Under the pieces are notes generated by a model, which saw only the letters and a program-made list of their open reading frames with translations, made no database searches and had not been told where the DNA came from. A program made the translations under genes and the position numbers. This document shows, one piece after another, positions 1 through 64,000 of a stretch of 64,000 nt of DNA. Position 1 is the first letter of the stretch. Each line of letters starts with the position of its first letter. This stretch comes from Sulfuricurvum sp. (lineage in GTDB: Bacteria; Campylobacterota; Campylobacteria; Campylobacterales; Sulfurimonadaceae). The stretch spans positions 9,050 through 73,049 of the forward strand of contig JBAZTZ010000009.1 in the NCBI GenBank assembly GCA_041661705.1. Direction: 5' to 3'.

Positions 1-1692
1 ATTTTCATCAGGATTATCACTTTTACGGATAAAACTGAGGCAATTGTGTTGATAATCTTGATCGTCAATCCACTCAAACCCCTCCCGTTTTTCATCGTAG
101 AAATGCAAAGCACGCTCATTTCTATACAAATGATTAAGATCAGACACCATCCTTCTTAATCCTTTATTCAACGGATTTTCCAACAGATGCCAATCAAGGG
201 AACGCTCATAATTCCATTCTGCATATTGAGCAATTTCTCCCCCCATAAAGAGAAGTTTTTTCCCAGGGTGCGCCATCATGTAGGCGTATAGGGTCCGTAA
301 ATGTGCAAACTTTTGGTTGTTGTCCCCTGGCATTTTGTTGATGAGGGAACCTTTCATATGAACTACCTCATCATGACTCAAGGGGAGCATAAAGTTTTCA
401 TCAAACCCATACCACATACTAAAAGTAAGCTGTTGGTGATGATGCTGTCGGTGAATAGGATCATAGCTCATATATTTGAGCGAATCGTGCATCCACCCCA
501 TATTCCATTTAAATCCAAATCCTAATCCTCCGACATCAACGGGACGCGTTACCATAGGGTAGGCAGTAGACTCTTCGGCGATCATAACAATATCGGGAAA
601 TTCACCATAAAGACTAACATTAAGTTTTTTCAAAAACTCCACGGCTTCAAGATTTTCATTCCCTCCATTAGCATTAGGAATCCACTCCCCCTCTTTTCGG
701 GCATAATCCAAATGGAGCATCGACGCAACCCCATCGACACGAATTCCATCAATATGATATTTATCGACCCAAAACATCGCCGATGAGATCAAGAAGGATT
801 GAACCTCAGCACGTCCGTAGTTGAAAATAATACTTCCCCACTCGGGATGAAATCCTTGACGGGGATCATCATGCTCGTACAACGCCGTACCGTCAAAGTT
901 AATCAATCCGTGCATATCAACGGCGAAATGAGAGGGAACCCAATCCATAATAACCCCAATCCCCTGCGCATGAAGAGCATCAATCAGAAACATCAAATCC
1001 TGCGGTGTTCCAAAACGAGATGTTGTAGAAAAATATCCTACTACCTGATACCCCCATGAGCCATCGTACGGATACTCAGTAAGAGGCATAAACTCAACAT
1101 GAGTATAGTTCATCTCTTTGAGATAGATGGTAAGCTCAGAGGCAAGTTCTCGATAGGTGAGAGGGCGATTCTCTTCTATGTTGTATCTCCATGAGCCAAG
1201 GTGCATCTCATAGACGCTAATAGGAGCATTGTGTGCATTGTGGAGATGACGAACTTTCATCCACGCTTCATCGCTCCACTCATACCCCTCCAACGTCCAC
1301 ACTTTCGATGCTGATTTAGGCGGTTGCTCGGCATAAAATCCGAGTGGGTCACTTTTGTCGTGGATAATATTATGGTATTTGGAAATAATATGGTATTTGT
1401 AGGTAATCTTCTCCTCTACCCCCACAATAAACCCTTCCCATATTCCAGAATCATCTTCTCGCAGTTTCAGAGGATGGCTTTGGGTATCGTAGTCATTAAA
1501 ATCACCTCGGACACTGACGTATGCGGCATTAGGTGCCCAAACAGCGAAATAAACCCCATCTTTTCCCTCATAACGCATACTATGAGCCCCAAGCTTGTCG
1601 TAGAGTTTGGAATGATTACCTTGCTTAAATAAATAAATATCCAACTCACTTAAACGTGAAATCTCATAGTTCATAAGGTGATGATGATTCAT
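1..1692 (-). CDS. glgB: 1,4-alpha-glucan branching enzyme GlgB (GH13), 3' end runs off the left edge of the window
   Basis: Translated by hand because it is not in the ORF track (no stop in the window). ATG at 1692 overlaps the glgA TGA (ATGA). Reads MNHHHLMNYEISRLSELDIYLFKQGNHSKLYDKLGAH...FAVWAPNA...YEMHLGSW...SWGYQ...DWVPSHF...HIDGIRVDGVASML...AEEST...KWNMGWMHD...LPLSHDEVVH, the conserved GH13 branching-enzyme motifs. Confidence 0.97.
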   Translation of the reverse strand, partial: MNHHHLMNYEISRLSELDIYLFKQGNHSKLYDKLGAHSMRYEGKDGVYFAVWAPNAAYVSVRGDFNDYDTQSHPLKLREDDSGIWEGFIVGVEEKITYKYHIISKYHNIIHDKSDPLGFYAEQPPKSASKVWTLEGYEWSDEAWMKVRHLHNAHNAPISVYEMHLGSWRYNIEENRPLTYRELASELTIYLKEMNYTHVEFMPLTEYPYDGSWGYQVVGYFSTTSRFGTPQDLMFLIDALHAQGIGVIMDWVPSHFAVDMHGLINFDGTALYEHDDPRQGFHPEWGSIIFNYGRAEVQSFLISSAMFWVDKYHIDGIRVDGVASMLHLDYARKEGEWIPNANGGNENLEAVEFLKKLNVSLYGEFPDIVMIAEESTAYPMVTRPVDVGGLGFGFKWNMGWMHDSLKYMSYDPIHRQHHHQQLTFSMWYGFDENFMLPLSHDEVVHMKGSLINKMPGDNNQKFAHLRTLYAYMMAHPGKKLLFMGGEIAQYAEWNYERSLDWHLLENPLNKGLRRMVSDLNHLYRNERALHFYDEKREGFEWIDDQDYQHNCLSFIRKSDNPDEN

Positions 1693-3167
1693 TTCCCTTT
1701 TCTCCCCTCTTTGATTGTGTAATAAAGGGCTTCGTATTCTTGAGCTGCGCCTATCCAATCATATCGTTGGGACATAGCATTGGTTTGCATTTGTTTAAAC
1801 CCTTTAGGATCATTGTACCATGTATGTACTGCCCACCCTACGGTGTTGACCAAAGCATCAGAAGACGCATCATAGAATTTAAATCCAGTACCATGAAGTG
1901 AATCGTTATGATAATTCTCGATTGTATCATCCAACCCCCCCGTCGCACGAACAATAGGGAGGGTTCCGTAACGAAGACTATAAATTTGATTGAGTCCACA
2001 CGGTTCAAACAAGGATGGCATCAAAAATAAATCTGCCCCTGCCTCAATTTGATGGGCTAGATCGTTACGGTACCCGATAAAACAACCAAATTTTTCGGGA
2101 TGCTTGGTCGCAATATCGTTAAAATAATGTTCCGCCCACTTCTCCCCTGCCCCTAGCATGACAATTTGAATATCCATTTCCAGTAATTTCCAAATCGCAT
2201 GCGAAAGAAGTTCTATCCCTTTTTGCTCCGCCAATCTCCCTACCAAACCAATCAACGGAACTTCATTACGCTCTGGAAGATTAAACAGTTTTTGAAGTGC
2301 TGTTTTACAAACTTCTTTGCCCCTCATATCCTCAACATCAAATTGTTGCGCAATAAAAGGATCAATAGCAGGGCTCCACTCCTCATAATCAACCCCATTG
2401 AGTATCCCGTGCAGTTTAGCCGATTCAACCTCCAACAATGTATTGAGTCCACATCCAAACTCTACAGTACGAATCTCTTGGGCATATTTACGGCTAACAG
2501 TACTTATCATATCAGCGTGAACAATTCCCCCCTTAAGGAGATTGATTCCATCATATTCTTCAAGTTCATACGCATTAAAATGATCCCAGCTTACATCCAA
2601 AACATCCATAGCCGCTTTGGAAAATCTTCCTTGATGTTCTAGGTTATGAATACTCAGGAGGGAACCCGTATGAGAGAAATCACTGTCATACGCATAATGG
2701 GTATTGAGCATAAGAGGCAGTGCTGCAGTGTGCCAATCATTCGCATGAATAACATCGGGATGAAAATGGAGTTTTTTTGCCAATTGCATCACCGCGCGGG
2801 AAAAAAAGATAAAACGTGTATCATTGTCAGGATAAGAAAAACCATCCTCTTCATAAAGCCCTGCACGACCAAAAAACTCTTCATGCTCGATAAAATAGAT
2901 GGGGACATCACTATTGGGAAGTTTCCCTTCATACACTCCCGCCCACAGTTCCCCCATAGTTCCCATGGGAATACCTAAAGACCCTTCTAGTGGTTTTAAA
3001 TCATATTTTTCTTTATCTATTCCGTAATAACGGGGAATGACAACGCGTACATCATGACCCAGCGCACGCAATGCTTTTGGCAGTGCACCCACGACATCAG
3101 CAAGGCCCCCTGTTTTAGCGAACGGGACGACTTCGGAGGCGGCGATTAAAATATTGAGTTTATTCAT
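1689..3167 (-). CDS. glgA: Glycogen synthase (GT5), copy 1
   Basis: KTGGLADV ADP-glucose-binding motif, HANDWH, IHNLEHQG, GILNGVD, MPSLFEPCGLNQ, GGLDDT. Confidence 0.96.
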   Translation of the reverse strand: MNKLNILIAASEVVPFAKTGGLADVVGALPKALRALGHDVRVVIPRYYGIDKEKYDLKPLEGSLGIPMGTMGELWAGVYEGKLPNSDVPIYFIEHEEFFGRAGLYEEDGFSYPDNDTRFIFFSRAVMQLAKKLHFHPDVIHANDWHTAALPLMLNTHYAYDSDFSHTGSLLSIHNLEHQGRFSKAAMDVLDVSWDHFNAYELEEYDGINLLKGGIVHADMISTVSRKYAQEIRTVEFGCGLNTLLEVESAKLHGILNGVDYEEWSPAIDPFIAQQFDVEDMRGKEVCKTALQKLFNLPERNEVPLIGLVGRLAEQKGIELLSHAIWKLLEMDIQIVMLGAGEKWAEHYFNDIATKHPEKFGCFIGYRNDLAHQIEAGADLFLMPSLFEPCGLNQIYSLRYGTLPIVRATGGLDDTIENYHNDSLHGTGFKFYDASSDALVNTVGWAVHTWYNDPKGFKQMQTNAMSQRYDWIGAAQEYEALYYTIKEGRKGK

Positions 3168-4573
3168 ACTATTGTTTCTCCAATTAAAAGGCTATCGTAA
3201 AGAGTAGCGTAGAGTTTTGAACTCTGATCCCAAGAGAAATCACACTGCATATTGTGATTGGATATTGACTCAAAAAGCTTTTTATCACCGTAAAGTTCTA
3301 CCGATTTTCGTACCGCCAAAAGCAATGAGCGAGGTGTCGGGGTAAAAAATACGACCCCATATCCATCACTACTCTCAGAATCGTACGTTTCAAACCGTTT
3401 TACCGTATCTACCAATCCCCCAACACGATGAACAATAGGAATCGTTCCGTATACAAATGCAATCATTTGGTTAAGCCCACACGGCTCGAACAAGGAAGGC
3501 ATCAAAAGAAAATCAGCAGCTGCATACATTTGATGCGCCAATGTTTCATCATAACTAGGGGTCAACCGAATATTAGGATGAAGCTTTATCATTTCACTCA
3601 GTTTCTCATAGTATTGCTCTTCTCCCTCACCCAAAAGGGCGATATTACAGTTCATAGCGGCAATTTTTGGGAGAGTTTCGATTAGTAAATCTACCCCTTT
3701 TTGACTCACAAAACGCCCAATAAAGACAAAAAGTGGTTTAGTCACCCCTTTGAGTCCCAATTGTTTTAGCAAACTAGTTTTTGAGGGTTTTTTCGCCTTA
3801 CTATTACTATAAGGGGCAACCAATGAAGCATCAAGACCGTTGAGAATTCCTGTAAGTTTATGGCGATGACACTGCAAAAAACCTTCCAATCCACACCCAA
3901 ATTCAGAGGTTAAAATCTCTTTTGCATACGTTGGACTAACCGTTGTGATACTGTTCGCGTAGGTAATACCCGCTTTCATAAAATTAACTTTTCCGTAAAA
4001 TTCGAGACTTTCGTGGGTAAAGTAGGACTCTGAAATCCCCAACTCTTTTAAAACAGTGGGTTCAAACACCCCTTGATAGGCAAGATTATGAATCGTATAA
4101 AGAGTTTTAGTCGTAATTTCCAGATCATCATGAACAAGCAACGCGACCAATGCACATTGCCAATCATTAAGATGGACAATATCGTAATTTTCACCCCTCA
4201 GTAATGCTGTAATCGTATATGAGAAGAGTCCAAACCGAAGTGCATTATCCTCATATCCCTCTTGGGGTGTTCCATACAAGAACTCTCTTTCACAAAGAAT
4301 CGGCGAATAGACAAAACGATACGTGATCCCCTCATACGTACATCCATACATCTCTACTGTATAGTCATCATCACCCATAGTGAGCGTAAAAGGATCTCCT
4401 AGAGAAACTATGCCATATTCTTCACGTGGTATGGAACGATACAGTGGCGTGATAACCTCGATATCATAATTGTCTTTTAACGCCCTTGGCAAACTATACG
4501 CTACATCTGCCAATCCACCTGTTTTTGTAAAGGGGTAAACTTCACTTGCAGCAAATAAGATTTTTTTAGACAC
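3164..4573 (-). CDS. glgA: Glycogen synthase (GT5), copy 2, about 11 aa shorter after the NGLD motif
   Basis: KTGGLADV, HLNDWQ, IHNLAYQG, MPSLFEPCGLNQ, GGLVDT. ATGA overlap with copy 1. Confidence 0.9.
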   Translation of the reverse strand: MSKKILFAASEVYPFTKTGGLADVAYSLPRALKDNYDIEVITPLYRSIPREEYGIVSLGDPFTLTMGDDDYTVEMYGCTYEGITYRFVYSPILCEREFLYGTPQEGYEDNALRFGLFSYTITALLRGENYDIVHLNDWQCALVALLVHDDLEITTKTLYTIHNLAYQGVFEPTVLKELGISESYFTHESLEFYGKVNFMKAGITYANSITTVSPTYAKEILTSEFGCGLEGFLQCHRHKLTGILNGLDASLVAPYSNSKAKKPSKTSLLKQLGLKGVTKPLFVFIGRFVSQKGVDLLIETLPKIAAMNCNIALLGEGEEQYYEKLSEMIKLHPNIRLTPSYDETLAHQMYAAADFLLMPSLFEPCGLNQMIAFVYGTIPIVHRVGGLVDTVKRFETYDSESSDGYGVVFFTPTPRSLLLAVRKSVELYGDKKLFESISNHNMQCDFSWDQSSKLYATLYDSLLIGETIV

Positions 4574-5570
4574 GACTTTCTCCTCGTAAACGTTTTGCAG
4601 CCATTTCTGGAGCTACGGGATTGATCATCATTTGGGTACTCACCTCAAATCCTCCCTGACGATAAATACGAGGGATGATTCGAATCATTAGACGGTGAGC
4701 TTGATATGCACAAATATTATCACCTAAAGGGGGAGTAGATACCGATAAATTGAACGAAAATTCGCCTAGTTCTCTTTTTAATCGCTCTATTACGGAGCAA
4801 AGTAATGTTCCCAAATTATCAATGTGAGTATCACTAAGGGTATCAATTTGACCGACATAGTTTTGAGAGCTAATCATCACCTCGAACGGATAACTACTAG
4901 CATACGGGCAAAAAGCACTAAATTCTCCGCTGCGTTCTATCATTCGTACGGAGGTCTCTTCTTCATCTCGTACAACTGCCTCCATTAGAGAACGGTTATT
5001 ATGTTGATAATATTTACGTTTTTGACGGCATAAACTTCGCTGCAATTTAGGAATCATAGGAAGCCCAATGAGTTGAGTATGAGAATGATCCATCGTCGAA
5101 CCTGCATCATAACCTTCATTTTTGAAGAGAGATATATAAAGGATTCGCCGATCCCGTCGTAAATCTTCAACCCGCGAACGAAGTGTTTTGAGCCATCGTA
5201 CCATCTCATCATGACTCCACTCACTCATCGAACGAGTATGACGAGGAGTATCAATAATTACTTCGTGTGCACCAAAGCCATCCCAATGATCGAAACTTCC
5301 CTCATGATGAGCATGAGGGGCTTCTATAGCGACTGCTTTATAGAGATTGGGGACGACGCGCGTATACCACCCTTTTTGATTCACAACCGTATCGGATTTA
5401 CGTATCGCAAAAATCTCTTTCGGTGTCATCGATTCATTCCCCTCACAAAAAGGGCACACTTCATTATTTTTGGTCAAAACCACTGCTTTAATGAAATCAG
5501 GACGCTGAAGTCTTTCAGGGGCAATAATGACATGCGTATCACTCAAACGGTCATAACGTATTTCAGACAT
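4566..5570 (-). CDS. GalT/HIT-fold hexose-1-phosphate nucleotidyltransferase (GalT-like, possibly ADP-glucose phosphorylase type)
   Basis: CPFC zinc motif, GAHEVIIDTPRH and HSHTQ nucleophile motif (5073-5087). Start reassigned to the ATG at 5570 (MSEIRYD), which overlaps the end of the upstream GH57 gene. Confidence 0.88.
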   Translation of the reverse strand: MSEIRYDRLSDTHVIIAPERLQRPDFIKAVVLTKNNEVCPFCEGNESMTPKEIFAIRKSDTVVNQKGWYTRVVPNLYKAVAIEAPHAHHEGSFDHWDGFGAHEVIIDTPRHTRSMSEWSHDEMVRWLKTLRSRVEDLRRDRRILYISLFKNEGYDAGSTMDHSHTQLIGLPMIPKLQRSLCRQKRKYYQHNNRSLMEAVVRDEEETSVRMIERSGEFSAFCPYASSYPFEVMISSQNYVGQIDTLSDTHIDNLGTLLCSVIERLKRELGEFSFNLSVSTPPLGDNICAYQAHRLMIRIIPRIYRQGGFEVSTQMMINPVAPEMAAKRLRGESRV

Positions 5571-7593
5571 CCGTAATCTCCAATACTCCTTGAAGTTCAA
5601 GTGCCATTTTAAATTCAAATACAAAAGCGAAACTAACCCCTTGAACACTCAAATCAAAACCAGACTCACTTTGAGAGAGAGTTTGAAGTTGAAAATAATG
5701 AACAGCACAAGGATGATCGAAACGAATAGCAATCTTTTTCTTTAAAACCGTATCAATAATTTCTAATGATCCTACGGAATCAATAGTATGCGATTTTCCG
5801 AGAAGCTTGCCATTGATACATAAAGAATCATAGTCAGCAAAGTGAAAGTTGTGTTCTAAAATATAGGTAAATACTCCATCTGCTTCAGTCTCGACACGAA
5901 TAGAAAACTCTATCCCATTAGAATTAAATAAAAAACTTTTTTCTAAACGGGTATTGATTTTTTCAGGTAAATAGATTCCGCCATCACGTGCGAATGCGAT
6001 GCGTCCTTCATCTTGGGATAATTCAAAAGGTTGATTGGCAAAATCGCCATACTCTCGAAACGTACATTGACGGAAGTTTTCACCATTAAATCCAGTATCA
6101 CTAATATGATCGATAAACGAGTTTTTCATATACCAATCATAAATAAGGGCATCTCGAAGAGATGGATCAATACTCATTGAAGTGTGATGAATCGTATCAA
6201 TCCCCTCTTCCATAGGAATAGCATTCTCTTCTTGAGGCGCAAATAATTTCTGATGATACGCTTCTTTACGTCGTGTAAGGGTATTTTGATAGTTGAAACA
6301 CTGATCACGTACATCCAATTCAACAAGTTGCCCACCCAACGCACTATCAAAACGCCAAATTAATTCCGGTGTCACAGCCTTAATTTTTAGGTATCCGTCA
6401 AGTTCATTGCTATCGGTTGCAATTGCCGTTTTAGTACCGTAGCGAATATTCTCACACTCAATAAGATACGTATAGGCATTGTCTCTTAGGTTGGGGAGAT
6501 AAAGTCCTCCAAAAACGCCGTGCCATAATGGATCATTGGTCTGAAGCTTGTATAAAAAAGTTTGAAAATCTCCCTCATTGGCATGAAAGGCACGTGAAAG
6601 TTCAAGCATTCGTTTATGTAAACGATTACTTTCAGGGTATTTAACAAAAAAATTCTTCCAAATTCCCCCCTTCAGAAACTTTACACCATAATCCTCATAC
6701 CGCTGTAGCCCCATCTCATTTTTGAGTGTCTCCAAATGAAGCGCATCATCTGCTCGCAAGCTCCACTCCCCCATTTCGTAATAAGAGACATTCGGAAGAT
6801 AGGCGATTCCTCGAGAACGTTCAGATTTGAAATACTCACCATAATGACGTGTTTCAATCGACTTATCCGCCAAAACAGCTCGAACAAATTTTTCTAGCCA
6901 TTTTTTCTCATAAACCCATTCATTTGTTCCCGGCCACATTCCGAATTTTTCAGCATCATCAAAAATAATTGCCGCTGAATCGTTCTCGCGGTTAAAAGAT
7001 TTGATAGCTTTAAGTGCACTTTCAACATTTAAAAACGGCAACGCATAGCGAAGCTTTTGACTTATAGGAAAAAGCCCCATAGGGACTCCCCCCTCTTCAC
7101 TCATATAATAACCATCCAAATTCTCTTGATCAAACCCAGCGCATTGAAAATGGTAATCGTCCATAACGGTATAGCGAATCCCTGCTGTGTGAAGATCGGG
7201 AATAAGAGCCGATTCCCATACTCGCTCTGTAAGCCATAGGCCTTGAGGTTTTTGATTAAAATTCTTTTCGATGGAGGTATTGAGGTGTTGAATTTGTCCA
7301 ATACGATCTTGTGAGGGAATCACACTCAAAATGGGTTCATAATACCCTGCACTAAAAAATTCAATTGTTCCACTCTGTGCCAATGTAACGATTTTACCGT
7401 ACAGTTCAGGGCGTAATTCTTCAATTCTTTCCATCAACCAACCACTGCAATGGACGGAAAATCGAAACGATGGATAACGGCTCATCACCTCAAAAAAAGG
7501 CTCATAGCAACTTGTAATAGCAAGTTCAATAACCCATTCGAAATTATCGACGGGCTGGTGCATATGGATTCCAAATAACAATGACGTTTTCAT
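5563..7593 (-). CDS. GH57 alpha-amylase / 4-alpha-glucanotransferase
   Basis: HMHQP, WLTERVW (nucleophile Glu), DDAEKFG (acid/base Asp), WHGVFGGLYLP and a C-terminal beta-sandwich-type region. Start at ATG 7593 (MKTSLLFG) behind an AGGAG RBS. Confidence 0.9.
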   Translation of the reverse strand: MKTSLLFGIHMHQPVDNFEWVIELAITSCYEPFFEVMSRYPSFRFSVHCSGWLMERIEELRPELYGKIVTLAQSGTIEFFSAGYYEPILSVIPSQDRIGQIQHLNTSIEKNFNQKPQGLWLTERVWESALIPDLHTAGIRYTVMDDYHFQCAGFDQENLDGYYMSEEGGVPMGLFPISQKLRYALPFLNVESALKAIKSFNRENDSAAIIFDDAEKFGMWPGTNEWVYEKKWLEKFVRAVLADKSIETRHYGEYFKSERSRGIAYLPNVSYYEMGEWSLRADDALHLETLKNEMGLQRYEDYGVKFLKGGIWKNFFVKYPESNRLHKRMLELSRAFHANEGDFQTFLYKLQTNDPLWHGVFGGLYLPNLRDNAYTYLIECENIRYGTKTAIATDSNELDGYLKIKAVTPELIWRFDSALGGQLVELDVRDQCFNYQNTLTRRKEAYHQKLFAPQEENAIPMEEGIDTIHHTSMSIDPSLRDALIYDWYMKNSFIDHISDTGFNGENFRQCTFREYGDFANQPFELSQDEGRIAFARDGGIYLPEKINTRLEKSFLFNSNGIEFSIRVETEADGVFTYILEHNFHFADYDSLCINGKLLGKSHTIDSVGSLEIIDTVLKKKIAIRFDHPCAVHYFQLQTLSQSESGFDLSVQGVSFAFVFEFKMALELQGVLEITDV

Positions 7594-7601
7594 AAGCTCT
7601 C

Positions 7602-9599
7602 CTAAATAAACCAATTGGTACTAAATGTTTCGTCTAACTCAACCAAAAGAGATCCGTTCCCCGGTAACAACTGAATACTCTTACCGTCTTGGCGTAATTC
7701 AAATCGAAGATGAACACTCACATTTGTAGTAAAATTTTCTCTTGAAAGAGAAAATTCCAGACGATTTCCACTAAGGAGCGGTGTAATTGAAAAGCGTTCT
7801 TGTGTCTCTTCAATCATTACAACAACAAAAGGGGTTTGCAAAGCACTAAAGTCTCCTTCAAAGGCTACATATAGTGACACATTATCAAAGCCATAATAAA
7901 GGATTTCAACGACTCCACGAACTTTGTCCATTGTCGAAAACATCAATCTCTCATCAACTGTGCCACACCCAACCCAACTAAAAAATGAATCTCCATTTTC
8001 ACCCAGTTTTGGAGAAATCATATTTTGAGGCTTCGTCCAGAATGACTTTGGACTATCCATTGATATAATTGGATCAAAAAGATTAGAAGGAATATCTAAA
8101 TTCAGCAAACGATAAATTTGGATTAAATGTTCACGAAATAACAAATCAAACTCCGCAGCGAAATCGGTTCTGTGATCTTCACCATACCACCAAAACCAAT
8201 CACTGCATTCGGACGCTAGAATATGATGAAGAATCTCTTCTTTGAGCTCTTCACTCATTTCACCTTCATAATTTTCAACATCACTTCGTACTTGAAAAAT
8301 TAGTTCCCACGCCCTATTCTTCTCAAAATGTCCAACCCATGTATCAAATGTACCGTGTATCCAACTCCCAGCAGCCAGATGTTCTAATACTCCCACTTCT
8401 TTTAACGAGGCTACTTCATCCAACGTGAGGGTTGAACACCACGATAAAGAAGAGAGAGACGCATACAATGAATTAAAAAAATCCAATCCGTTGTTAGGAT
8501 AAAATTCCCATGCGTTCTCACCATCAACGATGACAAAAACTGTCGGATTATTCTCATTCATCTCTATATGCTTAAGCTCATTTATAAAATCATTGCTCGC
8601 ATCCGCCCCACTAATATGACGATACTCAAACCCAATCAAATCACTTAAATGATGATCCCGAAAGGCAATTGTCAATCCATCATAAAGATAGGGTTTATAG
8701 CGTAATGAAGGGGTGTGATTATTGAGCGATTTATATAAGATAGCTTCATCCGTAGCAATCCATTTTATAGCATGCTCTTTGTAGATTGCAACACTCTTTT
8801 CATCTACCGCCCCCTCAGCAGGCCAAAAACCGTTTGGTTTACACCCAAATGTTTTTTCATATAATGCAATAGAACGCTTCACATGCTCTTGCGCATCTTC
8901 ATACAAAGATCGGGCACCATTAGGTAAAGGTGTCGCTGCATTGGCACGTTGAGTGTTTTGCATATCAACAAGTAAGGGGAGTATTGGATGGAAATAAGGC
9001 GTTGTCGAAACCGAAACAACCCCTTTTTCTTGAAGTTCTTTGTAAAAAGGGAGAATCTCTTGTACAAAACTGCTCAGTGTCTCAAGCAGTGCCGTTTTAT
9101 CCTCTTGTGTATATTTCTTCTTTTTCGCCAAAAAGGCTTTAATATATAAATTGTAAGTACGAAGATAGTTTCCACACCATGCAAGTAGAAAAACTACTTC
9201 CAAATCAATAAGTTCATGATCCGTAAAAGAAGTTTGATAATACAATGCGGCATAACGCTCTATTGGACGCACCAATGTCTCATACTGCGTTGAAGTACAG
9301 ATTTTGATAAGCCATTGCTTTTGAGAATCGCTCAAAAGAGAAGGGTGTTGCGCCCACAGAGAGAGAAAATAATCATATTTCAAGGGCTCTCGATAAAGCT
9401 GTAATTGTTCAATGAGAGAAGCACTAAGATTAAACGTTGCTTTGAGCCCCGAGTGCTGACTTAGCAACCACGGCATCTCGTAATAATCTTTGATCGCGTG
9501 CAAAAATACCCACGGCATTTGCATCACCCCATCACTTCCTCGATAATCAGGCTGGTGCATATGCCAAAAAAAACATAGATTAAGTGAGGGTGTACTCAT
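7602..9599 (-). CDS. GH57 glycoside hydrolase (amylopullulanase/alpha-amylase-like)
   Basis: WHMHQP, PYFHPILPLL, FWPAEGAV, DGENAWE, SDWFWW motifs. Start at ATG 9599 (MSTPS), overlapping the TAA of the upstream gene. Confidence 0.9.
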   Translation of the reverse strand: MSTPSLNLCFFWHMHQPDYRGSDGVMQMPWVFLHAIKDYYEMPWLLSQHSGLKATFNLSASLIEQLQLYREPLKYDYFLSLWAQHPSLLSDSQKQWLIKICTSTQYETLVRPIERYAALYYQTSFTDHELIDLEVVFLLAWCGNYLRTYNLYIKAFLAKKKKYTQEDKTALLETLSSFVQEILPFYKELQEKGVVSVSTTPYFHPILPLLVDMQNTQRANAATPLPNGARSLYEDAQEHVKRSIALYEKTFGCKPNGFWPAEGAVDEKSVAIYKEHAIKWIATDEAILYKSLNNHTPSLRYKPYLYDGLTIAFRDHHLSDLIGFEYRHISGADASNDFINELKHIEMNENNPTVFVIVDGENAWEFYPNNGLDFFNSLYASLSSLSWCSTLTLDEVASLKEVGVLEHLAAGSWIHGTFDTWVGHFEKNRAWELIFQVRSDVENYEGEMSEELKEEILHHILASECSDWFWWYGEDHRTDFAAEFDLLFREHLIQIYRLLNLDIPSNLFDPIISMDSPKSFWTKPQNMISPKLGENGDSFFSWVGCGTVDERLMFSTMDKVRGVVEILYYGFDNVSLYVAFEGDFSALQTPFVVVMIEETQERFSITPLLSGNRLEFSLSRENFTTNVSVHLRFELRQDGKSIQLLPGNGSLLVELDETFSTNWFI

Positions 9600-12106
9600 T
9601 ATGATTTTGACCACTCCGCGATTTTATCCATATATTGTTGAGCGTATTTCTCTCCATTACTATCTTGCTCGGCTTGAATGGTAAGATTAAGGTGATCGTT
9701 GTATTGATCAGGAAGCATTAAGACCCAATCAGTATCGTTAAACCAGATTTTCACCCCATCAAGTGTTGACGATTTTTTCCCCTTAGAATCTTCAAGGAAT
9801 TTACGCATCATTTTTCCTTTGAGTGCTTGTGAACACGGAATTTGATACGTATGGTAGAAAAAGTGGGGTAGATCGGCAATAAGCTTGGAAAGCTTGGTAT
9901 TATGATGAACAATCATCTCCAAAATTTTCAGCGTTGCGTACATTGAATCCCGATGAGTTGCGAATTCAATAAAGGCAAAGTTCCCCTCACCCGTCGCCAC
10001 CAAATCGTATTTTTTCATCTCTTCGGCTTTGAAGTTCGCGTAGGCTCCCCGTTCTATCTCCAAATGGTCAAAATAGACAATATCAGCAGCCCATGTCGGT
10101 AAGAAAACTCTTCGAATTTCCCCTTTTTCTTTTGCTTCCATATTTAATAAGCTCATAACGACATACAAAGCAGTTTGCTTACTAAGAATCACCCCATCAT
10201 CACACATTAGATCAAGTCGTTGTCCATGCGGGTAAATCATAAATCCAACATCCAAACCAAGCGCCTTAACAACAGCACTCATATCACCATGGGAACGTTT
10301 CACCAATGTGTTGATATTCGAAAGACGCTGTTCATCAGGATAGGCATTGAACATAATATTCTCCACACCCAAATCATTGAGTATCTCAGGGAAAATTTCG
10401 GATGCCATCCCGTGCATCATATCAACCGCAATACGGCAATCAAGACATTTAAAGCGATGCGATTCCAAAAGCTGTTTCATCCCATTCTGATAGCTTTGAT
10501 ACTCTTGCTTATGATGGGAAGGGTAAATCTGACCAATTCGTGAATAATCAACCCGTCTAAACGTCTCTTTAAAAAATGCTTTTTCCACTTTTTTAGCCAT
10601 ATCACTATTAATCCGAATCCCTTCGTGATTGTAAAAGGTGATAACGGTACTGGTGGGATCGTCAATCTTTTGGTGAAAATGGACACCAGCGGTATAACTA
10701 TCATGGAATGAGAGACTGCAACGCATAACCGCTGAAGAGATAGCATTATAATCAAGGACATCAACCCCTGCTGAAAGTAATCCTCCCAAAAATGCCCGTT
10801 TGAGCATACGAGAACTTTTATCGTAGCTTCGAGATACCACGACAGTAGAACCGACGGGAAGCTGTGCCCCAAATGCTTCGGCAAGTTTCGTTGCCATCTC
10901 ACAGGAGAGCTCAACATTGGATTTACCAATAACCATTCCATCTTCAAAAATGGAGTTCTTATATCGGCTTCCTAAAATAACGCTCCGACTAACAATGGCA
11001 GCATCTTCGATGACTTTGTAAGGCCAAATTGTGACATCTTTTTCTACTGTAACCAGTTGACCAATTTCACACCCTTCAGCCAAAATCATTCCCGATTTAG
11101 CCGTAACATTTTTCCCAATACTATTATTCGAGCAGATAACACATCCGTCTAATTTAGCATTTTTTCCAATTTCAACATTGTCCCAAATAACAGTGTTACT
11201 AATTTTTGATGAACTACCAATACTAACATTGTTGCCAATGACAACATTATTAAGTTTTGCCCCTTTTTTAATCGTTACATTGTTACCAATAACTACAATA
11301 CCAACGATTTCAATACTTTCATCATAAAGGTTATCATCTTCACAAATCAGCACACCATCAGGGTATTTAATTGCTTCTCCGGCTAACTGAAATTTAATTT
11401 TTCCCGCTAAGATATCTTCATAAACATCACGGTAACTCTCTGGATTACCAACATCACGCCAATAGCCTGACGCGTAACCTGCCATCAACTTTATTCCCTG
11501 ACGCATCAATAACGGAAAGAGATCTTTTGCAAAATCAAAATTCTCATTTTTAGGAATATAATCGAGGATTTCGGGTTCAATAATATAAATACCCGTGTTG
11601 ATTGTGTCACTGAACACTTCGCCCCAGCTTGGCTTTTCGAGGAACTTTTCAATCTCTCCCTCTTCATTGGCAATTACAACCCCAAATTCAAGGGGATTAT
11701 CAACGGAAGTGAGGGTTATCGTGAGTTTGGATTGTTTGCTAGCGTGATAATCAAAAATCTTTTGGAAATCAAAATCAGTTACCAAATCACCGCTGATAAT
11801 GATGAAGTTTTCATTTCCAATAACCTCTTGAGCTTTTTTAACCGCACCTGCTGTCCCATAATCATCATCTGGAACGATATAAGTAATACTTATGCCCCAA
11901 TCACTGCCATCTTTAAAATACTCTTTAATCACGTCAGGCTTAAAATAAAGCAAAATAATAAATTCTTTAATGCCTAAATCGCGTAAACTGACGATAGTAT
12001 GTTCCATCATCGGACGATTCATAATAGGCAACATAGGTTTAGGAATAGAGTTTGTAAGTGGCTGTATTCGTGTTCCGAATCCTCCTGCCATAACGACTGC
12101 TTTCAT
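9599..12106 (-). CDS. Sugar-phosphate nucleotidyltransferase + left-handed beta-helix + degenerate phosphohexomutase-like domain (mannose-1-P guanylyltransferase family)
   Basis: N-terminal MAGGFGTRIQPLT..PKP nucleotidyltransferase motif and hexapeptide repeats (IGNNVTIKKGAKL/IGNNVSIG). The C-terminal PMM-like region lacks the SHNP and DxDxD motifs. Confidence 0.88.
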   Translation of the reverse strand: MKAVVMAGGFGTRIQPLTNSIPKPMLPIMNRPMMEHTIVSLRDLGIKEFIILLYFKPDVIKEYFKDGSDWGISITYIVPDDDYGTAGAVKKAQEVIGNENFIIISGDLVTDFDFQKIFDYHASKQSKLTITLTSVDNPLEFGVVIANEEGEIEKFLEKPSWGEVFSDTINTGIYIIEPEILDYIPKNENFDFAKDLFPLLMRQGIKLMAGYASGYWRDVGNPESYRDVYEDILAGKIKFQLAGEAIKYPDGVLICEDDNLYDESIEIVGIVVIGNNVTIKKGAKLNNVVIGNNVSIGSSSKISNTVIWDNVEIGKNAKLDGCVICSNNSIGKNVTAKSGMILAEGCEIGQLVTVEKDVTIWPYKVIEDAAIVSRSVILGSRYKNSIFEDGMVIGKSNVELSCEMATKLAEAFGAQLPVGSTVVVSRSYDKSSRMLKRAFLGGLLSAGVDVLDYNAISSAVMRCSLSFHDSYTAGVHFHQKIDDPTSTVITFYNHEGIRINSDMAKKVEKAFFKETFRRVDYSRIGQIYPSHHKQEYQSYQNGMKQLLESHRFKCLDCRIAVDMMHGMASEIFPEILNDLGVENIMFNAYPDEQRLSNINTLVKRSHGDMSAVVKALGLDVGFMIYPHGQRLDLMCDDGVILSKQTALYVVMSLLNMEAKEKGEIRRVFLPTWAADIVYFDHLEIERGAYANFKAEEMKKYDLVATGEGNFAFIEFATHRDSMYATLKILEMIVHHNTKLSKLIADLPHFFYHTYQIPCSQALKGKMMRKFLEDSKGKKSSTLDGVKIWFNDTDWVLMLPDQYNDHLNLTIQAEQDSNGEKYAQQYMDKIAEWSKS

Positions 12107-12216
12107 TGAGTTCCTTCGTGAAAAAAGTATTTTATTTAGGCGAAAAGCTACTTGACTATGGTTAACTTTCTACCAGTTCTTAGAGTATACCATACGTTTT
12201 CTGCAATTTATTAATT

Positions 12217-12222
12217 ATTATA
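12217..12222 (-). promoter_or_regulatory. Candidate housekeeping-sigma -10 box (TATAAT) for the glycogen operon
   Basis: Exact TATAAT on the minus strand, about 110 bp upstream of the ATG at 12106, in an AT-rich intergenic region. Confidence 0.4.
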
Positions 12223-12282
12223 AAACATTAATAACAGTAGTATTTTTATATTTCAATTTAGTTACATATCATCGAAACATAA

Positions 12283-13296
12283 TTAAAAAAATTCAATATC
12301 CTCTGTATTCTCAGCATCACTTTCAGAGAGGGTTATTTGTAACTGAGCTATAGAGCTAAGGAGAGTTTTGTCCAGATAGTGAATATCCTCAGCACTTTGA
12401 TCAACAAAAACACTTTTACGCCACATTGATAAATCATTAATGATGGCGGTAATATAAATGGATAGCACACCACTATTATCGATACTTATCTTCTCAATAG
12501 GTGTCATTTCTAAAAGTGCCACCAGTATTTTAAGACTGCTCACGAGTTCTTGAAATTCTAAAAGATCCCTAATGACTTTGATGTAATTGTTCAGTAAACC
12601 GATAACATCTTTATATACGTCATTATCCATTCTAATTGATAGGTCAATAGCATCAAGAGTTTCCTTTTCAATCTCATCTAATTCATCAATTAGCCCTAAA
12701 TCAATTTCTACTTCTTGAAGATAGTGCATGGCTGAAGTAACCGCACTCCTCTCGTTACTTTGATAGAGATCATAAAAATTTTGTGTTACATTGCTTTTTG
12801 GATTAATTGGGCAACTTAGGTGCTCTACTTTTTCTGAATAGTGTAAATGTATATAATCACGAATCACTCCAAGAAAGTTATGATCTATTAATAACGCCAT
12901 TTCATTCATTGTCTCATGAGTTAATATTTTTTCTTCCAACATAAAGTGAATAAGTGTATTTTTTAGATTGACACAAATCATAAAAACCTCATCCAATGCG
13001 ATCTGTTTTTTCTCAAAAAAGATCAACATAACTCCAACTACAGGGCAATTACCCAATGCGTTAGTACCACGAATTACACCAATCGCATAGCTTAGTATCT
13101 TAGACCCAAAATACTTCCCGTAAAAGTCGGTGGTAATTTGATGTCTTTTAAGTATATCTATAACATCAGTATTTGCCATCCATTGTCGTACCAATTTATT
13201 TTTAGCCACTTCGAAATGATCAACATACAATGTTAAATGTGGAAATCTTGTCATTCTTTCTACCTTTTCATCCTCTGATTTTAAATATAGACTCAT
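12283..13296 (-). CDS. Uncharacterised all-helical protein with a putative N-terminal sensor-like domain and a C-terminal helical domain ending EDIEFF
   Basis: Long open frame. ATG at 13296 lies one base after the SNF2 TAA (GGGGTAAAATG). No recognisable catalytic motif. The C-terminal region resembles that of 55132..56208. Confidence 0.85.
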   Translation of the reverse strand: MSLYLKSEDEKVERMTRFPHLTLYVDHFEVAKNKLVRQWMANTDVIDILKRHQITTDFYGKYFGSKILSYAIGVIRGTNALGNCPVVGVMLIFFEKKQIALDEVFMICVNLKNTLIHFMLEEKILTHETMNEMALLIDHNFLGVIRDYIHLHYSEKVEHLSCPINPKSNVTQNFYDLYQSNERSAVTSAMHYLQEVEIDLGLIDELDEIEKETLDAIDLSIRMDNDVYKDVIGLLNNYIKVIRDLLEFQELVSSLKILVALLEMTPIEKISIDNSGVLSIYITAIINDLSMWRKSVFVDQSAEDIHYLDKTLLSSIAQLQITLSESDAENTEDIEFF

Positions 13297-13297
13297 T

Positions 13298-16200
13298 TTA
13301 CCCCCGCACAAACAACGCTTTAATCTCTTCGTTCTCCATCGTTGCAATCCCCTTTTCTCCCACACTCACGCTCATTTCCCCCATAGCAGTTTTTGCCTTT
13401 ATCATTTTATCAATCTTTTCTTCAAAACTATTTTTGGTAATGAATCGATACACAAATACATTATTTTTTTGACCGATACGAAATGCTCTGTCGGTTGCTT
13501 GGTTCTCCACAGCAGGGTTAAACCACAGATCATAGTGGATAACATTCGCGGCTTGCGTAAGATTTAGTCCTACTCCTCCAGCTTTGAGTGAAAGAATCAA
13601 AATTTGTTTTTCGTGGTCATTTTGAAATGATGAAACCACATCCTCTCGTTGCTTGGCACTAAGAGAACCATCAAATGTCAGAGGCTGAACAAAAAACTTC
13701 TCTTCAATAATCTGCGCCAATATCCCTAACATTTCAACGTATTGGGTAAAGATAAGAACTTTTTCCCCTTTGGCAATCATGGGTTCAAGAAGTGTCAACA
13801 ACAGTTCAGTTTTTCCACTGAGTGCTGCATCGTAAGGGGATGTTTTGTCATAGTTACGAGGGTGATTACAAATTTGTTTCAGCTCCGTGATAAGCTTGAA
13901 GATAAGCCCTGCACGGTTGGATCCCTCACTTTGTTCTTCCAAGCTTTTCATCGCTCCATCCACAATGCTTTGATAAAGAGCTGCTTGTTCCGGAACAAGA
14001 GTAGCGTATTCGTCAATCACGATTTTGTCAGGAAGATCATCAATAATGCTTTTATCTGTTTTAAGACGGCGAAGCATAAAGGGGGCAGTAATCAATTTCA
14101 AAGCGTTCGCTACCTCTTGATTTTGATCCATTTCGATAGGGCGAACGTAACTGGTGATAAATTTCGATAAATCTCCCAAATAACCACTCATTGTAAAATC
14201 AAAGATACTCCACAGCTCAGTAAGTGAGTTTTCTACAGGGGTTCCACTGAGGGCAATTTTATATTTACACGCAAATGACTTCAAACTCATCGCCGCTTGG
14301 GTGGTCGGATTTTTGATCCGTTGCGCTTCATCAATCACCAATGCTTCAATTTTATGCGACTTAAAGACACTAACATCTCGTCTAAAAATATCATACGTCG
14401 TAATAATAATTTGGGTGTCACTTAATTGTCGTCCCATCCCATAATAAAGTGATACACTCAACGAGGGGGCAAATTGAGCAAGTTCATTTTCCCAGTTGCT
14501 CATCAGAGAAGTAGGAATAACGATAAGTGTTCGTCCTTTAAGATGAGCGTTTTCATACAGATGAAGTAACGTAGCAATCGTCTGAATCGTTTTACCCAAT
14601 CCCATATCATCTGCAAGAACAACTCCAAAACCGCTCAAAAGATTCGAAACACACCACTGCACTCCCCGCTCTTGATACGGTCGAAGTGTTGCTTGCAAAT
14701 TGGGAGAAATATCAAAATCTTGTGGACGGAAGAGATTCTCAAAAAATAATTCCAAATCTTCATCAAATACCGCATTCCCCTCAAATCGTGCCCGTAATAT
14801 ATCGAATCGGGTCAACTTGGGTGTTTTCTTCGCTTTATCAAAGAGGGCTTTGAGTTCTTCAGGAGAGATACTGATATAAGAGTCACGAAACAATACGAGA
14901 TCACTTTGTTGACTCACCAGCGCTTGAAACTCTTCCATACTGATATGCGTATCACCAATAGCAATCGTCCAATCGTATTCGAGAACTTTATCGAGGGTGA
15001 AGAAACTTGTTGGCGATGTTTTCGTCCGGATACGCATGGAAAGACGGGGTTTGATAAGATGTTGCAATTCACGAGGCAAGACGATCTTCACCCCAAACGA
15101 AGACAACAGATGGGAACTCTCTCGGATGAACTGTTCAAACCGCTTCCCTTGAAGCTCAATTCTTGGCTCACTGCTCAAAAATTCAATCTCACTCAAGAAT
15201 CCTCGTATCGGAGAAAGGAGTTTTAATAACCCACTGGAATTTTCCTCACGAAGTGCATCACATAAAAATTGTTCTTTCTCTGTTTGTCCATCGTGCACCG
15301 ACATAGATAAAGCATAATTTTCCTCTTCATCTCCTCGTTCAAGGGTCAATGTGAGGCTATAACGACTCAAAGGGAGGGAAAAAATGGAAAAATAGTTTGC
15401 TACAGCGCGATCAATGTTGTGTTTTCCCCCCTCTTTTTGAGCAAACGCCCTCCCCATAAAAAAGCTCTCACTAATTGCAGGAGGATTCATAAAGAGACGC
15501 TTGTGCATAAAATTCATCTCATGGACATATTCCGTCATGGCTTTTGCCAAAAAGAGGAGTGTCCCACTTTTACCATCGAAAAAAGGATCGGAAGACGAAA
15601 AACGGACAAAAGGGGTGGCATTGCACGCTAAGCGTTGTATCTGCTCATCTACCGAAGATGGGGTCAAAAGGGGCATCCATCCGATAAAGAAACGGGGTTT
15701 AAGCGTATCTTTGAGTACCGCAGGGATAAACGCATTGGCATGGAGCAATAGATAAAGGGTTCGGCTAAGGGCATGATAATAACGATAACTAGCCCTCCCC
15801 TCCTCACTCCTAAACGAAAGAAAAAGGGTGACAAAATTCAATAACGATACGGTACACCCCCCTTTCATATATTTAAGTGCGTAGGGGGCGAAAAGTTCGG
15901 CTGTTTTTGCTTCTTGACGAAAAAGAGGATGTTTGATCGTAATATGCCCTGTTCTCCATAATTCGTCCAGAGTACATTCACATTCGGCATCTTTGAAAAG
16001 ACGTTCAAGTATCTCAATATTTTCATTAAAAATAGGAGAGATGAGTTGCGGTAATGCTTTGACATGGGCTTTATAAAACTCTTTCATCACCTCTTTATAG
16101 TCTATTGGAGCAAATGAGGGGTGTGGCGTTAAAAGGGAATCGATCAACGAAAGGGCATTCTCATGATGAAGCACTTCAAGCGGTTTATCACAAACGATCT

Positions 16201-16795
16201 CTTCCCACGGCTTAAGGGTAATAGGATAGAGTTGTGTCTCCTCATTAAACGCATCGAGTGTTTTGGTGAGATCCACCCCTCGCAAAGAAAAGATAAAAAG
16301 AGGGTTGTGGTCAATTTCGCTACTTAATGCCAACAGCACCGCAAAAGAGTGTTTACACGGAACTGAAGCATCATCACACTCACAATGCGTTTCGAAATTC
16401 AGATTCTCTCTTTGGTAAGGATCATCAAAATCGACACCACCTTTCATAAAAAGATGAATTTTCACCTCTTCACACCACTCTATAAAAGCTTCTGGCAATG
16501 TTCCATTGAGAAGTGCTGATTGAATAAACGAATCCGACGTGATCTTCTCTACAATCAAATTCTGTATATCAGGTTCAAAAGGTTTGAAAGTCACCATATT
16601 TCTATAACTATTTCGAGTGGAGCCTTTGACCTTGGCAATAACGTCACCCTCAATAATTGCTAATGCAGTGACCGCACCCTTATTAAAATAAGTTTTTCCT
16701 CGTCCCAACCGTGTATCATCTTCATACAATGATTCTAAATCATTATAAAAACGTTCTCCCCAAGGAGTCAGTCCGTATTTTTTCATTTTTGCCAT
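13298..16795 (-). CDS. SWIM zinc-finger / SNF2-family (SWI2/SNF2) ATPase fusion
   Basis: SWIM motif CECDDASVPCKH, Walker A LADDMGLGKT, VIDEAQ box, LSGTPVENSL, LKAGGVGLNL, QATDRAFRIGQ. Start placed at ATG 16795 (MAKMKKYG); the ATG at 16888 is an alternative. Confidence 0.92.
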   Translation of the reverse strand: MAKMKKYGLTPWGERFYNDLESLYEDDTRLGRGKTYFNKGAVTALAIIEGDVIAKVKGSTRNSYRNMVTFKPFEPDIQNLIVEKITSDSFIQSALLNGTLPEAFIEWCEEVKIHLFMKGGVDFDDPYQRENLNFETHCECDDASVPCKHSFAVLLALSSEIDHNPLFIFSLRGVDLTKTLDAFNEETQLYPITLKPWEEIVCDKPLEVLHHENALSLIDSLLTPHPSFAPIDYKEVMKEFYKAHVKALPQLISPIFNENIEILERLFKDAECECTLDELWRTGHITIKHPLFRQEAKTAELFAPYALKYMKGGCTVSLLNFVTLFLSFRSEEGRASYRYYHALSRTLYLLLHANAFIPAVLKDTLKPRFFIGWMPLLTPSSVDEQIQRLACNATPFVRFSSSDPFFDGKSGTLLFLAKAMTEYVHEMNFMHKRLFMNPPAISESFFMGRAFAQKEGGKHNIDRAVANYFSIFSLPLSRYSLTLTLERGDEEENYALSMSVHDGQTEKEQFLCDALREENSSGLLKLLSPIRGFLSEIEFLSSEPRIELQGKRFEQFIRESSHLLSSFGVKIVLPRELQHLIKPRLSMRIRTKTSPTSFFTLDKVLEYDWTIAIGDTHISMEEFQALVSQQSDLVLFRDSYISISPEELKALFDKAKKTPKLTRFDILRARFEGNAVFDEDLELFFENLFRPQDFDISPNLQATLRPYQERGVQWCVSNLLSGFGVVLADDMGLGKTIQTIATLLHLYENAHLKGRTLIVIPTSLMSNWENELAQFAPSLSVSLYYGMGRQLSDTQIIITTYDIFRRDVSVFKSHKIEALVIDEAQRIKNPTTQAAMSLKSFACKYKIALSGTPVENSLTELWSIFDFTMSGYLGDLSKFITSYVRPIEMDQNQEVANALKLITAPFMLRRLKTDKSIIDDLPDKIVIDEYATLVPEQAALYQSIVDGAMKSLEEQSEGSNRAGLIFKLITELKQICNHPRNYDKTSPYDAALSGKTELLLTLLEPMIAKGEKVLIFTQYVEMLGILAQIIEEKFFVQPLTFDGSLSAKQREDVVSSFQNDHEKQILILSLKAGGVGLNLTQAANVIHYDLWFNPAVENQATDRAFRIGQKNNVFVYRFITKNSFEEKIDKMIKAKTAMGEMSVSVGEKGIATMENEEIKALFVRG

Positions 16796-16844
16796 AAATT
16801 TCTTTTTCTTGTCGATAAATTTTTTGTAGTGATAGTGTGTTGTG

Positions 16845-16906
16845 ATTTTACCTAAAACTCCTCTAATCATGGCTGATTTGATATTCATGGATCTTTCGGG
16901 TAAAAT
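16845..16906. promoter_or_regulatory. Back-to-back divergent -10 boxes (GGTAAAAT on each strand) for the SNF2 gene and efp
   Basis: ATTTTACC at 16845-16852 (minus-strand GGTAAAAT) and GGTAAAAT at 16899-16906, each pointing at its gene. Confidence 0.45.
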
Positions 16907-16935
16907 TAGATTAATTATTAACACGAGGAATAAAC

Positions 16936-17502
16936 ATGGCAACAATCGGAATGAGCGATATCAAAAAAGGGGTACGCCTAGAGATTACGGGTGTGCCGTA
17001 CAGAGTAATCGATTTTCAACACGTTAAACCAGGTAAAGGGGCAGCATTTGTCCGTTGTAAAGTTAAAAGTTTCTTGAATGGAAAAGTTGTTGAGAAAACA
17101 ATTCATGCAGGGGATAAATTTGAAGTTCCGAATATCGAACATAAAACAATGCAGTATTTATACGATGATGGCGAAATGCTTCAGTTTATGGACAACGAGA
17201 GTTTTGAGCAACTAGGATTGACATACGAGCAGTGTGAAGATGCGAGCAAATGGATCAAAGACGGTACAAACGTTCAAATCGTTTTACACAATGGGAAGGC
17301 AATCAGCGTTGACGCTCCTGAAATTATGGAACTCAAAATTGTTGAAACTCCACCAAACTTTAAAGGTGACACATCAAGCGGCTCTAAAAAACCAGCAACC
17401 CTTGAAACAGGTGCAGTTGTACAAATCCCGTATCACTTACTTGAAGGCGATATTATCCGCGTTAACACCGTCGAGGGTGAATATATGGAGAAAGTGAAGT
17501 AA
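16936..17502 (+). CDS. efp: Elongation factor P
   Basis: [12 protein letters not shown] loop with the conserved Lys, KPATLETG, C-terminal VNT..GEY, GAGGA RBS. Confidence 0.98.
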
Positions 17503-17514
17503 TTTTCACTTTCT
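17489..17514. terminator. Hairpin between convergent efp and oorC (probable bidirectional terminator)
   Basis: Perfect 10-bp inverted repeat AGAAAGTGAA-gtaatt-TTCACTTTCT spanning the efp stop codon. Confidence 0.6.
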
Positions 17515-17531
17515 TCACCCCCTACTCGAAA

Positions 17532-18095
17532 TTACATTCCGAGTTTAGCTTTCGCTTCTTTGGCGTATTGGATACCGAGTGCCCATGCTTTGTTATTAAC
17601 ATCATGAACTTTTTTAGGTACTTTTGAAAGCATTACTTCACGAAGTGTTTCAGGATCAAGAACACCTGTAAACTCATTAGTAATACCAAGTGCAACAACC
17701 GATTGAGTAATTACATTACCCACTTCTTCTTTTGCAATCGTAATAATAGGAATCTCGACAATAATCCATTTTTGACGATCTTCTTCAGTTGGGTGCACCA
17801 AGTTTGGCTCGATAACAATAATCCCACCTGGTTTAACACCACTTTTAAACTGCTGATAACTAACATTCGCCACTGAGAGCATAAAGTCAATTTCACCCTC
17901 ATTTGCATACGGATAAAAAATCTCAGTATCATCCAAGGTAATATCAACAACGGTTGCACCGCCACGAACTTGTGACGTGTACGTAGCAGTTTTTAGACCG
18001 TGACCACCTAGCTTAATTTTGGCCGCTGCCATAATTTCACCAGCAAGGAGAACACCTTGTCCACCTACTCCTGTAAATCGTATTGTACTTCTCAT
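17532..18095 (-). CDS. oorC: 2-oxoglutarate:acceptor oxidoreductase gamma subunit
   Basis: GVGGQGVLLAG, YTSQVRGG. Fourth gene of an oorDABC order. Confidence 0.93.
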   Translation of the reverse strand: MRSTIRFTGVGGQGVLLAGEIMAAAKIKLGGHGLKTATYTSQVRGGATVVDITLDDTEIFYPYANEGEIDFMLSVANVSYQQFKSGVKPGGIIVIEPNLVHPTEEDRQKWIIVEIPIITIAKEEVGNVITQSVVALGITNEFTGVLDPETLREVMLSKVPKKVHDVNNKAWALGIQYAKEAKAKLGM

Positions 18096-18104
18096 GGTTT
18101 CTCC

Positions 18105-18959
18105 TTAGATTTTTTTCGCAAAATCGTCTTGTGTAATCTTTCCACGTTTACCTTGTGCCGCTGCAATAACCATTTCGTACATATCACAATACTCAGGTTG
18201 TACTACTTCACGTAAAACACCCGTTGGAAGAATATTCATTTGTTCTTCAGCAGGAAGAGCTTCCCATTTTTTCAACGATGTAGTGATACTGTCAATCCAC
18301 GCAAGGTTTTCCATAGCACTAGCCATTTTGTTCTTACGACCAAGATTGATATGGCAGTTTGACAAAATATCCATGAATGAGAACCCTTTATGAGAGAATC
18401 CTTTTACAAAGATTTTTTCCAATTTTTTCGGATCAAGCATAGACTCACGCGCAACAAATGTTGCACCCGCACCAATAGCAAGTTTACACGCATCAAAAGT
18501 TGGGTCAATGTTACCATTTTGCGCCGATACACACCACATACCTTGTGGAGTTGTTGGAGAAATTTGTGAATTCGTCAAACCATAGATAAAGTTATTGATA
18601 AGAATAAAGTTCAAATCAATATTACGACGACAACCATGAATCGTGTGATTACCACCGATAGCAAGACCATCACCATCACCAGCAACAACGATAACATGCG
18701 CGTCAGGACGAGTAAGCTTTACACCTGTTGCATACGCAATAGTACGACCATGTGTTGTGTGAACGGTATTACAGTTGATATAAGAGCTAAAACGACCAGA
18801 ACAACCAATCCCTGATACAACACATACTTTGTCCATATCCCATTGCATTTTTTCAATAGCACGGATACACGCTTTAAGGATTACTCCATCGCCACAACCC
18901 CAACACCATAGTGTTGGCATTTTCTCTACACGTAAATATTGATCATAATTAAAAGCCAT
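18105..18959 (-). CDS. oorB: 2-oxoglutarate:acceptor oxidoreductase beta subunit (TPP-binding)
   Basis: WCWGCG, SGIGCSGR, GDGDGLAIGGNH..N TPP motif. Confidence 0.94.
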   Translation of the reverse strand: MAFNYDQYLRVEKMPTLWCWGCGDGVILKACIRAIEKMQWDMDKVCVVSGIGCSGRFSSYINCNTVHTTHGRTIAYATGVKLTRPDAHVIVVAGDGDGLAIGGNHTIHGCRRNIDLNFILINNFIYGLTNSQISPTTPQGMWCVSAQNGNIDPTFDACKLAIGAGATFVARESMLDPKKLEKIFVKGFSHKGFSFMDILSNCHINLGRKNKMASAMENLAWIDSITTSLKKWEALPAEEQMNILPTGVLREVVQPEYCDMYEMVIAAAQGKRGKITQDDFAKKI

Positions 18960-20113
18960 TAGAACATCTCCTTAACTTTAGCTACCATTTCAAGTGGTGC
19001 AATTGGGCGACCGTTTGCTTTGTGTAGGGTTCCAAAATTACTACGACCCATAACACGTTCGATCTCTTTTAGGTATTGACCCATATTAAGCTCAGTAACA
19101 AAAATTTTGTCGAATTTATCGCCGATTTCTTTCATTCGTTTAGCAGGACTTGGCCACAACATAATAGGTCTAAACAACCCTGCTTTGATACCGTCTGCAC
19201 GAAGCTTGACAACCGCTTCTTTTGCTCCACGACTGATAGAACCGTAGGCGATCAAAACAACATCACAGTCATCATCTAACATGAATTCTTCATAATCTGC
19301 AAGATCATCTAATCCGTCATTTTCTGCTGCAACGGTATTAATTTTTCCAACAAGACGCTCAATGTTGAATTGACATTGTGCTGCATCTTCCGTTGGGAAG
19401 CCTGTTTCACCATGGTGAAGACCCGTAATATGGTAACGGTGCCCTTCAAACATTGGATTCAACACAGCAGGCTTATTCATCTCTGCTTTATACGGTTTGT
19501 AATCCTCTTTTGGTCCATCATAACGTTGGCGACGAACGATATTAGCTTTAACTTCTTCCAAATCAGGAAGAACCGCTTTACCGTGCATATGTCCAACTGT
19601 TTCGTCCAAAAGAACAAAAACAGGAGTCATATACTTTTCAGCCAAGTTAAATCCACGAACAGTTTCCGTATAACACTCATCCAATGAACCAGCACAAAGA
19701 GTAATAGAAGCATAATCACCATGGGTAGGATATTGCGCTTGACCGATATCCGCTTGTGATACACGAGTTGGAAGACCCGTTGATGGACCACCACGCATAA
19801 CGTTAACAATAACCAATGGAATTTCAGCGATAAAAGCCAAACCAATTTGTTCTGCTTTAAGTGAAATCCCTGGGCCAGACGTTGCTGTCATGGCTTTTGT
19901 ACCTGCCATTGAAGCACCAAGTGCAACAGAGATACCTGCGATTTCATCTTCCATTTGGATAAATTTACCACCAACTGTTGGTAAAAGATCGGACATCTCA
20001 TGCATTACTTCCGATGAAGGGGTAATTGGGTATCCACCAAAAAACATACACTCAACATCAAATGCAGCTAATGCCGATAATTGATTACCCGTAGAAATTA
20101 CTTCTCGTGCCAT
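18959..20113 (-). CDS. oorA: 2-oxoglutarate:acceptor oxidoreductase alpha subunit
   Basis: GYPITPSSE, QMEDEIAG, TATSGPG, RGGPSTGLPT. Confidence 0.95.
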   Translation of the reverse strand: MAREVISTGNQLSALAAFDVECMFFGGYPITPSSEVMHEMSDLLPTVGGKFIQMEDEIAGISVALGASMAGTKAMTATSGPGISLKAEQIGLAFIAEIPLVIVNVMRGGPSTGLPTRVSQADIGQAQYPTHGDYASITLCAGSLDECYTETVRGFNLAEKYMTPVFVLLDETVGHMHGKAVLPDLEEVKANIVRRQRYDGPKEDYKPYKAEMNKPAVLNPMFEGHRYHITGLHHGETGFPTEDAAQCQFNIERLVGKINTVAAENDGLDDLADYEEFMLDDDCDVVLIAYGSISRGAKEAVVKLRADGIKAGLFRPIMLWPSPAKRMKEIGDKFDKIFVTELNMGQYLKEIERVMGRSNFGTLHKANGRPIAPLEMVAKVKEMF

Positions 20114-20442
20114 TATTTAACTCCTGCTTGGTCTAGCGACATATATCTATTTGCGATAATAGCCGCCTGACGTGTTTTTGATTCATCTGTCAATTTTGCA
20201 AATTTATAATCTTTTTTATCTGCAACATAAATTGCAAAATCAGGACAAGTAAGCTCACATTCATTACAGCCAATACACGCTTCTGGGTGATCAATAGAGA
20301 TCATAGCACCCAACGTTGATGTAGGCTCATAACGCATACCTAGTACACCCGATGGACATACTGATACACAAATATCGCACGCTTTACAATTATCAGTGTT
20401 GACCCATACAGGGACATTACCTGGGTTAGTCGTTTTAAACAT
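20113..20442 (-). CDS. oorD: 2-oxoglutarate:acceptor oxidoreductase delta subunit (2x[4Fe-4S] ferredoxin-like)
   Basis: CKACDICVSVCP and CIGCNECELTCP motifs. TAATG overlap with oorA. Confidence 0.93.
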   Translation of the reverse strand: MFKTTNPGNVPVWVNTDNCKACDICVSVCPSGVLGMRYEPTSTLGAMISIDHPEACIGCNECELTCPDFAIYVADKKDYKFAKLTDESKTRQAAIIANRYMSLDQAGVK

Positions 20443-20469
20443 CTACTCTCCTCACTATTTAAGATTGAT

Positions 20470-20763
20470 TTAACTTTTTTCGTTTGAAAATTCACCAACA
20501 GCACACGAAACAAAACTTTTGACTTTTAATGTAGCACTATCAAGCGTCGTATTTTCCTCTGAATTAAGAGGATAACCCAGCTTTCTTAATATTGCTTTAA
20601 CAAGTGCCAATTGGTCTTCATCCACAATATCTACTGTCACTTTCCGTGGCTCACATGAGAGATCAACACTCACATTCGCAAAGCCAGATTCTTGAAGCTC
20701 TTTCGTAATGGTATTTGCGCATCCGCCACAACGTACATTAGCAACTTCAAGAACATGTATCAT
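20470..20763 (-). CDS. Heavy-metal-associated (HMA) domain protein
   Basis: N-terminal VRCGGCA metal-binding loop and C-terminal [13 protein letters not shown] overlap with the sucD stop. Confidence 0.85.
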
Positions 20764-21635
20764 AAGTTAGCCATTACCTCGGCAACTGCTTTTCCAATAT
20801 CTGCTGGAGAAACAACAACTTTAACGCCCGCCGCTTCAAGAGCTGCCATTTTCTCTTGCGCTGTCCCTGCACTTCCAGAGATAATAGCACCCGCGTGACC
20901 CATACGTTTACCAGCAGGTGCCGTTTGACCTGCGATAAAAGCAACAACAGGTTTAGTGATATGCTCTTTGATATACGCTGCTGCTTGGATTTCCAAATCA
21001 CCACCGATTTCACCAATCATAACGATAGCTTTCGTTTCAGGATCGGCTTCAAACATTGGCAACAATTGTTTATAGCTCAAACCGATAATCGGATCGCCAC
21101 CGATACCGACCGCTGTTGTAATACCAAAGCCCTCTTTGACGACTTGATTCGCTGATTCGTATGTCAATGTCCCTGATTTAGAGATCAAGCCAATACTCCC
21201 TTTTTTGAAAATAAAGCCTGGCATAATTCCAATTTTACACTCATCAGCTGTGATAATTCCTGGACAGTTTGGCCCAATCGTCATCATGTCTTTTTTGACT
21301 GCGTATGCTTTTGCAAACATCATATCTTTGACAGGAGCACCCTCAGTAATAATAACAGCAAGGGTAATTCCAGCATCAGCGGCTTCCATAACGGCATCCG
21401 ATACAAAAGCTGGAGGAACAAAAATCATCGAAACAGTTGCCCCTGTAGCTGCGACTGCTTCTGAAACAGTATTAAAAACAGGTTGACCTAGATGCTCTTG
21501 ACCCCCTTTACCCGGTGTTACACCACCAACGATTTTAGTGCCATACGCCATACATTGCTCTGCGTGAAACGAGCCCTCTTTTCCTGTAAAACCTTGAACG
21601 ATAACTTTTGTATCTTTGTTGACCAAAATTGACAT
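20760..21635 (-). CDS. sucD: Succinyl-CoA synthetase alpha subunit
   Basis: [27 protein letters not shown] phospho-His motif. Confidence 0.98.
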
Positions 21636-21638
21636 TGA

Positions 21639-22808
21639 TTATTCTCCTTTCGCTGCTGCTACGGCTTTGCGCGCACCGTCGGCAAGATCAGTTGCTGCTA
21701 CGATGTTTGCAATCCCAGCATTATTCAAAATATCTGCTGCTTCGATAGCATTGGTACCATCAAGTCTAACAATAATGGGTACATTGACATTCGTAATCTT
21801 TGTTGCTTCAATAATTCCATTCGCAACACGGTCACAACGGACAATTCCACCAAAAATATTAACAAAAATAACTTTTACATTCGGATCTTTAAGAATAATA
21901 TCAAACCCTTTTGCAACCGTTTCAGCACTCGCAGAACCGCCGACATCAAGGAAGTTTGCAGGCTTGCCACCCTCGTAGTTGATCGTATCCATCGTTCCCA
22001 TCGCAAGCCCAGCTCCGTTAACCATACATCCCACATTTCCATCAAGTTTGATATAACTCAAACCGTATTTATCCGCTTCGATTTCTGTTGGCTCTTCTTC
22101 ACTCAAATCACGCATTTCACGTACTTGGTCTTGACGATACAAGGCATTGTTGTCAAAGCCCATTTTTGCATCCAATGCCAAAAATTTCCCATCACCCGTT
22201 TTGACCAAAGGATTGATTTCAATCATCTCAGCATCGTGATCCATATAAACTTTATACAATGCGGATGCAAATTTAATGAAAGCATTGATCTCTTCCGTTG
22301 GAAGACCCAAACCAAACGCTAATTTACGACCATGGAACGATTGAAAACCTGTCAATGGATCAATAGCAACTTTGATAATTTTTTCAGGTGTATTGTGAGC
22401 AACATCTTCGATTGCCATACCACCTTCAGTCGATGCCATCATAATAGGCATTTCAAGAGCACGATCAAGGAGAAGTCCTAGATAATACTCTTTTTTGATG
22501 TCGGCACCCTCTTCAATGTAAACTTTTTGTACCAATTTACCCTCTGGACCTGTTTGGTGAGTAACAAGAGTCATTCCCAAAATTTCAGCCGCTAATGAAC
22601 GTACTTCAGCCGTTGAGCGTGCAAGTTTTACACCACCACCTAAGCCGCGTCCACCTGCATGAATTTGAGCTTTAACAACCCATATATTACCACCTAACTC
22701 TTGAGCAGCTTTTACTGCTTCATCGGGCGTAAACACGATGTGACCACGAACTGTAGGCACATTGTATTTCTTGAATAACTCTTTTGCTTGATATTCATGA
22801 ATATTCAT
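21639..22808 (-). CDS. sucC: Succinyl-CoA synthetase beta subunit
   Basis: [44 protein letters not shown]. Confidence 0.98.
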
Positions 22809-22829
22809 TCCATTCCTCCTGTTTTAAGT

Positions 22830-24221
22830 TTACGCTATTGGTCTTGTCATCTCTTCAGGGATAACATATTTATCGAAATCTTCGCCACTCATAAGCTCTA
22901 GCTTAATCGCTGTTGCTCGGAGTGTAGAGTTGTCCTTATGTGCTGTCTTAGCAATTTTTGCTGCATTTTCATATCCGATGTATGGGTTAAGCGCCGTAAC
23001 CAACATCAAAGAATTGTTAAGATAGTGATCGATTTGATCCCGTACTGGTTCAATACCTACGGCACAATTGTCATTAAATGAGTTCATTGAATCGGCCAAC
23101 AAACGAACCGATTGCAAAAAGTTATACGCGATAACAGGTTTGAATACATTAAGCTCAAAGTTTCCTTGGCTTGCTGCAAATCCAATCGTTGCGTCATTCC
23201 CCATTACTTGGCAAGCAACCATCGTCACTGCTTCACTTTGAGTAGGATTGACTTTCCCCGGCATAATGGAAGAACCCGGCTCATTTTCAGGAATAGTGAT
23301 TTCACCAATACCGCAACGAGGTCCTGATGCTAACCAACGAACATCATTAGCAATTTTCATCATATCAGCAGCCAATGCTTTGAGTGCACCATGAGCGAAA
23401 ACAAGTGCATCGTGAGACGTTAAGGCATGAAATTTATTCGGAGCTGTCACAAACTGATGACCCGTAAGTTCAGTAAGTTTTGCCGCAACACGAGATCCTA
23501 GCTCAGGATGAGCATTAAGCCCTGTCCCAACCGCTGTACCACCAAGAGCAAGCTCACGAACGGATTCAAGTGATGTTTTTGCCATTTTTTCGCATTTATT
23601 GAGCATTTCAACCCAACCGCTAATCTCTTGACCAAGAGTCAAGGGCGTTGCATCTTGCAAGTGTGTACGTCCGATTTTAACAATAGAGTTAAATTCAACT
23701 GCTTTCGCATCCAATGTTGCCCGCAATGCAGCAATAGCAGGGAGTAATCGTGTTTCAACCGCAATAATCGCCGCAACGTGCAATGCAGTAGGATACGTAT
23801 CGTTTGAACTTTGTGATTTGTTAACATCATCATTGGGATGAACCAATTTTTGAGTTCTAAAATCACCACCCAAAATTTCAGTTGCACGAGAAGCCAAAAC
23901 TTCATTATTATTCATATTAGACTGCGTACCCGATCCTGTTTGCCATACAACTAGAGGATAATTCGCATCAAGCTTACCCGCCAACATTTCATCGGCAGCT
24001 TGAGCAATGGCATCCGCTTTTTCTTTAGAGAGCATTCCAAGATCACAATTAACCAAGGCTACCGCTTTTTTTAGGAGTGAAAATGCACGAGTAATTTCGT
24101 ATGGCATTTTCTCTTCACCAATTTGAAAGTTTTCCAATGAACGCTGTGTTTGCGCTCCCCAGTAGGTATCGTTCGGAACCCGAACTTCTCCCATTGTATC
24201 TTTTTCTACACGAAAATCCAT
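22830..24221 (-). CDS. fumC: Class II fumarate hydratase
   Basis: [49 protein letters not shown] signature. Confidence 0.97.
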
Positions 24222-24223
24222 AC

Positions 24224-25180
24224 TTACACTCCTTCAAAGAAATTGTTGGTATTAAGGGTATCGATTAAGCTTTGAACCGATGCGCATGAGGAAGCAAACA
24301 TCTCTTTTTCGGATTCATCCAATGTGATTTCAATAATCTTTTCAACCCCATTTGCCCCTAGCATAACAGGAACACCGCTGACCACATCGTGATAACCGTA
24401 TTCACCGTCCAAATAAACAGCACATGGATGAATTTGTTTGGTATCTTTCAAAATTGCTTCAATCATGATAGCGGTTGATTTGGCAGGAGCATAATAAGCT
24501 GATCCTGTTTGTAACAATGCCACGATTTCAGCTCCACCTTTACGCGTGCGCTGAACGATACCGTCAATCTCATCTTGGGTCAACAAATCAGAGAGAGGAA
24601 CACCAGCAACCGTAGAATAACGAGGCAATGGAACCATATCGTCCCCATGACCACCCATAACGGATGCACGAATTTGTCCCCCACCGTAACCTAGCTTTTC
24701 TTGGATAAATGCAGCCATACGTGCACTGTCCAAAATTCCAGCCATTCCGATAACACGGCTACGCTCAAATCCACTTTCTCGAAGAGCAACGTACGTCATA
24801 ACATCCAATGGATTAGAAACCATAATAATAATAGCATTCGGAGAATATTTGGCAATACCTTCAACCACTTCACGGGTGATTTTTGCATTAATCATCAACA
24901 AGTCATCTCGACTCATTCCCGGTAAACGTGGACTCCCAGCAGTAATAACAACAATGTCACAATCGGTCAAATCAGACATTTTCTCAGCAACACTAACGAC
25001 CGTATGAGAGCGAACAGCAGCAGCAGCTTGCGACATATCAAGTGCTTTACCCTTGGCAATTTCCATCTTATTATCACGTAAAATGATCTCATGACAAGTA
25101 CCCAACATCGCAAGAGAATAAGCAATTGTAGAGCCTACATTTCCTGCGCCAACAATCCCGACACGTTTACCTTTTACCAT
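24224..25180 (-). CDS. mdh: Malate dehydrogenase (LDH-like)
   Basis: GAGNVG Rossmann motif, [31 protein letters not shown]. Confidence 0.95.
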
Positions 25181-25202
25181 TTGCGAACTCCTAGTGTCAA
25201 AA

Positions 25203-25277
25203 GACGATAATCTATCGCCTTTTATCTATAGAACAAAAATCTACAGATAAAAAACGACTATCTGGCAAAAGCCAGAT
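25203..25277 (-). other. Three tandem stem-loops filling the icd-mdh intergenic region
   Basis: Inverted repeats at 25260-25277 (ATCTGGC-AAAA-GCCAGAT), 25221-25249 (TTATCTATAGA...TCTACAGATAA) and 25203-25219 (GACGATA-ATC-TATCGCC). Confidence 0.65.
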
Positions 25278-27472
25278 TAAATAGCGCTAATAATAGCGTT
25301 CAATGTTGCACTTGGACGCATTGCCGCTTCTACTTTAGCTGTATCAGGGTGGAAGTAACCACCAATATCTTGAGCTTTACCCTCAACAGATAATAACTCT
25401 TCCATAATTTTTGCTTCATTCTCAGTCAATTCGTTAGCGACTGGTGCAAATTTTGCTGCAAGATCAGCATCAACCGTTTGCTCAGCAAGTGCTTTTGCCC
25501 AATATTGCGCTAAAAAGAAGTGACTCGCTTTGTTATCAGGCTCCCCTGCTTTACGTGAAGGCTCTTTATTGTTGTCCAAGTATGCTGCATTTGCTTCATC
25601 AAGAGCCACGGTAAGAGCCGTCAATTTATTATCATTCTTCGTTTTATTAATATGGCGAAGTGACTCAGCTAGTGCCAAAAACTCCCCTAATGAATCCCAA
25701 CGAAGATGACCCTCATTGATAAATTGCTCAACGTGTTTCGGAGCTGAACCGCCAGCACCTGTTTCGAACAATCCACCACCTGCGAGAAGAGGAACGATAG
25801 AAAGCATTTTAGCCGATGTTCCAAGCTCAAGGATTGGGAACAAATCGGTCAAGTAGTCACGAAGAACGTTACCCGTTGCTGAAATAGTGTTTTCACCTGA
25901 GCGGACACGTTTCAATGAGAATGCCATTGCTTTTTCAGGAGCCATGATATGCAATTCAATATTTCCTTTGTTAAACTCAGGAAGATACTCATTTACTTTT
26001 TTGATAATATTAGCATCGTGTGCACGGTTTTCATCCAACCAGAAAACAACAGGAACATTTTCAATTTCTGCACGCTCAACAGCAAGACGTACCCAATCTT
26101 TGATCGGAACATCTTTTGCTCTCGACATACGCCAAATATCACCCTTCTCAACATTGAACGTCATCAATTCGCCACTATCATCGGTAACGGTTACAATACC
26201 ATCTTCTTGTATTTCAAACGTAGTTGGGTGAGAGCCGTACTCTTCTGCTTTTTGTGCCATAAGACCAACGTTAGAGACAGATCCCATAGTTGTTACATCA
26301 AATTGACCATTTTTCTTACAATCTTCGATACATTCAGCATACATTGTTGCGTAACAACGATCAGGAATAGTCACAACACATTGCTCAACTTTACCCGCTG
26401 GATTCCACATTTTACCGCCATCGCGTACAACAACCGGAAGTGATGCATCGATAATAACATCGTTTGACGCGTGAAGGTTTGTGATCCCTTTATCCGAATC
26501 AACCATAGCCATAGCTGGTTGTGTTGGGTAAACTGCCATAATAGCTTCTTCGATCTCTGCTTTTTTATCCGCAGGTAACTTTGCTAATTTTTTGTAAAGA
26601 TCACCAAGACCTAAGTTCGGATTGACACCGATTTCTTTAAACTCAGCACCGTATTTGTCAAATACTTCTTTGAAGAAAACTTGAACAGCGTGACCAAACA
26701 TAATCGGATCAGAAATCTTCATCATTGTTGCTTTGAGATGAATTGACCAAAGAATATTTTTTTCTTTTGCTTCTGCAATAGACTCAGCGTAAAATTCACG
26801 GAGAGCTTTTGCACTCAAGAATGTACCATCAAGAACTTCTTTGTCAACTGCGTTGATCTCTTTAAGTGTTTTGCCATTCAATGCAATTGTCACTTTACCA
26901 TCACCATCTTTGATAATAGATTGCTCATTCGCATAAAAATCACCACTATTCATATGTGCAACACGAGTTTTTGAACCCTCATCCCACGCACGAAGTTTAT
27001 GAGGATTTTTCTTAGCAAAGTTTTTAACGGCAATAGCGGCACGACGATCTGAGTTACCTTCACGAAGAACAGGGTTAACCGCTGAACCAAGACAAGCAGA
27101 ATAACGTGTTTGAATCTCTTTTTCTTCGTCGCTAGTCGCCTCTTCTGGATAATCAGGAAGATCGTAACCTTGACTTTTAAGTTCTTCAATAGCTGCTTTG
27201 AGCTGTGGAATAGATGCCGAAATATTAGGGAGTTTGATAATGTTACCATCGGGTTGCATTGCAATTTTACCAAGTTCGGCAAGATTGTCAGGAATACGTT
27301 GAGCGTCTGTCATACGTTCTGGGAATGTAGCAATAATACGACCTGCAAGTGAAATATCACTTGTTACCACTTCAACACCTGCTGCTTGTGTAAATGCATT
27401 TACGATTGGGAGTAGCGAGTATGTCGCTAATGCCGGAGCTTCATCAATTACTGACCAAATGATTTTTGCCAT
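25277..27472 (-). CDS. icd: Monomeric NADP-dependent isocitrate dehydrogenase
   Basis: 731 aa. [47 protein letters not shown]-like [32 protein letters not shown]. Confidence 0.98.
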
Positions 27473-27503
27473 CAGGTTCTCCTGTTATTTTATTTATGCA
27501 AGC

Positions 27504-27512
27504 ATAATAACA
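27504..27512 (-). promoter_or_regulatory. Candidate extended -10 box (TGTTATTAT) for the icd-led TCA operon
   Basis: TGn-TATTAT on the minus strand, about 30 bp upstream of the icd ATG, followed by an AGGAG RBS. Confidence 0.5.
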
Positions 27513-27572
27513 CTTAGTTCGCCGTTTTTTCTATTTGCCTTTCTATTGTTGCTGAAAAGTTGCCAATATGTT

Positions 27573-28565
27573 TCATTTTGTAGCATTTACTATGTTTTGA
27601 TGGTGTGTAGAAAAGTAACTACTGTAAATATGTTCCCCATTTTTCCCACGAACAAAATAGAGATAATCGGTGTCTTTTGGGTGTAGTGCTGCTTGTAATG
27701 CCTCACGACTTACATTACAAATAGGAAAGTCAGGCAAACCTTGATGTTTATAGGTATTATACGTACTTTGATCACTTCGTATTCGTTGCGCCGTCACCTT
27801 TTGATGAGAATATTCACCATAATTGAGCGTTCCATCCATCTGAAGACGCATATTTTTGGCAAGTCGATTTTGGATAACAGAGCTGACCATTGGCATATCC
27901 GCTACGGAAGCAGCTTCTTTTTGAATAACTGAGGCTAGTGTTACAATATGTAACCATTTTTCTTTATCATAACTTCCTAAAAGCTCTTTAGAGAGTTTTT
28001 CAGCTTTTTCTTCCGATCGAGTAAGGAGAAAATCAATAATCCTTTTTTCATTACTATCTTTGGGTAAATTGTAAGTATCAGGAGAAAACATCCCCTCCGG
28101 TATTGGATTTAACTCACTATACGCTTCTTGAAGTTTGGTTGGATCCATTGAAAGTTGCTGAGCAATTTGTTTTAAGAAAACAGTCGTTGTCTCTCCCGGA
28201 ATAAGGGTGACATCAGCTGTAGCTGCTTTTGACGTGGTAAGGCGATACAAATAGCGGATGCGTGAGAGCTTCTCCTCTTTTAAATCAATCCACCCTTGTT
28301 GCGGTTGACCTAATAATTTAAGGACAAACGCATCCATTAAATGAAGATTCACCCCTCTATTTTGAAGATGTGATACTGTTTTAAAAACAGAACCTTGCGG
28401 TATATACACAATTTTCGGGGAGGTTACGGGAGTAAACATATACGCCGTTAGCCCCAAGAGGGCAACAGGTATTGCAAGATAAAGCAATTTAAAGTTTTTA
28501 ACTTTTTTTGGTTTCGCTTTTTTAGTATTTTTTAGCTTTGTTGTTTTAGTTGGTATTTTTGCCAT
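27573..28565 (-). CDS. mltG: Endolytic transglycosylase MltG
   Basis: N-terminal basic tail plus one TM helix, ASVIQKE catalytic Glu, MRLQMDGT, YNTYKHQGLP, YLYFV. Confidence 0.93.
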   Translation of the reverse strand: MAKIPTKTTKLKNTKKAKPKKVKNFKLLYLAIPVALLGLTAYMFTPVTSPKIVYIPQGSVFKTVSHLQNRGVNLHLMDAFVLKLLGQPQQGWIDLKEEKLSRIRYLYRLTTSKAATADVTLIPGETTTVFLKQIAQQLSMDPTKLQEAYSELNPIPEGMFSPDTYNLPKDSNEKRIIDFLLTRSEEKAEKLSKELLGSYDKEKWLHIVTLASVIQKEAASVADMPMVSSVIQNRLAKNMRLQMDGTLNYGEYSHQKVTAQRIRSDQSTYNTYKHQGLPDFPICNVSREALQAALHPKDTDYLYFVRGKNGEHIYSSYFSTHHQNIVNATK

Positions 28566-28601
28566 GGCTCATCTCAAATTAAAGTATATAAAATTCGGAC
28601 G

Positions 28602-28607
28602 ATTATA
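28602..28607 (-). promoter_or_regulatory. Candidate -10 box (GGTATAAT) for mltG
   Basis: Exact TATAAT about 37 bp upstream of the mltG ATG. Confidence 0.45.
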
Positions 28608-28620
28608 CCTAAAAATTTAT

Positions 28621-29817
28621 TTACTCATTACGTAAAACGGTTAATACATCGACATCAGAAGCTTTTTTAGCTGGATACCAAGCAGACAGCACAACAATCA
28701 CAAATGCACCAATTATAATAGAAAAGAAATCTACGACGGTTAAGTCCAAAGGGAGTGTTGACGTTGGATAAACATCAGCAGGTAATGAGATAATGTCAAA
28801 GGAACCCAAAATCCATATTCCTAAAAACCCAAGGAGTGACCCCGTCACGATCCCTAGTGATCCGATAATCATACCCAAGAGTAAAAAAACTTTTTTAACT
28901 TCTTTTTTGGAAGCACCTAACGATAAAAGTAAAGCAATTTCACTACGACGGTTCATCACTGTCATCAAAAGAGACGAAATAATATTAATCGCTGCAATAA
29001 GGATAATAAGCATTAGAACAATAAAGAGAGACATCTTCTCCATTTTAAGAGCAGCAAAAAAGTTTCCGTTATCTTCCCACCACCCTCTGACACTGACACT
29101 CTCGGGTAAAATCGCAGCGATTTTTGATATATCTGCTTCTGGATTCGCTGAATGGATATGTATACCATCATAAAGGTTTTCAGGAACGGACAATATTTTT
29201 TGCATTGACTCAAGCGTGGTATACGAGAACCCTTTATCGTAAGCACTAAGCCCTGAATCAAATGTGGCTACAGGATTAAAGCGTTTCATTTTCGGGGTCA
29301 TAGAAATACCCCCTGGTTCAAGCTGGGTAAAAATATAGGTGAGTTTTTCCCCTTTTTTGAGGGTATATTCCTCTAACAACCCTTTACCGACCATCACTTC
29401 AAACCCTTTAGGTGTTTGCGATTTTAGCCCCTGAGCAACAACATTATTGACGGCAGCTTCGCGTTTGAAATCCACTCCAAAAAGATACCCCCCCTCCAGC
29501 ATTGCGTCATGACGGCACAAAATAGAGGCATTAATATAGGGGCTAAATGAAAGTTCTGGAAATTTCGCTTCGAGTTTATTCAAAAGAGCGGTATCAACAG
29601 AACCATAAAATTTCGGCTGAATCGTAAGGGGATAATTCATAACGGTGAGTTTTTTCTTAAACTCGTTATCAAATCCGTTCATTAGTGCCATCGCAATAAT
29701 AAGAACCATTACACCCAATGCAATCCCTGAGAATGCAAGTAGTGCAGAGAGAAAAATGAAAGGTTGTTCTTTGTCGAAACGTAAAAAACGTTTAACGAGA
29801 TAGTGTACGATACTCAA
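28621..29817 (-). CDS. Lipoprotein-releasing ABC transporter permease (LolC/LolE family)
   Basis: [51 protein letters not shown] start overlaps the secA TGA. Confidence 0.93.
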
Positions 29818-32381
29818 GAGGCAAATGCCCCTTTTTTGGGTCCCGATTTACCGCAGCAGTTTTTATATTTCTGTCCACTTCCACACGGACAATCATCATT
29901 ACGTGCAATTTTAGAGGATTCCAACTCTGATGGTGCACCCATAAGTGACATTTGAAGCTCTTCTTGTCGCTTTTCGATCTCCATTTGGTGCGCAAGCGCT
30001 TGAGCCTCTTCATCGATATTTTCCACTCTAAATTGAATAATATGAAGGGTTTTAATACTATCAAATTTAATCGTTGCAATAAGCTCCGTAAAAAGATTAA
30101 AACTCTCTTTTTTGTACTCTACTAGTGGATCTTTTTGATTATAAGCACGAAGACGAATCCCTGTTTTCATACTGTCCATTTGATACAGATGCTCTCTCCA
30201 CGCACTATCAAGAGTTTTAAGAATTATTTCACGCTCAATAGAGGAACGAGTAGCAGGATCAATTGGTGACATTTTCGCTTCATAATGGTTTTTAACATCA
30301 GCAAGTATACGATCAAAAACCATTTCGTATGTCATTTCATCCAAAAATTCCATATTGACATCAATATTAACATCTTCAATAATTCGTTTCTTTAGATGTT
30401 CAGTATCAATTTCTGCACTTGAAATACCGTTGTAAATACCACATTCACTTAATACTCTCTCAACATACTCAGCTCGATGGGAATCAATTTTACTCGTAAC
30501 ATCATACGCAGGGTCAAGAAGTTCATAGCGAAATTTATAGACGATTTTGCGTTGTTCATTGGCAACATCATCATATTCAACAATATGCTTACGCCCCTCA
30601 AAGTGCATATTCTCAACTTTCTTCTGCGCTTTTTCAACTGCACGGGTCACCATTGCCGATTCGATGTATTCACCATCCTCAACACCCAAACGCTCCATAA
30701 TCGCTTTGATCTTATCGGAACCAAAAATACGAAGGAGATTATCTTCTAAACTCAAATAAAACTGGCTCGTACCTGGATCACCCTGACGACCTGAACGCCC
30801 ACGAAGCTGGTTATCAATACGTCTGTTTTCATGACGCTCAGTTCCTAGGATATAAAGACCACCCAAGGCTTTTATCTCGTCACTCACTTTGATATCAACA
30901 CCACGTCCAGCCATATTGGTTGCGATGGTTACCGCACCTTTGGTTCCTGCGCTTTTGATAATCTCTGACTCTTGCGCATGATTTTTGGCATTGAGTACCG
31001 TATGAGGAATTTTTGCCTCTTTAATAAACTGATGAAGTTTTTCTGATTTTTCGATAGAAGCCGTTCCAATGAGAATCGGCTGCCCTGTTGCATTGAGTTC
31101 TTTGATTTTAGCAAGAACAGCGGCAAATTTTTCTTCTTCTGTTTTATAAATCAAATCGTTCAAATCTTTACGGATAACTTGAACATTGGTTGGGATAGAG
31201 ATAACATCAAGACTATAAATCTGAGCAAACTCTGTCGCTTCCGTTTGTGCTGTCCCCGTCATACCACCGATTTTAGTGTACATACGGAAATAATTCTGGA
31301 ACGTAATATCAGCAAGAGTTTGCGTCTCTTCTTTGATAATAACACCCTCTTTGGCTTCAAGTGCTTGATGTAACCCTTCTGAATAACGACGACCCTCTGA
31401 AAGACGACCCGTAAACTCATCAACGATAACAACTTGATCGCCTTGAAGAACATAATCGACATCACACTCAAAAATATAGTTGGCTTTAAGTGCTTGATCG
31501 AGATGATGGGAAAGAGAAGCATTCTCAACGCTGTAAATATTACCCACGGCAAAAAGTTCTTCCGCTCTCACAATCCCCTCTTCTGTAAGGAGAATAAGAC
31601 GATCTTTTTCATCAACGCTAAAATGTTCCTCACGAATCAAGGCTTTAGCAACCGCATCAGCACGGGTGTAGTTTTCCAAGGTTCGATTGGTAGGGCCTGA
31701 AATGATTAATGGTGTTCGTGCTTCATCAATCAAAATTGAATCAACTTCATCCACGATAACAAACGAGTGTCCACGTTGAACCATATGATCTTTCGTGTAA
31801 GTCATATTGTCACGAAGATAGTCAAACCCAAATTCATTATTGGTTCCGTAGGTAATATCAGCACCGTATTGAAGACGTTTATTGGCAGGATTATACTCAC
31901 CCTCCAAAACAATCCCTGTTTCATATCCGAGAAAAGCGTATAGAGCAGACATTTGTGCACCATCACGTGATGCCAAATAATCATTAACGGTTACAACGTG
32001 CACCCCTTTGCCACTCATGGCATTGAGGACAACGGCAAGGGTTGCCACGAGGGTTTTCCCCTCCCCTGTTTTCATCTCAGCAATACGCCCCTCGTGGAGC
32101 ACCATACCGCCAATAAGCTGTACATCAAAATGGCGCATACCAAGTACCCGCTTGCTAGCTTCTCGCGTTATCGCAAATGAATCAATCAATACATCATTTA
32201 ATGTTTTGGTTTCATTACGAACAGACTCTTTTAGAGTCGTAAAAACGTTTTGAAGTTCAGAGTCACTAAGTGCTGCGAAATGAGCTTCACGAGAATTGAT
32301 CTCCTCAACACGTTTCATATATTTTTTAACTTCACGATCATTTTGAGTTCCGAAAATTTTGCCTACGAGCGATTGGAGCAT
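29814..32381 (-). CDS. secA: Preprotein translocase subunit SecA
   Basis: [51 protein letters not shown]-terminal [13 protein letters not shown]. Confidence 0.99.
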
Positions 32382-32406
32382 TGAAAGCCTTCAGTATGAG
32401 CTATTT

Positions 32407-32431
32407 ATTTTAACAGTTCTCGATTTTAACA
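32407..32431 (-). promoter_or_regulatory. Two tandem extended -10 boxes (TGTTAAAAT) upstream of secA
   Basis: ATTTTAACA occurs at 32407-32415 and 32423-32431. Confidence 0.45.
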
Positions 32432-32500
32432 TAGGAATACTATTGTTTTGGTTAATGAGGATTGGATACAATTCATAATCTATATTTCAGAAGGCTAATT

Positions 32501-33019
32501 GTGCGTTTTACCCCTCTCTTTTTTTTACTTTCTACCTTTTTGTTGGCTTCACCCAAGGAAATGAGTTCTTTTAACAGCTCATTTGAACAGCGTATTGTCG
32601 ATGAACACGGTAAAACTATCCTCTACAAAGGGGAACTTTGGGCAACAAAACCCCAAAATGCCCTTTGGCTTTACCAATCACCGATCCAAAAACGTGTTTA
32701 TATTAATGGCAAAGAGCTCACTATCGTTGAACCAGCCATCGAACAAGTAACTATTAAAACACTTGGTGGCGAAATTGATTTCCTAGAAATTCTTAAAAAA
32801 GCCAAAAAAGTGGATAATGACCATTATGCAACTACACTCAACGGAGTTACCTATACGATTATGTTTAAAAATGATAGCTTAAGCACTATTAGCTATAGCG
32901 ATAATTATGATAACCGCGTTACTATTAAATTCATAAATCCCTCCACCAATCAACCCATTGAATCAAAACGTTTTAAACCAACGTTTCCATCTGATTTTGA
33001 TGTACTTCGGGATCGATAA
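32501..33019 (+). CDS. lolA: Outer-membrane lipoprotein chaperone LolA
   Basis: Signal peptide, SF.Q..G..P...LW.Y..P.QK, EP.IEQV. Start placed at GTG 32501 after AGAAGG. Confidence 0.85.
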   Translation: MRFTPLFFLLSTFLLASPKEMSSFNSSFEQRIVDEHGKTILYKGELWATKPQNALWLYQSPIQKRVYINGKELTIVEPAIEQVTIKTLGGEIDFLEILKKAKKVDNDHYATTLNGVTYTIMFKNDSLSTISYSDNYDNRVTIKFINPSTNQPIESKRFKPTFPSDFDVLRDR

Positions 33020-33020
33020 A

Positions 33021-33449
33021 ATGGCAATCCTTGAACTTGATAATCGAACGAATGAAAATTGTACCATTACTCTTTTAGAGCAAATAGCCAATGCCCTTAG
33101 TACGAAAGAAATTGAACTTATCCTTACCGATAATGATGAAATCGCTAAGATTAATCATGATTTTAGAGGGATTGATAAACCTACCGATGTCCTTAGTTTC
33201 CCAAGTGACCCTTTTCCTCACGCTCCCTTGGGAAGTATTATTATTAGCATGGATAAGGTCAATGAGGTAGCACGCGACTTGGGACACAGTAGCGATAATG
33301 AACTTGCGCTACTCTTCATTCATGGGATGCTTCATTTATTGGGAATGGATCATGAGGTGGATCAGGGGGAAATGCGAGTTCGCGAGGGTGAGCTTGTAGA
33401 ACAGTTTAATCTTCCGAAAAGTCTAATAGTAAGAACTTTAGAAGAGTAA
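33021..33449 (+). CDS. ybeY: rRNA maturation endoribonuclease YbeY
   Basis: DKPTDVLSFP and HGMLHLLGMDH metal-binding signature. Start placed at ATG 33021. Confidence 0.95.
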   Translation: MAILELDNRTNENCTITLLEQIANALSTKEIELILTDNDEIAKINHDFRGIDKPTDVLSFPSDPFPHAPLGSIIISMDKVNEVARDLGHSSDNELALLFIHGMLHLLGMDHEVDQGEMRVREGELVEQFNLPKSLIVRTLEE

Positions 33450-33471
33450 GCCCTCTCTTCACTCTTAAGCT

Positions 33472-35259
33472 TTACCGCTTAATATAGCCCAAATCGTCCA
33501 GCTTATTGTAAATTCCAGAGACAATCCCTCCAGCTGCTTCTCCTCCATGTCCTCCATGTTCGATCAGTACAGTAACAATAAATTGTGGATTTTCAGCAGG
33601 GCCATACGTCGTAAACCATGCGTGAGAACGTTTTAGATACTCCATACTTTGCTCATCAAGACGATTTTTAACATTTTGAGCGATACCAGATGTTTGTGCT
33701 GTCCCTGTTTTACCAGCGATAGGGAAACGAGTAGAGATATGACTACTTGCCGTTCCCCCTTTGTCATTACAAACCGATTTCATAGCATCTTGAATAATAG
33801 GAAGCTTACTCTTTTCAATCGCAGTGAGAACATCTTGCGGGGTAGGTGCCACCGCTTTAGACCCTATCTTATACGCAATATGAGGGATGGGAAGCTTCCC
33901 TGTCGCCATCAATGCTGTAAATCGCGCAATCTGAATCGGAGTTGTCAAAAAATTTCCTTGTCCAATGGAGGTATTGAGCGTCTCACCACGATACCATGGC
34001 TCTTTAAACTTCTCTCTTTTCCACTCACGACTGGGAACCGTACCAATGAATTCATTAGGAAGATCAATATTTGATTTTTCTCCCAATCCCATCCGAACCA
34101 TTCCACGACTCATACGCTCGATACCAACTTCTAAGCTTCCCTTATAAAAATAATCGTCACAACTTTGGGTAATCGCTTTATGAATACTGACCTCCCCATG
34201 CCCATGTTTGTTCCAACAGCGAAAAGAACGATTTCCCAATCGAAAGGTTCCCGTACAGTTGACAGTAGAATTTTCATTCAGAACACCTGAAGTAATATAC
34301 AATAACCCCATTCCCGGTTTGATCGTCGATCCAGGGGGATAAAGCCCATTGAGAATTTTATTGGTAAAAGGGGCATCAACGCTATTAATCAAATAATTCC
34401 ACTGTTCACTACTTACCCCCTCTACGAAGGAATTCAAATCGTACTCAGGAAAACTTCCCGCTGCATAAATCGCCCCATTAGTATCCATAACAACAATTGC
34501 TCCGACATTGCCTTTGAAAGCAGTACCGATATACTCTTGAAGACGCATATCCAAATTGAGGGTAAGATTATGATTCTCTTCCGTTGCACTATGGCTTATC
34601 TCCTCAATTTCAACATTATGTGCGTTCACTTTGATATGCCGTTCCCCTGCTAAACCTTGAAGATAAGTGTTATAATATTTCTCAATACCACTTTTACCAA
34701 CATGACCCAAAAGCTGTAGGAGTGAATTTCCCTCGACCTCTTTTTGATTTGCCCGTGCGACATACCCAATAAGATGCGATGCTACATTTCCATAGGGATA
34801 AAGTCGTTTCGGCGAGGGAGAAATCTCAATACTCTCACGTAAATTCATTAAGGCGTACAGAGGTAACATCGTTTCATGAGGAATATATTCGACAACGTCT
34901 ATAAAATTATGGTTGTAATAGGAATCCTCTTGTTTATACGTTTTAGCTATTTTTTTCCCATCAAGGGTAGGAATCATATAGAGAAGATAGGCTATTTCAG
35001 TATCAAGCAAGTGAGTATCTTTGCCTTTGGTCAAATGAGGGGCAAGAGCTATTTTGAAGCCCAATTCATTAATAGCAATAGGTTCCCCATTACGATCAAG
35101 TATTTCGCCTCGTACGGGGGGTGAGAGTTCTGTTTTAAGGCTATTGCGTTGTGATAATATCTCGTAATGCTCATTGGACTGTATCGCAAGATGAAACACA
35201 CGGACGATCAGCGATACCCAAATAAGAGCAAAAAAGGTCAATAATATCTTAAGCTTCAT
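33472..35259 (-). CDS. mrdA: Penicillin-binding protein 2
   Basis: N-terminal TM, P.RG.ILDRNG, PGSTIK (SxxK), SCDDYFY, KTGTAQ. Confidence 0.96.
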   Translation of the reverse strand: MKLKILLTFFALIWVSLIVRVFHLAIQSNEHYEILSQRNSLKTELSPPVRGEILDRNGEPIAINELGFKIALAPHLTKGKDTHLLDTEIAYLLYMIPTLDGKKIAKTYKQEDSYYNHNFIDVVEYIPHETMLPLYALMNLRESIEISPSPKRLYPYGNVASHLIGYVARANQKEVEGNSLLQLLGHVGKSGIEKYYNTYLQGLAGERHIKVNAHNVEIEEISHSATEENHNLTLNLDMRLQEYIGTAFKGNVGAIVVMDTNGAIYAAGSFPEYDLNSFVEGVSSEQWNYLINSVDAPFTNKILNGLYPPGSTIKPGMGLLYITSGVLNENSTVNCTGTFRLGNRSFRCWNKHGHGEVSIHKAITQSCDDYFYKGSLEVGIERMSRGMVRMGLGEKSNIDLPNEFIGTVPSREWKREKFKEPWYRGETLNTSIGQGNFLTTPIQIARFTALMATGKLPIPHIAYKIGSKAVAPTPQDVLTAIEKSKLPIIQDAMKSVCNDKGGTASSHISTRFPIAGKTGTAQTSGIAQNVKNRLDEQSMEYLKRSHAWFTTYGPAENPQFIVTVLIEHGGHGGEAAGGIVSGIYNKLDDLGYIKR

Positions 35260-35711
35260 CCAAAAATCGCAATCAACGCAAATTCAATCGGCATATAAAA
35301 AAGAATATGCCAATCCAAAGAGGGTATTTGAAGTAATAATACGCTGTTAATCATCCAAATAAACCCCCAATATCCGATATACGCCAAAAGTACAAAAATA
35401 CCTTTAATGCAGATCGTACAACGCATAGTTTGCTCTAGTTTTGGCATTAGGTAATGGCTTATAAGAGTAAAAAAAAGAATTGAACTTCCAAACCAATACC
35501 CTTTTTCTGCCTCTAACATCAAAAACATAATTGAAAAAACAATTAAACTTCCCAGATCATGACGAAGTAATGTTCGGTAAAACAAAAATCCCAAAAGGGC
35601 GAACATCGGAGGTAAAAAGAGATATATACTGCTTAACGCACTGTAAATTCCAAAAGCAATGAGTCCAAAAAGATGACTCAGAGCATTTTGATAAGTGAGA
35701 CTTCGTTGCAT
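35256..35711 (-). CDS. Polytopic membrane protein, MreD-like by position and hydrophobicity
   Basis: About five hydrophobic segments. Stop overlaps the mrdA ATG (ATGA). Start placed at ATG 35711 (MQRSL). Confidence 0.7.
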   Translation of the reverse strand: MQRSLTYQNALSHLFGLIAFGIYSALSSIYLFLPPMFALLGFLFYRTLLRHDLGSLIVFSIMFLMLEAEKGYWFGSSILFFTLISHYLMPKLEQTMRCTICIKGIFVLLAYIGYWGFIWMINSVLLLQIPSLDWHILFYMPIEFALIAIFG

Positions 35712-36142
35712 ATAGGAAAATGTTTGCATTTAATGCAGTCCGCCCAAATTTTATGTTCAGGAATGGACTCTTTTGGGATTTCAATAAAACCCAAATTCTC
35801 AAAAAAACGTTGTTGATAGGTCAGGACTAAAATCTCATGTAACCCAAGTACAACCCCTTCTTGACACGCTTTATCAACCAAAGTACTTCCAATATTGCAT
35901 CCACGATATTCTGAATCGACGATCATAGAGCGGATCTCTGCAAGATTAGGAGAGTGGATATGAAGTGCACAAAAACCAACCAGCATCTCACCTTCCATTG
36001 CCACAATATAAGACCGAATATTGGTCGCAATCTCATCATCACTACGTGCTAAAATAACACCACTTTCTATTTCAGGAGCGACAAGTTGCTTCATCGCAGG
36101 AATATCAGCAAGCGTTGGTTTCCTATACGTTATTTCTCGCAC
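35678..36142 (-). CDS. GNAT N-acetyltransferase, short ArgA (N-acetylglutamate synthase)-like
   Basis: ILARSDDEI, AEIRS..V...YRG.NIG, F.NLGF, C-terminal KIWADCIKCKHFPIC. Confidence 0.75.
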   Translation of the reverse strand: MREITYRKPTLADIPAMKQLVAPEIESGVILARSDDEIATNIRSYIVAMEGEMLVGFCALHIHSPNLAEIRSMIVDSEYRGCNIGSTLVDKACQEGVVLGLHEILVLTYQQRFFENLGFIEIPKESIPEHKIWADCIKCKHFPICNEVSLIKML

Positions 36143-36750
36143 AAATCTTCTCCTCGAAGCATGCCATAGAGAGTTGAGACTATTTTATCGACCCCGCGTC
36201 GCTTACTATTGGAGATCATTAATGCATCGGGAAACCGTTTTTTAAGAACAGAGAGCTCTTTTTGGTTGAGCTTATCAATCTTAGTATAAACCTGTACAAT
36301 ATGTTGTTCAGGAGTACAAATCTCACGCAAATACTCTCCTACTGAAACATCAATAGCTAAATCAGGGTGACGGCAATCGATCAAATGAACAAAAACACGA
36401 ATTTGCTTCCGTTCAGAGACAAAATTCGTCAAGTTGCTCTCCCAATCACTTTTAAGAGATTTTGCAACTTTAGCGTAGCCAAATCCGGGAAGATCGACCA
36501 AAACAGCACTCAGTTTTTCTCCCGATTCCCGATCCATAAACACTACATCAAAATAGTTAATCAAACGCGTTTTCCCTGGCGTTGATGAAACTTTTGCTAA
36601 CGATTTACGCTGTGTTAAGGTATTTAGAAGGGAACTTTTCCCTGTATTGGAACGTGCCATAAACGCTACTTCATTTTGAAACTCATTCTCCGGAGCAAGA
36701 CGAATTGTCGGGGCGGAGGTGAGAAATGCGGAATCAATAATTTCAATCAT
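36130..36750 (-). CDS. engB: Ribosome biogenesis GTPase YihA/EngB
   Basis: ARSNTGKSS (G1), SSTPGKT, DLPGFGYA, TKIDK. Confidence 0.95.
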   Translation of the reverse strand: MIEIIDSAFLTSAPTIRLAPENEFQNEVAFMARSNTGKSSLLNTLTQRKSLAKVSSTPGKTRLINYFDVVFMDRESGEKLSAVLVDLPGFGYAKVAKSLKSDWESNLTNFVSERKQIRVFVHLIDCRHPDLAIDVSVGEYLREICTPEQHIVQVYTKIDKLNQKELSVLKKRFPDALMISNSKRRGVDKIVSTLYGMLRGEDLCEK

Positions 36751-37238
36751 TTTTTAGATCCTTTCTTAGTCTCTTTTTTATCGTCTAATGTAAATATCAT
36801 AACAACGGGTTCATCTCCAATACTGTCAGCATTGGCAAACCCTTTCTCTTCATTGAGCACCACTTTATCCCCTTTGATCCGTCGATAATCATCAAGTCGT
36901 ATCAAATCCACTTTTTTACTAAATTGGTACTCACTATCATTGGGCAAATACACCGCCATTTGTGACTTACCACGGTATCTCTCTTTTATTTCGGTCACAA
37001 TATAAAAAGAAACATCCCCTTCTGCTACATATTTAATGGGTTTTCGAGCAGTATCTGTATAAATTGTCACCTTAGAGGCGTTCAGTTCATCAGACCCTTT
37101 CGTTACTTTTACATTTCCTGTAAAAACAGAAATTCCTTTGGATTGATCCCCTTTGAAATTATCAGAAATAATTTTAAGTTCTTCTGCAGAGGATGCAAGG
37201 AGTCCAAAGGTGAGTAAAAATACTAAGTGTTTTATCAT
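36747..37238 (-). CDS. lptA: LPS transport periplasmic protein LptA
   Basis: Signal peptide, FTGNVKVTKGSDEL.A beta-jellyroll pattern, position downstream of kdsC-lptC. Confidence 0.85.
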   Translation of the reverse strand: MIKHLVFLLTFGLLASSAEELKIISDNFKGDQSKGISVFTGNVKVTKGSDELNASKVTIYTDTARKPIKYVAEGDVSFYIVTEIKERYRGKSQMAVYLPNDSEYQFSKKVDLIRLDDYRRIKGDKVVLNEEKGFANADSIGDEPVVMIFTLDDKKETKKGSKK

Positions 37239-37246
37239 TAATTATC

Positions 37247-37756
37247 CTAATTTAGTTGATAGCTTCCGCGAACTTTATCTGCCGATACAGTATCTAAATT
37301 GACATTGTAATCAAGATGTGTTCCATCCACTTTATTCCCGTCTTTGGTGAGGACAAATGCCCTTTTCGTCTGAATACGAGAGGAGTTTTGATCGTATGTC
37401 CCCTCGGATGAACGAAATTGAAATCCATCTTCACGAACATAATGAACATTCCCATCCAGTGAAATCAAATTTCCCTTGTATAATGCAGTATCCGCACGAA
37501 TGGATTCGAGCATCGTTTTTGCATTATTGGTGAACTTTGCATCGCTAATCTCATAACGATCTACAAAATGCTTACCGTGTGCCCCTTCAAAAAAACGATC
37601 AATTTTAACACGGTTAATCTCATAAATAACAAATTGCTCCAGCTCAAATTGTGGAACTTCTTGCGTTAAATATTCTTCTCGCACTTGAGGTTTAAAATAA
37701 CTAAACATCCCCAATAGAAGAGCTAAAATAAGAAAAAAAAATCCGTTAATCGACAT
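37247..37756 (-). CDS. lptC: LPS export protein LptC-like
   Basis: Single N-terminal TM helix followed by beta-strand repeats (L.GNV.Y), between kdsC and lptA. Confidence 0.75.
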   Translation of the reverse strand: MSINGFFFLILALLLGMFSYFKPQVREEYLTQEVPQFELEQFVIYEINRVKIDRFFEGAHGKHFVDRYEISDAKFTNNAKTMLESIRADTALYKGNLISLDGNVHYVREDGFQFRSSEGTYDQNSSRIQTKRAFVLTKDGNKVDGTHLDYNVNLDTVSADKVRGSYQLN

Positions 37757-38248
37757 TTAAATCCATAAGTTGAGAAAACGCTCTTCATCCCCATTGGCAA
37801 TAAGGATTTTTTCAATCATCTCACGCACACACGCATCTCCGCCTTTGCGCTCCAATAATTGCGCAACTGGCTTAAGATACTCTGACGCATCATTAGGGAT
37901 AAACGCCATACCCACCCACTGTAAGAGACGGTAATCATTCAAATCATCTCCGATTGCAGCGACCTCTTCCGCACGTATATTCAGCTGCTGACAAAGTTTC
38001 TCTGCGACGGCCTGCTTATCTTTTACCCCTTGAAAAAGGTAGAGAATGTCAAGTTCTTTGGCTCTAAGCTCCACGATTGTTGAATCACGCCCCGTAATAA
38101 TAGCGACAGTGTACCCCATTTTTGCCAACGTTTTAATCGCAAATCCATCTCGTACGTTAAAACTTTTGAGTTCAATCCCATCGTGGGTATACGTAATCTT
38201 CCCATCGCTCAAACATCCATCGACATCCAAGAATATAAGCCTAATCAT
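37757..38248 (-). CDS. kdsC: KDO 8-phosphate phosphatase (HAD family)
   Basis: DVDGCLSDG, FNVRDG, AIITGR, IGDDLND. Confidence 0.95.
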   Translation of the reverse strand: MIRLIFLDVDGCLSDGKITYTHDGIELKSFNVRDGFAIKTLAKMGYTVAIITGRDSTIVELRAKELDILYLFQGVKDKQAVAEKLCQQLNIRAEEVAAIGDDLNDYRLLQWVGMAFIPNDASEYLKPVAQLLERKGGDACVREMIEKILIANGDEERFLNLWI

Positions 38249-38814
38249 AAAACGCCTTTGGTGCTAGGTATCCCTCGATCGTTTCGTACCAATGCACGTC
38301 GAAGTGCCACAGCAAACGCTTTGAAAGCCGCTTCGATAATATGGTGCTTATTGCGACCACGTTGCATAATAATATGGGCACTGATTCCTGCCCCAAATAC
38401 CACTGCACGGAAAAATTCTTCTACGAGTTCGGTATCAAACTGACCTACTTTTCCCTCAACGTCCAATTCGCATACTAAAAAAGAACGATTACTGAGATCC
38501 ATATCGCAACTCACGGCTGCTTCATCCATGACAACGACAGCATTACCAAATCTCTCAACCGATTGGATAGGAAAAATAGCTTCACGTAGTGCTTGTCCTA
38601 GAACAATCCCAACATCCTCAACGCTGTGATGATCATCAATGTGAGTATCACCCACGCAATGAATGTCTAAATCCATCCATGAATGTTTCGCAAAACTTTC
38701 CAACATGTGATCCAAAAAGCCAACACCCGTTGATATCGTGCTCTTCCCTTCTCCATAAAGACTGAGGGTAAGGGTAATATTAGTTTCTTTAGTTTGTCGG
38801 CTCTTTTTAATCAT
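38245..38814 (-). CDS. hisB: Imidazoleglycerol-phosphate dehydratase
   Basis: RQTKET, DDHHSVED, MDEA, NKHHIIEAAFKA, PSTKG. Start placed at ATG 38814. Confidence 0.97.
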   Translation of the reverse strand: MIKKSRQTKETNITLTLSLYGEGKSTISTGVGFLDHMLESFAKHSWMDLDIHCVGDTHIDDHHSVEDVGIVLGQALREAIFPIQSVERFGNAVVVMDEAAVSCDMDLSNRSFLVCELDVEGKVGQFDTELVEEFFRAVVFGAGISAHIIMQRGRNKHHIIEAAFKAFAVALRRALVRNDRGIPSTKGVL

Positions 38815-38815
38815 C

Positions 38816-39625
38816 TCATTCCCTTGTGATAAATTGTCCATCAAAATAGTCTTTACTAGTAAAGTCGCGAGCTTCCGCTTCACTTCTAAATCCACGCATC
38901 CAAACGCGATATAATCGGTCGTTATTATACTGAGAATCTTTTATGATTGAGGTGTATCCATGAAAACTAGCATACTTTTTTTGAGTCTCTATCGCTCCAC
39001 TTATATTAGCAAATGCTCCTATTTGAACGGCAAAAGAGTTGAGTATCTCTTGTCTAGGACCCTTCGCCATTGCGGTATAATCGATGATTTTGGATTCCGT
39101 AGGCTCAAATCCTAACACTTCCAACTTGACAGATGCACTTCCTCGACCTACCAATCCGATTGATTTGGCACTAGCAAACGATAAATCGATAATGCGACTC
39201 TCTACAAATGGTCCACGATCATTAATACGAACAACGGTTTGTTGACTATTATCTAAATTGGTAACTCGAACCACGGTGTTCATTGGTAAAGTTTTATGAG
39301 CTGCTGTCATGGCATACATATCATACCCTTCCCCACTGGATGTTGATTTTCCATGAAAATCCGCCCCATACCAACTTGCACGACCCGAAAAGCTATCTCC
39401 AACGCTAACAACGGTTGGATAATACTCTTTTCCTAATACCGTATAGGGTCGCATTGATGCAATGGATTCACCGTTCTTTTTCGTAAGATTTGAAGGAGAG
39501 CTATTTAAAACATCGGAAGGAAATTTTTTGGATGACTTAGTAGGCTGATAGGAATACGACCCTTTGTACGTCGTACATCCACTGATCATAAGGATCAATA
39601 TACTTAGAATAATTTTAATCTTCAA
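38816..39625 (-). CDS. rlpA: Septal ring lytic transglycosylase RlpA lipoprotein (DPBB + SPOR)
   Basis: Lipobox ISGC, GRASWYG, TAAHKTLP, INDRGPF, C-terminal SPOR (VQIGAF). Confidence 0.94.
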   Translation of the reverse strand: MKIKIILSILILMISGCTTYKGSYSYQPTKSSKKFPSDVLNSSPSNLTKKNGESIASMRPYTVLGKEYYPTVVSVGDSFSGRASWYGADFHGKSTSSGEGYDMYAMTAAHKTLPMNTVVRVTNLDNSQQTVVRINDRGPFVESRIIDLSFASAKSIGLVGRGSASVKLEVLGFEPTESKIIDYTAMAKGPRQEILNSFAVQIGAFANISGAIETQKKYASFHGYTSIIKDSQYNNDRLYRVWMRGFRSEAEARDFTSKDYFDGQFITRE

Positions 39626-39654
39626 GCCTCATCCCCTTCTCTAGTTAGAACATA

Positions 39655-39660
39655 ATTGTA
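39655..39660 (-). promoter_or_regulatory. Candidate -10 box (GGTACAAT) for rlpA, flanked by two TTAGAAC direct repeats
   Basis: TACAAT about 30 bp upstream of the TTG start. TTAGAAC at about 39645 and 39665 on the plus strand. Confidence 0.35.
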
Positions 39661-39684
39661 CCGTTTTAGAACTGAAACCCGAGG

Positions 39685-40485
39685 CTATTTTTTGATAAAT
39701 GACCCCTTTGTTAACCCTCCAAAAAGTCGAAAAGCGTTATCTGTACTCAATCGAGTAATCTCATCAATAGGTAGTTTTAAAATCTGCGCCATTTTATCCG
39801 CCACCAATGCAGTATAAGCAGGCTCGTTGCGTGATCCTCTATGCGGATGTGGAGTCAAATAAGGTCCATCTGTTTCAATAACTAATTTATCCAATGGGAT
39901 ACGAGGGAGGATATTGACCAACTTTTTAGCATTTTGGAAGGTCACTACACCACCAATCCCAAAATAGAAATTATCATTTGCAAGCGAAAGCAACTCATCA
40001 TCTGCATTGTAACAGTGAAGGACTCCCCCCACTTCACCTGCATTCTCCTCCAGAAGAATCATCTTAGCGTCATGACTTGCATCTCGTATATGGACGATGA
40101 GCGGTTTGTTAACCTTTTTAGCCAAACGTATTTGCGTTCGAAAAGCGTTCTCTTGCCGTTGCTTTTCAGCTAATTTTTCGTCTTCAGATCCCTCAAGACG
40201 AAAATAATCCATTCCGCATTCTCCGATAGCAACACATTTTGGGTGCGCGGCATAGTGTTCAAAATCAAGTCCATCCAAGCCTTCTAAATCATACGGGTGA
40301 ACCCCTACAGCAAAATAAATATTAGCGTACTGTTCGGATAATTCTACGGCGCGAGGAAGTGTTGAAGGGTGTGCCCCTGGAATAATAAACGCCTCCACTC
40401 CTGCATTGTACGCACGTTGGAGCATCTCTTCAAAATCGTCTTTGTATCGTTCATCATCAAGGTGAACGTGGGTATCTATAATCAT
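39685..40485 (-). CDS. tatD: TatD-family nuclease/hydrolase
   Basis: IDTHVH, GVHP, IGECGMD, VHIRDA, VLHCY, ETDGPYLTP. Confidence 0.95.
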   Translation of the reverse strand: MIIDTHVHLDDERYKDDFEEMLQRAYNAGVEAFIIPGAHPSTLPRAVELSEQYANIYFAVGVHPYDLEGLDGLDFEHYAAHPKCVAIGECGMDYFRLEGSEDEKLAEKQRQENAFRTQIRLAKKVNKPLIVHIRDASHDAKMILLEENAGEVGGVLHCYNADDELLSLANDNFYFGIGGVVTFQNAKKLVNILPRIPLDKLVIETDGPYLTPHPHRGSRNEPAYTALVADKMAQILKLPIDEITRLSTDNAFRLFGGLTKGSFIKK

Positions 40486-40640
40486 AATTTTCTCTCTTTA
40501 AGTGTTAACCGTATATTCCGAATCATTAATGCAATGAAAAACAATCCAATGCCCCCACTGCTCAAAGCCAATGGGAAATTACCCTTCAAGAAAAAGCTAA
40601 CCGAAAATATAAGGGAAAATATGGCAATAATTAGACACAT
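40482..40640 (-). CDS. Unannotated 52-aa two-TM small membrane protein
   Basis: Translated by hand: MCLIIAIFSLIFSVSFFLKGNFPLALSSGGIGLFFIALMIRNIRLTLKERKL. Starts inside the recN 3' end, stops in an ATGA overlap with tatD and fills the whole gap. Confidence 0.7.
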   Translation of the reverse strand: MCLIIAIFSLIFSVSFFLKGNFPLALSSGGIGLFFIALMIRNIRLTLKERKL

Positions 40641-42169
40641 TGTGCACGCTCAAACAAATCTCGTGCGAACCCTCGTGCCTCATCACTGACACTCTCACCA
40701 CTGATAATACGGGCTATTTCTTCTATACGTTCCTCTTCATTGAGTTCACGAACGCGACTTTCGTCGTCTTTGTAGATCAAAAAGTGTTGATCCCCCATTG
40801 AAGTAAGTTGCGGTTGGTGAGAGATAACAAAAATCTGATAGTGGGTGGAGAGATGGCGTAATACTTTAGCGACGCTCATGGACTCCTCTCCACTGAGGTT
40901 GGCATCGATTTCATCGAGCATTAACACCCGCCCACTATGCTCCATACTCTCAACTCTCAAAGCTAATAACGCCAAACGAAGGCGATTAAACTCACCCGAA
41001 CTAAGCTTCTCTAATCTTGTCCCTTCTAATCCCAATACGACACGATCTGTTCCCAGTGAATGATGTTCAATCGTTTCAAGTTGTAGAGTAGCGGGACGTA
41101 AATAAAGCATAGATAAATAATTATTAAGCCGTTCAAGGGTAATAGCTATTTCATTATTTCGTGCCAAGCTGAGTTGTGAAGAGAGCTCGCTAAGTTGTGA
41201 TTGATGCACTTGAATCTTCTTCGTAAGCTCTGTTTTTGAGTGTTCTATCGTCTCATAAGCTTCTAGCTCTTTTACTTTTTGATCTCGGTATTCCAAAGCC
41301 TCTTCAATCCCACCATAACGCCGTTTGAGCTCGCTCAAGCTCTCAATACGGTTAAGAATATCTTCGACAGAGACTTCTTCAAGCAACTCCATTTTTTCAA
41401 GCGATGTTTCAAAAACATTTCGTAGCTCATTCATCGCATCATCGAAGAATCCACTCTCAATGTCTAAAAGAGAAAGTACATTGTTGACCTGATTTTCATA
41501 CGAGAAAATAGCATCCGAGCTTTTGATCGCTTCAGTAATTTTTTCTTTTTTGGAAAGCTGTTTTTTGATAATTTGAAGTTCTTCGTCTTCACCAATAGTT
41601 GGTTTAATCGAATCAATTTTGGCTATCTCATACGCTGCGAACTCTTTGAGTTCTGTGAGTTTTTTCTCTTGTTCTTCAATGGTGTTTAATTCATTGACGA
41701 GAATTTTAGTCTCTCCAAATATTTTTTTATGGGCATTAAGCCATTCTTGATGCTGCTTATCTTCAAGAAAAATACGTTCATCCAATAATCCAAGCAACGC
41801 AGCTGAATCAAAATCACTGTAATCTTTGAGACTGAGATGGCGCAGATGCCCTGAACTGATTGTTTCCATTGACGATTTTGAGGTGCGTTGATTATTGATG
41901 AAAAAGGAAGCTTTCTCTTTTTTGACATGGCGAAAAATATTGGGAAATTCATTGCTAATACCGTAACACTCTTCATCAATTTTCCATGCGACGGAGGACT
42001 CACATACAGAGGCATCAACGCTATCAAGTCCAAGAGAAGCTAATAGAGAACGCATCAAAATCGATTTACCGCTGCCGCTTGGACCCGTAAAAACAATTAA
42101 TCCTGCTTTAAACTCAAGTTCAGCTTCTTTGAAACTCAAATATTCTTTGAGATAAAATCGTTCAATCAC
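40631..42169 (-). CDS. recN: DNA repair protein RecN
   Basis: GPSGSGKS Walker A, coiled coil, LSSGEFNR signature, LDEIDANLSGEE, ISHQPQL. Confidence 0.94.
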   Translation of the reverse strand: MIERFYLKEYLSFKEAELEFKAGLIVFTGPSGSGKSILMRSLLASLGLDSVDASVCESSVAWKIDEECYGISNEFPNIFRHVKKEKASFFINNQRTSKSSMETISSGHLRHLSLKDYSDFDSAALLGLLDERIFLEDKQHQEWLNAHKKIFGETKILVNELNTIEEQEKKLTELKEFAAYEIAKIDSIKPTIGEDEELQIIKKQLSKKEKITEAIKSSDAIFSYENQVNNVLSLLDIESGFFDDAMNELRNVFETSLEKMELLEEVSVEDILNRIESLSELKRRYGGIEEALEYRDQKVKELEAYETIEHSKTELTKKIQVHQSQLSELSSQLSLARNNEIAITLERLNNYLSMLYLRPATLQLETIEHHSLGTDRVVLGLEGTRLEKLSSGEFNRLRLALLALRVESMEHSGRVLMLDEIDANLSGEESMSVAKVLRHLSTHYQIFVISHQPQLTSMGDQHFLIYKDDESRVRELNEEERIEEIARIISGESVSDEARGFARDLFERAQCV

Positions 42170-42172
42170 CTC

Positions 42173-43027
42173 TTAATCCCCCCACCCTAATTTCTCTCTC
42201 AAAACATCAAAGTAATTAAACTCACAGCGATGAATGAGATGGGCACCCCCCTCGGCTAGTTTGATATGTACCGTATCGCTGTCAGTGATTTCCACCATAT
42301 CCTGACCATCAACAATGAGAAGAGCACTCGCATCGGGTGTTTTAATCTCTATCTCAAAATGCCCGGGTAAAACTACGGGGCGTTGAGTCAGAGAATGGGG
42401 ACAAATAGGGGTGAGGGCAAAAACGTTGGTATGGGGAAATAACACAGGTCCCCCTGCCGATAGATTATAAGCAGTAGAACCCGTAGGAGTAGATATAACG
42501 ACTCCATCGCCGTAATAAGTGTTAAAATTTTTCCCATCGACATACGTCTCAAGACGGATCATTTTCGAGATAGAGGGGCGTGTTACGACAATATCATTAA
42601 AAGCAAAAACTTTATTCTCACCATATTTCGTTACAATCGTCGCTTGAAGCATTGCCCTTTTATCTATTCGGTACTCACCACGTTTAAGTTTATCGACAAA
42701 AGATTCCAGTTCACTGAAATCCAAATCAGCTAAAAATCCCAATTTCCCCGCATGAATACCAAGCACCGGAAGCTGATAAGCGTACGAACGACGAACAGCA
42801 GAGATAAGGGTTCCATCACCACCAATAGTAACCAAGAAATCGCTGTTTTGACACAACATTTCAAAAGGCTGTCCCATCACATCTATCATTCCACCACTGA
42901 TATGATCAATGCCTACTTCGATTCCTCGGGATTCAAAAATCCGCTTTGCTTCTAAAAACATCTCTTTTAGCTCAGGGGTTGAGGGACGTAAAATAATTCC
43001 GATACGGTTAATAGACTCTAATTTCAC
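42173..43027 (-). CDS. nadK: NAD kinase
   Basis: GGDGT, GKLGFL, FND, DGVVISTPTGSTAYNLSAGGP. Confidence 0.97.
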   Translation of the reverse strand: MKLESINRIGIILRPSTPELKEMFLEAKRIFESRGIEVGIDHISGGMIDVMGQPFEMLCQNSDFLVTIGGDGTLISAVRRSYAYQLPVLGIHAGKLGFLADLDFSELESFVDKLKRGEYRIDKRAMLQATIVTKYGENKVFAFNDIVVTRPSISKMIRLETYVDGKNFNTYYGDGVVISTPTGSTAYNLSAGGPVLFPHTNVFALTPICPHSLTQRPVVLPGHFEIEIKTPDASALLIVDGQDMVEITDSDTVHIKLAEGGAHLIHRCEFNYFDVLREKLGWGD

Positions 43028-43060
43028 TTTAGTTTCTCGTTATTCAATGATTTTGAAACT

Positions 43061-43066
43061 ATTATA
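43061..43066 (-). promoter_or_regulatory. Candidate -10 box (TATAAT) for the nadK-recN operon
   Basis: Exact TATAAT about 34 bp upstream of the GTG start. Confidence 0.45.
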
Positions 43067-43105
43067 TCTAACTCTTTTAATTAGAGATAAATATGTGGCA
43101 TTTTG

Positions 43106-43705
43106 TCATTTTATTGCTGTAACAACGAAAATAGGATAGGTTCCATTTTCTCGCACCACCTGATACGCCTCGTGAAAACGGACGTTTTGGAAACCAATTT
43201 CTTCCAAAGTTTTGCGCAGCGTGTCCCGATTAAAACCAAAATGGTGCACCCCTTCGTTTCCGTGAGTATGAAACGATCCGTCTTCCTCTTCCAAATCAGC
43301 AATAGCAATAAAACCATCTTTTTTTAAGTGCGCATAAAATTCGCGGAATAAATGCGCTGTATCTTCAACATGGTGAATTGCCATCGAGCTGACAATACCG
43401 TTAAATTCGTACCCTATTGAAGAGGAAAGAATATCGTGATACAGTGCTTCAACGCTTAATTCCTCCGTATTTTTTGCTTCCAGTTGCTCCAACATTTTTT
43501 CAGAAAGATCCACGCCGACGACGGAACCTACCATCGGAGCAATTTTAAAACTCAACAGCCCCGTCCCTGCTCCAAAATCCATAATTTTCATGCTCGGTTG
43601 TAAGGCTATTCGACTCACGATGGTTTGAAAGACAGCGTCCGCAATGTTTTGACGAATATCCCCTTTATCCCATCCTGCTGCAGCTGTATTAAAACGTTCG
43701 CTCAT
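43106..43705 (-). CDS. Class I SAM-dependent methyltransferase
   Basis: MDFGAGTG motif I, GVDLSEKML, SSMAIHHV, GFIAIADL. Confidence 0.92.
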   Translation of the reverse strand: MSERFNTAAAGWDKGDIRQNIADAVFQTIVSRIALQPSMKIMDFGAGTGLLSFKIAPMVGSVVGVDLSEKMLEQLEAKNTEELSVEALYHDILSSSIGYEFNGIVSSMAIHHVEDTAHLFREFYAHLKKDGFIAIADLEEEDGSFHTHGNEGVHHFGFNRDTLRKTLEEIGFQNVRFHEAYQVVRENGTYPIFVVTAIK

Positions 43706-43821
43706 ATTGACTCGCTCCTTGAAAATTCTTCTTTGACGACACCATCGTCTATGCGCAGTATTCTATCCAACAAAGGTAACATCTGTCGCCCTTTATGAGT
43801 AATTTATAAGAGAAAATAATG

Positions 43822-43827
43822 TATAAT
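43822..43827 (+). promoter_or_regulatory. Candidate -10 box (TATAAT) for pgaBCD
   Basis: Exact TATAAT 33 bp upstream of the pgaB ATG in a very AT-rich stretch. Confidence 0.45.
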
Positions 43828-43860
43828 ATTCCTTAAATTTTAAAATAAAGTGCTCTAATT

Positions 43861-45894
43861 ATGATTAAATCAAGAAGAATAAAAAGTGGATATAAAATAC
43901 TCAAACTCGTAGTAGCATTCATAGCAATTACAAGTAATTACCTTATGGCAAATGACTTACCCAATGTCTGTAGTCGGGATCAAAATCCCAATGAATTTAC
44001 AATTCTGAGCTATCATGAAATAGCCAATAAAAGTGAGACATTGGATTCAACGTATGCGGTGACCCCAGCGAACTTTGATCAACAGATGCAGTGGCTAATA
44101 GATAATGGGTATCACTTTGTTGGTATAAATGATATTTTAAAGTATCGCAAAAGTGCAAAACCATTGCCAAATAAAGCAGTTCTAATTACCTTTGATGATG
44201 GGTATGAATCTGTTTATACGAATGCTTATCCTGTTTTGAAAAAATACAAAATTCCAACTGTCATTGCGCTCGTTGGGAATTGGATGAAAGCCAAAGATAA
44301 GGTCGATTTCGATGGACATCTGATTGATCGTAACAAATTTTTGAGTCAAGCTCAGATCAAGGAGATGGTCAGTAGCGGTCTTGTAGAAATTGCCAGCCAC
44401 AGCTGTGCTATGCACAAAGGTATCCCCGGAAATCCTCAAGGCAGTATGGAGCCCGCTCTTACCACTCGCCAATGGCTTGCTGATAAAAAAGGGTATGAGG
44501 ATGAAAAAACATATCAACAGCGAGTTTACAATGATCTATTGGAAAATAATACTTTTTTGAAACGCTATACAGGGCAACAACCCCGTGTCATGGTGTGGCC
44601 GTATGGACGTTATAATATTGAGGTTCGTAAAATTGCAGAGCGGTTAGGAATGAGTATCGGATTAACATTGGACGATGGTAGCAATACACGCACTACACCT
44701 TTATGGGGGGCTCGACGTATATTAGTAGAGGGTCAAATGACTCTTCAGGATTTGGATTTTCTTATGCGAATGCGAAGTGGTAATTTCACCGATGATGCGA
44801 GGACAACCAAAGCAGCTCATATCGACTTAGATTATATTTATGATCAAGATCCAGTCCAGCAGGAAAAAAATATCGGATTACTCCTTGATCGCCTCAAAAA
44901 ATTGGGGGTTAATACCGTTTATTTACAAGCTTTTGCTGACCCTGATGCCAATGGCGCAGCGGATTATGTCTATTTTCCAAACCGAAATATACCAATGCGT
45001 TCAAATCTCTTTAACCGAGTTTCATGGCAAATTGCCAAATGTACGCAGGTCAAGCGTGTTTATGCGTGGATGCCAATGCTTGCTTGGGAATTACCACAAA
45101 GCAATATGGCTTCCAAAGAGACGGTAGTGACATTGCAAGTTGATCCGACTCATCTTAATATGGGGTATCCAAGATTATCCCCTTTTTCACCCAAAGCTCG
45201 AAAAATTATTAAAGAAATTTATGAAGATTTGTCAAAATCAGCCTATATTGACGGAATCTTGTTTCATGACGATATAACACTGTCAGATTTTGAAGATGAC
45301 AGTACATTTGCGCATACTCAATATAAAAAGTGGGGATTGCCAGAAGATGTTATTAAAATCAGAACGGATCGAAAACAATTTAATAAATGGACTAAACTAA
45401 AAACACGTTATTTAGATGATTTTGCGATGGAATTAGCTCAAATTGTAAGAGATGAACAACCAGGACTCAAAACAGCCCGTAATTTATATGCACAAGTTGC
45501 TTTAAATAAGGATTCAGAAGAGTGGTATGCGCAAAGTTTGCAGGAATCAATAAAAAATTATGATTACACCGCAATTATGGCAATGCCGTATATGGAACAA
45601 GCTGGTGATCCAGAGCACTTTTTAGGTGAAATAGTTAAACATGTCAAACAAGAACAATGTGGGCTTGAACGTACCGTAATCGAGTTACAAACAGTAAATT
45701 GGAGAGAAAACAATGAACCGATTTCTTCCAAAGAATTGGATAGTACCATACGATATTTATATGGCTTAGGTGTTCATCACATTGCATATTATCCCGACAG
45801 TGTGTTTACCAATAATCCTGATGCCAATATGATGAATGAAGCGTTTACTCAAAAACCAGTGCGTATGCATCTGAATACCATCTTTAATAAATAA
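43861..45894 (+). CDS. pgaB: PNAG N-deacetylase/glycoside hydrolase PgaB (CE4 + GH153)
   Basis: LSYHEI, ITFDDGY, IASHS..MH, VWPYG, HIDLDYIYD, VYLQAFADPD, GILFHDD, KTARN, IMAMPYME, ELQTVNW. Confidence 0.95.
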   Translation: MIKSRRIKSGYKILKLVVAFIAITSNYLMANDLPNVCSRDQNPNEFTILSYHEIANKSETLDSTYAVTPANFDQQMQWLIDNGYHFVGINDILKYRKSAKPLPNKAVLITFDDGYESVYTNAYPVLKKYKIPTVIALVGNWMKAKDKVDFDGHLIDRNKFLSQAQIKEMVSSGLVEIASHSCAMHKGIPGNPQGSMEPALTTRQWLADKKGYEDEKTYQQRVYNDLLENNTFLKRYTGQQPRVMVWPYGRYNIEVRKIAERLGMSIGLTLDDGSNTRTTPLWGARRILVEGQMTLQDLDFLMRMRSGNFTDDARTTKAAHIDLDYIYDQDPVQQEKNIGLLLDRLKKLGVNTVYLQAFADPDANGAADYVYFPNRNIPMRSNLFNRVSWQIAKCTQVKRVYAWMPMLAWELPQSNMASKETVVTLQVDPTHLNMGYPRLSPFSPKARKIIKEIYEDLSKSAYIDGILFHDDITLSDFEDDSTFAHTQYKKWGLPEDVIKIRTDRKQFNKWTKLKTRYLDDFAMELAQIVRDEQPGLKTARNLYAQVALNKDSEEWYAQSLQESIKNYDYTAIMAMPYMEQAGDPEHFLGEIVKHVKQEQCGLERTVIELQTVNWRENNEPISSKELDSTIRYLYGLGVHHIAYYPDSVFTNNPDANMMNEAFTQKPVRMHLNTIFNK

Positions 45895-45903
45895 GAAGAA
45901 TCA

Positions 45904-47196
45904 ATGACGACTTTCACTATATTTTTGCATTTAGTATGGCATACACTCTTAGGTTTTATATTTTATTATCCACTTTTTATGTCAAGCTTGTGGATAGTAG
46001 GAGCGATCTTTTTTTATTTCAAAAATGAAAAGCCATATTCTAAATATACTATTCCACCCCTTAGAGGCAATGAACGTTGGGAGGGAGTTAGTATTTTAAT
46101 CCCTTGTTACAATGAAGGGCAAAATGCTATCGAAACCATTTCGTATGCGCTTAATGTTGACTACCCTGAATTTGAAGTCATTGCCATTAACGATGGTAGT
46201 AGTGACGATACACTGGAAATATTGGTCAATTTAGCAAAAAACAACCCTAATTTAAAAGTCGTTAATTTAGCTGAAAATCAGGGCAAAGCTTTGGGTCTTC
46301 AAGCTGGCGCATTATTGGCAAAGTATGAATACTTAGTATGTATTGATGGAGATGCCTTAATCGATAAAAATTGTGTTCATTGGATGGTAAAACATTTTAT
46401 CCGCTACCCCGAAGTTGCTGCCGTTACAGGGAATCCACGGATACGAAATCGCACGACGTTATTAGGGAAAATTCAAGTAGGTGAGTTTTCTTCTATCGTT
46501 GGTATGATTAAACGGGCACAGCGTAGTTTTGGACGGATATTTACTGTATCAGGGGTAATTACAGGATTTAGAAAAGCTGCGGTACACGAAGTGGGCTATT
46601 GGAGCCCCGATATGCTGACGGAAGATATTGATATTACTTGGAAGTTACAAAGCAACGGATGGGATGTTCGGTTTGAGCCTCGTGCTTTGGTATGGATATT
46701 GATGCCTGAAACATTGAGCGGACTATGGAAACAGCGTTTACGTTGGGCTATGGGTGGCGTTCAAGTAATGCTTAAAAATTTCAAAGTTTTATTTATGCCT
46801 AGACAAACGCATCTTTGGGGATTAATGGTTGAACTTATGTTAAGTACTCTATGGGCGTATAGTATGGTATTAGTATTTTTAGTCTGGTTTATTAGTCTAT
46901 TTGTTCCTCTTGGGTATTTAACGCCCGATCATTCCCCTATTCTCCCAGATCAAAGTAGTATTATTTTAATCGGTGCGTGTTTGGTGCAGTTTGGTGTTAG
47001 TAAATGGTTGGATGGTCACTATGATCAAGGTTTGGGAAAAAATTATTTTTGGATGATTTGGTATCCATTTGCTTATTGGTTGCTTAATTTATTTACCGCT
47101 GTAACCGCTCTTCCTAAGGTATTATTCGGTAAAAAAGGTCGTGCACGATGGGTTAGCCCTGACCGTGGTGCGCATCAAGAGATCAAAAAAGGTTAA
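45904..47196 (+). CDS. pgaC: PNAG synthase PgaC (GT2)
   Basis: IPCYNE, NDGSSD, DGD, TGNPRIRNR, TED, QRLRW, RARWVSPDRG and terminal TM helices. Confidence 0.96.
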   Translation: MTTFTIFLHLVWHTLLGFIFYYPLFMSSLWIVGAIFFYFKNEKPYSKYTIPPLRGNERWEGVSILIPCYNEGQNAIETISYALNVDYPEFEVIAINDGSSDDTLEILVNLAKNNPNLKVVNLAENQGKALGLQAGALLAKYEYLVCIDGDALIDKNCVHWMVKHFIRYPEVAAVTGNPRIRNRTTLLGKIQVGEFSSIVGMIKRAQRSFGRIFTVSGVITGFRKAAVHEVGYWSPDMLTEDIDITWKLQSNGWDVRFEPRALVWILMPETLSGLWKQRLRWAMGGVQVMLKNFKVLFMPRQTHLWGLMVELMLSTLWAYSMVLVFLVWFISLFVPLGYLTPDHSPILPDQSSIILIGACLVQFGVSKWLDGHYDQGLGKNYFWMIWYPFAYWLLNLFTAVTALPKVLFGKKGRARWVSPDRGAHQEIKKG

Positions 47197-47200
47197 GAAA

Positions 47201-47629
47201 ATGGAAACATTGATTATTAATAAACGCCGTGAGCTACCTAAAGCCAAACGGATAATTTGGGACATAATAACTATTTTACTCTGGTTAGGATTTTTCTATT
47301 TATGGAAACCTGTATTTCATGTATTTTATCGAATCATTACATTAGGTGCACCCGTAGAAGAGTTGTCCGATTGGATTTTTGGCGAAATTCACAGCGTCAC
47401 TTTCGAGAATGCACTCTATACGTTAATTGCAACGCCTATTGTATTATTTGTCTTGTCAAGACTAAATAGACACCAAGCCCCAAGTGAACATTTAATTTAT
47501 CATTCAACCGATTATTCAAATCATTTTAATGTCGACGATGCTCAATTGCAGCAGTGCGTAAGTAGCCAATTAATTACGGTTTACTTTGATGACCATGGGC
47601 ATATCATACGCCTAGAGAATCAAATCTAA
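47201..47629 (+). CDS. pgaD: PNAG biosynthesis protein PgaD
   Basis: Small two-TM protein directly after pgaC, with the C-terminal V.FDDHG.I pattern. Start placed at ATG 47201. Confidence 0.8.
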   Translation: METLIINKRRELPKAKRIIWDIITILLWLGFFYLWKPVFHVFYRIITLGAPVEELSDWIFGEIHSVTFENALYTLIATPIVLFVLSRLNRHQAPSEHLIYHSTDYSNHFNVDDAQLQQCVSSQLITVYFDDHGHIIRLENQI

Positions 47630-47640
47630 GGGAATACTAG

Positions 47641-50364
47641 TTACTTCAACTCACCCCAGTGATTCCCTATATTCATCGAAGTTTTTAGGGGAATACCTAA
47701 CATCATAATTCCCTCCATTAGCTCTACAAAACGGTTTGCATATTCTTCGGCAACCTCTTCATCGACTTCAAAAATAAGTTCATCATGGATTTGAAGAAGC
47801 ATTCGCACCCGTAGCCCTTCATTACGAATAACCGCATCAATTTTATTCATAGAGAGTTTAATAAGATCGGCAGCAGAACCTTGAAAAACGGCATTAACGG
47901 CTTCGCGCTCGTAAGCGGCTTTGAGCATAGGAGTAGCAGTTGCAAAATCAAAATAGCGTCGTCGGTGTAACAATGTCTCCACGTAACCTAACTCTTTGGC
48001 TTGCTCCACAATACGGCTAAAATATCCCTTGACACTTGGAAAGGTTTCGAAATAGCGCTCCATAATTGCTTTAGCTTCTTTCGTCGTGATTCCCAAGGTA
48101 TCGGAGAGTTTTTTCTGTCCCATACCGTAAAGGAGTCCAAAATTGACCGTTTTGGCAATACCACGCTTGAAGGGGGCTTCTGCCTCACCAAAAAGGGCTA
48201 TCGCCGTTTGTAAGTGAATATCACGCCCTTCATTAAAGGCGTTGACCAAGAGGGTATCTTGGCTGAAATGAGCAAGAAGTCGAAGTTCTATTTGCGAGTA
48301 GTCGATCCCAATCAGTTTTTTACCCACAGGAGCAACAAAAGCTTCTCGTATGCGCATCCCTAACGCTGTTTTTACAGGAATATTTTGGAGATTAGGATTT
48401 TTGGAGCTGAGTCTCCCCGTTGCCGTCCCCGTTTGGACAAAAGAGGTATAAATACGGGAATGATTATCCGCTTTTGACAATAAAATTAAAGGCTCAATAT
48501 AAGTCGAATAGAGCTTATGATATTCACGATATTGAAGGAGCATCGGGATAATCGCGTGCTCATTTTTCAACCCCTCTAGTACGGATTCATCGGTACTATA
48601 CCCTGTTTTTGTCTTTTTACCGTGGGGCAATCCCAATGTTTCAAATAATATCACCCCTAACTGTTTGGGGGAGTTGAGATTAAAGACGGTTCCAGCTACA
48701 GTATGGATATTTTCAGTAAGGGTTGTAAGCTCGTGTGCCACTTCTGTTTTAAATATCTCAAGAACATTGATGTCGATAGCAATCCCAGCGCGTTCCATCC
48801 CAAGCAAGGTGAGGAGAAAAGGAAACTCGACAGTATACGCTTCATCCAGTGCCTCCTGCCCTCCCTTAAGGAAAAGTTGTTCTCGTAATACTTCATAGAG
48901 TCGATAGGTGATATACGCATCTTCTCCTGCATACTTACACGCATCTTCAATGGCGACGGAACTGAAATTCTCCCCTTTTTTGACCGTATCTTTGAAATGG
49001 ATCATTTCATGATTGAGAAGAGTTTGACTAAGGCTATCCATTGCTAAGGAACGGTTAGAATCCCCAAGCCATGCAATGATGATAGTATCGGCGTAAATAG
49101 TGAGCGATTCAACCTCCAAAAATCGAGTAACGAAATGGAGATCAAATTTAAGATTATGCCCAATAACGCGGTAGTTAAAAATCTCACGTATCGCCTTACG
49201 TGCCACATCAGGAGAAACTTGTTCCCCAACTCCTAAATAATTATGCCCCATCGGAACATAGTACCCCGTTTTTCCATCCAAACTAAAACTAAATCCAACC
49301 AAGGTATCGGTATGAGGATTAAGCCCTGTTGTTTCGGTATCAAAGGCGATCAAGGAATCTTTTGGAATAGAGGAGAGAAGTGTTTCCAGTGCCGTATCTG
49401 TGTCGATAAGAAGTGTGCACCCTTGCGAACTCTCACATTTTGGTGTCTCAACCATCGTTATGACAGACGGAGCTTGCACAGGTTGTGACTCTTCAAAAAG
49501 TGCTCTTGCCTTGATAGTCCGCAATACTGCATTCATCTCATAATGAAGAAGCTCATCATAAATAGGGGCAAACGGATCATCAAAGTGCATTTTATACCCA
49601 TCGAAATCAAGAGTTTCAAAAACATCCCGATGAAGCTTTACCAGTTCACGAGAACGAAACGCATCATCACGGTACGTTTCCAAAAGTCCACGTATCCGAG
49701 GCGGTGTCACTTCATCCAGACGTTCATACATAGCATCCAGTGTTACGAACTGCTTTAAAAGCTTCTCTGCCGTTACTTTTCCGATTCCCTTAACACCGGG
49801 GACGTTATCCGCTGTATCCCCGATCAAGGATTGATAGTCAATAAACTGATACGGGTGTACTCCGTATTTTTCAAAACAGTGGGTCTCATTGAGAACTTTT
49901 TTCGTCATAGCATCAACGAGAACAACAACATCATCTTCAATGAGTTGATACAAATCCTTATCATGCGAAACAATTCGAACCAAAAAGCCTTTTTCTTTGG
50001 CATGTTTTACTACCGAAGCAATCATATCATCGGCTTCATATCCGCTCATCAATAGCGATTTATATCCCATTTTTTCAATCCAGCTGATTGCAATAGGAAG
50101 TTGTTTTATTAGCTCTTCGGGTGCTGGTTGACGATTAGCTTTATAGTTCGGGTCAATTTCAGCACGAAAACTAGGGCCTTTGGCATCAAGGGCGAAAATG
50201 AGATAATCACTGCTATGATCTTTGTGCAATGAGGCGATAAAATTAATAAAGCCTGTTAACAAACCTGTCGGAAAGCCATGCTTATTTTTAAGAGGTGGAA
50301 GCGCATAAAAACTGCGAAAAAAGAATCCAAATGTATCAATGATAGTAACTGTTTGTTGTGACAT
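47641..50364 (-). CDS. polA: DNA polymerase I
   Basis: 5'-3' exonuclease (YKANR, EADD, GDTADNVPGVKGIG), FDTETTG, TGRLSSKNPNLQNIP, DYSQIELR, AKTVNFG, QIHDEL. Confidence 0.99.
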   Translation of the reverse strand: MSQQTVTIIDTFGFFFRSFYALPPLKNKHGFPTGLLTGFINFIASLHKDHSSDYLIFALDAKGPSFRAEIDPNYKANRQPAPEELIKQLPIAISWIEKMGYKSLLMSGYEADDMIASVVKHAKEKGFLVRIVSHDKDLYQLIEDDVVVLVDAMTKKVLNETHCFEKYGVHPYQFIDYQSLIGDTADNVPGVKGIGKVTAEKLLKQFVTLDAMYERLDEVTPPRIRGLLETYRDDAFRSRELVKLHRDVFETLDFDGYKMHFDDPFAPIYDELLHYEMNAVLRTIKARALFEESQPVQAPSVITMVETPKCESSQGCTLLIDTDTALETLLSSIPKDSLIAFDTETTGLNPHTDTLVGFSFSLDGKTGYYVPMGHNYLGVGEQVSPDVARKAIREIFNYRVIGHNLKFDLHFVTRFLEVESLTIYADTIIIAWLGDSNRSLAMDSLSQTLLNHEMIHFKDTVKKGENFSSVAIEDACKYAGEDAYITYRLYEVLREQLFLKGGQEALDEAYTVEFPFLLTLLGMERAGIAIDINVLEIFKTEVAHELTTLTENIHTVAGTVFNLNSPKQLGVILFETLGLPHGKKTKTGYSTDESVLEGLKNEHAIIPMLLQYREYHKLYSTYIEPLILLSKADNHSRIYTSFVQTGTATGRLSSKNPNLQNIPVKTALGMRIREAFVAPVGKKLIGIDYSQIELRLLAHFSQDTLLVNAFNEGRDIHLQTAIALFGEAEAPFKRGIAKTVNFGLLYGMGQKKLSDTLGITTKEAKAIMERYFETFPSVKGYFSRIVEQAKELGYVETLLHRRRYFDFATATPMLKAAYEREAVNAVFQGSAADLIKLSMNKIDAVIRNEGLRVRMLLQIHDELIFEVDEEVAEEYANRFVELMEGIMMLGIPLKTSMNIGNHWGELK

Positions 50365-50402
50365 TAAAAACCAATCTTAGTAAATTAAATAGTGAAGGAT
50401 AG

Positions 50403-50429
50403 CGTTCATGGTGAAATTTCCCACGAACG
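50403..50429 (-). other. Stem-loop between the HDOD gene and polA
   Basis: Minus strand CGTTCGTGG-GAAATTTCA-CCATGAACG (9-bp stem with one G-U pair), directly downstream of a TAAAAT at 50430-50435. Confidence 0.5.
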
Positions 50430-50454
50430 ATTTTACGAAAAAAAATAAAGTATA

Positions 50455-51267
50455 CTACATTAACTTATCAAGAAATTCGTTAATTGTATTTTGTAAAGCG
50501 ACTATATTAAGACCTGCTGCTTCCGCAATTTTAAGTCCTTGAGTAATAGAACGTTCTGACAGTGGCGCATTGATCGGAATAAGATTTTTGATAACATGCA
50601 AAACTGTTGAAAATTCTTTTAACTCCTCAGGTGCCTGATTCGGAGTATCTGAGTATTCAATCATCTGAACAAAATCATGATCAAAGTTCCAATGGGTAAA
50701 AATAGCCGCTGTTACTTCTGCTGTTGTTGATTCTGCATAACTACGTTCTACTATTGAAATATCAAGTGCTGTGTCAATTTCTGATTTAAAATTTGTCGTT
50801 AAATCTTCTTGAATAATTTCACTCGCAATAACTATTTTTCCTGTTTCTTGTAAAAAAGCAGCAAGAAAAAGTTTATCAGCTTTCGCACGATCAATCTGAA
50901 GATACCAACGATATGCCAAACTCCCCTGCATTGAAGAAATTTCAGCGAAACGATCTGAACTGATTCCATAGGGCTCCATATCGACATTCAGAAGCTTTCG
51001 TACCGAGTTGCCTAAACCAATAGAACGAGTCATACTCATTCCAAATAATGAGACAGCTTGCGCAACACTTACGATCTCTCGTCTTAACCCATACAACGGT
51101 GAATTGGCAGCTTTGATCAAATTAGCAACAATCATCGGATCTTTTTCAACCGTCTTTACCAAATCGCTGATAGATGAATTAGGATCATTACAAATCCGTT
51201 GCATATCAATAACTGTTTTTGGAAGTGGTGGTAACGACTTGATACTGTTAATCATAGAACTTTTCAT
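50455..51267 (-). CDS. Stand-alone HDOD-domain protein
   Basis: SLPPLP, DPMIVANLIKAANSPLYG, AVSLFG, FLQETGK (degenerate HD), HWNF. Confidence 0.9.
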   Translation of the reverse strand: MKSSMINSIKSLPPLPKTVIDMQRICNDPNSSISDLVKTVEKDPMIVANLIKAANSPLYGLRREIVSVAQAVSLFGMSMTRSIGLGNSVRKLLNVDMEPYGISSDRFAEISSMQGSLAYRWYLQIDRAKADKLFLAAFLQETGKIVIASEIIQEDLTTNFKSEIDTALDISIVERSYAESTTAEVTAAIFTHWNFDHDFVQMIEYSDTPNQAPEELKEFSTVLHVIKNLIPINAPLSERSITQGLKIAEAAGLNIVALQNTINEFLDKLM

Positions 51268-51350
51268 TATGCTCTTCTTTCATTATACTTTTTAAATAGT
51301 GCCATTATTATACCCTAACCAAGTGGTGAAGCTTACAAAATTTAAATCTT

Positions 51351-52202
51351 CTACAATGTAATCTGAGTCCCAATACCCTCAGAGGTAAAGAGTTCCAGTA
51401 AAATTGCATGTTCAATCCGTCCGTCAATAATATGAGCTTTTTCTACCCCCCCATCAACTGCTTCGAGACACGCATCCACTTTGGGAACCATTCCGCCACT
51501 AATCGTTCCATCCACTTTTAGAGTTTCTACTTGTGCTTCACTCAATGTTGAAAAAAGCTCTTTTTCTTTATTCAACACACCAGGGGTATCCGTCATAAAA
51601 ATTACCTTACACGCCCCAATCTCTTTGGCAATAAACGAAGCGGCGAGATCGGCATTAATATTGTATCCCGGATGACCGACGATAGGATCAGCACCGATAG
51701 GGGCAATAACGGGGATAAATCCTTCACGCAAGAGATTATGAATCACATCGGCTTTGACGTGCTCTACTCGTCCTGTGAGACCAAACTTGGCTTCATCTTT
51801 GGGTTTAGCCATCAAGAAATGGGCATCTTTCCCGCTAATACCAATTGCTTTGGCTCCATACGAATTGAGTAATGAGGTGATCTCTTTGTTGATCTCACCA
51901 CTAAGAACCATCTCAACAACACGCATCACTTCAGGAGTACTCACTCTCTCACCGTCGATAAACTCGGTTGGGATATTCAAGTCGCTCAAAAGTTGGCTGA
52001 TACGATTTCCTCCCCCATGAACAATGACCACTTTTACCCCAACGAGGTGAAGAAGTACAATATCTTGGGCAAATTTCGCTTTTAGTTCATCCGAACTTTG
52101 CGCCGATCCGCCGTATTTAATCACGACAACTTCATCACGAAACTCTTTGATAAATGGCATCGCATCCATAAGGGTTTTAACGGTTTCAATCTTGCGTTGC
52201 AT
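51351..52202 (-). CDS. argB: Acetylglutamate kinase
   Basis: VIKYGG, VHGGG, NINAD, GGMVPK, AHIIDGR, ELFT..G.GT. Start placed at ATG 52202 by RBS spacing. Confidence 0.97.
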   Translation of the reverse strand: MQRKIETVKTLMDAMPFIKEFRDEVVVIKYGGSAQSSDELKAKFAQDIVLLHLVGVKVVIVHGGGNRISQLLSDLNIPTEFIDGERVSTPEVMRVVEMVLSGEINKEITSLLNSYGAKAIGISGKDAHFLMAKPKDEAKFGLTGRVEHVKADVIHNLLREGFIPVIAPIGADPIVGHPGYNINADLAASFIAKEIGACKVIFMTDTPGVLNKEKELFSTLSEAQVETLKVDGTISGGMVPKVDACLEAVDGGVEKAHIIDGRIEHAILLELFTSEGIGTQITL

Positions 52203-53097
52203 AAACATAATCCTTTACAGTAGTTATTAACTCTTCATCAAGCTCCAAAGAGAGCATTAAGACCGAAAGAGTGAGATTAAAGTGCGCTATTTTAACAAAG
52301 TCTTTCTGAGTAATAAGCAAACTCGTAGCTCCTGTTCGACGAATAATACCTTGAAGCTCATCAAGCGTAAAAAAATGGTGATCTTCAAAATAGATTTTTT
52401 CAGCTACTTCAGGTAAATATGGATTCAATCTCTCAGGACGTGCAATAGCGGTTACCAATATCATACAAGACGTTGGATTCAAGACGGTTACATGACGCGT
52501 AAAGTTCTCCCCTTCTCTCACCCTAATCACTTTTTTACCACTCCACAGTTTTTCACGATATGCACCACTAGGGAGGCAAAAAGTATTAGGGGTTTCAACA
52601 TCGATCAGAAGATCAAGCTTAACAATTCCATGCTTGCCGTATCCATCATCGAGGAACACCATCGTACATCCCCTGCTTTTTGCTTCAATAATAGCAAATT
52701 CACGCTTTTCGCTAACAATCACTACGGCATTGGAAAGTGTTGTAGCATAAAGCATTGCTTCATCACCACTAATAAGAGTATCGCACAAAATAGTGCCATC
52801 TTTGACAACAATCATCCCTTTACTTTGCCTTCCATATCCACGAAGTACAATAGCAGGTCTTTTAAAATGAGAAGCAAGCGCTATGACTAATGGGGTTTTT
52901 CCGCTTCCGCCAACGGTTAAATTTCCGACACTTACGACAGGTATGCCAAATTTCTTGGGGGTACTCAGACGATAACGGATAAAACTAAGTAAACAATAAA
53001 TCCAGCTTAGGGGTAGAAGCGTATAGGAGAAGATTTTTTGCACACGTGAGGGGTGGTAGAGATAACTCTCACCCCACTGGACTAGCGAACGTTTCAA
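52186..53097 (-). CDS. lpxK: Tetraacyldisaccharide 4'-kinase
   Basis: VGNLTVGGSGKTP, LRGYG, GDEA, LDDG, LPSGAYRE, AIARPER, FEDHH, TQKD. Confidence 0.94.
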   Translation of the reverse strand: MKRSLVQWGESYLYHPSRVQKIFSYTLLPLSWIYCLLSFIRYRLSTPKKFGIPVVSVGNLTVGGSGKTPLVIALASHFKRPAIVLRGYGRQSKGMIVVKDGTILCDTLISGDEAMLYATTLSNAVVIVSEKREFAIIEAKSRGCTMVFLDDGYGKHGIVKLDLLIDVETPNTFCLPSGAYREKLWSGKKVIRVREGENFTRHVTVLNPTSCMILVTAIARPERLNPYLPEVAEKIYFEDHHFFTLDELQGIIRRTGATSLLITQKDFVKIAHFNLTLSVLMLSLELDEELITTVKDYVYATQD

Positions 53098-54212
53098 ACG
53101 CGCGTAGACGCTACTTCCAAAATTGCCTTACAAATAGCATCCACCTCTTTATCGCTCAAATCAGCGTAATTGGGGATAGAAAGGACTTGACTAAAATTGC
53201 GCAGTGCCACAGGAAAATCGTTAATACGAAGAGAATATTTCGATTTATAATAGTTCAGTAAATGCAACGGGATATAATGCAATCCTGTTTCAATACCTAG
53301 CGTACTTAATTCACGTGCAAAAGAATCTCTGTTTTTATCAATTTTAACGATATAGAGAGAGAATGAGTGGTCTTCAGCTACTATTGGCAATCGAATATGA
53401 GGAGCCTTCGCTAACTTTTTGTTAAAAATGGCTGCGATAGCTTGTTGACGCGCAATAATCTCATCTTGCTTTTCCAACTGAACTAAAATCATCGCCGCAT
53501 CAAGAGGGCTAATCGTATACTCGCTCCCAATATCACTCACGTCATAAACGTATCCGAGAGCATCATCATCGGTTGAGAGAGCATGATAGCGTAATGACTT
53601 AGCACGCTCAATAATCTCCTCATCATCACTCACCATCATCCCGCCATTACATACATTACGTCGTAAATGAGGACTAAAATCAAAACAGGTAATTGTCGCA
53701 CCAGTAGAACCTATTTTACGCCCCTTATACGTCGCGCCCAAGGCATCAGACGCATCTTCAACAATTTTTACATCGTACATTTTTGCAATTTCATACAAAC
53801 GATTCAAATCAATACTTTGTCCAGCAATATGCGACACAATCACAGCTTTGAGTTTTTTGGATTTATTTTCTGCCAAATATGCGTCTAATTTATCCAAATC
53901 AATGCTAAAAAGATCAGGATTAATATCAATAAAAATTGGTTCCGCATCAAAATGACGCACGACTTCAGGGACAGAGGGGAACGCATTGATCGAACACAAC
54001 ACTTTGTCCCCACGTTTCAAATCAATAGCTAACATTGCCAAATGCAACGCCGATGTACCATGAGAAGTTGCCAACGCATACTTCGCACCGATATAGGACT
54101 CAAAAGCCGACTCTAACTCTTCAACAATATTCGGTGCTTCACCATCAAGCACTTCATCAATCTTCTCACGCTCATCTCCGCCAACGTTAACACGGTAAAA
54201 TGGTATTTTCAT
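53094..54212 (-). CDS. DegT/DnrJ/EryC1/StrS-family protein lacking the canonical PLP lysine
   Basis: TSHGTSALHLAM, EDASDALG, FDFSPHLRRNVCNGG (the Lys position is Leu), G.HYIPLH, LSIP.Y. Confidence 0.88.
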   Translation of the reverse strand: MKIPFYRVNVGGDEREKIDEVLDGEAPNIVEELESAFESYIGAKYALATSHGTSALHLAMLAIDLKRGDKVLCSINAFPSVPEVVRHFDAEPIFIDINPDLFSIDLDKLDAYLAENKSKKLKAVIVSHIAGQSIDLNRLYEIAKMYDVKIVEDASDALGATYKGRKIGSTGATITCFDFSPHLRRNVCNGGMMVSDDEEIIERAKSLRYHALSTDDDALGYVYDVSDIGSEYTISPLDAAMILVQLEKQDEIIARQQAIAAIFNKKLAKAPHIRLPIVAEDHSFSLYIVKIDKNRDSFARELSTLGIETGLHYIPLHLLNYYKSKYSLRINDFPVALRNFSQVLSIPNYADLSDKEVDAICKAILEVASTRV

Positions 54213-54222
54213 AAAAACTCCT

Positions 54223-55023
54223 CTATAAAGTTATATCTCTTGGATAGTTAAAATCATGGTTAATTGTTCGTGATGTCAATTTCGCAATCAGTGGCATTTT
54301 TCGCTTAAACTGGTTTCGGTAAATTCGTGCTATCACCATCTCTACTAGTTCAGGGTCTTCACCTGCTTCTATAAGTTCTTCTTTAGTATAACGTGTTTCG
54401 ACGTATCCTCTTAAAACTCGATCAAGATCAGCGTAGGAATAACCAATTTCGGCTTCATCACTCTGCCCTTCCCATAAATCCGCCGAAGGAGCTTTCGTCA
54501 GTATCGAGGAATTCACCCCCAATGCGTACGCCAACTCAAAGACCTCTGTTTTGTATAAATCACCAATAGGGTTTAAGGCACTTGCCAAATCACCATATAG
54601 TGTCCCGTATCCAAGCATTAATTCACTTTTATTACTGGTTCCCAAAACCAAAGCTTCCTCACGCGCTGATATATCAAACAATGTCACCATACGTAAGCGT
54701 GCCGAAAGATTTCCAACCCGAAGGGGTGACATATCCGTCGTGCAATACGCTCGTAGCATAGTTTCAATACTGTGAGTCTCACAACGAAGGGAAAAGGTTT
54801 CACTCAGCTCATCTGCATCATCCAAACTGCTTTGAGACGAAAACTGAGAGGGCATCTTCACACACAACAGACCATCCCCAAACACCCGATGCGCCAATAC
54901 AGCAACCACTGCTGAGTCAAGTCCTCCACTTAATCCAACCACTACTTTTTTAAAACCTGTTTTGCGTACTTCATTACTCAAAAAATTCTCTAAATGATGG
55001 CTGATTAATTGGTATTTACCCAC
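54223..55023 (-). CDS. nadE: NH3-dependent NAD+ synthetase
   Basis: GLSGGLDS, GNLSARLRM, GTSNKSE, GYGTLYGD, KAPSADLW, NQFKR. Confidence 0.97.
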   Translation of the reverse strand: MGKYQLISHHLENFLSNEVRKTGFKKVVVGLSGGLDSAVVAVLAHRVFGDGLLCVKMPSQFSSQSSLDDADELSETFSLRCETHSIETMLRAYCTTDMSPLRVGNLSARLRMVTLFDISAREEALVLGTSNKSELMLGYGTLYGDLASALNPIGDLYKTEVFELAYALGVNSSILTKAPSADLWEGQSDEAEIGYSYADLDRVLRGYVETRYTKEELIEAGEDPELVEMVIARIYRNQFKRKMPLIAKLTSRTINHDFNYPRDITL

Positions 55024-55131
55024 GTGTTCACCTTATTATATTCTAAACAATTTGTATTATAACTAATCTTTTTCTATAAATTGATTCTATAGATTTTGAA
55101 AGTATAGGGCTTTATAGTAAATCAATAAAAA

Positions 55132-56208
55132 TCAAAACTGAAAAATGGCATCAACATCAGCATCTGTCGCTTCATCAGTGTCATTTTCCAGCCACATATT
55201 AGTGATAAGATGCATATTTCCAATGTTAGAAGCATCAAAAATATTTAATTTACTTTCGTCCCCAGAAGACAAATCATCATGCCATCGACCTAAATCATAA
55301 ACGAAACTTTCCAGTAATAAAAATATATTTTTTACTCGTACTTCATTCTTAGGAAGTGGATAATTCTCTAATCTAGCTGAGAATGCTGACATTGCGACAC
55401 TAAGCTCATCGAAAAAGGTATACATAGAGAGTGTCAATGCGTATTTCTTAAATAATGAAACTAGTAATGAACATGAGTAAACCGCTATATCATTGATATT
55501 GTTGATAATATCAATAACAACCAAATCAATTTCATTGAGAATCTCTTTTAGTTCGGATAAATCATCTTCAATAAAGCTTTTGATCTGCTCTTTCAAACGG
55601 TTGCTATCCACTCTCGAAATGTTTCCCGTAGCTGGCGTAGGACGATGTAGCATATTTTCTTTATTGGCAATAGTCTTCAAGAGACGTAACGATTTTTCAA
55701 GCTGTGCATTTTTTAGTGAGAGTTCATTATTTTGATTTTCTAATCGCAAGTTTAATTCTTCCAAGCGATCTACATGTGCTTCAACAAATTTATGATCACA
55801 TATTGCCATAGAAGTTTTATAAAGAGCTTGATATAGTGACTTTTGCTTAATAGGCTTAGTAATAAAAGCGGAGATTCCCATATCAATAGCTTCTGATAAA
55901 TAACCAGTCTCGTCATGAGCACTAATAATAATGATAGACTGATAGGGAGTTTGCTTTAGCAGCATACGACTTAGGTCAATACCATTCATCCGAGGCATAT
56001 TAATATCCGTTATGACTAAATCGTAAGGGTAAGCATATTCATCAAGGTGATCTTTATATTTCGCTTCCCCTTCTTGTCCATCATACGCGACATCAACCGA
56101 TTTAAAAAAGTTTTCCAAAACTTCTTTCGTACTCTTGGACAAATCTTGGTCATCTTCAACGTATAACACATGTAGATCTTTGCTGTATTCTCGTATTAGC
56201 TTAATCAT
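55132..56208 (-). CDS. Response regulator (REC + coiled coil + uncharacterised helical output domain)
   Basis: VEDD, ITDINMPRMNG (phospho-Asp), ISAH, ITKP. The C-terminal ~150 aa match no HTH, GGDEF or other output domain I recognise. Confidence 0.9.
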   Translation of the reverse strand: MIKLIREYSKDLHVLYVEDDQDLSKSTKEVLENFFKSVDVAYDGQEGEAKYKDHLDEYAYPYDLVITDINMPRMNGIDLSRMLLKQTPYQSIIIISAHDETGYLSEAIDMGISAFITKPIKQKSLYQALYKTSMAICDHKFVEAHVDRLEELNLRLENQNNELSLKNAQLEKSLRLLKTIANKENMLHRPTPATGNISRVDSNRLKEQIKSFIEDDLSELKEILNEIDLVVIDIINNINDIAVYSCSLLVSLFKKYALTLSMYTFFDELSVAMSAFSARLENYPLPKNEVRVKNIFLLLESFVYDLGRWHDDLSSGDESKLNIFDASNIGNMHLITNMWLENDTDEATDADVDAIFQF

Positions 56209-59101
56209 TATTTCCCTTTAATGTAATTTTAAATGAAACACCGTCGTTTTTATTTTTAACATTTAATTTGCCTTTATGATGCCCCTCAATAATCTGCTTG
56301 GACATATATAGACCCAATCCTGTTCCATTTTTTTCACTCTTTGTTGAGAAATAGGGATCAAATATTTTATCAAGTATTTGATCAGGAATTCCACCGCCAT
56401 TATCGCTAATAATAAGAATATTACTTTTAGAGGTAATTTTAATTTGAGGAAAAGAGGTATTTTTTTCCTTAAAATTATCTTGAGCATTTTTAAGAATGTT
56501 GAGAGCTACTTGCATCATTTCACTATCATAAATAGCAAATTGTGTTTCATCCTCATACTCTTCAATAATCTCAATATTATCCACTTCAATTGAAGTCCGA
56601 ATAATTTTAAGTGCTTTATGTACTACCTCTTTAAATGAGCTCATGACTACTTTTTTATCGGGTTTATAAAAATTCCGAAAATCATCAATCGTCATAGTAA
56701 GATTTTCAACGTAATCTTCAATATTGTCAAGTTTATCCATAAAAAAGTGTTTCAATCCCTCTCGTCCCTCTTGTGTATTCAAATCAAAACTTTCGAGTTC
56801 AAGCTTGAGCTTCATATTAAGGGCTGTAGAAGCGATGGAACCTAGAGGTTGTCGCCATTGGTGGGCTATCATGGATATCATCTCACCCATCTGGGCAAGT
56901 CGCGATTGTTGTAGCATTTGTTGGTCTTGCACTAAACGCTCTTTTTTTAGCCTATTCTCTTCGGAAATATCATTAGCAATAAGAAGAAAATTATCGGTAT
57001 CAGGAAGAGCTATGATACTAATTCTCGTTTCGATAATTGTTCCATCTTTTTTTACACATCGTATTTCAATATTGTCAATATACCCATCTTTACTCGCTAT
57101 ATTGAGAGCATAAAGAGCGACTTCCCTATCCTCTTCTAATGTCAACTCCAAACAACTTTGTTTATAAAGTTCTGATTCACTGTATCCCGTCATCTCAAAA
57201 TAAGCTTTATTAGTAAATATGAACATTGTATTTTTATCAACAATCCCAATCGACTCTTTTGTGGCATTAAAGATATTTTCAAGCAGTTTTTTAGATTCTT
57301 GAAGCTCAGAGGTGCGCTTACTAATACTATCTTCTAATTTACTGTTGGCTTGTTTTAATACTCGCTGTCGATACAAAAAAGCGATAAAAATGGTAACAAA
57401 AAATGCTATCATCCACCATGCTGGGGTATAATTTGCGGGGCTGGAATAACTTTTAAGTGTCCAACTTTCCTTAATCTCCTGTACTTTTTCTTTCGGAATA
57501 CTTTGCAGTGTCTTATTGAGAATATTCAATAATAATGGATCATTACGAACTACACCGATACTGCCAGAAATAGGATTGTCTTTTCCAACAAACCCATTTA
57601 CTTTGAGCTTACCAATACCATAATTTTGAATCATCCACTCTGCTGTTTCGTAGGGTGTAGCAATACAGTACGCCTCACCATTCAAAATCTTTTTTGTAAT
57701 TTTGTTCAAGTCGCTACAGACTTCAATGGTGAGTCTAGGATTGTATCGCAATAGAATTTTCTTGAACTGCAGATGTCGGACAAGTATCTTTTTTCGCTCA
57801 AGAATGGAAATATCCCCAATAAAAGGTTGGTTATTATTACTAATAAGTGCCAAATAAGTTGAAATCAAAGGTTGCGACAGTTTTACATTAGGAAACATTT
57901 TTTCCTTTGTACTCGTAACGGAAACTAAGTCACAACGCTTTTCCTTTATATTTTTTAAAAAATCATCATCATTTTTCGAAATAATTGGAATAAAAGTAAT
58001 TCCAAGTTTTTTTGCGATAATTGAATATATATCAGCAACGATGCCAGTATGAATACCATCTTTTGTCCCATCTATTGGGAATAAATCGGGTTGAATACAA
58101 AGTTTCAACTCCTTTTTTTGTTCTAAATAGGCATGTTCACCCCCATTCAAAACAAGGATAGTTGATTCTTTGAATAGCATATGCTTAAGATTTAATGGTG
58201 TTTTTATAAACCCTGAAACATTATAGATATCGTAGATTCGTTGTAATTTTTCCGTCTCAATATCTCCAATATTTTTAGTTCCTGAGTATGCCAATTCTTT
58301 AAGGGCATTGGCTTCAAAAATAAGTGCTTCCCGAGATTTATTTTGTGTATTGTATTCGCGTATAATCACATCTACAGCTTCATCGATATGGCTAAAAGCA
58401 TATTCCCATCCGCGAAGAGACGCGTTGGTAAATTCCAATGCACGTGCGTGATGTTTTTCCGCTTCATCGTAAGAGGTAAATAAAATGTCATTATAAAAAT
58501 CAAATCCATATTTTTTAGGATCAAAAATAGTATATTTAACTCCACGTTCTCTTAGTAGAAAGGGCTCATTCGATTCGTATGCCATCATAATGTCTGTCTT
58601 CTTATTTATAAGATCATTAACATCAAATGAATCTTTAAGATATATTAGATCTTTGGCTTGAATCCCTTCTCTATTCATCATCGCATACAAGGCAACAGCA
58701 ACATCTGTCCCGGGAACCGTCATGATTTTTTTCCCTTTTAAATCTTTTATCGTTGATATGTTAGACTCTTTAGTCGTTAAAAAAATTAAAGGGGAGGATT
58801 GAAGAATTGAAGCAAGTAGTTTAATTGGCTTACCATTACTGGCATCGATAATTAAGGAGGAACCTCCGATTCCATAGGTAGACTTTTTATGGATGACTTC
58901 ATTGGCTATATTCAATCCATAACTATAAGGCTTAATCTCTACTTCTAAGCCAGCATCCGAATAATAACCCTTTTCTTTTGCCATATAGTAACCAGCGAAT
59001 TGAAACTGATGTAACCACAGAAGCTGTAGTGAAATCTTTTCAGTAGCGTATGAGGATAAGAAAAGCATTGATATAACAAGTATAAGTCTAAAAATTATCA
59101 A
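56201..59101 (-). CDS. Membrane sensor histidine kinase (NMT1/THI5-like PBP + family-3 PBP + TM + PAS + HisKA/HATPase)
   Basis: WLHQFQFAGYYMA.EKGYY NMT1-like start, second PBP, TM WWMIAFFVTIFIAFLY, PAS (N.AY..MTGYS), IAHQWRQPL, NILKNAQD, DNGGGI, FDPYFSTK, GTGLGL. Confidence 0.93.
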   Translation of the reverse strand: MIIFRLILVISMLFLSSYATEKISLQLLWLHQFQFAGYYMAKEKGYYSDAGLEVEIKPYSYGLNIANEVIHKKSTYGIGGSSLIIDASNGKPIKLLASILQSSPLIFLTTKESNISTIKDLKGKKIMTVPGTDVAVALYAMMNREGIQAKDLIYLKDSFDVNDLINKKTDIMMAYESNEPFLLRERGVKYTIFDPKKYGFDFYNDILFTSYDEAEKHHARALEFTNASLRGWEYAFSHIDEAVDVIIREYNTQNKSREALIFEANALKELAYSGTKNIGDIETEKLQRIYDIYNVSGFIKTPLNLKHMLFKESTILVLNGGEHAYLEQKKELKLCIQPDLFPIDGTKDGIHTGIVADIYSIIAKKLGITFIPIISKNDDDFLKNIKEKRCDLVSVTSTKEKMFPNVKLSQPLISTYLALISNNNQPFIGDISILERKKILVRHLQFKKILLRYNPRLTIEVCSDLNKITKKILNGEAYCIATPYETAEWMIQNYGIGKLKVNGFVGKDNPISGSIGVVRNDPLLLNILNKTLQSIPKEKVQEIKESWTLKSYSSPANYTPAWWMIAFFVTIFIAFLYRQRVLKQANSKLEDSISKRTSELQESKKLLENIFNATKESIGIVDKNTMFIFTNKAYFEMTGYSESELYKQSCLELTLEEDREVALYALNIASKDGYIDNIEIRCVKKDGTIIETRISIIALPDTDNFLLIANDISEENRLKKERLVQDQQMLQQSRLAQMGEMISMIAHQWRQPLGSIASTALNMKLKLELESFDLNTQEGREGLKHFFMDKLDNIEDYVENLTMTIDDFRNFYKPDKKVVMSSFKEVVHKALKIIRTSIEVDNIEIIEEYEDETQFAIYDSEMMQVALNILKNAQDNFKEKNTSFPQIKITSKSNILIISDNGGGIPDQILDKIFDPYFSTKSEKNGTGLGLYMSKQIIEGHHKGKLNVKNKNDGVSFKITLKGNND

Positions 59102-59152
59102 GACAAAATTCCTTATATAAAGATGAGCGCTATTAATTAAACATATTCTAGC

Positions 59153-60814
59153 TTATATTATTATTTTCGGCAAACTAAAATAAAAACAACTTCCCTCTCC
59201 GACAACACTTTCAACCCATATTTTTCCACCATGAAGCTCAATTATTTTTTTGACAATCGTAAGCCCCAATCCTGTTCCTTTCATAGCGTCAGTTTGATGC
59301 TCACGGATTTGAACAAATGGGTTAAATAAAGTTTCAATTTTATCACTTGCAATCCCAGGACCATGATCTGCAATACCAAACACATCACTCTGCTCTTCAC
59401 GTCTATACAATAGAGTAATTATCTCAGATTCAGGTGAAAATTTAATGGCGTTAGTGAGTAAGTTTACCATTACTTGCTTGATCAGTTGACGATCTGCACG
59501 AATCAAAACGCCCTCTTCAATGTCTAATGAGAGAGTTAAATGTTTTTTATCCCCCATCGGTTCTACTAATATTTCAACCTCGCTGATTAAATCTTTCATA
59601 AGAAAAGGAGCAATATGCATATCCATTTTTCCCGCTTCAATTTTGGAAAAATCCAGAATCGTATTTACGAGAGAAAGGAGATTCTTCCCTGAAATGTGAA
59701 TTTTTTCGATAAACATTTTTATATTACTCGGGGTATCCGCTTTTGCAATCAAAATTTGAGAAAAACCTATAATAGCATTGAGTGGCGTACGTAACTCATG
59801 ACTCATGCTAGATAAGAAAGTGTCTTTGGCAAGGTTGGCTTCTTTCGCCTGATTCATTGCCGTTATCGCTTCATCACGTGCTAATTTCAATTCTTCTTGT
59901 ACACGTATACGTTCACTAATATTCTTTTTGACTGCAACAAGATGGGTCACTTTGCCACGCTCAATCAACGGTGTAACGGTCAACTCTTCAAAATAAACAT
60001 CCCCTGATTTTATTCGGCTTAAGATTTCTCCCTCCCAGACCTCACCATTCTTAACTTGATCCCAACATTCTTTTACTTGTATGGGATCATTAATTTTATC
60101 ATCTATTATAAATTGTGAGTTTTCACCAATAACATCTTCATTTTCATAGCCACTGTGACGGAGAAATTCTTTATTTGCATATTGAATATTTCCCTCATTA
60201 TCAGCGATCAACATCATAGTTGCCGTGGATTCAAGCGCAAGTTGCTGCAAATCTATCAACTCTTCCCGCTTTTGATCCAAGGAAATATCCGAAATCGAAA
60301 AGACTATCCCTTTTGGTAAGCCGTCATTTGTAATTGAATAGGCTGAATATCGAACAGGAATAGTGCTTCCAAGGGCATCATGTACCGATGTTTCCCCCTC
60401 TCTTCGACCAAATCCAACACCATATTCAATAATATTAGAAATCTCTTCATCGTCAATAAATTGGTCAATGTTGTGATCAATCATCTCATTTTCTGGACGT
60501 CCCAATAAGTAGCAGGCACTCTCATTCGAGAAAATAATATTCCCCTCTAAATCTACTGCAAAAAGACCCACACTCAGTGCATTCAGAATCGAATCGTGCA
60601 TCTCTTTATGTTGACGTTGAAGTAACTTATTCGCTTGTTCCAACTCTCGAGAGCTAACATCCAGTGTATTTTCTAAAAGACGACGTTCTTTTTCAGCTTC
60701 ATTATAAAAATCACTGACACTGTTTAAAAAAGGAGCTAATTCGTCGACCAATTCAGGGCGAATAAATCGACGCATTTGACGAATTAACAACCTATGATAG
60801 GACGACGGTTCCAT
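59153..60814 (-). CDS. Cytoplasmic PAS-PAS histidine kinase with an N-terminal helical extension (NahK-like)
   Basis: No TM segment. Two PAS domains, MSHELRTPLNAIIG, NLLTNAIKF, DHGPGI, GTGLGL. Confidence 0.93.
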   Translation of the reverse strand: MEPSSYHRLLIRQMRRFIRPELVDELAPFLNSVSDFYNEAEKERRLLENTLDVSSRELEQANKLLQRQHKEMHDSILNALSVGLFAVDLEGNIIFSNESACYLLGRPENEMIDHNIDQFIDDEEISNIIEYGVGFGRREGETSVHDALGSTIPVRYSAYSITNDGLPKGIVFSISDISLDQKREELIDLQQLALESTATMMLIADNEGNIQYANKEFLRHSGYENEDVIGENSQFIIDDKINDPIQVKECWDQVKNGEVWEGEILSRIKSGDVYFEELTVTPLIERGKVTHLVAVKKNISERIRVQEELKLARDEAITAMNQAKEANLAKDTFLSSMSHELRTPLNAIIGFSQILIAKADTPSNIKMFIEKIHISGKNLLSLVNTILDFSKIEAGKMDMHIAPFLMKDLISEVEILVEPMGDKKHLTLSLDIEEGVLIRADRQLIKQVMVNLLTNAIKFSPESEIITLLYRREEQSDVFGIADHGPGIASDKIETLFNPFVQIREHQTDAMKGTGLGLTIVKKIIELHGGKIWVESVVGEGSCFYFSLPKIII

Positions 60815-60824
60815 TAACTTTTCC

Positions 60825-61949
60825 TTATTCGTAAAGACTAACGAGTGTCATTGTTTGATTGTGAAGGGTACAGCGTGATTCACCTACCTCTGATAATTCC
60901 CCATACGAATAGAAACCTGTAATTATCGCTTTTTCTCCAAGTATTTCACGTATGATCTCAAGCTCTTCCTCACACAGTTGTCCCAGTACCAAACGTCTTC
61001 CTACGCAGCTTACGAGCAACACCAAAAATTCTTCATCATGATCAATTTTTGATGCCTCTGCCGCTAGTCCCGCATGCTCAATGAGACTATCCATATTTGT
61101 TTTCATTAATCGACAGAATCCACCATTTGGAATATCTCCCGCAAATGTCAAACTTTGTTTTTCTTCATCAATAGCAAGAAGGGTTCGGATTAATGGAGTC
61201 GAATTAATATTATTCCGAACGCTCATAGGGAAACGTAATCCACTCCCTGGTAATGAACTTGCAAACTCCCCCAAATAGCTTTTATACAGTTCAAGGGCAG
61301 GCTTATCGTCAATAGTATAGAGAGTATTCCCCTCAGAGTGTGTAATGCGACGTTCAGCTCCGAACTCTTCCCATCCCGCAGAACATCCACTTCGTGCACG
61401 AAGTGTCTCACCATAAATGCCAATAGCTGCAACGATCCCCGTTTCTGCCTTACCTTGCGCTATCACATACGTCGTCCCGAATCGTGTTCCATCACCCGCC
61501 ATACCGCCAGTTATACTAACGCCATCTGGTAATATATGCGACAATCCACGCGCCAATTCACTCCCATTGACGGTTAAACCATCGGACAGAATAAATACAT
61601 GGCGCAATGAATCTGAAATTAGCTCCTGTCCCAAAGAGATACCAAATTCTTCCATATCCGTAAAATCAGCCACTTTTTTAGAAACACAGCGTACTTGAGA
61701 GCGTTCAAATGATATGGCTGTAGCCACGGCATCAAGATCGCTAATTACTGTATCCATAACGCTACCTGAACTACTCGCACCAGCAATAATGGCGTTAGGA
61801 TATATATGACTTAACTCTTGATACCATTCTTGAGTGAGACAACATGGATGATCAAAAAATACTAAAACTAAATCTTTTTGTTCAGCCAAGGTTTTATCAA
61901 CAGCACTCCATCCAGCTTGCTCGCTCCATCGTATTTGTTCACTTTTCAT
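60825..61949 (-). CDS. Stand-alone FIST_N + FIST_C protein (NosP-like sensor)
   Basis: G.SSSG.V, ILSDGL.VNGS.L, GGMAGDG..F..T, SCVGRRLVLG, GFYSYGE, LHNQTMT. Confidence 0.92.
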   Translation of the reverse strand: MKSEQIRWSEQAGWSAVDKTLAEQKDLVLVFFDHPCCLTQEWYQELSHIYPNAIIAGASSSGSVMDTVISDLDAVATAISFERSQVRCVSKKVADFTDMEEFGISLGQELISDSLRHVFILSDGLTVNGSELARGLSHILPDGVSITGGMAGDGTRFGTTYVIAQGKAETGIVAAIGIYGETLRARSGCSAGWEEFGAERRITHSEGNTLYTIDDKPALELYKSYLGEFASSLPGSGLRFPMSVRNNINSTPLIRTLLAIDEEKQSLTFAGDIPNGGFCRLMKTNMDSLIEHAGLAAEASKIDHDEEFLVLLVSCVGRRLVLGQLCEEELEIIREILGEKAIITGFYSYGELSEVGESRCTLHNQTMTLVSLYE

Positions 61950-62743
61950 TTTTTCATCCTCTCCATTGTTGATTTCAATACTATAATTGCTTGATTAAAC
62001 GGTTCGGGTTCAAGACCAAAACTTTTTAATGCAGATAGTGCTTTTGTAGCACTTTCCTCACTTAAAGATTCCCGAATATTGATCGCTTCTTGTATAACAT
62101 AAAGAATTTTACCCTCTAATGTCGCTGATTTTGCATTCACATTCGATAGCATCTCAATCAATTCAGGGTCAAAATTCCAATGCGCGAACATCATAGCCGC
62201 TATTTCATAACTATTCATCCCTAAAAAGGACTTCTCGACTTCTATAATTGATTTACCCAATAAAAGTTCAGCCAAAAAACTTTCTTGATTGCCTATCATA
62301 ACAAGTTTACGCGAAGCAATTAGCTTGCCCAATTCCATCAAAAAAACTCCACTCGTTAACAAAGGGAGAAGTTGTTTATCAACCCGAGTAATCCACTCTG
62401 TCAGAAGTAACATTTGACATTCTGATGTTTCGGTAAGAATATCAATCGTAATACCATAAGGTTGAAGATCTATTGGTATCGCTTTTTTGATAGCATTAGC
62501 TGCTGCAAATCCTCGTATCATAGCAACACCAAAAAGCATCACAGCTTGTCGAATCGAACCTATCCCTTTGCTCATTCCGTAAAGAGGAGAGTTGACGGAC
62601 TTAAGAATATTAGCACTAAGCATAGGATCACTTTCGATCACTCGTGTTAGCGCAGAAATATTCACCTCTTTCTCCATACACAACTGTTGAATACGTACAA
62701 TTGATGCAGGCAGTGGGGGTAAACTTTTAATTTCTTTTTCCAA
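61946..62743 (-). CDS. Stand-alone HDOD-domain protein
   Basis: SLPPLP, DPMLSANILKSVNSPLYG, AVMLFG, FLMELGK (degenerate HD), HWNF. AGGAGG RBS, TTG start, ATGA overlap with the FIST gene. Confidence 0.9.
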   Translation of the reverse strand: MEKEIKSLPPLPASIVRIQQLCMEKEVNISALTRVIESDPMLSANILKSVNSPLYGMSKGIGSIRQAVMLFGVAMIRGFAAANAIKKAIPIDLQPYGITIDILTETSECQMLLLTEWITRVDKQLLPLLTSGVFLMELGKLIASRKLVMIGNQESFLAELLLGKSIIEVEKSFLGMNSYEIAAMMFAHWNFDPELIEMLSNVNAKSATLEGKILYVIQEAINIRESLSEESATKALSALKSFGLEPEPFNQAIIVLKSTMERMKK

Positions 62744-62757
62744 ATAGGTGATCCTCC

Positions 62758-63999
62758 TTAGATTCGTTTAGTAAGATAGTCACATATCTCACTAATATTC
62801 GATTTATTAAAAATACCTTCTACGCTCTCCGTATCCGGTAAGTGCGCAATAAGCTTACTGTCATCTTCAGCAGAAATAATAATGACAGGGATGGAAATTT
62901 GATTTTGATCCATGAACTGAAGTACTTCAGAACTAATACCATCCACTAAAAAGAAATCAAGTATCATAAAATCAAAATCTTCATTCTCTAATAACTCTTT
63001 GGCTTTATTAACCGAATTTGTAACGGTAAGATTAAATCTATGTACTAATTTATCAATCAGCATTCTTTGATATTCGGGAGCATCCTCGACGATTAAAACC
63101 CTCTTCGCAGTAGAATCCTCAGAGGGGAAGCGCTCAAGTGTATTTTGTGTTTGAGAAACAGGAATTGTAAAATAAAAGCACGAACCAACACCTTCTTCGC
63201 TCTCAACCCATAATTTACCATTATGTAAGTCTTCAACGATTTTCTTAGAAATTGCCAATCCCAACCCTGTCCCTTTTGCTGTCTTTTGAAAGGGATTTTC
63301 AACTTGAGTAAAGGGGTCAAAAAGAGTAGCAATATCTTTTGCCGCTATACCGATACCCGAATCACAAACGCCAAAACGGTACAGTCGCTTCTCTTCATCA
63401 AAATCAAGCACTAACTTTACCGTTCCATTGTCTGGGGTAAACTTAATGGCATTGCTAAGTAAATTGAGCATTACCTGCAACATCAACTGTCGATCAAGAT
63501 AAAGCCCTAATGATATCAACTGCGGATGTTCAAAAAAAATCGATTTTTTTTCTGCCATAGGCTCAATAATCGTTGCCACATCGCGTATGATTTCTGAAAT
63601 AAGGGTCACTTCAGGTTTAAAAGTTAGCTTACCTGCTTCAAGTTTTGCAAAATCAAGGATTGTATTAACTAATGTAAGCAAGTTATTACCAGAAATACCA
63701 ATTTTTTGAATATAAGATTTTAAATTATCGGGAAGCGATTTATTCATCATCAAAATTTGAGAAAATCCAATAATAGCATTAAGTGGCGTTCGTAATTCAT
63801 GGCTCATATTGGCTAAAAACATATTTTTAGACTGACTTGCTCGTTCGACTTGATCTACCAACTGAATCAAGGCTTGTTCCCGCTCTCGATTGTGAAAATT
63901 TTGTTTCATTATTTCCAATAAAATCTTAATAATTTCCACCATATACACTTTATTCGGAATCTCTTTTATCTTAACTGCAACATTAATCCGCTTATTTTT
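62758..63999 (-). CDS. Hybrid histidine kinase (HisKA-HATPase-REC), 5' end lies beyond the window
   Basis: MSHELRTPLNAIIG, NLLSNAIKFT, DSGIGI, GTGLGL, REC (VEDA, ILDFF). The frame stays open upstream of 63948 to the window edge (KNKRINVAVKIKEIPNKVY...). Confidence 0.92.
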   Translation of the reverse strand, partial: KNKRINVAVKIKEIPNKVYMVEIIKILLEIMKQNFHNREREQALIQLVDQVERASQSKNMFLANMSHELRTPLNAIIGFSQILMMNKSLPDNLKSYIQKIGISGNNLLTLVNTILDFAKLEAGKLTFKPEVTLISEIIRDVATIIEPMAEKKSIFFEHPQLISLGLYLDRQLMLQVMLNLLSNAIKFTPDNGTVKLVLDFDEEKRLYRFGVCDSGIGIAAKDIATLFDPFTQVENPFQKTAKGTGLGLAISKKIVEDLHNGKLWVESEEGVGSCFYFTIPVSQTQNTLERFPSEDSTAKRVLIVEDAPEYQRMLIDKLVHRFNLTVTNSVNKAKELLENEDFDFMILDFFLVDGISSEVLQFMDQNQISIPVIIISAEDDSKLIAHLPDTESVEGIFNKSNISEICDYLTKRI

Positions 64000-64000
64000 A

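Follow-up and report, generated by a model that had tools for sequence, protein, structure and literature searches.

The question raised by this locus is why a gene of the galactose-1-phosphate uridylyltransferase (GalT) type lies within a glycogen operon, and which reaction its product might catalyze. An earlier, sequence-only reading had proposed an ADP-glucose phosphorylase rather than GalT. In the window (i.e., the whole 64,000-nucleotide stretch of Sulfuricurvum sp. DNA that was analyzed), the gene occupies positions 4566–5570 of the minus strand as a real open reading frame. Its 334-residue product is a class I GalT/HIT protein with two HIT domains, matched by the N- and C-terminal GalP_UDP_transf domains of Pfam, and is predicted to be an ADP-glucose (NDP-glucose):phosphate nucleotidyltransferase. 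The longest frame opens upstream, with a GTG at 5648; the start was assigned to the ATG at 5570 because approximately 120 close homologues are 331–344 residues long with the N-terminus MSE(I/L)R and because GGAG occurs 7 nt 5' of this ATG. The active-site stretch, FKNEGYDAGSTMDHSHTQLIGLP (residues 149–171; 5058–5126, minus strand), contains the HSHxQ string previously described, with H162-S-H164-T-Q166 at 5073–5087. In a column-by-column alignment with the E. coli, human, P. aerophilum and Arabidopsis enzymes, H164 was the predicted nucleophile (H186 in the Arabidopsis protein, H166 in that of E. coli), H162 a predicted zinc ligand, and Q166, N151 and G157 were conserved. A CPFC zinc knuckle (C39 and C42; 5445–5456, minus strand), after which comes the subfamily-invariant E46, would form a structural zinc site together with H111 and H162. 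All catalytic residues were retained; H162, H164, Q166, R20, R23, N75, N151, G157, E309, C39, C42 and H111 each aligned with counterparts in both E. coli GalT and the Arabidopsis protein At5g18200.

Kinship with At5g18200 rather than with verified GalTs was evident from comparisons of the GalT-like protein with solved structures. Thus, the score was 149 bits for At5g18200 (E 1.6e-42) as opposed to 68 for P. aerophilum GalT, 50 for E. coli GalT and 38 for human GALT, and identities were 27–30% to the former and 19–21% to the GalTs. Similarly, At5g18200 scored 270–290 bits against bacterial members linked to GlgA and 80, 51 and 112 bits against three verified GalTs. Fifteen subfamily-defining positions, each with at least 85% conservation across the bacterial subfamily, were all common to the GalT-like protein and At5g18200 (14 identical and one E/D), whereas the E. 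coli, human and P. aerophilum GalTs all differed. These differences included the C-terminal sugar-site motif, which reads GGFEVSTQMMINP in the GalT-like protein and KFMVGYEMLAETQRD in verified GalTs. The GalT hexose-site motif KFMVGYEML-x-x-x-QRD was replaced by RQGGFEVSTQMMINPVAPE, the common core being just G-(F/Y)-E.

An AF2 model of the protein (pLDDT 89.5, pTM 0.90) placed chains of At5g18200 at Foldseek ranks 1–6, among them the ADP-glucose complex 2H39 (E 9e-29 to 6e-27; TM 0.80–0.90). The fold was rejected as a means of telling the two activities apart, since TM-scores were approximately 0.8 to At5g18200-type enzymes and GalT alike. A GalT/HIT phylogeny had earlier been suggested as a check. 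In a maximum-likelihood tree of 63 sequences, prepared with care to take the place of a quick tree of 131 sequences, the verified GalTs split off with support of 96/96 and At5g18200 fell among bacterial sequences, on the side of the GalT-like protein; local support for its placement was 62/35, and an AU test permits At5g18200 as sister of all sampled bacterial sequences (p = 0.79). The quick tree had put At5g18200 inside the bacterial group, a placement that was distrusted because a constrained tree scored 37.5 log-likelihood units higher. The Campylobacterota clade of GalT-like proteins formed a divergent branch. Every computational test agreed with placement of the predicted product in the At5g18200-type subfamily of class I GalT/HIT nucleotidyltransferases, of which it would be a bacterial representative.

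The sequence-only reading had relied in part on the middle residue of the active-site motif (HSHxQ as opposed to the HPHxQ of E. coli GalT). The HSHSQ-type motif that it gave for At5g18200 was borne out, the alignment reading MSHSHSQ, but the residue proved useless as a discriminator, being S, C, P, T or A inside the subfamily. HSH occurred in 65 and HCH in 53 of the 120 nearest homologues, while among 150 representative clusters HPH alone was found in 63 (66 with second HxHxQ matches counted) and HSH in 31; the best 80 related loci, drawn from many phyla, had HTH in 36 cases, HSH in 26 and HPH in 13.

The annotated identity of the protein, a true Gal-1-P uridylyltransferase (UDP-glucose + Gal-1-P <-> UDP-galactose + Glc-1-P) brought into a glycogen operon by chance, is very improbable. 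Such an enzyme would account for matches to the Pfam and NCBIfam GalT models, for the intact HxHxQ motif, zinc site and phosphate-binding arginines and for TM-scores of approximately 0.8 with the GalTs of E. coli and humans; the archaeon P. aerophilum likewise has a short, divergent enzyme, which was deposited as GalT. The protein nevertheless fell under both curated NCBIfam GalT cut-offs (101.5 bits against 448 for NF008724 and 76.9 against 102.1 for TIGR00209) and differed from all three verified GalTs at the 15 positions described above. As had been stated earlier, neither galK nor galE occurs in the window; moreover, galK is absent from the entire 99.8%-complete genome, and galM was not found there by tblastn with an E. 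coli GalM query. The genome does contain galE, adjoining galU on another contig, and this pair can supply UDP-galactose. Neither galK nor galM was a neighbor of the gene in any of the best 80 related loci, and of 50 genomes that carry the gene, just 5 had galK. The closest characterized relative, At5g18200, is described as lacking GalT activity (PMC6329318). The GalT-like enzyme is in all likelihood not an enzyme of the Leloir pathway.

The operon comprises eight genes, and the GalT-like protein is co-translated there with two glycogen synthases and with GH57 enzymes; an NTP-transferase, GlgB and a GT35 phosphorylase are encoded in it as well. The seven genes within the window all lie on the minus strand. 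The first gene (9599–12106) encodes the NTP-transferase, a protein of 835 residues identified by Pfam and NCBIfam models, and is followed by a GH57 gene (7602–9614; PF03065, 182 bits) and by another (5563–7614) whose product has middle and C-terminal domains of the 4-alpha-glucanotransferase type (PF03065, PF09094, PF09095). The GalT-like gene overlaps the stop of the latter (ATGTCTGA) by 8 nt and, in accord with the overlap claimed earlier, the GTG start of the downstream glgA1 (GTGTCTAA), also by 8 nt. The glgA1 gene (3164–4573) encodes a GT5 glycogen synthase (470 bits with TIGR02095, for which the cut-off is 328) and glgA2 (1689–3167) a second GT5 glycogen synthase (546 bits with the same model), 36% identical to the first by tblastn. 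The GH13 branching enzyme gene glgB (1–1692) is truncated by the window edge, and beyond it lies the gene for a 547-residue GT35 alpha-glucan phosphorylase (TIGR02094, 442 bits).

The association with glgA extended well beyond this operon. Related loci were collected with a 9-sequence alignment and the pattern GAHEVII[ED] and the best 80 kept, choices that both bias the sample, with Acidobacteriota over-represented; in 29 of these 80 loci, from at least 10 phyla, glgA was immediately downstream of the gene. Among 50 genomes with the GalT-like gene, glgA was present in 43 and canonical glgC in 22, at times within the same cluster, while canonical glgC was found in none of the sampled Campylobacterota genomes. 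Of 201 high-quality Campylobacterota genomes, 24 had the GalT-like gene and 24 had glgA, with both in 23, each alone in 1 and neither in 176 (Fisher p = 6e-28, for counts that are phylogenetically non-independent, from approximately 15 genera). A fusion of GH57 to the GalT-like protein was found as one open reading frame in a complete genome, and a GlgA fusion also exists. In the sole Campylobacterota genome with the gene but without glgA (G121), the gene was flanked by two genes resembling that for glucosyl-3-phosphoglycerate synthase (GpgS), also a consumer of NDP-glucose, and the common theme therefore appears to be NDP-glucose rather than galactose. Sugar-related neighbors were not found at the Acidobacteriota loci, where the gene lay among housekeeping genes only. 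Sequence similarity, the 15 positions, the tree, the GalT scores below cut-off, the lack of galK and the linkage and co-occurrence with glgA all agree with the original proposal that the product is probably like an ADP-glucose phosphorylase rather than GalT.

Of the activities compatible with these findings, we favor, with some confidence, that of a reversible ADP-glucose:phosphate adenylyltransferase of the glycogen operon that would buffer or drain the donor pool of GlgA. By homology, H164 would attack the alpha-phosphate of ADP-glucose with release of glucose-1-phosphate and formation of a covalent AMP-enzyme, from which AMP would then pass to orthophosphate or to another glucose-1-phosphate, the net reaction being ADP-glucose + Pi <-> ADP + Glc-1-P (EC 2.7.7.36). 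Such an enzyme might hold the donor pool of glycogen synthase near equilibrium with Glc-1-P, ADP and Pi. At normal cellular ratios of Pi to Glc-1-P, net flow would be phosphorolysis, an energy-conserving valve that could return unused ADP-glucose to Glc-1-P and ADP and thereby couple the synthesis of glycogen to the phosphate and energy state of the cell. On the other hand, a constitutive drain of ADP-glucose co-expressed with the synthase looks wasteful and so hints at regulation, channelling or another net direction.

Two of the roles suggested by the sequence-only reading fared less well. Nucleotide exchange between NDP-sugars is at odds with GalT-type chemistry, in which a single NMP passes from one phosphate acceptor to another; it is the sugar-1-phosphate or Pi that is swapped, and the base stays the same. 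The suggestion that the enzyme feeds GlgA without GlgC is unlikely, given an NTP-transferase in the same operon, glgC in 22 of the 50 carriers noted above and a net reaction that is uphill. For the reaction of Glc-1-P with glucan to give glucan+1 and Pi, textbook values place the equilibrium ratio of Pi to Glc-1-P at approximately 3.6, and cellular Pi is far above Glc-1-P; because cells keep this ratio so far above equilibrium, a route from ADP and Glc-1-P into glucan would run uphill. Replacement of GlgC was rejected on these thermodynamic grounds and on the genome counts, and the GalT-like enzyme is probably no GlgC substitute.

A clue to the sugar nucleotide comes from the 835-residue protein, in which a sugar-1-phosphate nucleotidyltransferase and an LbH domain are fused to a phosphohexomutase-like half that, judged from motif loss in the sequence, is without catalytic loops. 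Against solved structures, this protein scored 157–169 bits with pyrophosphorylases of the GDP-mannose/UDP-glucose types and 49 bits with GlgC; it is the best glgC match of the genome, yet below threshold, and is likely the NDP-glucose pyrophosphorylase (i.e., the donor-making enzyme) of the operon. Because of this closer resemblance, GDP- or UDP-glucose could be the relevant donor in this operon. A minority possibility is thus an enzyme with like chemistry on a different nucleotide, suited to whichever NDP-glucose the NTP-transferase makes; it would be a phosphorylase of UDP- or GDP-glucose or would exchange NDP-glucose with Glc-1-P. It would suit the lack of canonical glgC in the sampled Campylobacterota and the homologue that adjoins GpgS genes, GpgS enzymes being able to accept several NDP-glucoses. 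There is also a precedent in Pseudomonas GlgA, for which UDP-glucose has been proposed as substrate (bioRxiv 10.1101/2020.10.23.351924). Evidence for ADP-glucose, in contrast, comes from both glgA1 and glgA2, which pass the ADP-glucose-type model TIGR02095, from occurrence of the same gene pair beside canonical GlgC in other phyla and from the match at all 15 subfamily positions to At5g18200, an ADP-glucose enzyme.

Another possibility, considered unlikely, is that the adenylyltransferase operates in the opposite net direction or in a coupled system with GlgA in which ADP has a catalytic role. Either ADP and Glc-1-P would give ADP-glucose and Pi and so feed GlgA without ATP, or GlgA would run backwards (glucan + ADP -> ADP-glucose) with the HIT enzyme pulling, to form a PLP-free two-enzyme glucan phosphorylase. 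The first of these routes amounts to glycogen phosphorylase in reverse, uphill at cellular Pi/Glc-1-P, in an operon that already has its NTP-transferase; the second fills no gap because the operon already encodes a GT35 alpha-glucan phosphorylase, and GlgC in the 22 carriers argues against both. In favor of such coupling, the gene always adjoins a consumer rather than a maker of NDP-glucose, physical fusions to GlgA and GH57 are known from genomes, and a phosphatase downstream in the GpgS setting could pull the route driven by Glc-1-P. The At5g18200 reaction, moreover, is said to have been found reversible by McCoy in 2006. A broader proposal, to which we attach a low probability, is that glucosyltransferases with NDP-glucose as substrate (GlgA and GpgS) generally have the At5g18200-type enzyme as a physically coupled partner, at times as a fusion with GlgA or GH57. 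The enzyme would recycle released ADP and Glc-1-P into ADP-glucose or let GlgA reverse, so that ADP would act catalytically and glucosyl units would be exchanged among Glc-1-P and glucan or glucosylglycerate without ATP.

Donors other than sugar nucleotides were also considered, since APS:phosphate adenylyltransferase (ADP-sulfurylase) and Ap4A phosphorylase activities are found within the GalT branch of HIT proteins (bioRxiv 10.64898/2026.09.13.751320). With a non-sugar adenylyl donor, either activity might seem apt in a host whose order, Campylobacterales, comprises sulfur oxidizers, but is extremely improbable here. In the Pfam search, the GalT-like protein lacked a match to Ap4A_phos_N (PF19327), Apa2 and Rv2613c were weak structural matches (TM 0.3–0.4; E 1e-4 to 1e-5), the gene co-occurs with glgA rather than with sulfur genes, and the family is common in lineages without sulfur oxidation.

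ADP-glucose phosphorylase activity is itself already known. Literature searches returned nothing relevant on a bacterial ADP-glucose phosphorylase, on a link between GalT and GlgA or on DUF4921/DUF4931, and the textbook bacterial glycogen pathway (GlgC, GlgA, GlgB, GlgP and GlgX) includes, to our knowledge, neither an ADP-glucose phosphorylase nor an ADP-catalytic step. This conserved gene forms part of glycogen operons in Campylobacterota, Planctomycetota, Nitrospinota, Clostridia and other groups. It appears in databases as GalT, as "UTP--glucose-1-phosphate uridylyltransferase" or as DUF4931, and metabolic reconstructions based on GalT-type labels therefore wrongly assign galactose metabolism to carriers. 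The contributions of the window are an almost perfect co-occurrence of the gene with glgA among Campylobacterota, a fusion to GH57 and the GpgS-linked exception, the last of which points to NDP-glucose as the substrate in common. Should the predicted activity be borne out, glycogen synthesis would acquire a salvage step or a substrate-level point of control at its committed donor, and the plant enzyme At5g18200 would gain a clear genomic context.

Among known systems, E. coli AspP and animal GDPGP1 offer a functional analogy in that they remove a sugar-nucleotide donor of glycogen or glycan synthesis and so control or clean the pool. AspP is a Nudix ADP-sugar pyrophosphatase of unrelated fold that hydrolyzes its substrate to AMP and Glc-1-P with loss of the phosphoanhydride bond, while GDPGP1, a GDP-glucose phosphorylase from another HIT branch, acts by phosphorolysis; neither is known to be encoded beside a glycogen synthase. 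The class I Leloir GalTs (E. coli 1HXP/1GUP, human 5IN3 and P. aerophilum 6K5Z) have in common with the GalT-like protein the superfamily, the fold (TM approximately 0.8), the zinc knuckle, equivalents of R20, R23, N75, N151 and E309 and, as predicted for the latter, ping-pong chemistry via the second His of HxHxQ; their hexose-site motif and their residues at all 15 subfamily positions are different, and the GalT-like gene has no galK or galM partner in its own genome or at the best 80 loci. The closest counterpart is At5g18200 of Arabidopsis thaliana (EC 2.7.7.36; PDB 1Z84, 1ZWJ and 2H39), and the activity stated for it earlier was upheld, two papers citing it as an ADP-glucose phosphorylase (PMC6329318, PMC4136846), not a GalT in the former and with a Km for ADP-glucose of 7 uM in the latter. 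The two proteins align over their full length and have in common the two-HIT fold (TM 0.83/0.88–0.90), the zinc ligands, H-x-H-x-Q with Ser in the middle and a C-terminal GGFE-x-(S/G)T-x-x-x-INP-x-x-PE. Unlike At5g18200, members of the Campylobacterota clade no longer have the pseudo-HIT histidines of the C-terminal HWH (replaced by RLM in the GalT-like protein), and whereas the plant protein is cytosolic, its bacterial relative is encoded in a glycogen operon with translational coupling to the GH57 and GlgA genes.

Among solved structures, the product of the GalT-like gene (window 4566-5570, minus strand) was closest to At5g18200, the Arabidopsis ADP-glucose phosphorylase (149 bits, E 1.6e-42), followed by GalT from P. 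aerophilum (68 bits), E. coli (50 bits) and human (38 bits), and it missed both NCBIfam GalT equivalog models (101 vs 448 and 77 vs 102). Screening of 1.84 billion representative proteins gave 1,199 clusters at E < 1e-30. At5g18200 itself scored 270-290 bits against glgA-adjacent bacterial members but no more than 112 bits against a verified GalT (E. coli 80, human 51, P. aerophilum 112). Residues R20, R23, C39, C42, N75, H111, N151, G157, H162, H164, Q166 and E309 (catalytic or Zn-binding) were common to all. Fifteen subfamily positions, all at least 85% conserved in the bacterial group, were found (E46, E52, R71, G98, H102, E103, I106, R133, K150, A156, F217, A224, N274, F308 and N317); At5g18200 and the GalT-like protein shared 14 of these and differed by E/D at one, whereas all three verified GalTs differed at these positions.

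The GalT-family phylogeny named as a check in the sequence-only reading was supplied by a careful 63-sequence ML tree, in which the verified GalTs split from the GalT-like protein (support 96/96). A group containing At5g18200 (80/63) was sister to the Campylobacterota clade (100/98). The exact placement of At5g18200 was weak: an AU test did not reject a sister relationship between it and all the bacterial sequences sampled. At5g18200 was also the best match to an AF2 model of the protein (pLDDT 89.5; E about 1e-28, TM 0.83/0.88-0.90), its matching structures including the ADP-glucose complex 2H39; since GalT structures followed closely (TM about 0.8), fold alone does not discriminate. In every testable respect the GalT-like protein had the features of the At5g18200-type subfamily, and it lacked three that define Leloir GalT. 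Most members carry HWHIEI at the C-terminal pseudo-HIT site; in the Campylobacterota clade HWH is replaced by R-L-M or similar (here QAHRLMIRIIPR, window 4671-4706, residues about 289-300), so there is no counterpart in that clade of the second metal site of E. coli GalT.

The longest frame of the minus-strand ORF ending at 4566 began with GTG at 5648 (360 aa). The lengths (331-344 aa) and N-termini (MSE(I/L)R) of the closest 120 homologues, together with a GGAG preceding the ATG at 5570, indicated the latter as the start, giving a protein of 334 aa. Pfam matched both GalT domains, and the active-site string quoted in the sequence-only reading, FKNEGYDAGSTMDHSHTQLIGLP, was located at residues 149-171. 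Its HSHxQ motif, there taken as a signature, was not diagnostic, the middle residue varying in three samples of homologues: HSH (65) and HCH (53) among the nearest 120; HPH (63 alone, or 66 if multi-motif sequences are counted) and HSH (31), followed by A, T, I, L, V and G, among 150 representative clusters; and HTH (36), HSH (26) and HPH (13) among the best 80 loci from many phyla.

The GalT-like gene was the fourth of eight tightly packed minus-strand genes. It was preceded by an 835-aa NTP-transferase/LbH protein fused to a phosphohexomutase-like half (9599-12106), a GH57 gene (7602-9614) and a GH57 gene with 4-alpha-glucanotransferase-type domains (5563-7614), the stop of which overlapped the GalT-like start by 8 nt (ATGTCTGA). 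The reported overlap with glgA was borne out, the GalT-like stop lying across the GTG start of glgA1 (3164-4573; 8 nt, GTGTCTAA). There followed glgA2 (1689-3167), glgB (1-1692, running on beyond the window) and, at the operon end just beyond the window (C9:6050-8760 of the same genome), a short (547 aa) GT35 alpha-glucan phosphorylase of TIGR02094 type, with which a phosphofructokinase gene was convergent. The tandem glgA paralogs (1689-4573) shared only about 36% identity; several genera of Campylobacterota have retained the two and others have one. In the 835-aa protein, the closest structures to the NTP-transferase half were pyrophosphorylases for GDP-mannose and UDP-glucose rather than GlgC. 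The mutase-like half (9599-10950) was without phosphoserine, metal and phosphate loops (GVHFHQKIDDP at the first, MIYPHGQRL at the second); this domain probably has a regulatory or scaffold role. Two PGM/PMM genes occurred elsewhere in the genome. Similar fusions of about 830-857 aa recurred beside the GalT-like gene in Campylobacterota; one adjoined it in a Syntrophomonadaceae MAG, and a deltaproteobacterial MAG with the gene had an 847-aa fusion elsewhere.

Neither galK nor galM was found in the 99.8%-complete genome, which contained no other GalT-family gene. Adjacent galE and galU genes (56% and 42% identical to E. coli, respectively) lay on another contig (C25:31461-33286), so GalT is not needed for UDP-galactose; the pair is the likely source of this sugar nucleotide for surface polysaccharides, with no Leloir pathway involved. 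Canonical glgC was also absent from this genome, the best match being the 835-aa fusion (137 bits vs a cut-off of 425).

Gene context was scored within 10 kb in the best 80 loci from species-level genomes of Campylobacterota, Acidobacteriota, Planctomycetota (anammox lineages included), Nitrospinota, Nitrospirota, Omnitrophota, Zixibacteria, WOR-3, Calditrichota, Bacteroidota, Clostridia and Deltaproteobacteria. Neighbours included glgA at 29 loci, mostly 0-130 nt downstream, GH57 at 18, GlgC or a fused NTP-transferase at 11 and GT35 at seven; galK or galM was found at none of the 80. Acidobacterial copies were isolated amid housekeeping genes. In other phyla the neighbours included PFK and PGI (L060, L049). 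A deltaproteobacterial MAG had a Na/Pi cotransporter-PhoU gene immediately after the GalT-like gene (L047 11127-12752), and two paralogs stood in tandem in an Omnitrophica MAG (L080 8946-10001). Among 50 of the carrier genomes, glgA was above cut-off in 43, galK was present in five and canonical glgC in 22, including none of the nine Campylobacterota. Of 201 high-quality Campylobacterota genomes, covering only about 15 genera, 24 had the GalT-like gene, 24 had glgA, 23 had both and 176 neither (Fisher p = 6e-28).

Fusions were also noted. In G227, a complete Campylobacterota genome, GH57 and GalT-like domains formed a single 872-aa ORF (L093 6954-9572) in an operon ordered NTP-transferase fusion, GH57::GalT-like, GlgA, 271 aa, GT35, 181 aa and GH57 branching enzyme, and an 814-aa GlgA::GalT-like fusion was present among representative proteins. 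Two Campylobacterota genomes were exceptions to co-occurrence: G213 had glgA without the GalT-like gene and G121 the reverse. The G121 gene was flanked on one side by a glucosyl-3-phosphoglycerate synthase gene (GpgS, matching the GpgS model at 334 bits) and on the other by a further GT2 that is GpgS-like, in a glucosylglycerate-type cluster (L094 5542-11305) that also held an MPGP-family phosphatase and a glycerate 2-kinase-like gene. Its product kept 13 of the 15 subfamily positions and had conservative changes at the other two; the Zn-site Cys/Cys/His were lost (S, E, K) and the catalytic residues intact. Thus, the feature shared by the glgA and GpgS contexts is an NDP-glucose-consuming glucosyltransferase, rather than glycogen itself or galactose.

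For the GalT-like gene, homology, linkage, co-occurrence and the conservation of catalytic residues were observed; its mechanism is putative. By homology, transfer would be ping-pong via an AMP-His164 intermediate, with the net reaction ADP-glucose + Pi <-> ADP + Glc-1-P, which together with that of GlgA would sum to the glycogen phosphorylase reaction. The equilibrium Pi/G1P of glycogen phosphorylase is about 3.6, cellular Pi is far above G1P, and Keq of the ADP-glucose reaction reportedly (McCoy 2006) lies on the side of ADP + G1P by about 5- to 40-fold. The enzyme is thus expected to run towards phosphorolysis, and net synthesis free of ATP is unlikely. The proposal that the enzyme supplies GlgA in place of GlgC is opposed by these thermodynamics, by the presence of GlgC in about half of the carrier genomes and by the NTP-transferase in this operon. 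Favoured instead is a buffer or valve, in which the predicted phosphorylase would return unused donor to G1P + ADP. Constant siting beside a consuming transferase and the GlgA and GH57 fusions are not fully explained by such a valve and keep alive a bolder reading, an ADP-cycling mechanism in which the enzyme would be coupled to that transferase. A substitute phosphorylase is unnecessary in this genome, the operon having its own GT35. The favoured valve would tie glycogen synthesis to Pi and energy status.

Near homologues are named "UTP--glucose-1-phosphate uridylyltransferase" (GalU's name) or "DUF4931 domain-containing protein" by NCBI and GalT by UniRef and JGI; none of these names matches the evidence. 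The gene is thus mis-annotated in databases, and the prediction is readily testable. A literature search, outside which most subscription journals fell, found no paper on a bacterial ADP-glucose phosphorylase or on GalT-like/GlgA linkage. The identity given to At5g18200 in the sequence-only reading held: two papers assign it ADP-glucose phosphorylase rather than GalT activity (PMC6329318; PMC4136846), with a Km for ADP-glucose of 7 uM (EC 2.7.7.36; PMC4136846), and its motif aligned as MSHSHSQ, of the HSHSQ type. Judged by sequence, the GalT-like protein is a putative bacterial instance of this known kind of enzyme, in a context that is new and conserved.

Follow-up and report, generated by a model that had tools for sequence, protein, structure and literature searches.

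A pgaBCD lineage without the PgaA porin in Sulfuricurvum and other diderm bacteria

Introduction

In the accepted model of PNAG secretion by Gram-negative bacteria, the porin PgaA is indispensable. The pgaABCD operon of E. coli, like hmsHFRS of Yersinia and bpsABCD of Bordetella, encodes this porin together with PgaB, PgaC and PgaD, and without PgaA the polymer of E. coli is described as unable to leave the periplasm (Itoh 2008, cited by PMC9935895 and PMC7112194). Loci that depart from this organization have been reported. The pga-derived loci of the Thauera type lack pgaA and pgaD and carry an icaB-like deacetylase fused to a GT (Bundalovic-Torma 2020, PMC7112194). In Acinetobacter baumannii, the genes A1S_0938-0940 ('pga-like', 'pgaBCD') coexist with PgaA from another operon (PMC9935895, PMC4256060), and their PgaB, AbPgaB1, has been shown to be expressed, to deacetylate PNAG in vitro and to be required for full biofilm (PMC9935895).

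The locus presented here lies in a window of 64,000 nucleotides (the whole stretch of DNA that was analysed) from a Sulfuricurvum sp. MAG of 53 contigs with a completeness of 99.8%. Its genes belong to the same B, C and D families as those of E. coli pgaABCD, stand in the same order and encode proteins with the same domain arrangement and catalytic residues, but neither the locus nor the genome encodes the TPR/beta-barrel porin PgaA. PgaB and PgaC are 36% and 52% identical to the E. coli proteins, and PgaB falls in a separate clade. The Thauera-type loci (PMC7112194) pose the same export question, being Gram-negative, PNAG-like and without a detectable pgaA; however, they lack PgaD and the hydrolase domain of PgaB and have duplicated synthases, whereas the lineage of the window has PgaD and a full-length, two-domain PgaB. 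Staphylococcal icaADBC likewise combines a PNAG synthase, a small partner and a deacetylase without an outer-membrane porin, but belongs to monoderm bacteria, has a short IcaB without a hydrolase domain and includes IcaC, while Sulfuricurvum is diderm. The closest likeness is to A1S_0938-0940, with the same pgaB-pgaC-pgaD layout without pgaA; AbPgaB1 is 54.5% identical to the PgaB of the window and belongs to the same clade. The canonical pgaABCD operon (A1S_2159-2162) that A. baumannii carries as well is a possible source of PgaA in trans; the Sulfuricurvum genome has no PgaA.

Results and Discussion

Organization of the locus

The host is a sulfur bacterium from groundwater and is also present at lake sites. 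The cassette consists of three open reading frames on the plus strand, at 43861-45894 (677 aa), 45904-47196 (430 aa) and 47141/47201-47629, in the following setting:

43106..43705, minus strand: SAM-dependent methyltransferase, class I, divergent, left flank, outside the cassette (Pfam Methyltransf_25/23/11)
43706..43860, plus strand: AT-rich leader of 155 bp (sequence read directly)
43861..45894, plus strand: pgaB, PNAG N-deacetylase and hydrolase (TIGR03938, Pfam Polysacc_deac_1, GHL13)
45904..47196, plus strand: pgaC, processive GT2 PNAG synthase, inner membrane (TIGR03937)
47201..47629, plus strand: pgaD, small membrane partner of PgaC (TIGR03940, Pfam PgaD)
47641..50364, minus strand: polA (DNA polymerase I), convergent, right flank, outside the cassette (907-aa ORF)

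The layout given by the first-pass annotation is borne out: the spacer and the divergent methyltransferase lie upstream as described, the stop codon of the convergent polA lies 11 bp beyond that of pgaD, and there is no space for pgaA between these flanks. This methyltransferase is missing from all 80 related loci. The polA orthologues of congeners are 76-92% identical to this one and none adjoins pgaBCD; among the loci compared the cassette is next to polA in the window genome only. Both junctions are covered by contigs from independent metagenomes, and the placement is therefore not an assembly chimera.

The leader contains an extended -10-like element, TGTATAAT, at 43820-43827, with the pgaB ATG 33 nt further on. 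Because a consensus promoter scan gave no more matches than chance, a role of TGTATAAT as a pgaB promoter element is something we infer. No Rfam element or riboswitch was found in the leader or the locus, and a search for RNA runs containing the sequence returned none.

The PgaB, PgaC and PgaD proteins

All three genes had been called intact, and their products score above the NCBIfam equivalog cut-offs: 808.6 bits for PgaB with TIGR03938 (cut-off 321.9), 597.6 bits for PgaC with TIGR03937 (cut-off 422.3) and 119.8 bits for PgaD with TIGR03940 (cut-off 31.45; 106.8 bits with Pfam PgaD). The IcaB model TIGR03933 reaches just 85 bits at the locus.

PgaB features a CE4 deacetylase domain and a beta-1,6 glycoside hydrolase domain (GHL13/GH153) and is predicted to be periplasmic. 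A signal peptide (...NYLMA/ND) is present and a lipobox is missing, whereas E. coli PgaB is anchored to the outer membrane by one. In the alignment, residues H52, D112, D113, H180, H185 and D470/471 correspond to H55, D114, D115, H184, H189 and D466/467 of the E. coli protein. PgaC contains the D,D,D,QxxRW set as DGSSD, DGD, TED and QRLRW. A search by sequence for a solved PgaCD structure found none, the best match being BcsA.

For PgaD, the start is most likely the ATG at 47201 (142 aa), 4 nt past the pgaC stop, rather than the alternative GTG at 47141. In the longer version of the protein, the profile match begins at residue 23-24. Residues 18-36 score as a transmembrane helix, with a second candidate at about 71-86 below threshold.

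R207 of PgaC aligns with R222 of E. coli PgaC, for which Steiner 2013 reportedly described a role in the activation of PgaCD by c-di-GMP. The host genome contains 27 ORFs with an RxGG(D/E)EF motif in a GGDEF-like context, as found by motif search only; these may supply c-di-GMP for a putative activation of PgaCD here. From orthology and the activity of AbPgaB1 on PNAG (PMC9935895), the product would be partly de-N-acetylated poly-beta-1,6-GlcNAc.

Absence of PgaA from the genome

The first-pass annotation had proposed a search of the genome for PgaA, a TPR and 16-strand beta-barrel outer-membrane porin. Across the whole genome, TIGR03939 gave a best E value of 0.02 and PF21197 (PgaA_barrel) no match; a custom HMM of eight PgaA sequences and tblastn found nothing in all six frames. 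The porin is thus absent from genome as well as locus, and no second locus offers a PgaA in trans as in A. baumannii. A pgaA orthologue elsewhere would have made this simply a split operon; with none at the locus and none elsewhere, the cassette is therefore not one. That pgaA might sit elsewhere or in unassembled DNA is a thought that a MAG of 53 contigs invites, but it is hardly credible given the completeness of the assembly, the agreement of four search methods and the lack of PgaA in 32 further genomes of the family, including assemblies of 2, 5 and 8 contigs. The models are also sensitive enough to pick up divergent PgaAs, which scored 430-525 bits in other genomes.

Distribution and phylogeny of the lineage

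The same pgaBCD set without the pore is found in many environmental bacteria, and roughly 380 species are carriers of this type of PgaB. What had appeared to be an oddity of one genome is the rule across a large lineage, and the proposed survey of pgaBCD-only loci gave a consistent result: PgaA is present in none of the 33 Sulfurimonadaceae genomes with a PgaB of this lineage (several of them assemblies in 2-10 contigs), in none of the seven carriers in the phylum sample, and in one of ten genomes sampled across phyla, where those without it include the isolates Fluviicoccus keumensis and Cognatiluteimonas profundi. The cassette is kept in 24 of 29 sampled congeners, all without PgaA. Canonical pgaABCD also occurs in the phylum Campylobacterota, and seven other Sulfurimonadaceae genomes have this unrelated operon.

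In the PgaB tree the lineage is monophyletic (SH-aLRT 100), a clade of 84-85 rows with the window inside, and its PgaBs are just 33-37% identical to those of canonical pgaABCD. Hosts also include Gallionella, Thiobacillus, Lysobacterales and Moraxellaceae. The sole characterised member is that of A. baumannii, where PgaA comes from another operon; the 'second pga operon' of this species thus belongs to a separate lineage of long standing and did not arise by recent duplication.

Among the 80 loci, pgaB, pgaC and pgaD are the sole conserved genes, in that order, and pgaA is inside the operon in none. At 78 loci the flanking sequence, which extended up to 8 kb and was shorter where the contig was short, contains no PgaA; at the other two, both from Moraxellaceae, a convergent pgaA lies about 2 kb off, and the lineage may thus rely on PgaA in hosts that have one. 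Upstream ORFs of 600-800 aa at seven loci were considered as PgaA and proved to be an FtsH-like AAA protease, MnmG, an Hsp70-family chaperone, PNPase and CopA. A 508-aa protein with a weak match to the PgaA model in two genomes has TPRs only.

Selection and transfer history

The values of dN/dS are 0.08-0.10 for pgaB, 0.03-0.05 for pgaC and 0.06-0.09 for pgaD, similar to polA. Together with the intact catalytic residues, these values lead us to reject the earlier suggestion of a partial remnant. They also bear on the notion that the cassette is PgaA-dependent and export-inactive here, a selfish module, or one left stranded recently, that can work only with PgaA in trans, as in Acinetobacter. 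Coexistence with a PgaA in A. baumannii and in members of Alkanindiges (PMC9935895, PMC4256060) agrees with such dependence; a dN/dS of 0.03-0.10 in hosts without PgaA, over a dS of about 1, and retention in 24 congeners that all lack the porin, are unlike a stranded module and make this improbable.

The cassette had been noted by eye as more AT-rich than polA, and its GC content is indeed lower (0.377 against 0.419). Computed GC and codon usage are nevertheless ordinary and give no sign of transfer: the block ranks at the 17th percentile among genome windows of the same size, pgaB and pgaC are typical in codon usage, and pgaD is at the 12th percentile. These values argue against a recent acquisition by this genome in particular, which was how the AT-richness had been read. 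The difference of 4 GC points from polA and a polA neighbourhood unique to the window genome would fit such an event. However, neither flanking repeats nor IS elements or other mobility genes were found at the locus, and the closest counterparts of PgaB, PgaC and PgaD belong to the nearest relative, G120, and to the related locus L003, with a dS of the cassette against that relative similar to that of polA, which fits vertical descent plus relocation; we give recent acquisition little credence. In G000 and its sister G120 the cassette occupies different sites, the empty sites being reciprocal.

The claim of horizontal acquisition thus stands for a deep origin, on the PgaB tree and the shifting sites, and not for a recent event. 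In the tree the Campylobacterota copies are nested within proteobacterial ones, which points to an old transfer; the lineage would have come into Sulfurimonadaceae from Betaproteobacteria long ago and later shifted chromosomal sites.

Candidate exporters

No substitute exporter was found, and a conserved neighbour is excluded as a candidate, nothing beyond the three pga genes being conserved among the 80 loci. Of the other TPR-porin exporters that the first-pass annotation had wished to see searched for, one candidate is present, a Slam-like protein (PF04575) at C10:73732-75033, the sole protein of the genome that combines TPRs with a beta-barrel, but it is unlinked to the cassette and, present in just 4 of 29 congeners and in 19 of the 151 genomes of the family, does not track pgaBCD. 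Its operon also encodes an HD-GYP-motif protein, a secreted protein of 283 aa and a membrane protein that, as read by eye, resembles a nucleotide cyclase. The BcsC barrel is absent from the genome. An AlgE-family porin (C15:55787-57022) is present, adjoins nap-like-looking genes and is likewise unlinked, and the Wza/OPX proteins belong to separate capsule or Wzy-type loci.

Proposed mechanism and significance

Our preferred reading, to which we assign a probability of about one half, is that selection has kept this locus intact and that it belongs to a pgaBCD lineage of its own, one that is passed on and relocated without pgaA. PgaC and PgaD at the inner membrane would convert UDP-GlcNAc into poly-beta-1,6-GlcNAc when c-di-GMP is high and push the polymer into the periplasm, where PgaB, as a soluble, non-lipidated protein, would partly deacetylate it and might also trim it. 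The outer membrane would be crossed by a route other than PgaA, probably through an unlinked channel supplied by the host, in which case the three-gene module could function after transfer to new hosts. We infer this outer-membrane step purely, because no exporter was identified.

Alternatively, the polymer may be made but fail to leave the cell at full length: it could stay periplasmic or cell-associated, or PgaB could cut it into oligomers that leave by general porins or act in the periplasm. The conserved hydrolase residues of PgaB, its lack of the lipobox that serves as outer-membrane anchor in E. coli, and the lack of a linked porin of any known synthase-dependent class are compatible with this. 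On the other hand, we know of no periplasmic role of PNAG. In E. coli, periplasmic PNAG formed without PgaA gives no biofilm, and long-term conservation would thus need another benefit; moreover AbPgaB1, of the same lineage, contributes to biofilm (PMC9935895). We regard this alternative as rather unlikely.

Export without PgaA would reach well beyond Sulfuricurvum. It is a tentative proposal, somewhat short of even odds, that dozens to hundreds of diderm species (among them Sulfurimonadaceae, Gallionellaceae, Thiobacillaceae, Lysobacterales, Fluviicoccus) pass PNAG over the outer membrane by a new exporter or a generic host route. If so, pgaBCD would be a self-sufficient, transferable biofilm module, and a TPR-porin would be no universal requirement for synthase-dependent PNAG secretion. 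A large lineage under purifying selection in genomes without PgaA is in any case a natural experiment on the rule that PgaA is indispensable, and Fluviicoccus keumensis DSM 105135 and Cognatiluteimonas profundi CHu50b-3-2 are cultured, non-pathogenic carriers in which to seek the missing export step. For the sulfur and iron oxidisers of groundwater, the lineage suggests that PNAG is a matrix component which they have in common and exchange horizontally.

Gene organization of the locus

The three genes of the cassette are intact, as the first-pass annotation had described them, and their products exceed the cut-offs of the respective NCBIfam equivalog models, in agreement with their Pfam domains. 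The flanking genes and spacings are likewise as described there.

The cassette and its flanks
Left flank, divergent: SAM methyltransferase gene, separated from pgaB by a 155-bp spacer
43861-45894, plus strand: pgaB (PgaB, 808.6 bits)
45904-47196, plus strand: pgaC (PgaC, 597.6 bits)
47141/47201-47629, plus strand: pgaD (PgaD, 119.8 bits)
Right flank, convergent: polA, 11 bp downstream of pgaD

The start of pgaD is most likely the ATG at 47201, 4 nt past the pgaC stop codon. Both junctions of the cassette are covered by contigs of independent metagenomes, and that between pgaD and polA also by diverged strains in two further metagenome runs; the arrangement is therefore real. The window sequence is present in metagenomes from groundwater and lake water, and the source genome (G000; 2.50 Mb, 53 contigs), of which the window spans C9:9050-73049, is 99.8% complete.

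Absence of PgaA from the genome

In the source genome, the PgaA model TIGR03939 gave only a weak TPR match (E 0.02), the PgaA barrel model PF21197 gave none at E values up to 10, and neither tblastn with eight PgaA sequences nor an HMM built from those eight matched the six-frame translation. Since the same models recover divergent PgaAs elsewhere at 430-525 bits, their sensitivity is adequate. The reported lack of pgaA thus extends from the locus to the whole genome, and these searches reject a split operon with pgaA at a distant site, which the first-pass annotation had named as the simple alternative.

Distribution of pgaBCD without pgaA

The pgaBCD arrangement without pgaA is a lineage and not a one-off. 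One genome per species was scanned for PgaB, yielding 383 relatives, and among the best 80, the nearest of which carry the label Sulfuricurvum (Sulfurimonadaceae, Campylobacterota), only pgaB, pgaC and pgaD recur; the flanks vary, and no locus among the 80 has those of the window. The large ORFs that precede pgaB in related loci were ruled out as pgaA, being unrelated housekeeping genes. Profile searches of the flanks (up to 8 kb fetched) identified PgaA at only two loci, both from Moraxellaceae (L081 and L082), where a 1045-aa pgaA and a second PgaC-like GT2 gene are convergent to pgaD.

Full-length PgaB of the window type (~800 bits) occurs in 33 of 151 Sulfurimonadaceae genomes, none of which has PgaA above cut-off. 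Seven others of the 151 encode a shorter PgaB (~500 bits) with pgaA directly upstream; these canonical loci share 33-37% (PgaB) and 48-50% (PgaC) identity with the window proteins, and are no nearer to them than those of E. coli. The survey of Campylobacterota that had been suggested earlier covered 401 genomes and found PgaB in 10, with pgaA adjacent in three and no PgaA in seven. Among cassette-bearing genomes from several phyla, 9 of 10 lack PgaA; Fluviicoccus keumensis DSM 105135 and Cognatiluteimonas profundi, both isolates, are among these PgaA-less carriers.

Two gene units were noted. One is that of the Moraxellaceae loci named above, which come from Alkanindiges illinoisensis and a related MAG: the gene for the 1045-aa PgaA is followed by that for the PgaC-like GT2 (425 aa), and the pair lies ~2 kb from pgaD, convergent to pgaBCD. 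The other occurs in several Sulfurimonadaceae, though not in the source genome, and consists of a GT2 gene (463 aa) followed by a gene for a ~1011-aa fusion protein, in which TPR repeats are joined to a CE4 polysaccharide deacetylase and to a C-terminus resembling the PgaA barrel.

Additional units
L081:13665-16799 and L082:13681-16815 (minus strand); L089:181-4635: pgaA-pgaC' unit without a pgaB of its own
L103:2003-6417 (G141:C4): GT2 plus TPR/CE4/barrel fusion
G103:C25, G098:C87, G075:C20, G030:C16, G056:C3, G064:C4, G045:C162, G007:C21: ORFs similar to the GT2/fusion unit

Origin and mobility

The lineage forms a single clade in the PgaB tree (SH-aLRT 100), separate from the canonical loci of E. 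coli and Sulfurimonadaceae. Gammaproteobacteria branch first, then Burkholderiaceae, then a mixed Campylobacterota/betaproteobacterial group (SH-aLRT 98), in which Gallionella, Thiobacillus and Methylotenera accompany the Campylobacterota. This topology, for which the outgroup is thin (five sequences), fits a transfer long ago from Betaproteobacteria to Sulfurimonadaceae.

The cassette moves between sites. In congeners pgaB is distant from polA; in the sister genome G120, whose PolA is 92% identical, polA has no adjoining cassette, and pgaBCD lies inside an 8.5-kb insert separating two genes that stand 44 bp apart in the source genome. The earlier proposal of horizontal acquisition is retained in part: the tree and the differing sites support an old event followed by relocation, while recent acquisition is unsupported by the GC content (0.377; genome mean 0.399, SD 0.029; 17th percentile), by the codon usage (typical for pgaB and pgaC; pgaD at the 12th percentile) and by the dS of pgaBCD to the nearest relative, which equals that of polA.

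Relative to G120 (L093), ~15 kb of the window (~51267-66177) separates an HDOD gene from the next gene common to both genomes, and synteny is also broken at the polA 3' end, so the region around the cassette appears to be a rearrangement hotspot. The G120 insert also holds genes for a PpiC-type PPIase and a FIST-PAS-PAS-HD (HD_5) sensor protein, possibly a c-di-GMP phosphodiesterase (L094:2041-5518); in A. baumannii an FKBP-type PPIase gene precedes pgaB (L108:5315-5656). The second pgaB of genome G141 belongs to this lineage (79% identity to that of the window) and stands alone, with no adjoining pgaC or pgaD; an IS21 IstB gene lies ~1.5 kb upstream of it, and a DUF218 gene follows closely (L105:1857-6108, G141:C2).

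The second operon of Acinetobacter baumannii

Two pga operons are present in A. baumannii: A1S_2159-2162, which is canonical, and A1S_0938-0940, termed 'pga-like' (PMC4256060, PMC9935895, PMC10117892). The latter is pgaB-pgaC-pgaD with pgaA missing from the operon, the same layout as in the window; its PgaB (AbPgaB1) is 54.5% identical to the window PgaB and is placed within the lineage, adjoining Alkanindiges. AbPgaB1 is expressed and deacetylates PNAG in vitro, and its loss reduces biofilm (PMC9935895). A survey described A1S_0938-0940 as a partial duplication (PMC7112194); however, the two A. baumannii PgaBs share only 32% identity, which together with the tree shows that it is a separate, old lineage. 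We found no published account of this lineage standing alone in PgaA-less genomes, and nothing on PNAG in Sulfuricurvum.

Conservation of function and the export step

PgaB retains all residues equivalent to the E. coli deacetylase residues H55, D114, D115, H184 and H189, as well as the hydrolase-domain acidic residues equivalent to D466/467, and PgaC retains the DGSSD, DGD, TED and QRLRW motifs. Against three relatives, dN/dS is 0.08-0.10 for pgaB, 0.03-0.05 for pgaC and 0.06-0.09 for pgaD, compared with 0.053 for polA. Judged from sequence, the cassette is thus predicted to be functional, and the suggestion that it might be a partial remnant is rejected. Unlike E. coli PgaB, that of the window has a signal peptide without a lipobox. 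In the Campylobacterota and Betaproteobacteria subclade the mature PgaB N-terminus carries a conserved N(D/E)xPNxCSRDxN motif with a single cysteine (window 43861-43990; N-termini of L003-L048), which is not a lipobox and is missing from gammaproteobacterial members of the lineage and from E. coli PgaB.

PgaCD of E. coli is activated by c-di-GMP. A motif search identified RxGG(D/E)EF in a GGDEF-like sequence context in 27 ORFs of the source genome, so that a c-di-GMP signal is probably available. Most likely, PNAG would be synthesized in a c-di-GMP-dependent manner, then deacetylated in the periplasm and exported by a route other than PgaA. A serious rival is that the polymer stays periplasmic or is cut to oligomers. 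A screen of the genome for outer-membrane barrels (Slam-like, BcsC, AlgE-family and Wza-type) found no exporter for the cassette: BcsC is absent, the AlgE-family porin adjoins nap-like genes, both Wza-type proteins lie in their own polysaccharide loci, and the Slam-like protein, the sole TPR-plus-barrel protein, shows no co-occurrence with the cassette, its gene lying in an apparent signalling operon. With this cassette, the question of whether PgaA is truly needed can be put to a direct test in environmental bacteria that are in culture.

The Slam-like gene belongs to an apparent four-gene operon outside the window (G000:C10:71363-77879; L097:3364-9880), which encodes a 785-aa metallo-beta-lactamase-like protein carrying an HD-GYP motif, the 433-aa Slam-like TPR and beta-barrel protein, a secreted protein of 283 aa and a membrane protein of 661 aa that resembles a CHASE2-type sensor bearing a nucleotide cyclase domain; the 433-aa protein was assigned by Pfam scan and the other three by eye from their sequences. 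The Slam-type barrel is found here in an apparent signalling setting and not beside a surface lipoprotein.

Follow-up and report, generated by a model that had tools for sequence, protein, structure and literature searches.

The gene that lies between nadE and lpxK in this Sulfuricurvum genome raises the question of whether a protein with the family profile of a sugar aminotransferase, but without the lysine that would form a Schiff base with pyridoxal phosphate (PLP), can still be an aminotransferase, and what else it might do beside a lipid A gene. The window analysed is a 64,000-nucleotide stretch of Sulfuricurvum sp. DNA, and the gene, called X here, occupies positions 53094-54212 of its minus strand, on which all features described below are also located. 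From an ATG start, X encodes a 372-residue DegT/ArnB-fold protein in which the Schiff-base lysine is missing. Pfam DegT_DnrJ_EryC1 (PF01041) matches it over the full domain (272 bits, E 9e-81), with residues 28-364 aligned to profile positions 24-359 of 360. The AlphaFold2 model (pLDDT 89.9, pTM 0.88) superposes on solved members of the two-domain fold-type I architecture, with Foldseek TM scores of 0.87-0.89 against ArnB, perosamine synthase, WbpE, PseC and DesV, and its top match is ArnB (TM 0.88, 28% identity). In this predicted structure, the fold of X is shown to be intact.

ArnB is also the best match at the sequence level: a PDB search returned ArnB and PseC at E values of about 1e-50 (ArnB, 1.7e-50) and ColD and E1 at 1e-14 to 1e-19. 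The length and domain order of X are the same as those of ArnB (1mdo, 4oca, 8snj) and PseC (TIGR03588), all of them have the C-terminal HxxPxH...YY block in common, and ArnB, too, is a protein of the lipid A pathway. On the other hand, X falls far below the curated NCBIfam cut-offs of both equivalog models, scoring 258.0 against 423.5 for PseC (TIGR03588), which is the closest, and 209.2 against 631 for ArnB (NF008658). With a pI of 5.2 and a net charge of -14, X is an acidic protein, and a basic membrane-binding surface, considered as a candidate feature, is therefore unsupported.

Several active-site residues differ from those of ArnB. The original prediction held that leucine (TTA, 53664-53666) occupies the lysine position with a histidine just before it, and this reading stands: HMMER alignments to ArnB K188A (4oca) and GDP-perosamine synthase (3bn1), together with a MAFFT alignment to 95 canonical homologues, place Leu183 in a column that is Lys in all 95. 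The loop reads ...ITCFDFSPHLRRNVCNGGMMV..., in which His182 (53667-53669) precedes Leu183 and is followed beyond it by Arg184 (53661-53663) and Arg185 (53658-53660). One gapped HMMER alignment to 1mdo differs in placing Arg185 under ArnB K188; whichever alignment is taken, residues 169-208 contain no lysine. When the columns of the 95 canonical sequences were compared with those of 49 members of the X clade, the K188 column changed from 100% Lys to a mostly hydrophobic one (L, V, M, F), with counts of L16 V6 S5 M3 R3 K3; the canonical lysine is thus present in three orthologues of X. As to another lysine at the cofactor C4', which had been named as a refuting outcome, this sequence comparison found no clade-conserved lysine in the former Lys loop. 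Lys120, Lys293 and Lys325 are conserved in the clade, but they lie in segments not known as cofactor contacts.

Other cofactor contacts have changed along with the lysine. In ArnB, the cofactor phosphate is bound by T64, S183 and, through water, E194/G195 (PMC5936713). X keeps the first of these as Thr53, but within the former Lys loop (residues 177-191, FDFSPHLRRNVCNGG; 53640-53684) the serine is replaced by Asp178 and the glutamate of the EGG motif by Asn189. Across the clade, the S183 column, which is Ser in 93% of canonical sequences, reads S19 N9 Q7 R6 D4; the E194 column, 92% Glu in canonical sequences, reads N27 S9 T7; and the G38 column, 98% conserved in canonical sequences, is variable. 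Asp156 (53745-53747) stands in the H163 column, the position of the His/Gln that binds PLP O3' (PMC5936713), where the canonical H71/Q9/E9 of 95 gives way to D16 N7 R7 E6 H3. Similarly, Glu231 (53520-53522) is in the column of ArnB K241, a partner-subunit Lys/Asn that binds the amino donor (PMC5936713), and here the canonical K54/N38 of 95 becomes K32 D9 E7. Residues 22-30 (LDGEAPNIV; 54123-54149) are a shortened, non-conserved remnant of the SGW(I/L)TxGP loop, which carries a deletion of 3-5 residues and no conservation in all clade members shown. In DegT structures, this loop contributes to the substrate site of the partner subunit. The other half of the picture is a set of retained residues. 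As originally predicted, the PLP-contacting aspartate of the EDASD motif is kept; it is Asp153 (53754-53756), which aligns with the N1-binding D160 of ArnB and is Asp in 48 of 49 aligned clade members; a single very diverged orthologue has Gly. Thr53 is retained in 41/49, and an aromatic or imidazole side chain (F/H/Y) occupies the PLP-stacking position in 48/49, X itself having Phe78 in place of ArnB W89. Based on these comparisons, the annotated sugar-aminotransferase function of X is probably wrong.

It is necessary to consider whether the lysine has merely moved. Conservation of His182 is limited to some families, chiefly Sulfurimonadaceae; in the others, its place is taken by Gln, Asn, Asp or Ser. 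The HLR loop of X is present in 23/23 Sulfuricurvum-type species genomes examined, which excludes a sequencing error, whereas Sulfurimonas-type genomes read HLK in 47 cases and HLR in 9. All 79 Sulfurimonadaceae loci read therefore have a basic residue, Lys or Arg, at position 184, and in most other genera neither a lysine nor another basic residue is found there. Since Sulfuricurvum has Arg184 where the Sulfurimonas type mostly has Lys, the pattern of substitution points to a charge role for this residue and not to an imine role. A basic side chain at this position would fit a charge contact with an anionic ligand resembling a sugar phosphate or nucleotide sugar, and imine formation would not be possible in Sulfuricurvum. 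A register-shifted catalytic lysine, as the HLK of Sulfurimonas might suggest, is accordingly rejected for X. With regard to Campylobacterota orthologues in general, for which the conservation of the loss had been put forward as a check, the clade as a whole lacks the lysine, with the caveat that most Sulfurimonas members have the HLK lysine one position downstream.

The loss is shared by a whole clade, whose proteins are under very strong selection. In the phylogenetic tree, 60 Lys-less sequences form a monophyletic clade (support 1.0) with no canonical member inside it, while the four other DegT paralogues of this genome all keep the lysine. X was found in 122 of 201 sampled Campylobacterales genomes, representing 32 of 45 genera. 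Compared with canonical enzymes, the conservation pattern of the clade is inverted, in that the catalytic segments are variable and other blocks, including clade-specific ones not found in the canonical enzymes, are nearly invariant. When 363 windows of the alignment are ranked by variability, residues 180-189 come 13th and the SGWxTxGP remnant 7th. The nearly invariant blocks are LKRGDK, RHFDAEP, YxYDV, KNRD and HYIPLHLxxYYKxKY. The most conserved clade-specific block is VVRHFDAEPI (residues 84-93; 53934-53963), whose entropy is 0.41 in the clade and 2.11 in the canonical enzymes, in which it is variable; Arg86, Phe88 and Asp89 are invariant in 49/49 members. The C-terminal block (residues 309-327, TGLHYIPLHLLNYYKSKYS; 53232-53288) is nearly as constant, with His312 in 45, Pro315 in 48 and His317 in 44 of 49 sequences, and Tyr321, Tyr322, Lys325 and Tyr326 in 48 each. 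By approximate analogy with the ArnB structure (PMC5936713), this block may lie at the groove for the sugar diphosphate. Measured against locus L040, dN/dS is 0.054 for X, 0.115 for LpxK and 0.086 for NadE, so that, by this sequence measure, purifying selection is shown to act more strongly on X than on either adjoining gene. Strain-specific decay is excluded by this value and by the wide conservation of X, which spans most of the order.

The position of X next to lpxK is also conserved. ORF coordinates and Pfam searches on the neighbours agree with the predicted order nadE-X-lpxK-argB. The first gene, nadE (54223-55023), encodes a single-domain NAD synthase of 266 residues (PF02540, NAD_synthase, 5.9e-75), and its TAG stop (54223-54225) and the ribosome-binding site of X are fused in TAGAGGAG (54218-54225), 5 nt before the ATG. 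At the other end, the TGA stop of X (53094-53096) overlaps the TTG start (53095-53097) of lpxK in the sequence TTGA (53094-53097). lpxK (52186-53097) encodes a tetraacyldisaccharide-1-P 4'-kinase of 303 residues (PF02606, 2.5e-44), and its 3' end is overlapped by 23 nt by the reading frame of an argB-like amino-acid kinase of 285 residues (51351-52208; PF00696, AA_kinase, 2.4e-47). The coupling of X to lpxK proved real and far more general than had been claimed from this one sequence, as the pair is kept across the orthologue loci. The distance from the X stop to the lpxK start has a median of -4 nt over 104 loci, of which 64 overlap and 38 are separated by 0-20 nt. lpxK directly follows X in 30/30 diverse loci and in those Sulfurimonadaceae loci whose flanks are long enough to show it; among all orthologue loci with readable flanks, the sole exception is a distant relative (L120), which adjoins an amino-acid kinase with no lpxK between. 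The pair persists in at least three flanking contexts, including gltX|X-lpxK-hyp and nadE-X-lpxK|accC, and several loci of the f8 family have no nadE within about 1.5 kb upstream of it. It should be considered that nadE and argB have adjoined the pair for just as long, although their functions are unrelated; this counts against a partnership between X and LpxK and makes their adjacency, taken alone, weak evidence.

In genomes without X, nadE abuts lpxK, leaving an empty site. Such a clean loss of X is seen in H. pylori-like and C. jejuni-like groups and in one other family, which indicates that its function is dispensable in some lineages; the X-less groups g17 and g13 are those that we take to be the H. 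pylori and C. jejuni groups. Two further results count against a partnership. LpxK showed no systematic difference between X-containing and X-less genomes, apart from one weak and uninformative column, and in the course of examining the loci, no fusion of X with LpxK was encountered. The one long open frame checked in this respect (G101, 482 aa) is explained by upstream read-through, with nadE, X and lpxK being separate genes there. The cluster itself contains no oxidoreductase partner as judged from its ORFs and Pfam matches, no arn or pse genes were found near X, and wherever the genes of a locus were inspected, no paralogue was seen beside X.

What kind of protein X has become may be judged by comparison with the known Lys-less and lipid A-linked members of the superfamily. 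ColD and E1 (AscC/RfbH) are DegT-fold, PMP-dependent 3-dehydratases that naturally lack the Schiff-base lysine, as X does, and both ColD (3gr9) and E1 (3bb8) are among its PDB matches. They encourage the view that X is still an enzyme, holding PMP, PLP or another cofactor non-covalently in the old cleft and catalysing, on a sugar or lipid A precursor, either a dehydration like theirs or new chemistry of another kind. In X itself, a histidine (His182) does stand just before the lysine column. The largely retained N1 aspartate, phosphate threonine and stacking aromatic are what would be expected if a pyridoxal-type cofactor were still bound, and they count against reading X as a pseudo-enzyme; the nearly invariant YxYDV and HYIPLH blocks line the cleft; and the very low dN/dS, like the many invariant charged residues, would also suit a true enzyme. 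However, ColD and E1 have a conserved catalytic His at the lysine position and a preserved phosphate site, whereas X has Leu in that column. Its His182 lies one residue earlier and, like every other residue of the former Lys loop, is not conserved across the clade; the nucleotide-sugar loop is deleted, Asp and Glu stand at the phosphate-site Ser and the partner-subunit Lys/Asn, one orthologue lacks even the Asp153 equivalent, and X is much closer to ArnB and PseC than to these dehydratases. A Lys-independent enzyme therefore seems rather unlikely, though it is a possibility of some substance. The original prediction had offered a pseudo-enzyme or a dehydratase-like enzyme without choosing between them; its second half is weakened by the unconserved His182 and the distance to ColD and E1, and its first half is favoured, because the O3' His/Gln, the phosphate Ser, the EGG Glu and the SGWxTxGP loop are lost or degenerate throughout a clade that is under strong selection.

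A different precedent is provided by Ser4, which has no catalytic lysine and a conserved non-catalytic role in the Ser4/Ser5 (SerTA) heterotetramer of Serratia sp. ATCC 39006; it is truncated at both ends, and its gene and that of its catalytic partner stand in tandem within a secondary-metabolite cluster (PMC11726168). X resembles Ser4 in being a sugar-aminotransferase homologue without the lysine, and it might likewise lend active-site residues to a canonical DegT aminotransferase of its genome, for example a PseC-like one, PseC being its closest equivalog. DegT enzymes are dimeric with active sites built from both subunits (PMC11726168, PMC5936713), Ser4 and Ser5 form an active heterotetramer, and each of the 12 X-containing genomes tested carries one or more canonical DegT genes, so that in none of them is X the only member of the family. 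Against this, X is full length, occurs in most of an order, and never adjoins a canonical DegT gene, its neighbour being lpxK in every examined locus except L120; moreover, the loop that would reach the partner is deleted and variable. The PseC pathway operates in both H. pylori and C. jejuni, and if g17 and g13 are these groups, it does so there without X. We consider such a hetero-oligomer improbable. Tandem two-domain DegT proteins (P0131, P0138 and P0154), inspected as a hint of pseudo-heterodimers, were irrelevant, both halves being canonical with lysine. Least probable by far is an ordinary sugar aminotransferase with a register-shifted lysine, or a decaying gene. The DegT-family protein GnnB was reportedly linked to lipid A synthesis by Sweet and co-workers in 2004; it is an active, Lys-containing UDP-GlcNAc3N transaminase for 2,3-diamino lipid A and works with the oxidoreductase GnnA, and a GnnB-like role for X in making GlcN3N lipid A could appeal to the HLK orthologues of Sulfurimonas and to the three orthologues with lysine in the canonical column. 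Nevertheless, the arginine of the Sulfuricurvum type forms no imine, the loop of most other genera contains no lysine at all, X has no oxidoreductase neighbour, several other hallmark residues are lost, and decay is incompatible with the selection described above.

The reading that we prefer, and to which we would give about an even chance, is that X, a protein of the DegT/ArnB fold, has been repurposed: it no longer functions as a sugar aminotransferase of the Schiff-base (PLP) kind, is co-produced with LpxK and has a binding role, probably as a dimer. One transcript and coupled translation would yield X together with LpxK; the remodelled cleft of the old active site would hold an anionic ligand like a sugar phosphate or nucleotide sugar, or LpxK itself; and X in its bound form would then support or regulate the step of lipid A synthesis at which the 4'-phosphate is added. 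A ligand or partner is most likely bound in this cleft. In a more specific and doubtful version of this binding role, X would be a dedicated partner of LpxK, derived from a UDP-sugar aminotransferase of the ArnB/PseC type and now acting as a cofactor-free sensor or substrate-presenting subunit, which binds either a UDP-sugar or a lipid A precursor, the latter by its sugar-phosphate head group, tunes or assists 4'-phosphorylation, and is kept at a fixed ratio by translational coupling in most Campylobacterales. That X senses a sugar nucleotide is speculation. We know of no described protein partner of LpxK, and no account of the X clade came out of a literature search that covered DegT with lpxK, sugar aminotransferases lacking the lysine, aminotransferases as pseudoenzymes, and LpxK in Campylobacterota.

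The finding has implications for annotation and for the biology of the order. As had been expected of automated annotation, the orthologues whose source names were seen are called 'DegT/DnrJ/EryC1/StrS family aminotransferase', 'perosamine synthetase' or 'dTDP-4-amino-4,6-dideoxygalactose transaminase', and these functional names are almost certainly wrong for the clade. X probably has a new, uncharacterised role instead, and its absence from the presumed H. pylori and C. jejuni groups may explain why it has apparently escaped study. The clade provides a clean and large natural case of a PLP enzyme fold that was re-used after loss of its catalytic machinery, of which, to our knowledge, few are documented for fold-type I. 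If the link to lpxK is functional, X would add a hitherto unrecognised layer to the synthesis of lipid A in a phylum to which both important pathogens and environmental sulfur oxidisers belong.

The DegT/ArnB-fold protein X is encoded on the minus strand (53094-54212) as 372 residues, matched over nearly the full length by Pfam DegT_DnrJ_EryC1 (E 9e-81), and its scores lie far below all NCBIfam equivalog cut-offs (PseC, 258 against 423.5; ArnB, 209 against 631). The AlphaFold2 model (pLDDT 89.9, pTM 0.88), in which pLDDT falls below 50 only at residues 212-228, finds its best structural matches in ArnB structures (TM 0.88, 28% identity). The Lys loop of X reads FDFSPH-L183-R184-R185-NVCNGG. 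Leu183 (TTA, 53664-53666) occupies the Schiff-base Lys column in three alignments: HMMER alignments to ArnB-K188A (4oca) and GDP-perosamine synthase (3bn1), and a MAFFT alignment with 95 Lys-bearing (canonical) homologues, all 95 of which have Lys there. One gapped HMMER alignment moves the register by two residues and meets Arg185 instead; the loop, read as a whole, contains no Lys in either register. Asp153 (EDASD) is aligned with ArnB D160, the Asp that contacts PLP N1. The original prediction, that Leu replaces the Schiff-base Lys and the PLP-contacting Asp is kept, is thus borne out.

In sugar aminotransferases, PLP is contacted by the catalytic Lys, an Asp to N1, a His to O3' and a ring-stacking aromatic residue; the phosphate by Ser and Thr, with Glu/Gly acting via water; and the amino donor by Lys/Asn plus His (PMC5936713). 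With this contact list, 95 canonical sequences were compared with 49 sequences of the X clade, the Lys-less orthologues in Campylobacterales. The Schiff-base Lys (ArnB K188; 100% in canonical sequences) is replaced mostly by L16, V6, S5, M3 and R3 in the clade, where K occurs in three. The phosphate-binding Ser (ArnB S183; S 93%) becomes S19, N9, Q7, R6 and D4 (Asp178 in X), and the water-mediated Glu (ArnB E194; E 92%) becomes N27, S9 and T7 (Asn189 in X). At the O3' ligand (ArnB H163), H71, Q9, E9 and C6 of the 95 canonical residues correspond to D16, N7, R7 and E6 (Asp156 in X); at the amino-donor Lys/Asn (ArnB K241), K54 and N38 of 95 correspond to K32, D9 and E7 (Glu231 in X). The N-terminal loop Gly (ArnB G38; G 98%) is variable in the clade and Pro27 in X, and the SGW(I/L)TxGP loop itself is 3-5 residues shorter and unconserved in every clade member. 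Asp153 (48/49), Thr53 (41/49) and a stacking aromatic position (F29, H11, Y8) are retained. Separately, an orthologue at 35% identity (L134, G008:C20:7604-8692), fused stop-to-start with lpxK, has Gly (VEGFGA) where the PLP-N1 Asp is otherwise nearly invariant, and its loop lacks any basic residue.

A sliding-window entropy scan (363 windows) shows that the conservation pattern of the clade is inverted relative to that of the canonical enzymes. The N-terminal loop and Lys loop rank 7th and 13th in variability within the clade; among canonical enzymes, the Lys loop is the 34th most conserved window and the N-terminal loop the 137th. The most conserved clade blocks, RHFDAEP (84-93), LKRGDK (64-73), KNRD (290-299), YxYDV (219-228) and YYKSKY (318-327), are variable in canonical enzymes. 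From the alignment and the contacts in PMC5936713, the conserved elements Asn76 (beside the stacking aromatic), Asp153, the 219-228 loop and H312-Y313 would lie in or beside segments of the canonical active-site cleft.

The loop reads P-H-L-[K/R] without exception among 120 close homologues, and likewise in 79 of 80 species-representative loci, so position 184 is basic in Sulfurimonadaceae. It is HLR in each of the 23 Sulfuricurvum-type genomes (79% identity or more) and HLK (47) or HLR (9) in Sulfurimonas-type genomes; such free Lys/Arg exchange fits a role based on charge rather than imine formation. Outside this family, in orthologues at 42-62% identity from other Campylobacterales families, including Helicobacter winghamensis- and Campylobacter hominis-type, the loop diverges (QSNYS, QVQHA, LDAFNP, NSSIN, HKRF, HRYH). 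Of the 201 genomes sampled across the phylum, 122 encode an X-type protein, as do 32 of the 45 genera, and every traceable named relative belongs to Campylobacterota. In a FastTree phylogeny of 155 sequences, all 60 Lys-less sequences form one clade (support 1.0) with no canonical member inside. Strain-specific decay, which orthologues keeping the Lys would have indicated, is contradicted by this distribution. Three loci of one genus (L021-L023; G032, G014, G040) read FSFNPHKRFTTNNGG or FSFNPHKQKK, with Lys in the canonical column; this Lys was either left over from the ancestral loop or gained by chance in an AT-rich genome. Their congener L018 reads HRYH.

Relative to the closest species genome (L040, dS 0.70), dN/dS is 0.054 for X, 0.115 for lpxK, 0.086 for nadE and 0.027 for argB; X is almost certainly functional and under selection. 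The genome holds four other DegT paralogues, all with a canonical Lys loop: the PseC-like L001, the WecE-like L004, and two very similar copies of FSFYPTKNLGALGDAGA type on separate contigs (G000:C4:144207-145220 and G000:C12:35965-36978).

Pfam confirms NAD synthase, LpxK and an amino-acid kinase as neighbours, and the predicted nadE-X-lpxK-argB order on the minus strand holds. The nadE stop TAG lies within the ribosome-binding site of X (TAGAGGAG, with 5 nt between it and the ATG), the stop of X and the TTG of lpxK share bases in TTGA, as had been proposed, and the argB frame overlaps the lpxK 3' end by 23 nt. Further out on the minus strand, an HDOD-domain protein (270 aa, 50455-51267) directly follows argB, with polA next; upstream of nadE are a 358-aa response regulator (55132-56208), whose Pfam match covers the receiver only and leaves about 230 C-terminal residues without a family hit, and a putative 966-aa sensor kinase ORF (56201-59101) overlapping it by 8 nt.

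The lpxK gene directly follows X in 30/30 diverse loci from Campylobacterales, and in those Sulfurimonadaceae loci whose flanks are long enough. Across 104 loci, with approximate start codons, the median distance from X stop to lpxK start is -4 nt (overlap in 64, 0-20 nt in 38). The pair persists where nadE was not found in about 1.5 kb of upstream flank (several loci of one family, f8), where flanks differ (gltX|X-lpxK-hypothetical in a Helicobacteraceae MAG; nadE-X-lpxK|accC in another lineage), and in two lineages where X has just 32-35% identity. The sole exception found (L120:427-3303) reads DUF455-X-amino-acid kinase (argB-like), then threonine synthase. In a distant lineage with nadE-X-lpxK, lpxK is called as two ORFs (95 and 185 aa, both PF02606) in two independent assemblies (L127:2086-3012, L128:1327-2253); possible causes are a frameshift, gene splitting and programmed recoding. 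Genomes without X, judged to be H. pylori-like and C. jejuni-like with one more family besides, have nadE abutting lpxK at a clean empty site. LpxK shows no systematic difference between X-containing and X-less genomes, and the one candidate X-LpxK fusion checked was not a fusion. Conserved order does not prove shared function, since nadE and argB are old cluster members whose products plainly have other targets than lipid A.

Based on these results, X almost certainly has a conserved, selected function and is very probably not a Schiff-base transaminase; an ordinary or decaying aminotransferase is highly improbable. With Asp153, Thr53 and the aromatic position retained and most other cofactor contacts altered, a Lys-independent enzyme still using a pyridoxal-type cofactor is a minority possibility. 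Less likely still, X may join a canonical paralogue in a hetero-oligomer as its non-catalytic subunit, on the precedent of Ser4 (PMC11726168); in keeping with this, all X genomes tested retain one or more canonical DegT genes. Ser4 is a truncated subunit, whereas X is full length.

Probable coupled translation, invariant gene pairing, descent from a C4-specific UDP-sugar enzyme and, in Sulfurimonadaceae, the K/R184 charge favour a binding or scaffolding protein that may act together with LpxK, a reading to which we give an even chance. A literature search on the clade, incomplete in its coverage, found nothing. The known Lys-less DegT-fold forms are the PMP dehydratases, which bear His where the X clade has no conserved replacement, and Ser4; X fits neither and, unlike both, occurs in most sampled Campylobacterales, tied to lpxK.

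Follow-up and report, generated by a model that had tools for sequence, protein, structure and literature searches.

A helical N-terminal module is encoded directly after stand-alone FIST genes across phyla, in Sulfuricurvum within an operon for a globin-coupled kinase and an HD-GYP protein

FIST is among the most widespread bacterial sensor domains. In the 64,000-nucleotide stretch of Sulfuricurvum sp. DNA analysed here (the window), a stand-alone FIST gene is followed by the gene of a histidine kinase that begins with a helical module of about 75 residues, and the adjacency of this FIST clade and this N-terminal module is near-obligate across phyla. The module behaves like a portable unit that fronts many different output domains. 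The FIST protein is probably an accessory sensor that acts on the kinase through the module and that, together with a globin-coupled kinase of the same operon, would most likely feed an HD-GYP phosphodiesterase.

The operon reads, from 5' to 3', REC-HD-GYP, REC, globin-coupled hybrid kinase (778 aa), HDOD, FIST and kinase. It continues beyond the end of the window, in which all of its genes lie on one strand (Table 1), and positions 59153-62743, which a first, sequence-only reading had singled out, are the distal half of these six genes. Along the whole operon, neighbouring genes either overlap or are separated by at most 14 nt, and a Shine-Dalgarno-like purine run precedes each of the HDOD, FIST and kinase starts. 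The HDOD gene starts with TTG, 14 nt past the stop of the hybrid kinase. Both junctions described in the sequence-only reading are found as stated: the HDOD gene ends, and FIST begins, within a common ATGA at 61949-61946, and between FIST and the PAS-PAS kinase there are 10 bp (the FIST TAA, then ggaaaagtta, then the kinase ATG). The six-gene order is kept in four Sulfuricurvum contigs from different samples, whose flanking genes differ. Two elements are optional in relatives, namely the HDOD gene, present in L152, L154, L155 and L110 and absent in L156 and L157, and the PAS pair of the kinase, which is missing from a form of 321-331 aa found in sister Sulfuricurvum genomes. The HDOD protein is a member of its family, with a match that covers positions 1-192 of the 196 of the PF08668 model, and no Hpt domain is present in the cluster.

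Table 1. Location of the features of the window and basis of each assignment
Feature	Position	Strand	Basis
Globin-coupled hybrid histidine kinase, C-terminal 413 of 778 codons	62758..64000	minus	Protoglobin, HisKA, HATPase_c, REC
Stand-alone HDOD protein, 265 aa	61946..62743	minus	PF08668, 95.3 bits vs cut-off 22.9
Stand-alone FIST_N + FIST_C protein, 374 aa	60825..61949	minus	Pfam, tree, alignments
Histidine kinase, 553 aa	59153..60814	minus	Pfam: N-module, PAS, PAS, HisKA, HATPase_c; no receiver
N-terminal module, kinase residues 1-78 (proposed FIST-coupling element)	60581..60814	minus	Profile, predicted fold
NMT1/SBP_bac_3-TM-PAS histidine kinase, 966 aa	56201..59101	minus	Pfam; 51 nt downstream of the kinase
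Response regulator, 358 aa	55132..56208	minus	Overlaps the 966-aa kinase by 8 nt
pgaB, pgaC, pgaD, poly-N-acetylglucosamine synthesis	43861..47629	plus	Polysacc_deac_1 + GHL13; glycosyltransferase family 2; PgaD 106.8 bits

The PAS-PAS kinase had been described as a hybrid, a label that does not apply, given that the protein has no receiver domain (Pfam). The actual hybrid kinase is encoded upstream of HDOD (62758 to beyond 64000), outside the segment considered at first, and its full open reading frame lies at 1808-4144 on the minus strand of locus L023 (G000:C9). It encodes Protoglobin (PF11563, 46.5 bits, cut-off 25), HisKA (70.3), HATPase_c (94.8) and a receiver that scores weakly (31 bits, Pfam); its globin domain and the REC (124 aa) and REC-HD-GYP (368 aa) genes are found past the window end, in L023. 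In alignments of the globin domain with the sensors 2W31 (E 5.6e-7) and HemAT 1OR4, the histidine of the 'IHxxIGL' segment, which we take to be the proximal haem ligand, is kept in the 'GEIHIAIGLEP' of this protein. With Protoglobin, this histidine and a kinase core in a single protein, it qualifies as a globin-coupled sensor kinase and, judged from its sequence, is the recognisable haem sensor of the operon, whose globin end was out of view in the first reading. It resembles AfGcHK of Anaeromyxobacter (PDB 5OHE/6OTD), GsGCS (2W31) and HemAT (1OR4) in its N-terminal Protoglobin, but differs from the AfGcHK type in the ~240 residues without domain assignment between globin and DHp, in being a hybrid with a weakly scoring receiver, and in sharing an operon with a FIST-kinase pair whose DHp is almost identical to its own. 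The combination of globin kinase and FIST-kinase pair occurs at one of 80 diverse FIST loci, that of Sulfuricurvum (L110).

The first gene of the operon encodes a protein with REC and HD_5 (119.5 bits) and intact HD and GYP motifs ('PLHDIGK' and 'HHEKIDGTGYP'), as expected of an HD-GYP c-di-GMP phosphodiesterase. The DHp regions of the FIST-associated and globin kinases are identical at 48 of 74 positions, including 19 consecutive residues around the histidine, and since the phospho-acceptor helices are nearly identical, both kinases most likely share their receivers. These would be the REC-HD-GYP phosphodiesterase and the single REC protein; that phosphate passes to the HD-GYP regulator is read from gene order and DHp similarity only. 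The two inputs, globin kinase and FIST kinase, would thereby converge on c-di-GMP hydrolysis.

The FIST protein consists of FIST_N (PF08495, 135 bits, cut-off 23.2) at residues 26-216 and FIST_C (PF10442, 112.5 bits, cut-off 28.5) at residues 218-353, both thresholds being exceeded over full domains, and it carries no other domain in Pfam; its gene is co-cistronic with that of the kinase. It belongs to a very large clade of stand-alone FIST proteins with the C-terminal signature GFYSYGE...CxLHNQTMT, all of whose invariant residues it possesses, and in a tree of 86 FIST domains (IQ-TREE) it falls in a clade of 61 rows (SH-aLRT 99). The sister clade is that of the fused FIST proteins (joint support 95). 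No published name was found for the stand-alone FIST clade with N-module partner.

The module itself is formed by a short basic helix, 'YHRLLIRQMRRF', and one long helix, 'FLNSVSDFYNEAEKERRLLENTLDVSSRELEQANKLL...', in which AlphaFold2 places residues 8-17 and 20-77, respectively (pLDDT 93). The helical N-terminus quoted in the sequence-only reading is thus present and predicted to be helical. The consensus of ~75 residues is MHRLLxRQLKR ... FLxxVxxAY ... LERSLELSSxEL, with L9, L10, R12, Q13, Y37 and E57 near-invariant; no Pfam family covers the module, and no hydrophobic segment is apparent by eye in the kinase. The N-terminus of the window kinase matches the module profile at E 1.0e-23.

That reading had proposed checking the co-occurrence of the motif with FIST genes, which turns out to be very strong (profile counts, >15 phyla). 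Of 80 loci drawn from more than 15 phyla, 78 have the module at the start of the gene immediately downstream of FIST; it begins 0-52 nt past the FIST stop (161 nt in one locus) and is found nowhere else in the locus, and the module gene is missing at the other two (L071 and L085). All 16 FIST orthologue loci found in 301 Campylobacterota genomes have a module gene directly downstream and, seen from the other side, a FIST gene precedes 16 of 17 strong module matches in Campylobacterota. In 301 Gammaproteobacteria it precedes 24 of 28 module genes, including all those with E < 1e-13; module genes without FIST are that of L039 and four weak matches in Gammaproteobacteria. The module occurs in 5,564 representative clusters and, among the 150 best listed, is always N-terminal (starting at residues 1-29), preceding HisKA kinases, HisKA_2/HWE kinases, hybrid kinases, GGDEF-EAL enzymes and SpoIIE phosphatases, or standing alone.

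Fused FIST-output proteins (FIST-kinase and FIST-PAS-GGDEF-EAL) hold sensor and output in one polypeptide, CdpA of V. cholerae being the studied example of this architecture. Three of nine sampled proteins of this kind show, in the helix immediately behind FIST_C, a match to the second half of the module (E 5e-6 to 9e-4), and the pattern 'ALSHLINVSSGELEVLN' is visible in all nine. Split systems, but not fused ones, have the basic helix 'HRLLxRQLKR' at the N-terminus, in which L, L, R and Q are near-invariant.

The conservation of the module could reflect a mere coiled-coil stalk, shared and co-inherited with the neighbouring gene, and this counts against the reading we prefer. Taken to its end, the argument makes the module a conserved dimerisation or signalling helix that does not contact FIST, which would have another target instead (HDOD, the globin kinase or the DHp, for example) or would be linked to the kinase by co-inheritance alone. 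The long predicted helix is typical of coiled-coil stalks, the second half of the module resembles the linker helix of the fused proteins, HDOD lies directly upstream of FIST in both Sulfuricurvum and L085, and L085, which lacks a module gene, suggests that FIST may have other partners. Nevertheless, an ordinary stalk would not be confined to the neighbours of one FIST clade, nor would it stay constant in front of kinase, GGDEF-EAL and SpoIIE outputs, and the extra basic helix is a feature of split systems only, so that we consider this explanation quite improbable.

The notion that the operon is a NosP/NahK-type system, with FIST as a haem-binding NO sensor that inhibits or activates the kinase, was put forward in the sequence-only reading, and its general layout stands: a stand-alone FIST gene is translationally coupled to a kinase gene, and a REC-HD-GYP gene belongs to the operon. 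The architecture matches that of characterised systems (PMC12570481, PMC8846402). As here, a stand-alone FIST_N + FIST_C protein is co-cistronic with a histidine kinase in P. aeruginosa (NosP-NahK, PA1975/PA1976) and in the homologous systems of Legionella and Shewanella, and NosP-NahK systems have been linked to biofilm and c-di-GMP control (PMC11784011, PMC8846402). The nosR-nosP-nosK genes of B. pseudomallei (BPSS1648/1647/1646) and B. thailandensis similarly encode a REC-HD-GYP protein, a stand-alone FIST protein and a soluble kinase (PMC12570481), an order also present within the window's FIST clade in Sulfurimonas, Gallionellaceae and other loci. The sequences of published primers show that in B. 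pseudomallei the stop of nosP overlaps the start of nosK, which we count as a further likeness, and NosP there binds NosK, the product of the adjacent gene, and inhibits this kinase, which has no recognised sensor domain (PMC12570481).

Membership in the NosP/NahK family itself was not borne out. The NosP equivalog model (NCBIfam NF041558) gives the window FIST 52.7 bits against a cut-off of 450, with a weak match that is nonetheless full length (residues 17-369 on model positions 15-364, E 3.4e-14); other Campylobacterota orthologues reach 68-72 bits and true NosP genes of Gammaproteobacteria 556-602 bits. Conversely, NosP-clade proteins from 350 Gammaproteobacteria obtain 35-96 bits on the profile of the window clade. 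NosP proteins group apart in the tree, in a clade of their own on long branches (SH-aLRT 95), whereas the window clade is sister to the fused proteins. The kinase scores 141.9 bits against 1500 on NahK (NF041831), in the kinase core only and with no receiver, and 157.7 against 400 on the NahK/ErcS C-terminal model (NF041832). For the REC-HD-GYP protein NosR (NF053512) is the best NCBIfam match, at 157.9 bits against 400, and this model is itself broad, with 71 of 401 Burkholderiales genomes above its cut-off and a FIST gene adjoining one of the 30 best loci.

The partner proteins differ as well. The module was not found in kinases that adjoin true NosP genes; these begin with another helix, 'LExENxRLxKINxxLIxRVE...', and their N-termini show no detectable homology to the module (hhalign probability 7.6 %). 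The window kinase is not a hybrid, unlike NahK, and bears the module and two PAS domains, unlike NosK. The Sulfuricurvum HD-GYP motifs are intact, in contrast to the degenerate HG-GTP form of NosR, and REC, globin-coupled hybrid kinase and HDOD genes stand between HD-GYP and FIST, which is not the case in Burkholderia. The C-terminal peptide TLTGIV of B. pseudomallei NosP, taken from published primers, fits the NosP clade, while the window clade has 'NQTMT[LI]T'. Finally, NosP systems and module-type FIST systems co-occur as separate loci in the same genomes (G379, G576, G411 and G330), which suggests different signals.

Because the window FIST is not NosP by score or tree, and the partners of NosP lack the motif, haem or NO binding does not follow from orthology. 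By analogy, haem or NO is a possible ligand: the polar residues D153, R255, C315, R318, Y349, E351, N364, Q365 and T366 are invariant in all FIST clades, and a histidine adjoins the C-terminal NQT motif in both stand-alone clades, offset by one residue. A true NosP/NahK system is, on this evidence, unlikely.

A different proposal is that FIST senses a small molecule or metabolite other than haem, perhaps in an enzyme-like site, with the same module relaying the signal to the kinase. In the original description of FIST, Borziak and Zhulin (2007) reportedly suggested small ligands, for example amino acids. The invariant polar residues are what would be expected of a common binding pocket. The AlphaFold2 model of the FIST protein (pLDDT 94) finds its best structural match in the FIST domain of human FBXO22, no bacterial FIST structure having been found in the PDB, and outside FIST the nearest folds are those of enzymes that act on small molecules, chorismatase and cyanuric acid hydrolase, although this similarity is weak (E 4e-6 to 1e-3, TM ~0.35-0.4). 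How FIST-FIST_C domains bind ligands and transmit signals is little understood (PMC8846402). The gene neighbourhood, on the other hand, points to no ligand, and published FIST biochemistry deals with haem and NO only; a ligand other than haem is a tentative but substantial possibility.

In the accessory-sensor reading that we prefer, the stand-alone FIST protein would be synthesised together with the kinase, whose gene starts 10 bp downstream, and its binding to the first ~75 residues of that kinase most likely controls autophosphorylation, docking and direction both being presumed. The short basic helix would fold back on the long helix, and the latter would run into the PAS and DHp stalk. 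In several respects this resembles the H-NOX/HnoK and HnoB/HnoD network of Shewanella and Vibrio (PMC8846402), where a stand-alone sensor governs the kinase encoded next to it, this kinase acts on c-di-GMP phosphodiesterase regulators, and several inputs converge, but there the sensor fold is unrelated to FIST, and the Sulfuricurvum operon contains no H-NOX gene. An extension of this idea, to which we give not quite an even chance, is that the module is an undescribed domain dedicated to FIST reception, a portable socket, and that the Sulfuricurvum kinases form a two-sensor unit, possibly a heterodimer, merging O2/NO-type haem signals and FIST signals on the HD-GYP protein.

Downstream of the operon, the 966-aa kinase was considered and rejected as a cluster member: it is absent from this position in relatives and its H-box differs (HQWRQPL). 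The 358-aa response regulator, in whose C-terminal ~230 aa there is no Pfam domain, is probably its partner. The pgaBCD genes reported in the sequence-only reading are there (Pfam). In relatives they show no synteny with the FIST cluster, and for this reason their suggested role as target of the FIST system stays speculative.

For Sulfuricurvum, a sulfur-oxidising groundwater bacterium, the operon points to joint control of c-di-GMP turnover by a gas-sensing haem globin and a second cue. If the N-terminal module is the contact site of FIST, it would be a sequence marker for the cognate outputs of thousands of stand-alone FIST sensors, as well as a short, well-defined peptide for binding and structural work, and it would tell NosP systems apart from a much larger, uncharacterised sister family that is now read as "NosP-like" by analogy. 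If the portable-socket reading is true, one and the same sensor would have been coupled, in more than 15 phyla, to outputs that include kinases, c-di-GMP enzymes and PP2C phosphatases.

The arrangement of HDOD, FIST and kinase genes on the minus strand of the window was confirmed, and the genes are tightly packed. The sequence-only reading had described an overlap between HDOD and FIST and a spacing of 10 between FIST and the kinase; indeed, an ATGA is common to the first two genes, and the ATG of the kinase follows FIST after ten nucleotides. The TTG start of HDOD is preceded by 14 nt containing an AAGGAGG box, and scans for promoters and terminators gave signals at or below chance level, which are uninformative as to where the operon begins and ends. 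The description of the PAS-PAS kinase as a hybrid has to be withdrawn: the receiver domain is absent from this 553-aa protein (Pfam), so that the term “hybrid kinase” fits only the gene upstream of HDOD.

Genes of the FIST cluster, of its downstream flank and of the pga cassette in the window
Feature	Length	Position	Strand	Remarks
Globin-coupled hybrid kinase (part of ORF)		62758 to beyond 64000	minus	leaves the window end
HDOD	265 aa	62743..61946	minus	Pfam 95.3 bits
FIST	374 aa	61949..60825	minus	Pfam FIST_N 135 bits, FIST_C 112.5 bits
Kinase	553 aa	60814..59153	minus	Pfam two PAS regions, HisKA, HATPase_c
NMT1/SBP_bac_3-PAS kinase	966 aa	59101..56201	minus	starts 51 nt downstream of the 553-aa kinase
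Response regulator	358 aa	56208..55132	minus	overlaps the 966-aa kinase by 8 nt
pgaB, pgaC, pgaD		43861-47629		present in the window

These three genes are the distal half of a larger operon, which was followed along the contig beyond the window end (the genome comprises 2.5 Mb in 53 contigs; homologues bear Sulfuricurvum names). The gene upstream of HDOD encodes 778 aa, with an N-terminal Protoglobin domain (46.5 bits, cut-off 25) ahead of HisKA, HATPase_c and a weakly scoring receiver. The globin part can be aligned with 2W31, a globin-coupled sensor of Geobacter (E 5.6e-7), and with HemAT 1OR4. The histidine of ‘GEIHIAIGLEP’, which we take to be the proximal haem ligand, is kept (the aligned HemAT segment is ‘SIHLRIGLLP’). 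A 124-aa receiver gene overlaps the start of this kinase by 4 nt and is itself preceded by a 368-aa REC-HD-GYP gene with intact ‘HD’ and ‘GYP’ motifs, upstream of which, across a gap of 103 nt, lies uvrA. The six-gene unit is conserved: the order REC-HD_5, REC, Protoglobin kinase, FIST and kinase is repeated, with different flanks, on Sulfuricurvum contigs from other samples, HDOD being present in three of the related contigs and missing from one lineage, and the FIST-associated kinase taking either a 553–558-aa PAS-PAS form or a 321–331-aa form without PAS. The 966-aa kinase and its regulator were considered as further members and set aside, because relatives lack both of them downstream of the FIST cluster, and because the H-box of the kinase differs. 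The C-terminal ~230 residues of that 358-aa regulator match no Pfam family.

HDOD domains are related to HD-GYP but non-catalytic, and one protein of this type, SadB, binds c-di-GMP (PMC6543031). In 6 of 80 diverse loci FIST has an HDOD gene no more than 3.5 kb away, and a second, independent instance of HDOD beside FIST is found in a Pseudomonadota MAG (L085, 2363-4646), where HDOD is directly upstream of a FIST gene of the same clade and the next gene is NikR-like rather than one with the N-terminal module discussed below. These occurrences hint that HDOD recurs as an accessory which the system can do without. In another Sulfurimonadaceae genome (G041, locus L034, 5249-11505) the order is HDOD, polA, FIST and a GGDEF-EAL gene with the N-terminal module; the polA of the window (47641-50364) is located ~9 kb downstream of the FIST cluster, adjoining pgaBCD.

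A strong regularity concerns the helical N-terminus, of ~75 residues, of the kinase that follows FIST, for which the sequence-only reading had proposed a check of co-occurrence with FIST genes. Stand-alone FIST orthologues (37–50 % identity) occur in 16 of 301 Campylobacterota genomes, and in all 16 the next gene overlaps FIST or begins a few nucleotides further on and opens with the motif of the window kinase, although the protein behind it varies (a 950-aa hybrid kinase, a short kinase or a GGDEF-EAL enzyme). Conversely, a profile of the motif gave 17 strong matches in the 301 genomes, one per genome, of which 16 directly follow a FIST orthologue; the sole exception (L039 of G264:C16, 6868-7821) is an orphan 317-aa kinase with a strong module and gpmA, not FIST, upstream. 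Outside the phylum, a search of species genomes with the FIST alignment returned at least 590 relatives, the best 80 of which (42–55 % identity) were analysed; they include Gallionellaceae, Bacteroidota, Planctomycetota, Acidobacteriota, Nitrospirota, Chloroflexota, Cyanobacteriota, Gemmatimonadota, Verrucomicrobiota, Spirochaetota and others. The motif starts 0–52 nt past the FIST stop (161 nt in one case) in 78 of these 80 loci and nowhere else in the locus. The reverse search in 301 Gammaproteobacteria gave 28 motif matches, 24 with a FIST of this clade directly upstream, as is the case for every match with E < 1e-13. Together these counts show a near-obligate pairing of FIST and module.

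The module is also independent of the type of output that it precedes. Its profile matched 5,564 clusters in a library of 1.84 billion representatives (3,492 at E <= 1e-10), and in the best 150 it begins at residues 1–29 of proteins 71–1646 aa long. Behind it are found HisKA kinases, HisKA_2/HWE kinases, hybrid kinases, PAS arrays, GGDEF-EAL enzymes and SpoIIE phosphatases, and two loci (L099 and L120) encode bare module proteins of 83–114 aa with no output domain. The union with a SpoIIE/PP2C phosphatase was seen in Bacteroidota (L060, L064 and L095). From 77 diverse modules AlphaFold2 predicts a short helix (8–17) and one long helix (20–77), with a pLDDT of 93. The module falls under no Pfam family: none is hit by more than 3 of the 77 members, and these hits are coiled-coil noise. 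Nor is it described in the few papers on FIST with kinases that full-text searches brought up.

Fusions between FIST and its module partner (the Rosetta-stone argument) were not found. Two Myxococcota candidates (P0080 and P0086) turned out to be single chains in which a FIST_N + FIST_C unit of this clade occurs twice in tandem, and the fused appearance of L096 came from an overlapping out-of-frame ORF. What remains is a weaker argument, provided by a different group of proteins in which FIST is fused to its output. One of these is encoded by a second FIST gene of the same genome (contig C30, L024, 4926-6926, minus strand), a 666-aa protein with FIST_N, FIST_C, HisKA and HATPase_c that belongs to the fused sister clade and whose gene is grouped on the contig with those of three response regulators and two further kinases. 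In the fused proteins, L024 included, FIST_C terminates in ‘LNQTMTVLALSES’, and ~25 residues past its end stands ‘...ALSHLINVSSGELEVLN..L’, a counterpart of the module's second half: the match has an E of 5e-6 to 9e-4 in three of nine proteins, and the pattern is visible in all nine; the basic first helix ‘HRLLxRQLKR’ is confined to the split systems. The kinases beside true NosP genes open with another conserved helix, ‘LExENxRLxKINxxLIxRVE...F....L...V.ERT..L’, which gave no match to the module by HMM search, and homology between the two was rejected at a profile-profile probability of 7.6 % (hhalign).

The question of whether the system is of the NosP/NahK type, as had been proposed, has a divided answer: the layout is that of the NosP system, but family membership is not borne out. 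The window FIST matches the NosP equivalog (NCBIfam) over its whole length with only 52.7 bits against a cut-off of 450, while the kinase scores 141.9 bits on the NahK model (cut-off 1500) and the REC-HD-GYP protein 157.9 bits on the NosR model (cut-off 400). Among 350 Gammaproteobacteria, two genes exceed the NosP cut-off, with 556 and 602 bits, and a further ten lie at 229–419. The scores are reciprocal: the profile of the window's FIST family detects NosP-clade genes at just 35–96 bits and leaves two undetected, whereas genes with 75–92 bits on the NosP model reach 405–497 on this profile. In a maximum-likelihood tree of 86 FIST domains, the window protein is one of 61 rows in a stand-alone clade (SH-aLRT 99) whose sister group is formed by the fused FIST-output proteins (joint support 95), and the NosP clade (support 95) lies across long branches. 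On the basis of the curated model scores, the reciprocal scores and the tree, the window FIST is classed by sequence as a sister-family protein and not as a NosP.

The six C-terminal residues of the B. pseudomallei NosP, TLTGIV, known from a published deletion primer, fit the ‘NQT[FL]TG[IV]’ of the NosP clade and are unlike the ‘NQTMT[LI]T’ of this clade; published primers also yield eight N-terminal residues of NosK, too short for comparison with the module. No Burkholderia names came out of a homologue search that started from a Burkholderiales member. Four Gammaproteobacteria combine a NosP-clade FIST-kinase pair with an N-module gene located elsewhere in the genome (L124/L200 in G379, L125/L196 in G576, L128/L197 in G411 and L132/L211 in G330); in three of them the latter belongs to a FIST/module pair of this clade, and in G330 (L211) the match is weak, with no FIST upstream. 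The ‘nitric_RR_NosR’ NCBIfam model is above cut-off in 71 of 401 Burkholderiales genomes, and a FIST gene stands beside only one (L160) of the 30 best loci (L158-L187), so the NosR name extends well past NosP-linked regulators. Within this clade, the Sulfuricurvum proteins (the window and L110) cluster with Gallionellaceae (L042, L044 and L046; support 96) and the other Campylobacterota fall in two further sub-clades, which suggests horizontal transfer of FIST between sulfur- and iron-oxidisers of shared habitats.

The FIST protein was modelled with high confidence (pLDDT 94, pTM 0.92). Among solved structures the FIST domains of human FBXO22 come closest (TM 0.56), followed at low TM by chorismatase and cyanuric acid hydrolase; searching the PDB by sequence brought up no bacterial FIST structure and only spurious matches to ARL3. 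Residues D153, R255, C315, R318, Y349, E351 and N364-Q365-T366 are invariant in all three FIST clades, and those peculiar to this clade include W14, Y179, W193, R200, Y347, C360 and H363; these residues likely outline a common pocket.

NosP binds and inhibits NosK (PMC12570481), and by this precedent FIST would dock on the module and set the activity of the kinase. Between the FIST-associated kinase and the globin kinase, the DHp helices agree at 48 of 74 positions, and an unbroken stretch of 19 residues around the phospho-His is identical. In two-component systems the choice of partner depends on DHp residues close to the His, which makes it probable that the two kinases act on the same receivers: the REC-HD-GYP phosphodiesterase and the single REC. 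The pgaBCD cassette, previously proposed as a c-di-GMP-dependent target, is present in the window, but its link to the FIST cluster has no support from synteny, with no pga genes within 9 kb of any related cluster, and as a specific target it is speculation; the connection with c-di-GMP is better grounded by the HD-GYP enzyme of the operon itself.

Taken together, the operon joins a member of a very large sister family of NosP to a globin-coupled kinase that is specific to Sulfuricurvum, with HDOD as an optional component, and its output would be the hydrolysis of c-di-GMP under two inputs, a gas signal from the haem-globin and a signal from FIST. The most useful lead is the partner-specific N-terminal module.
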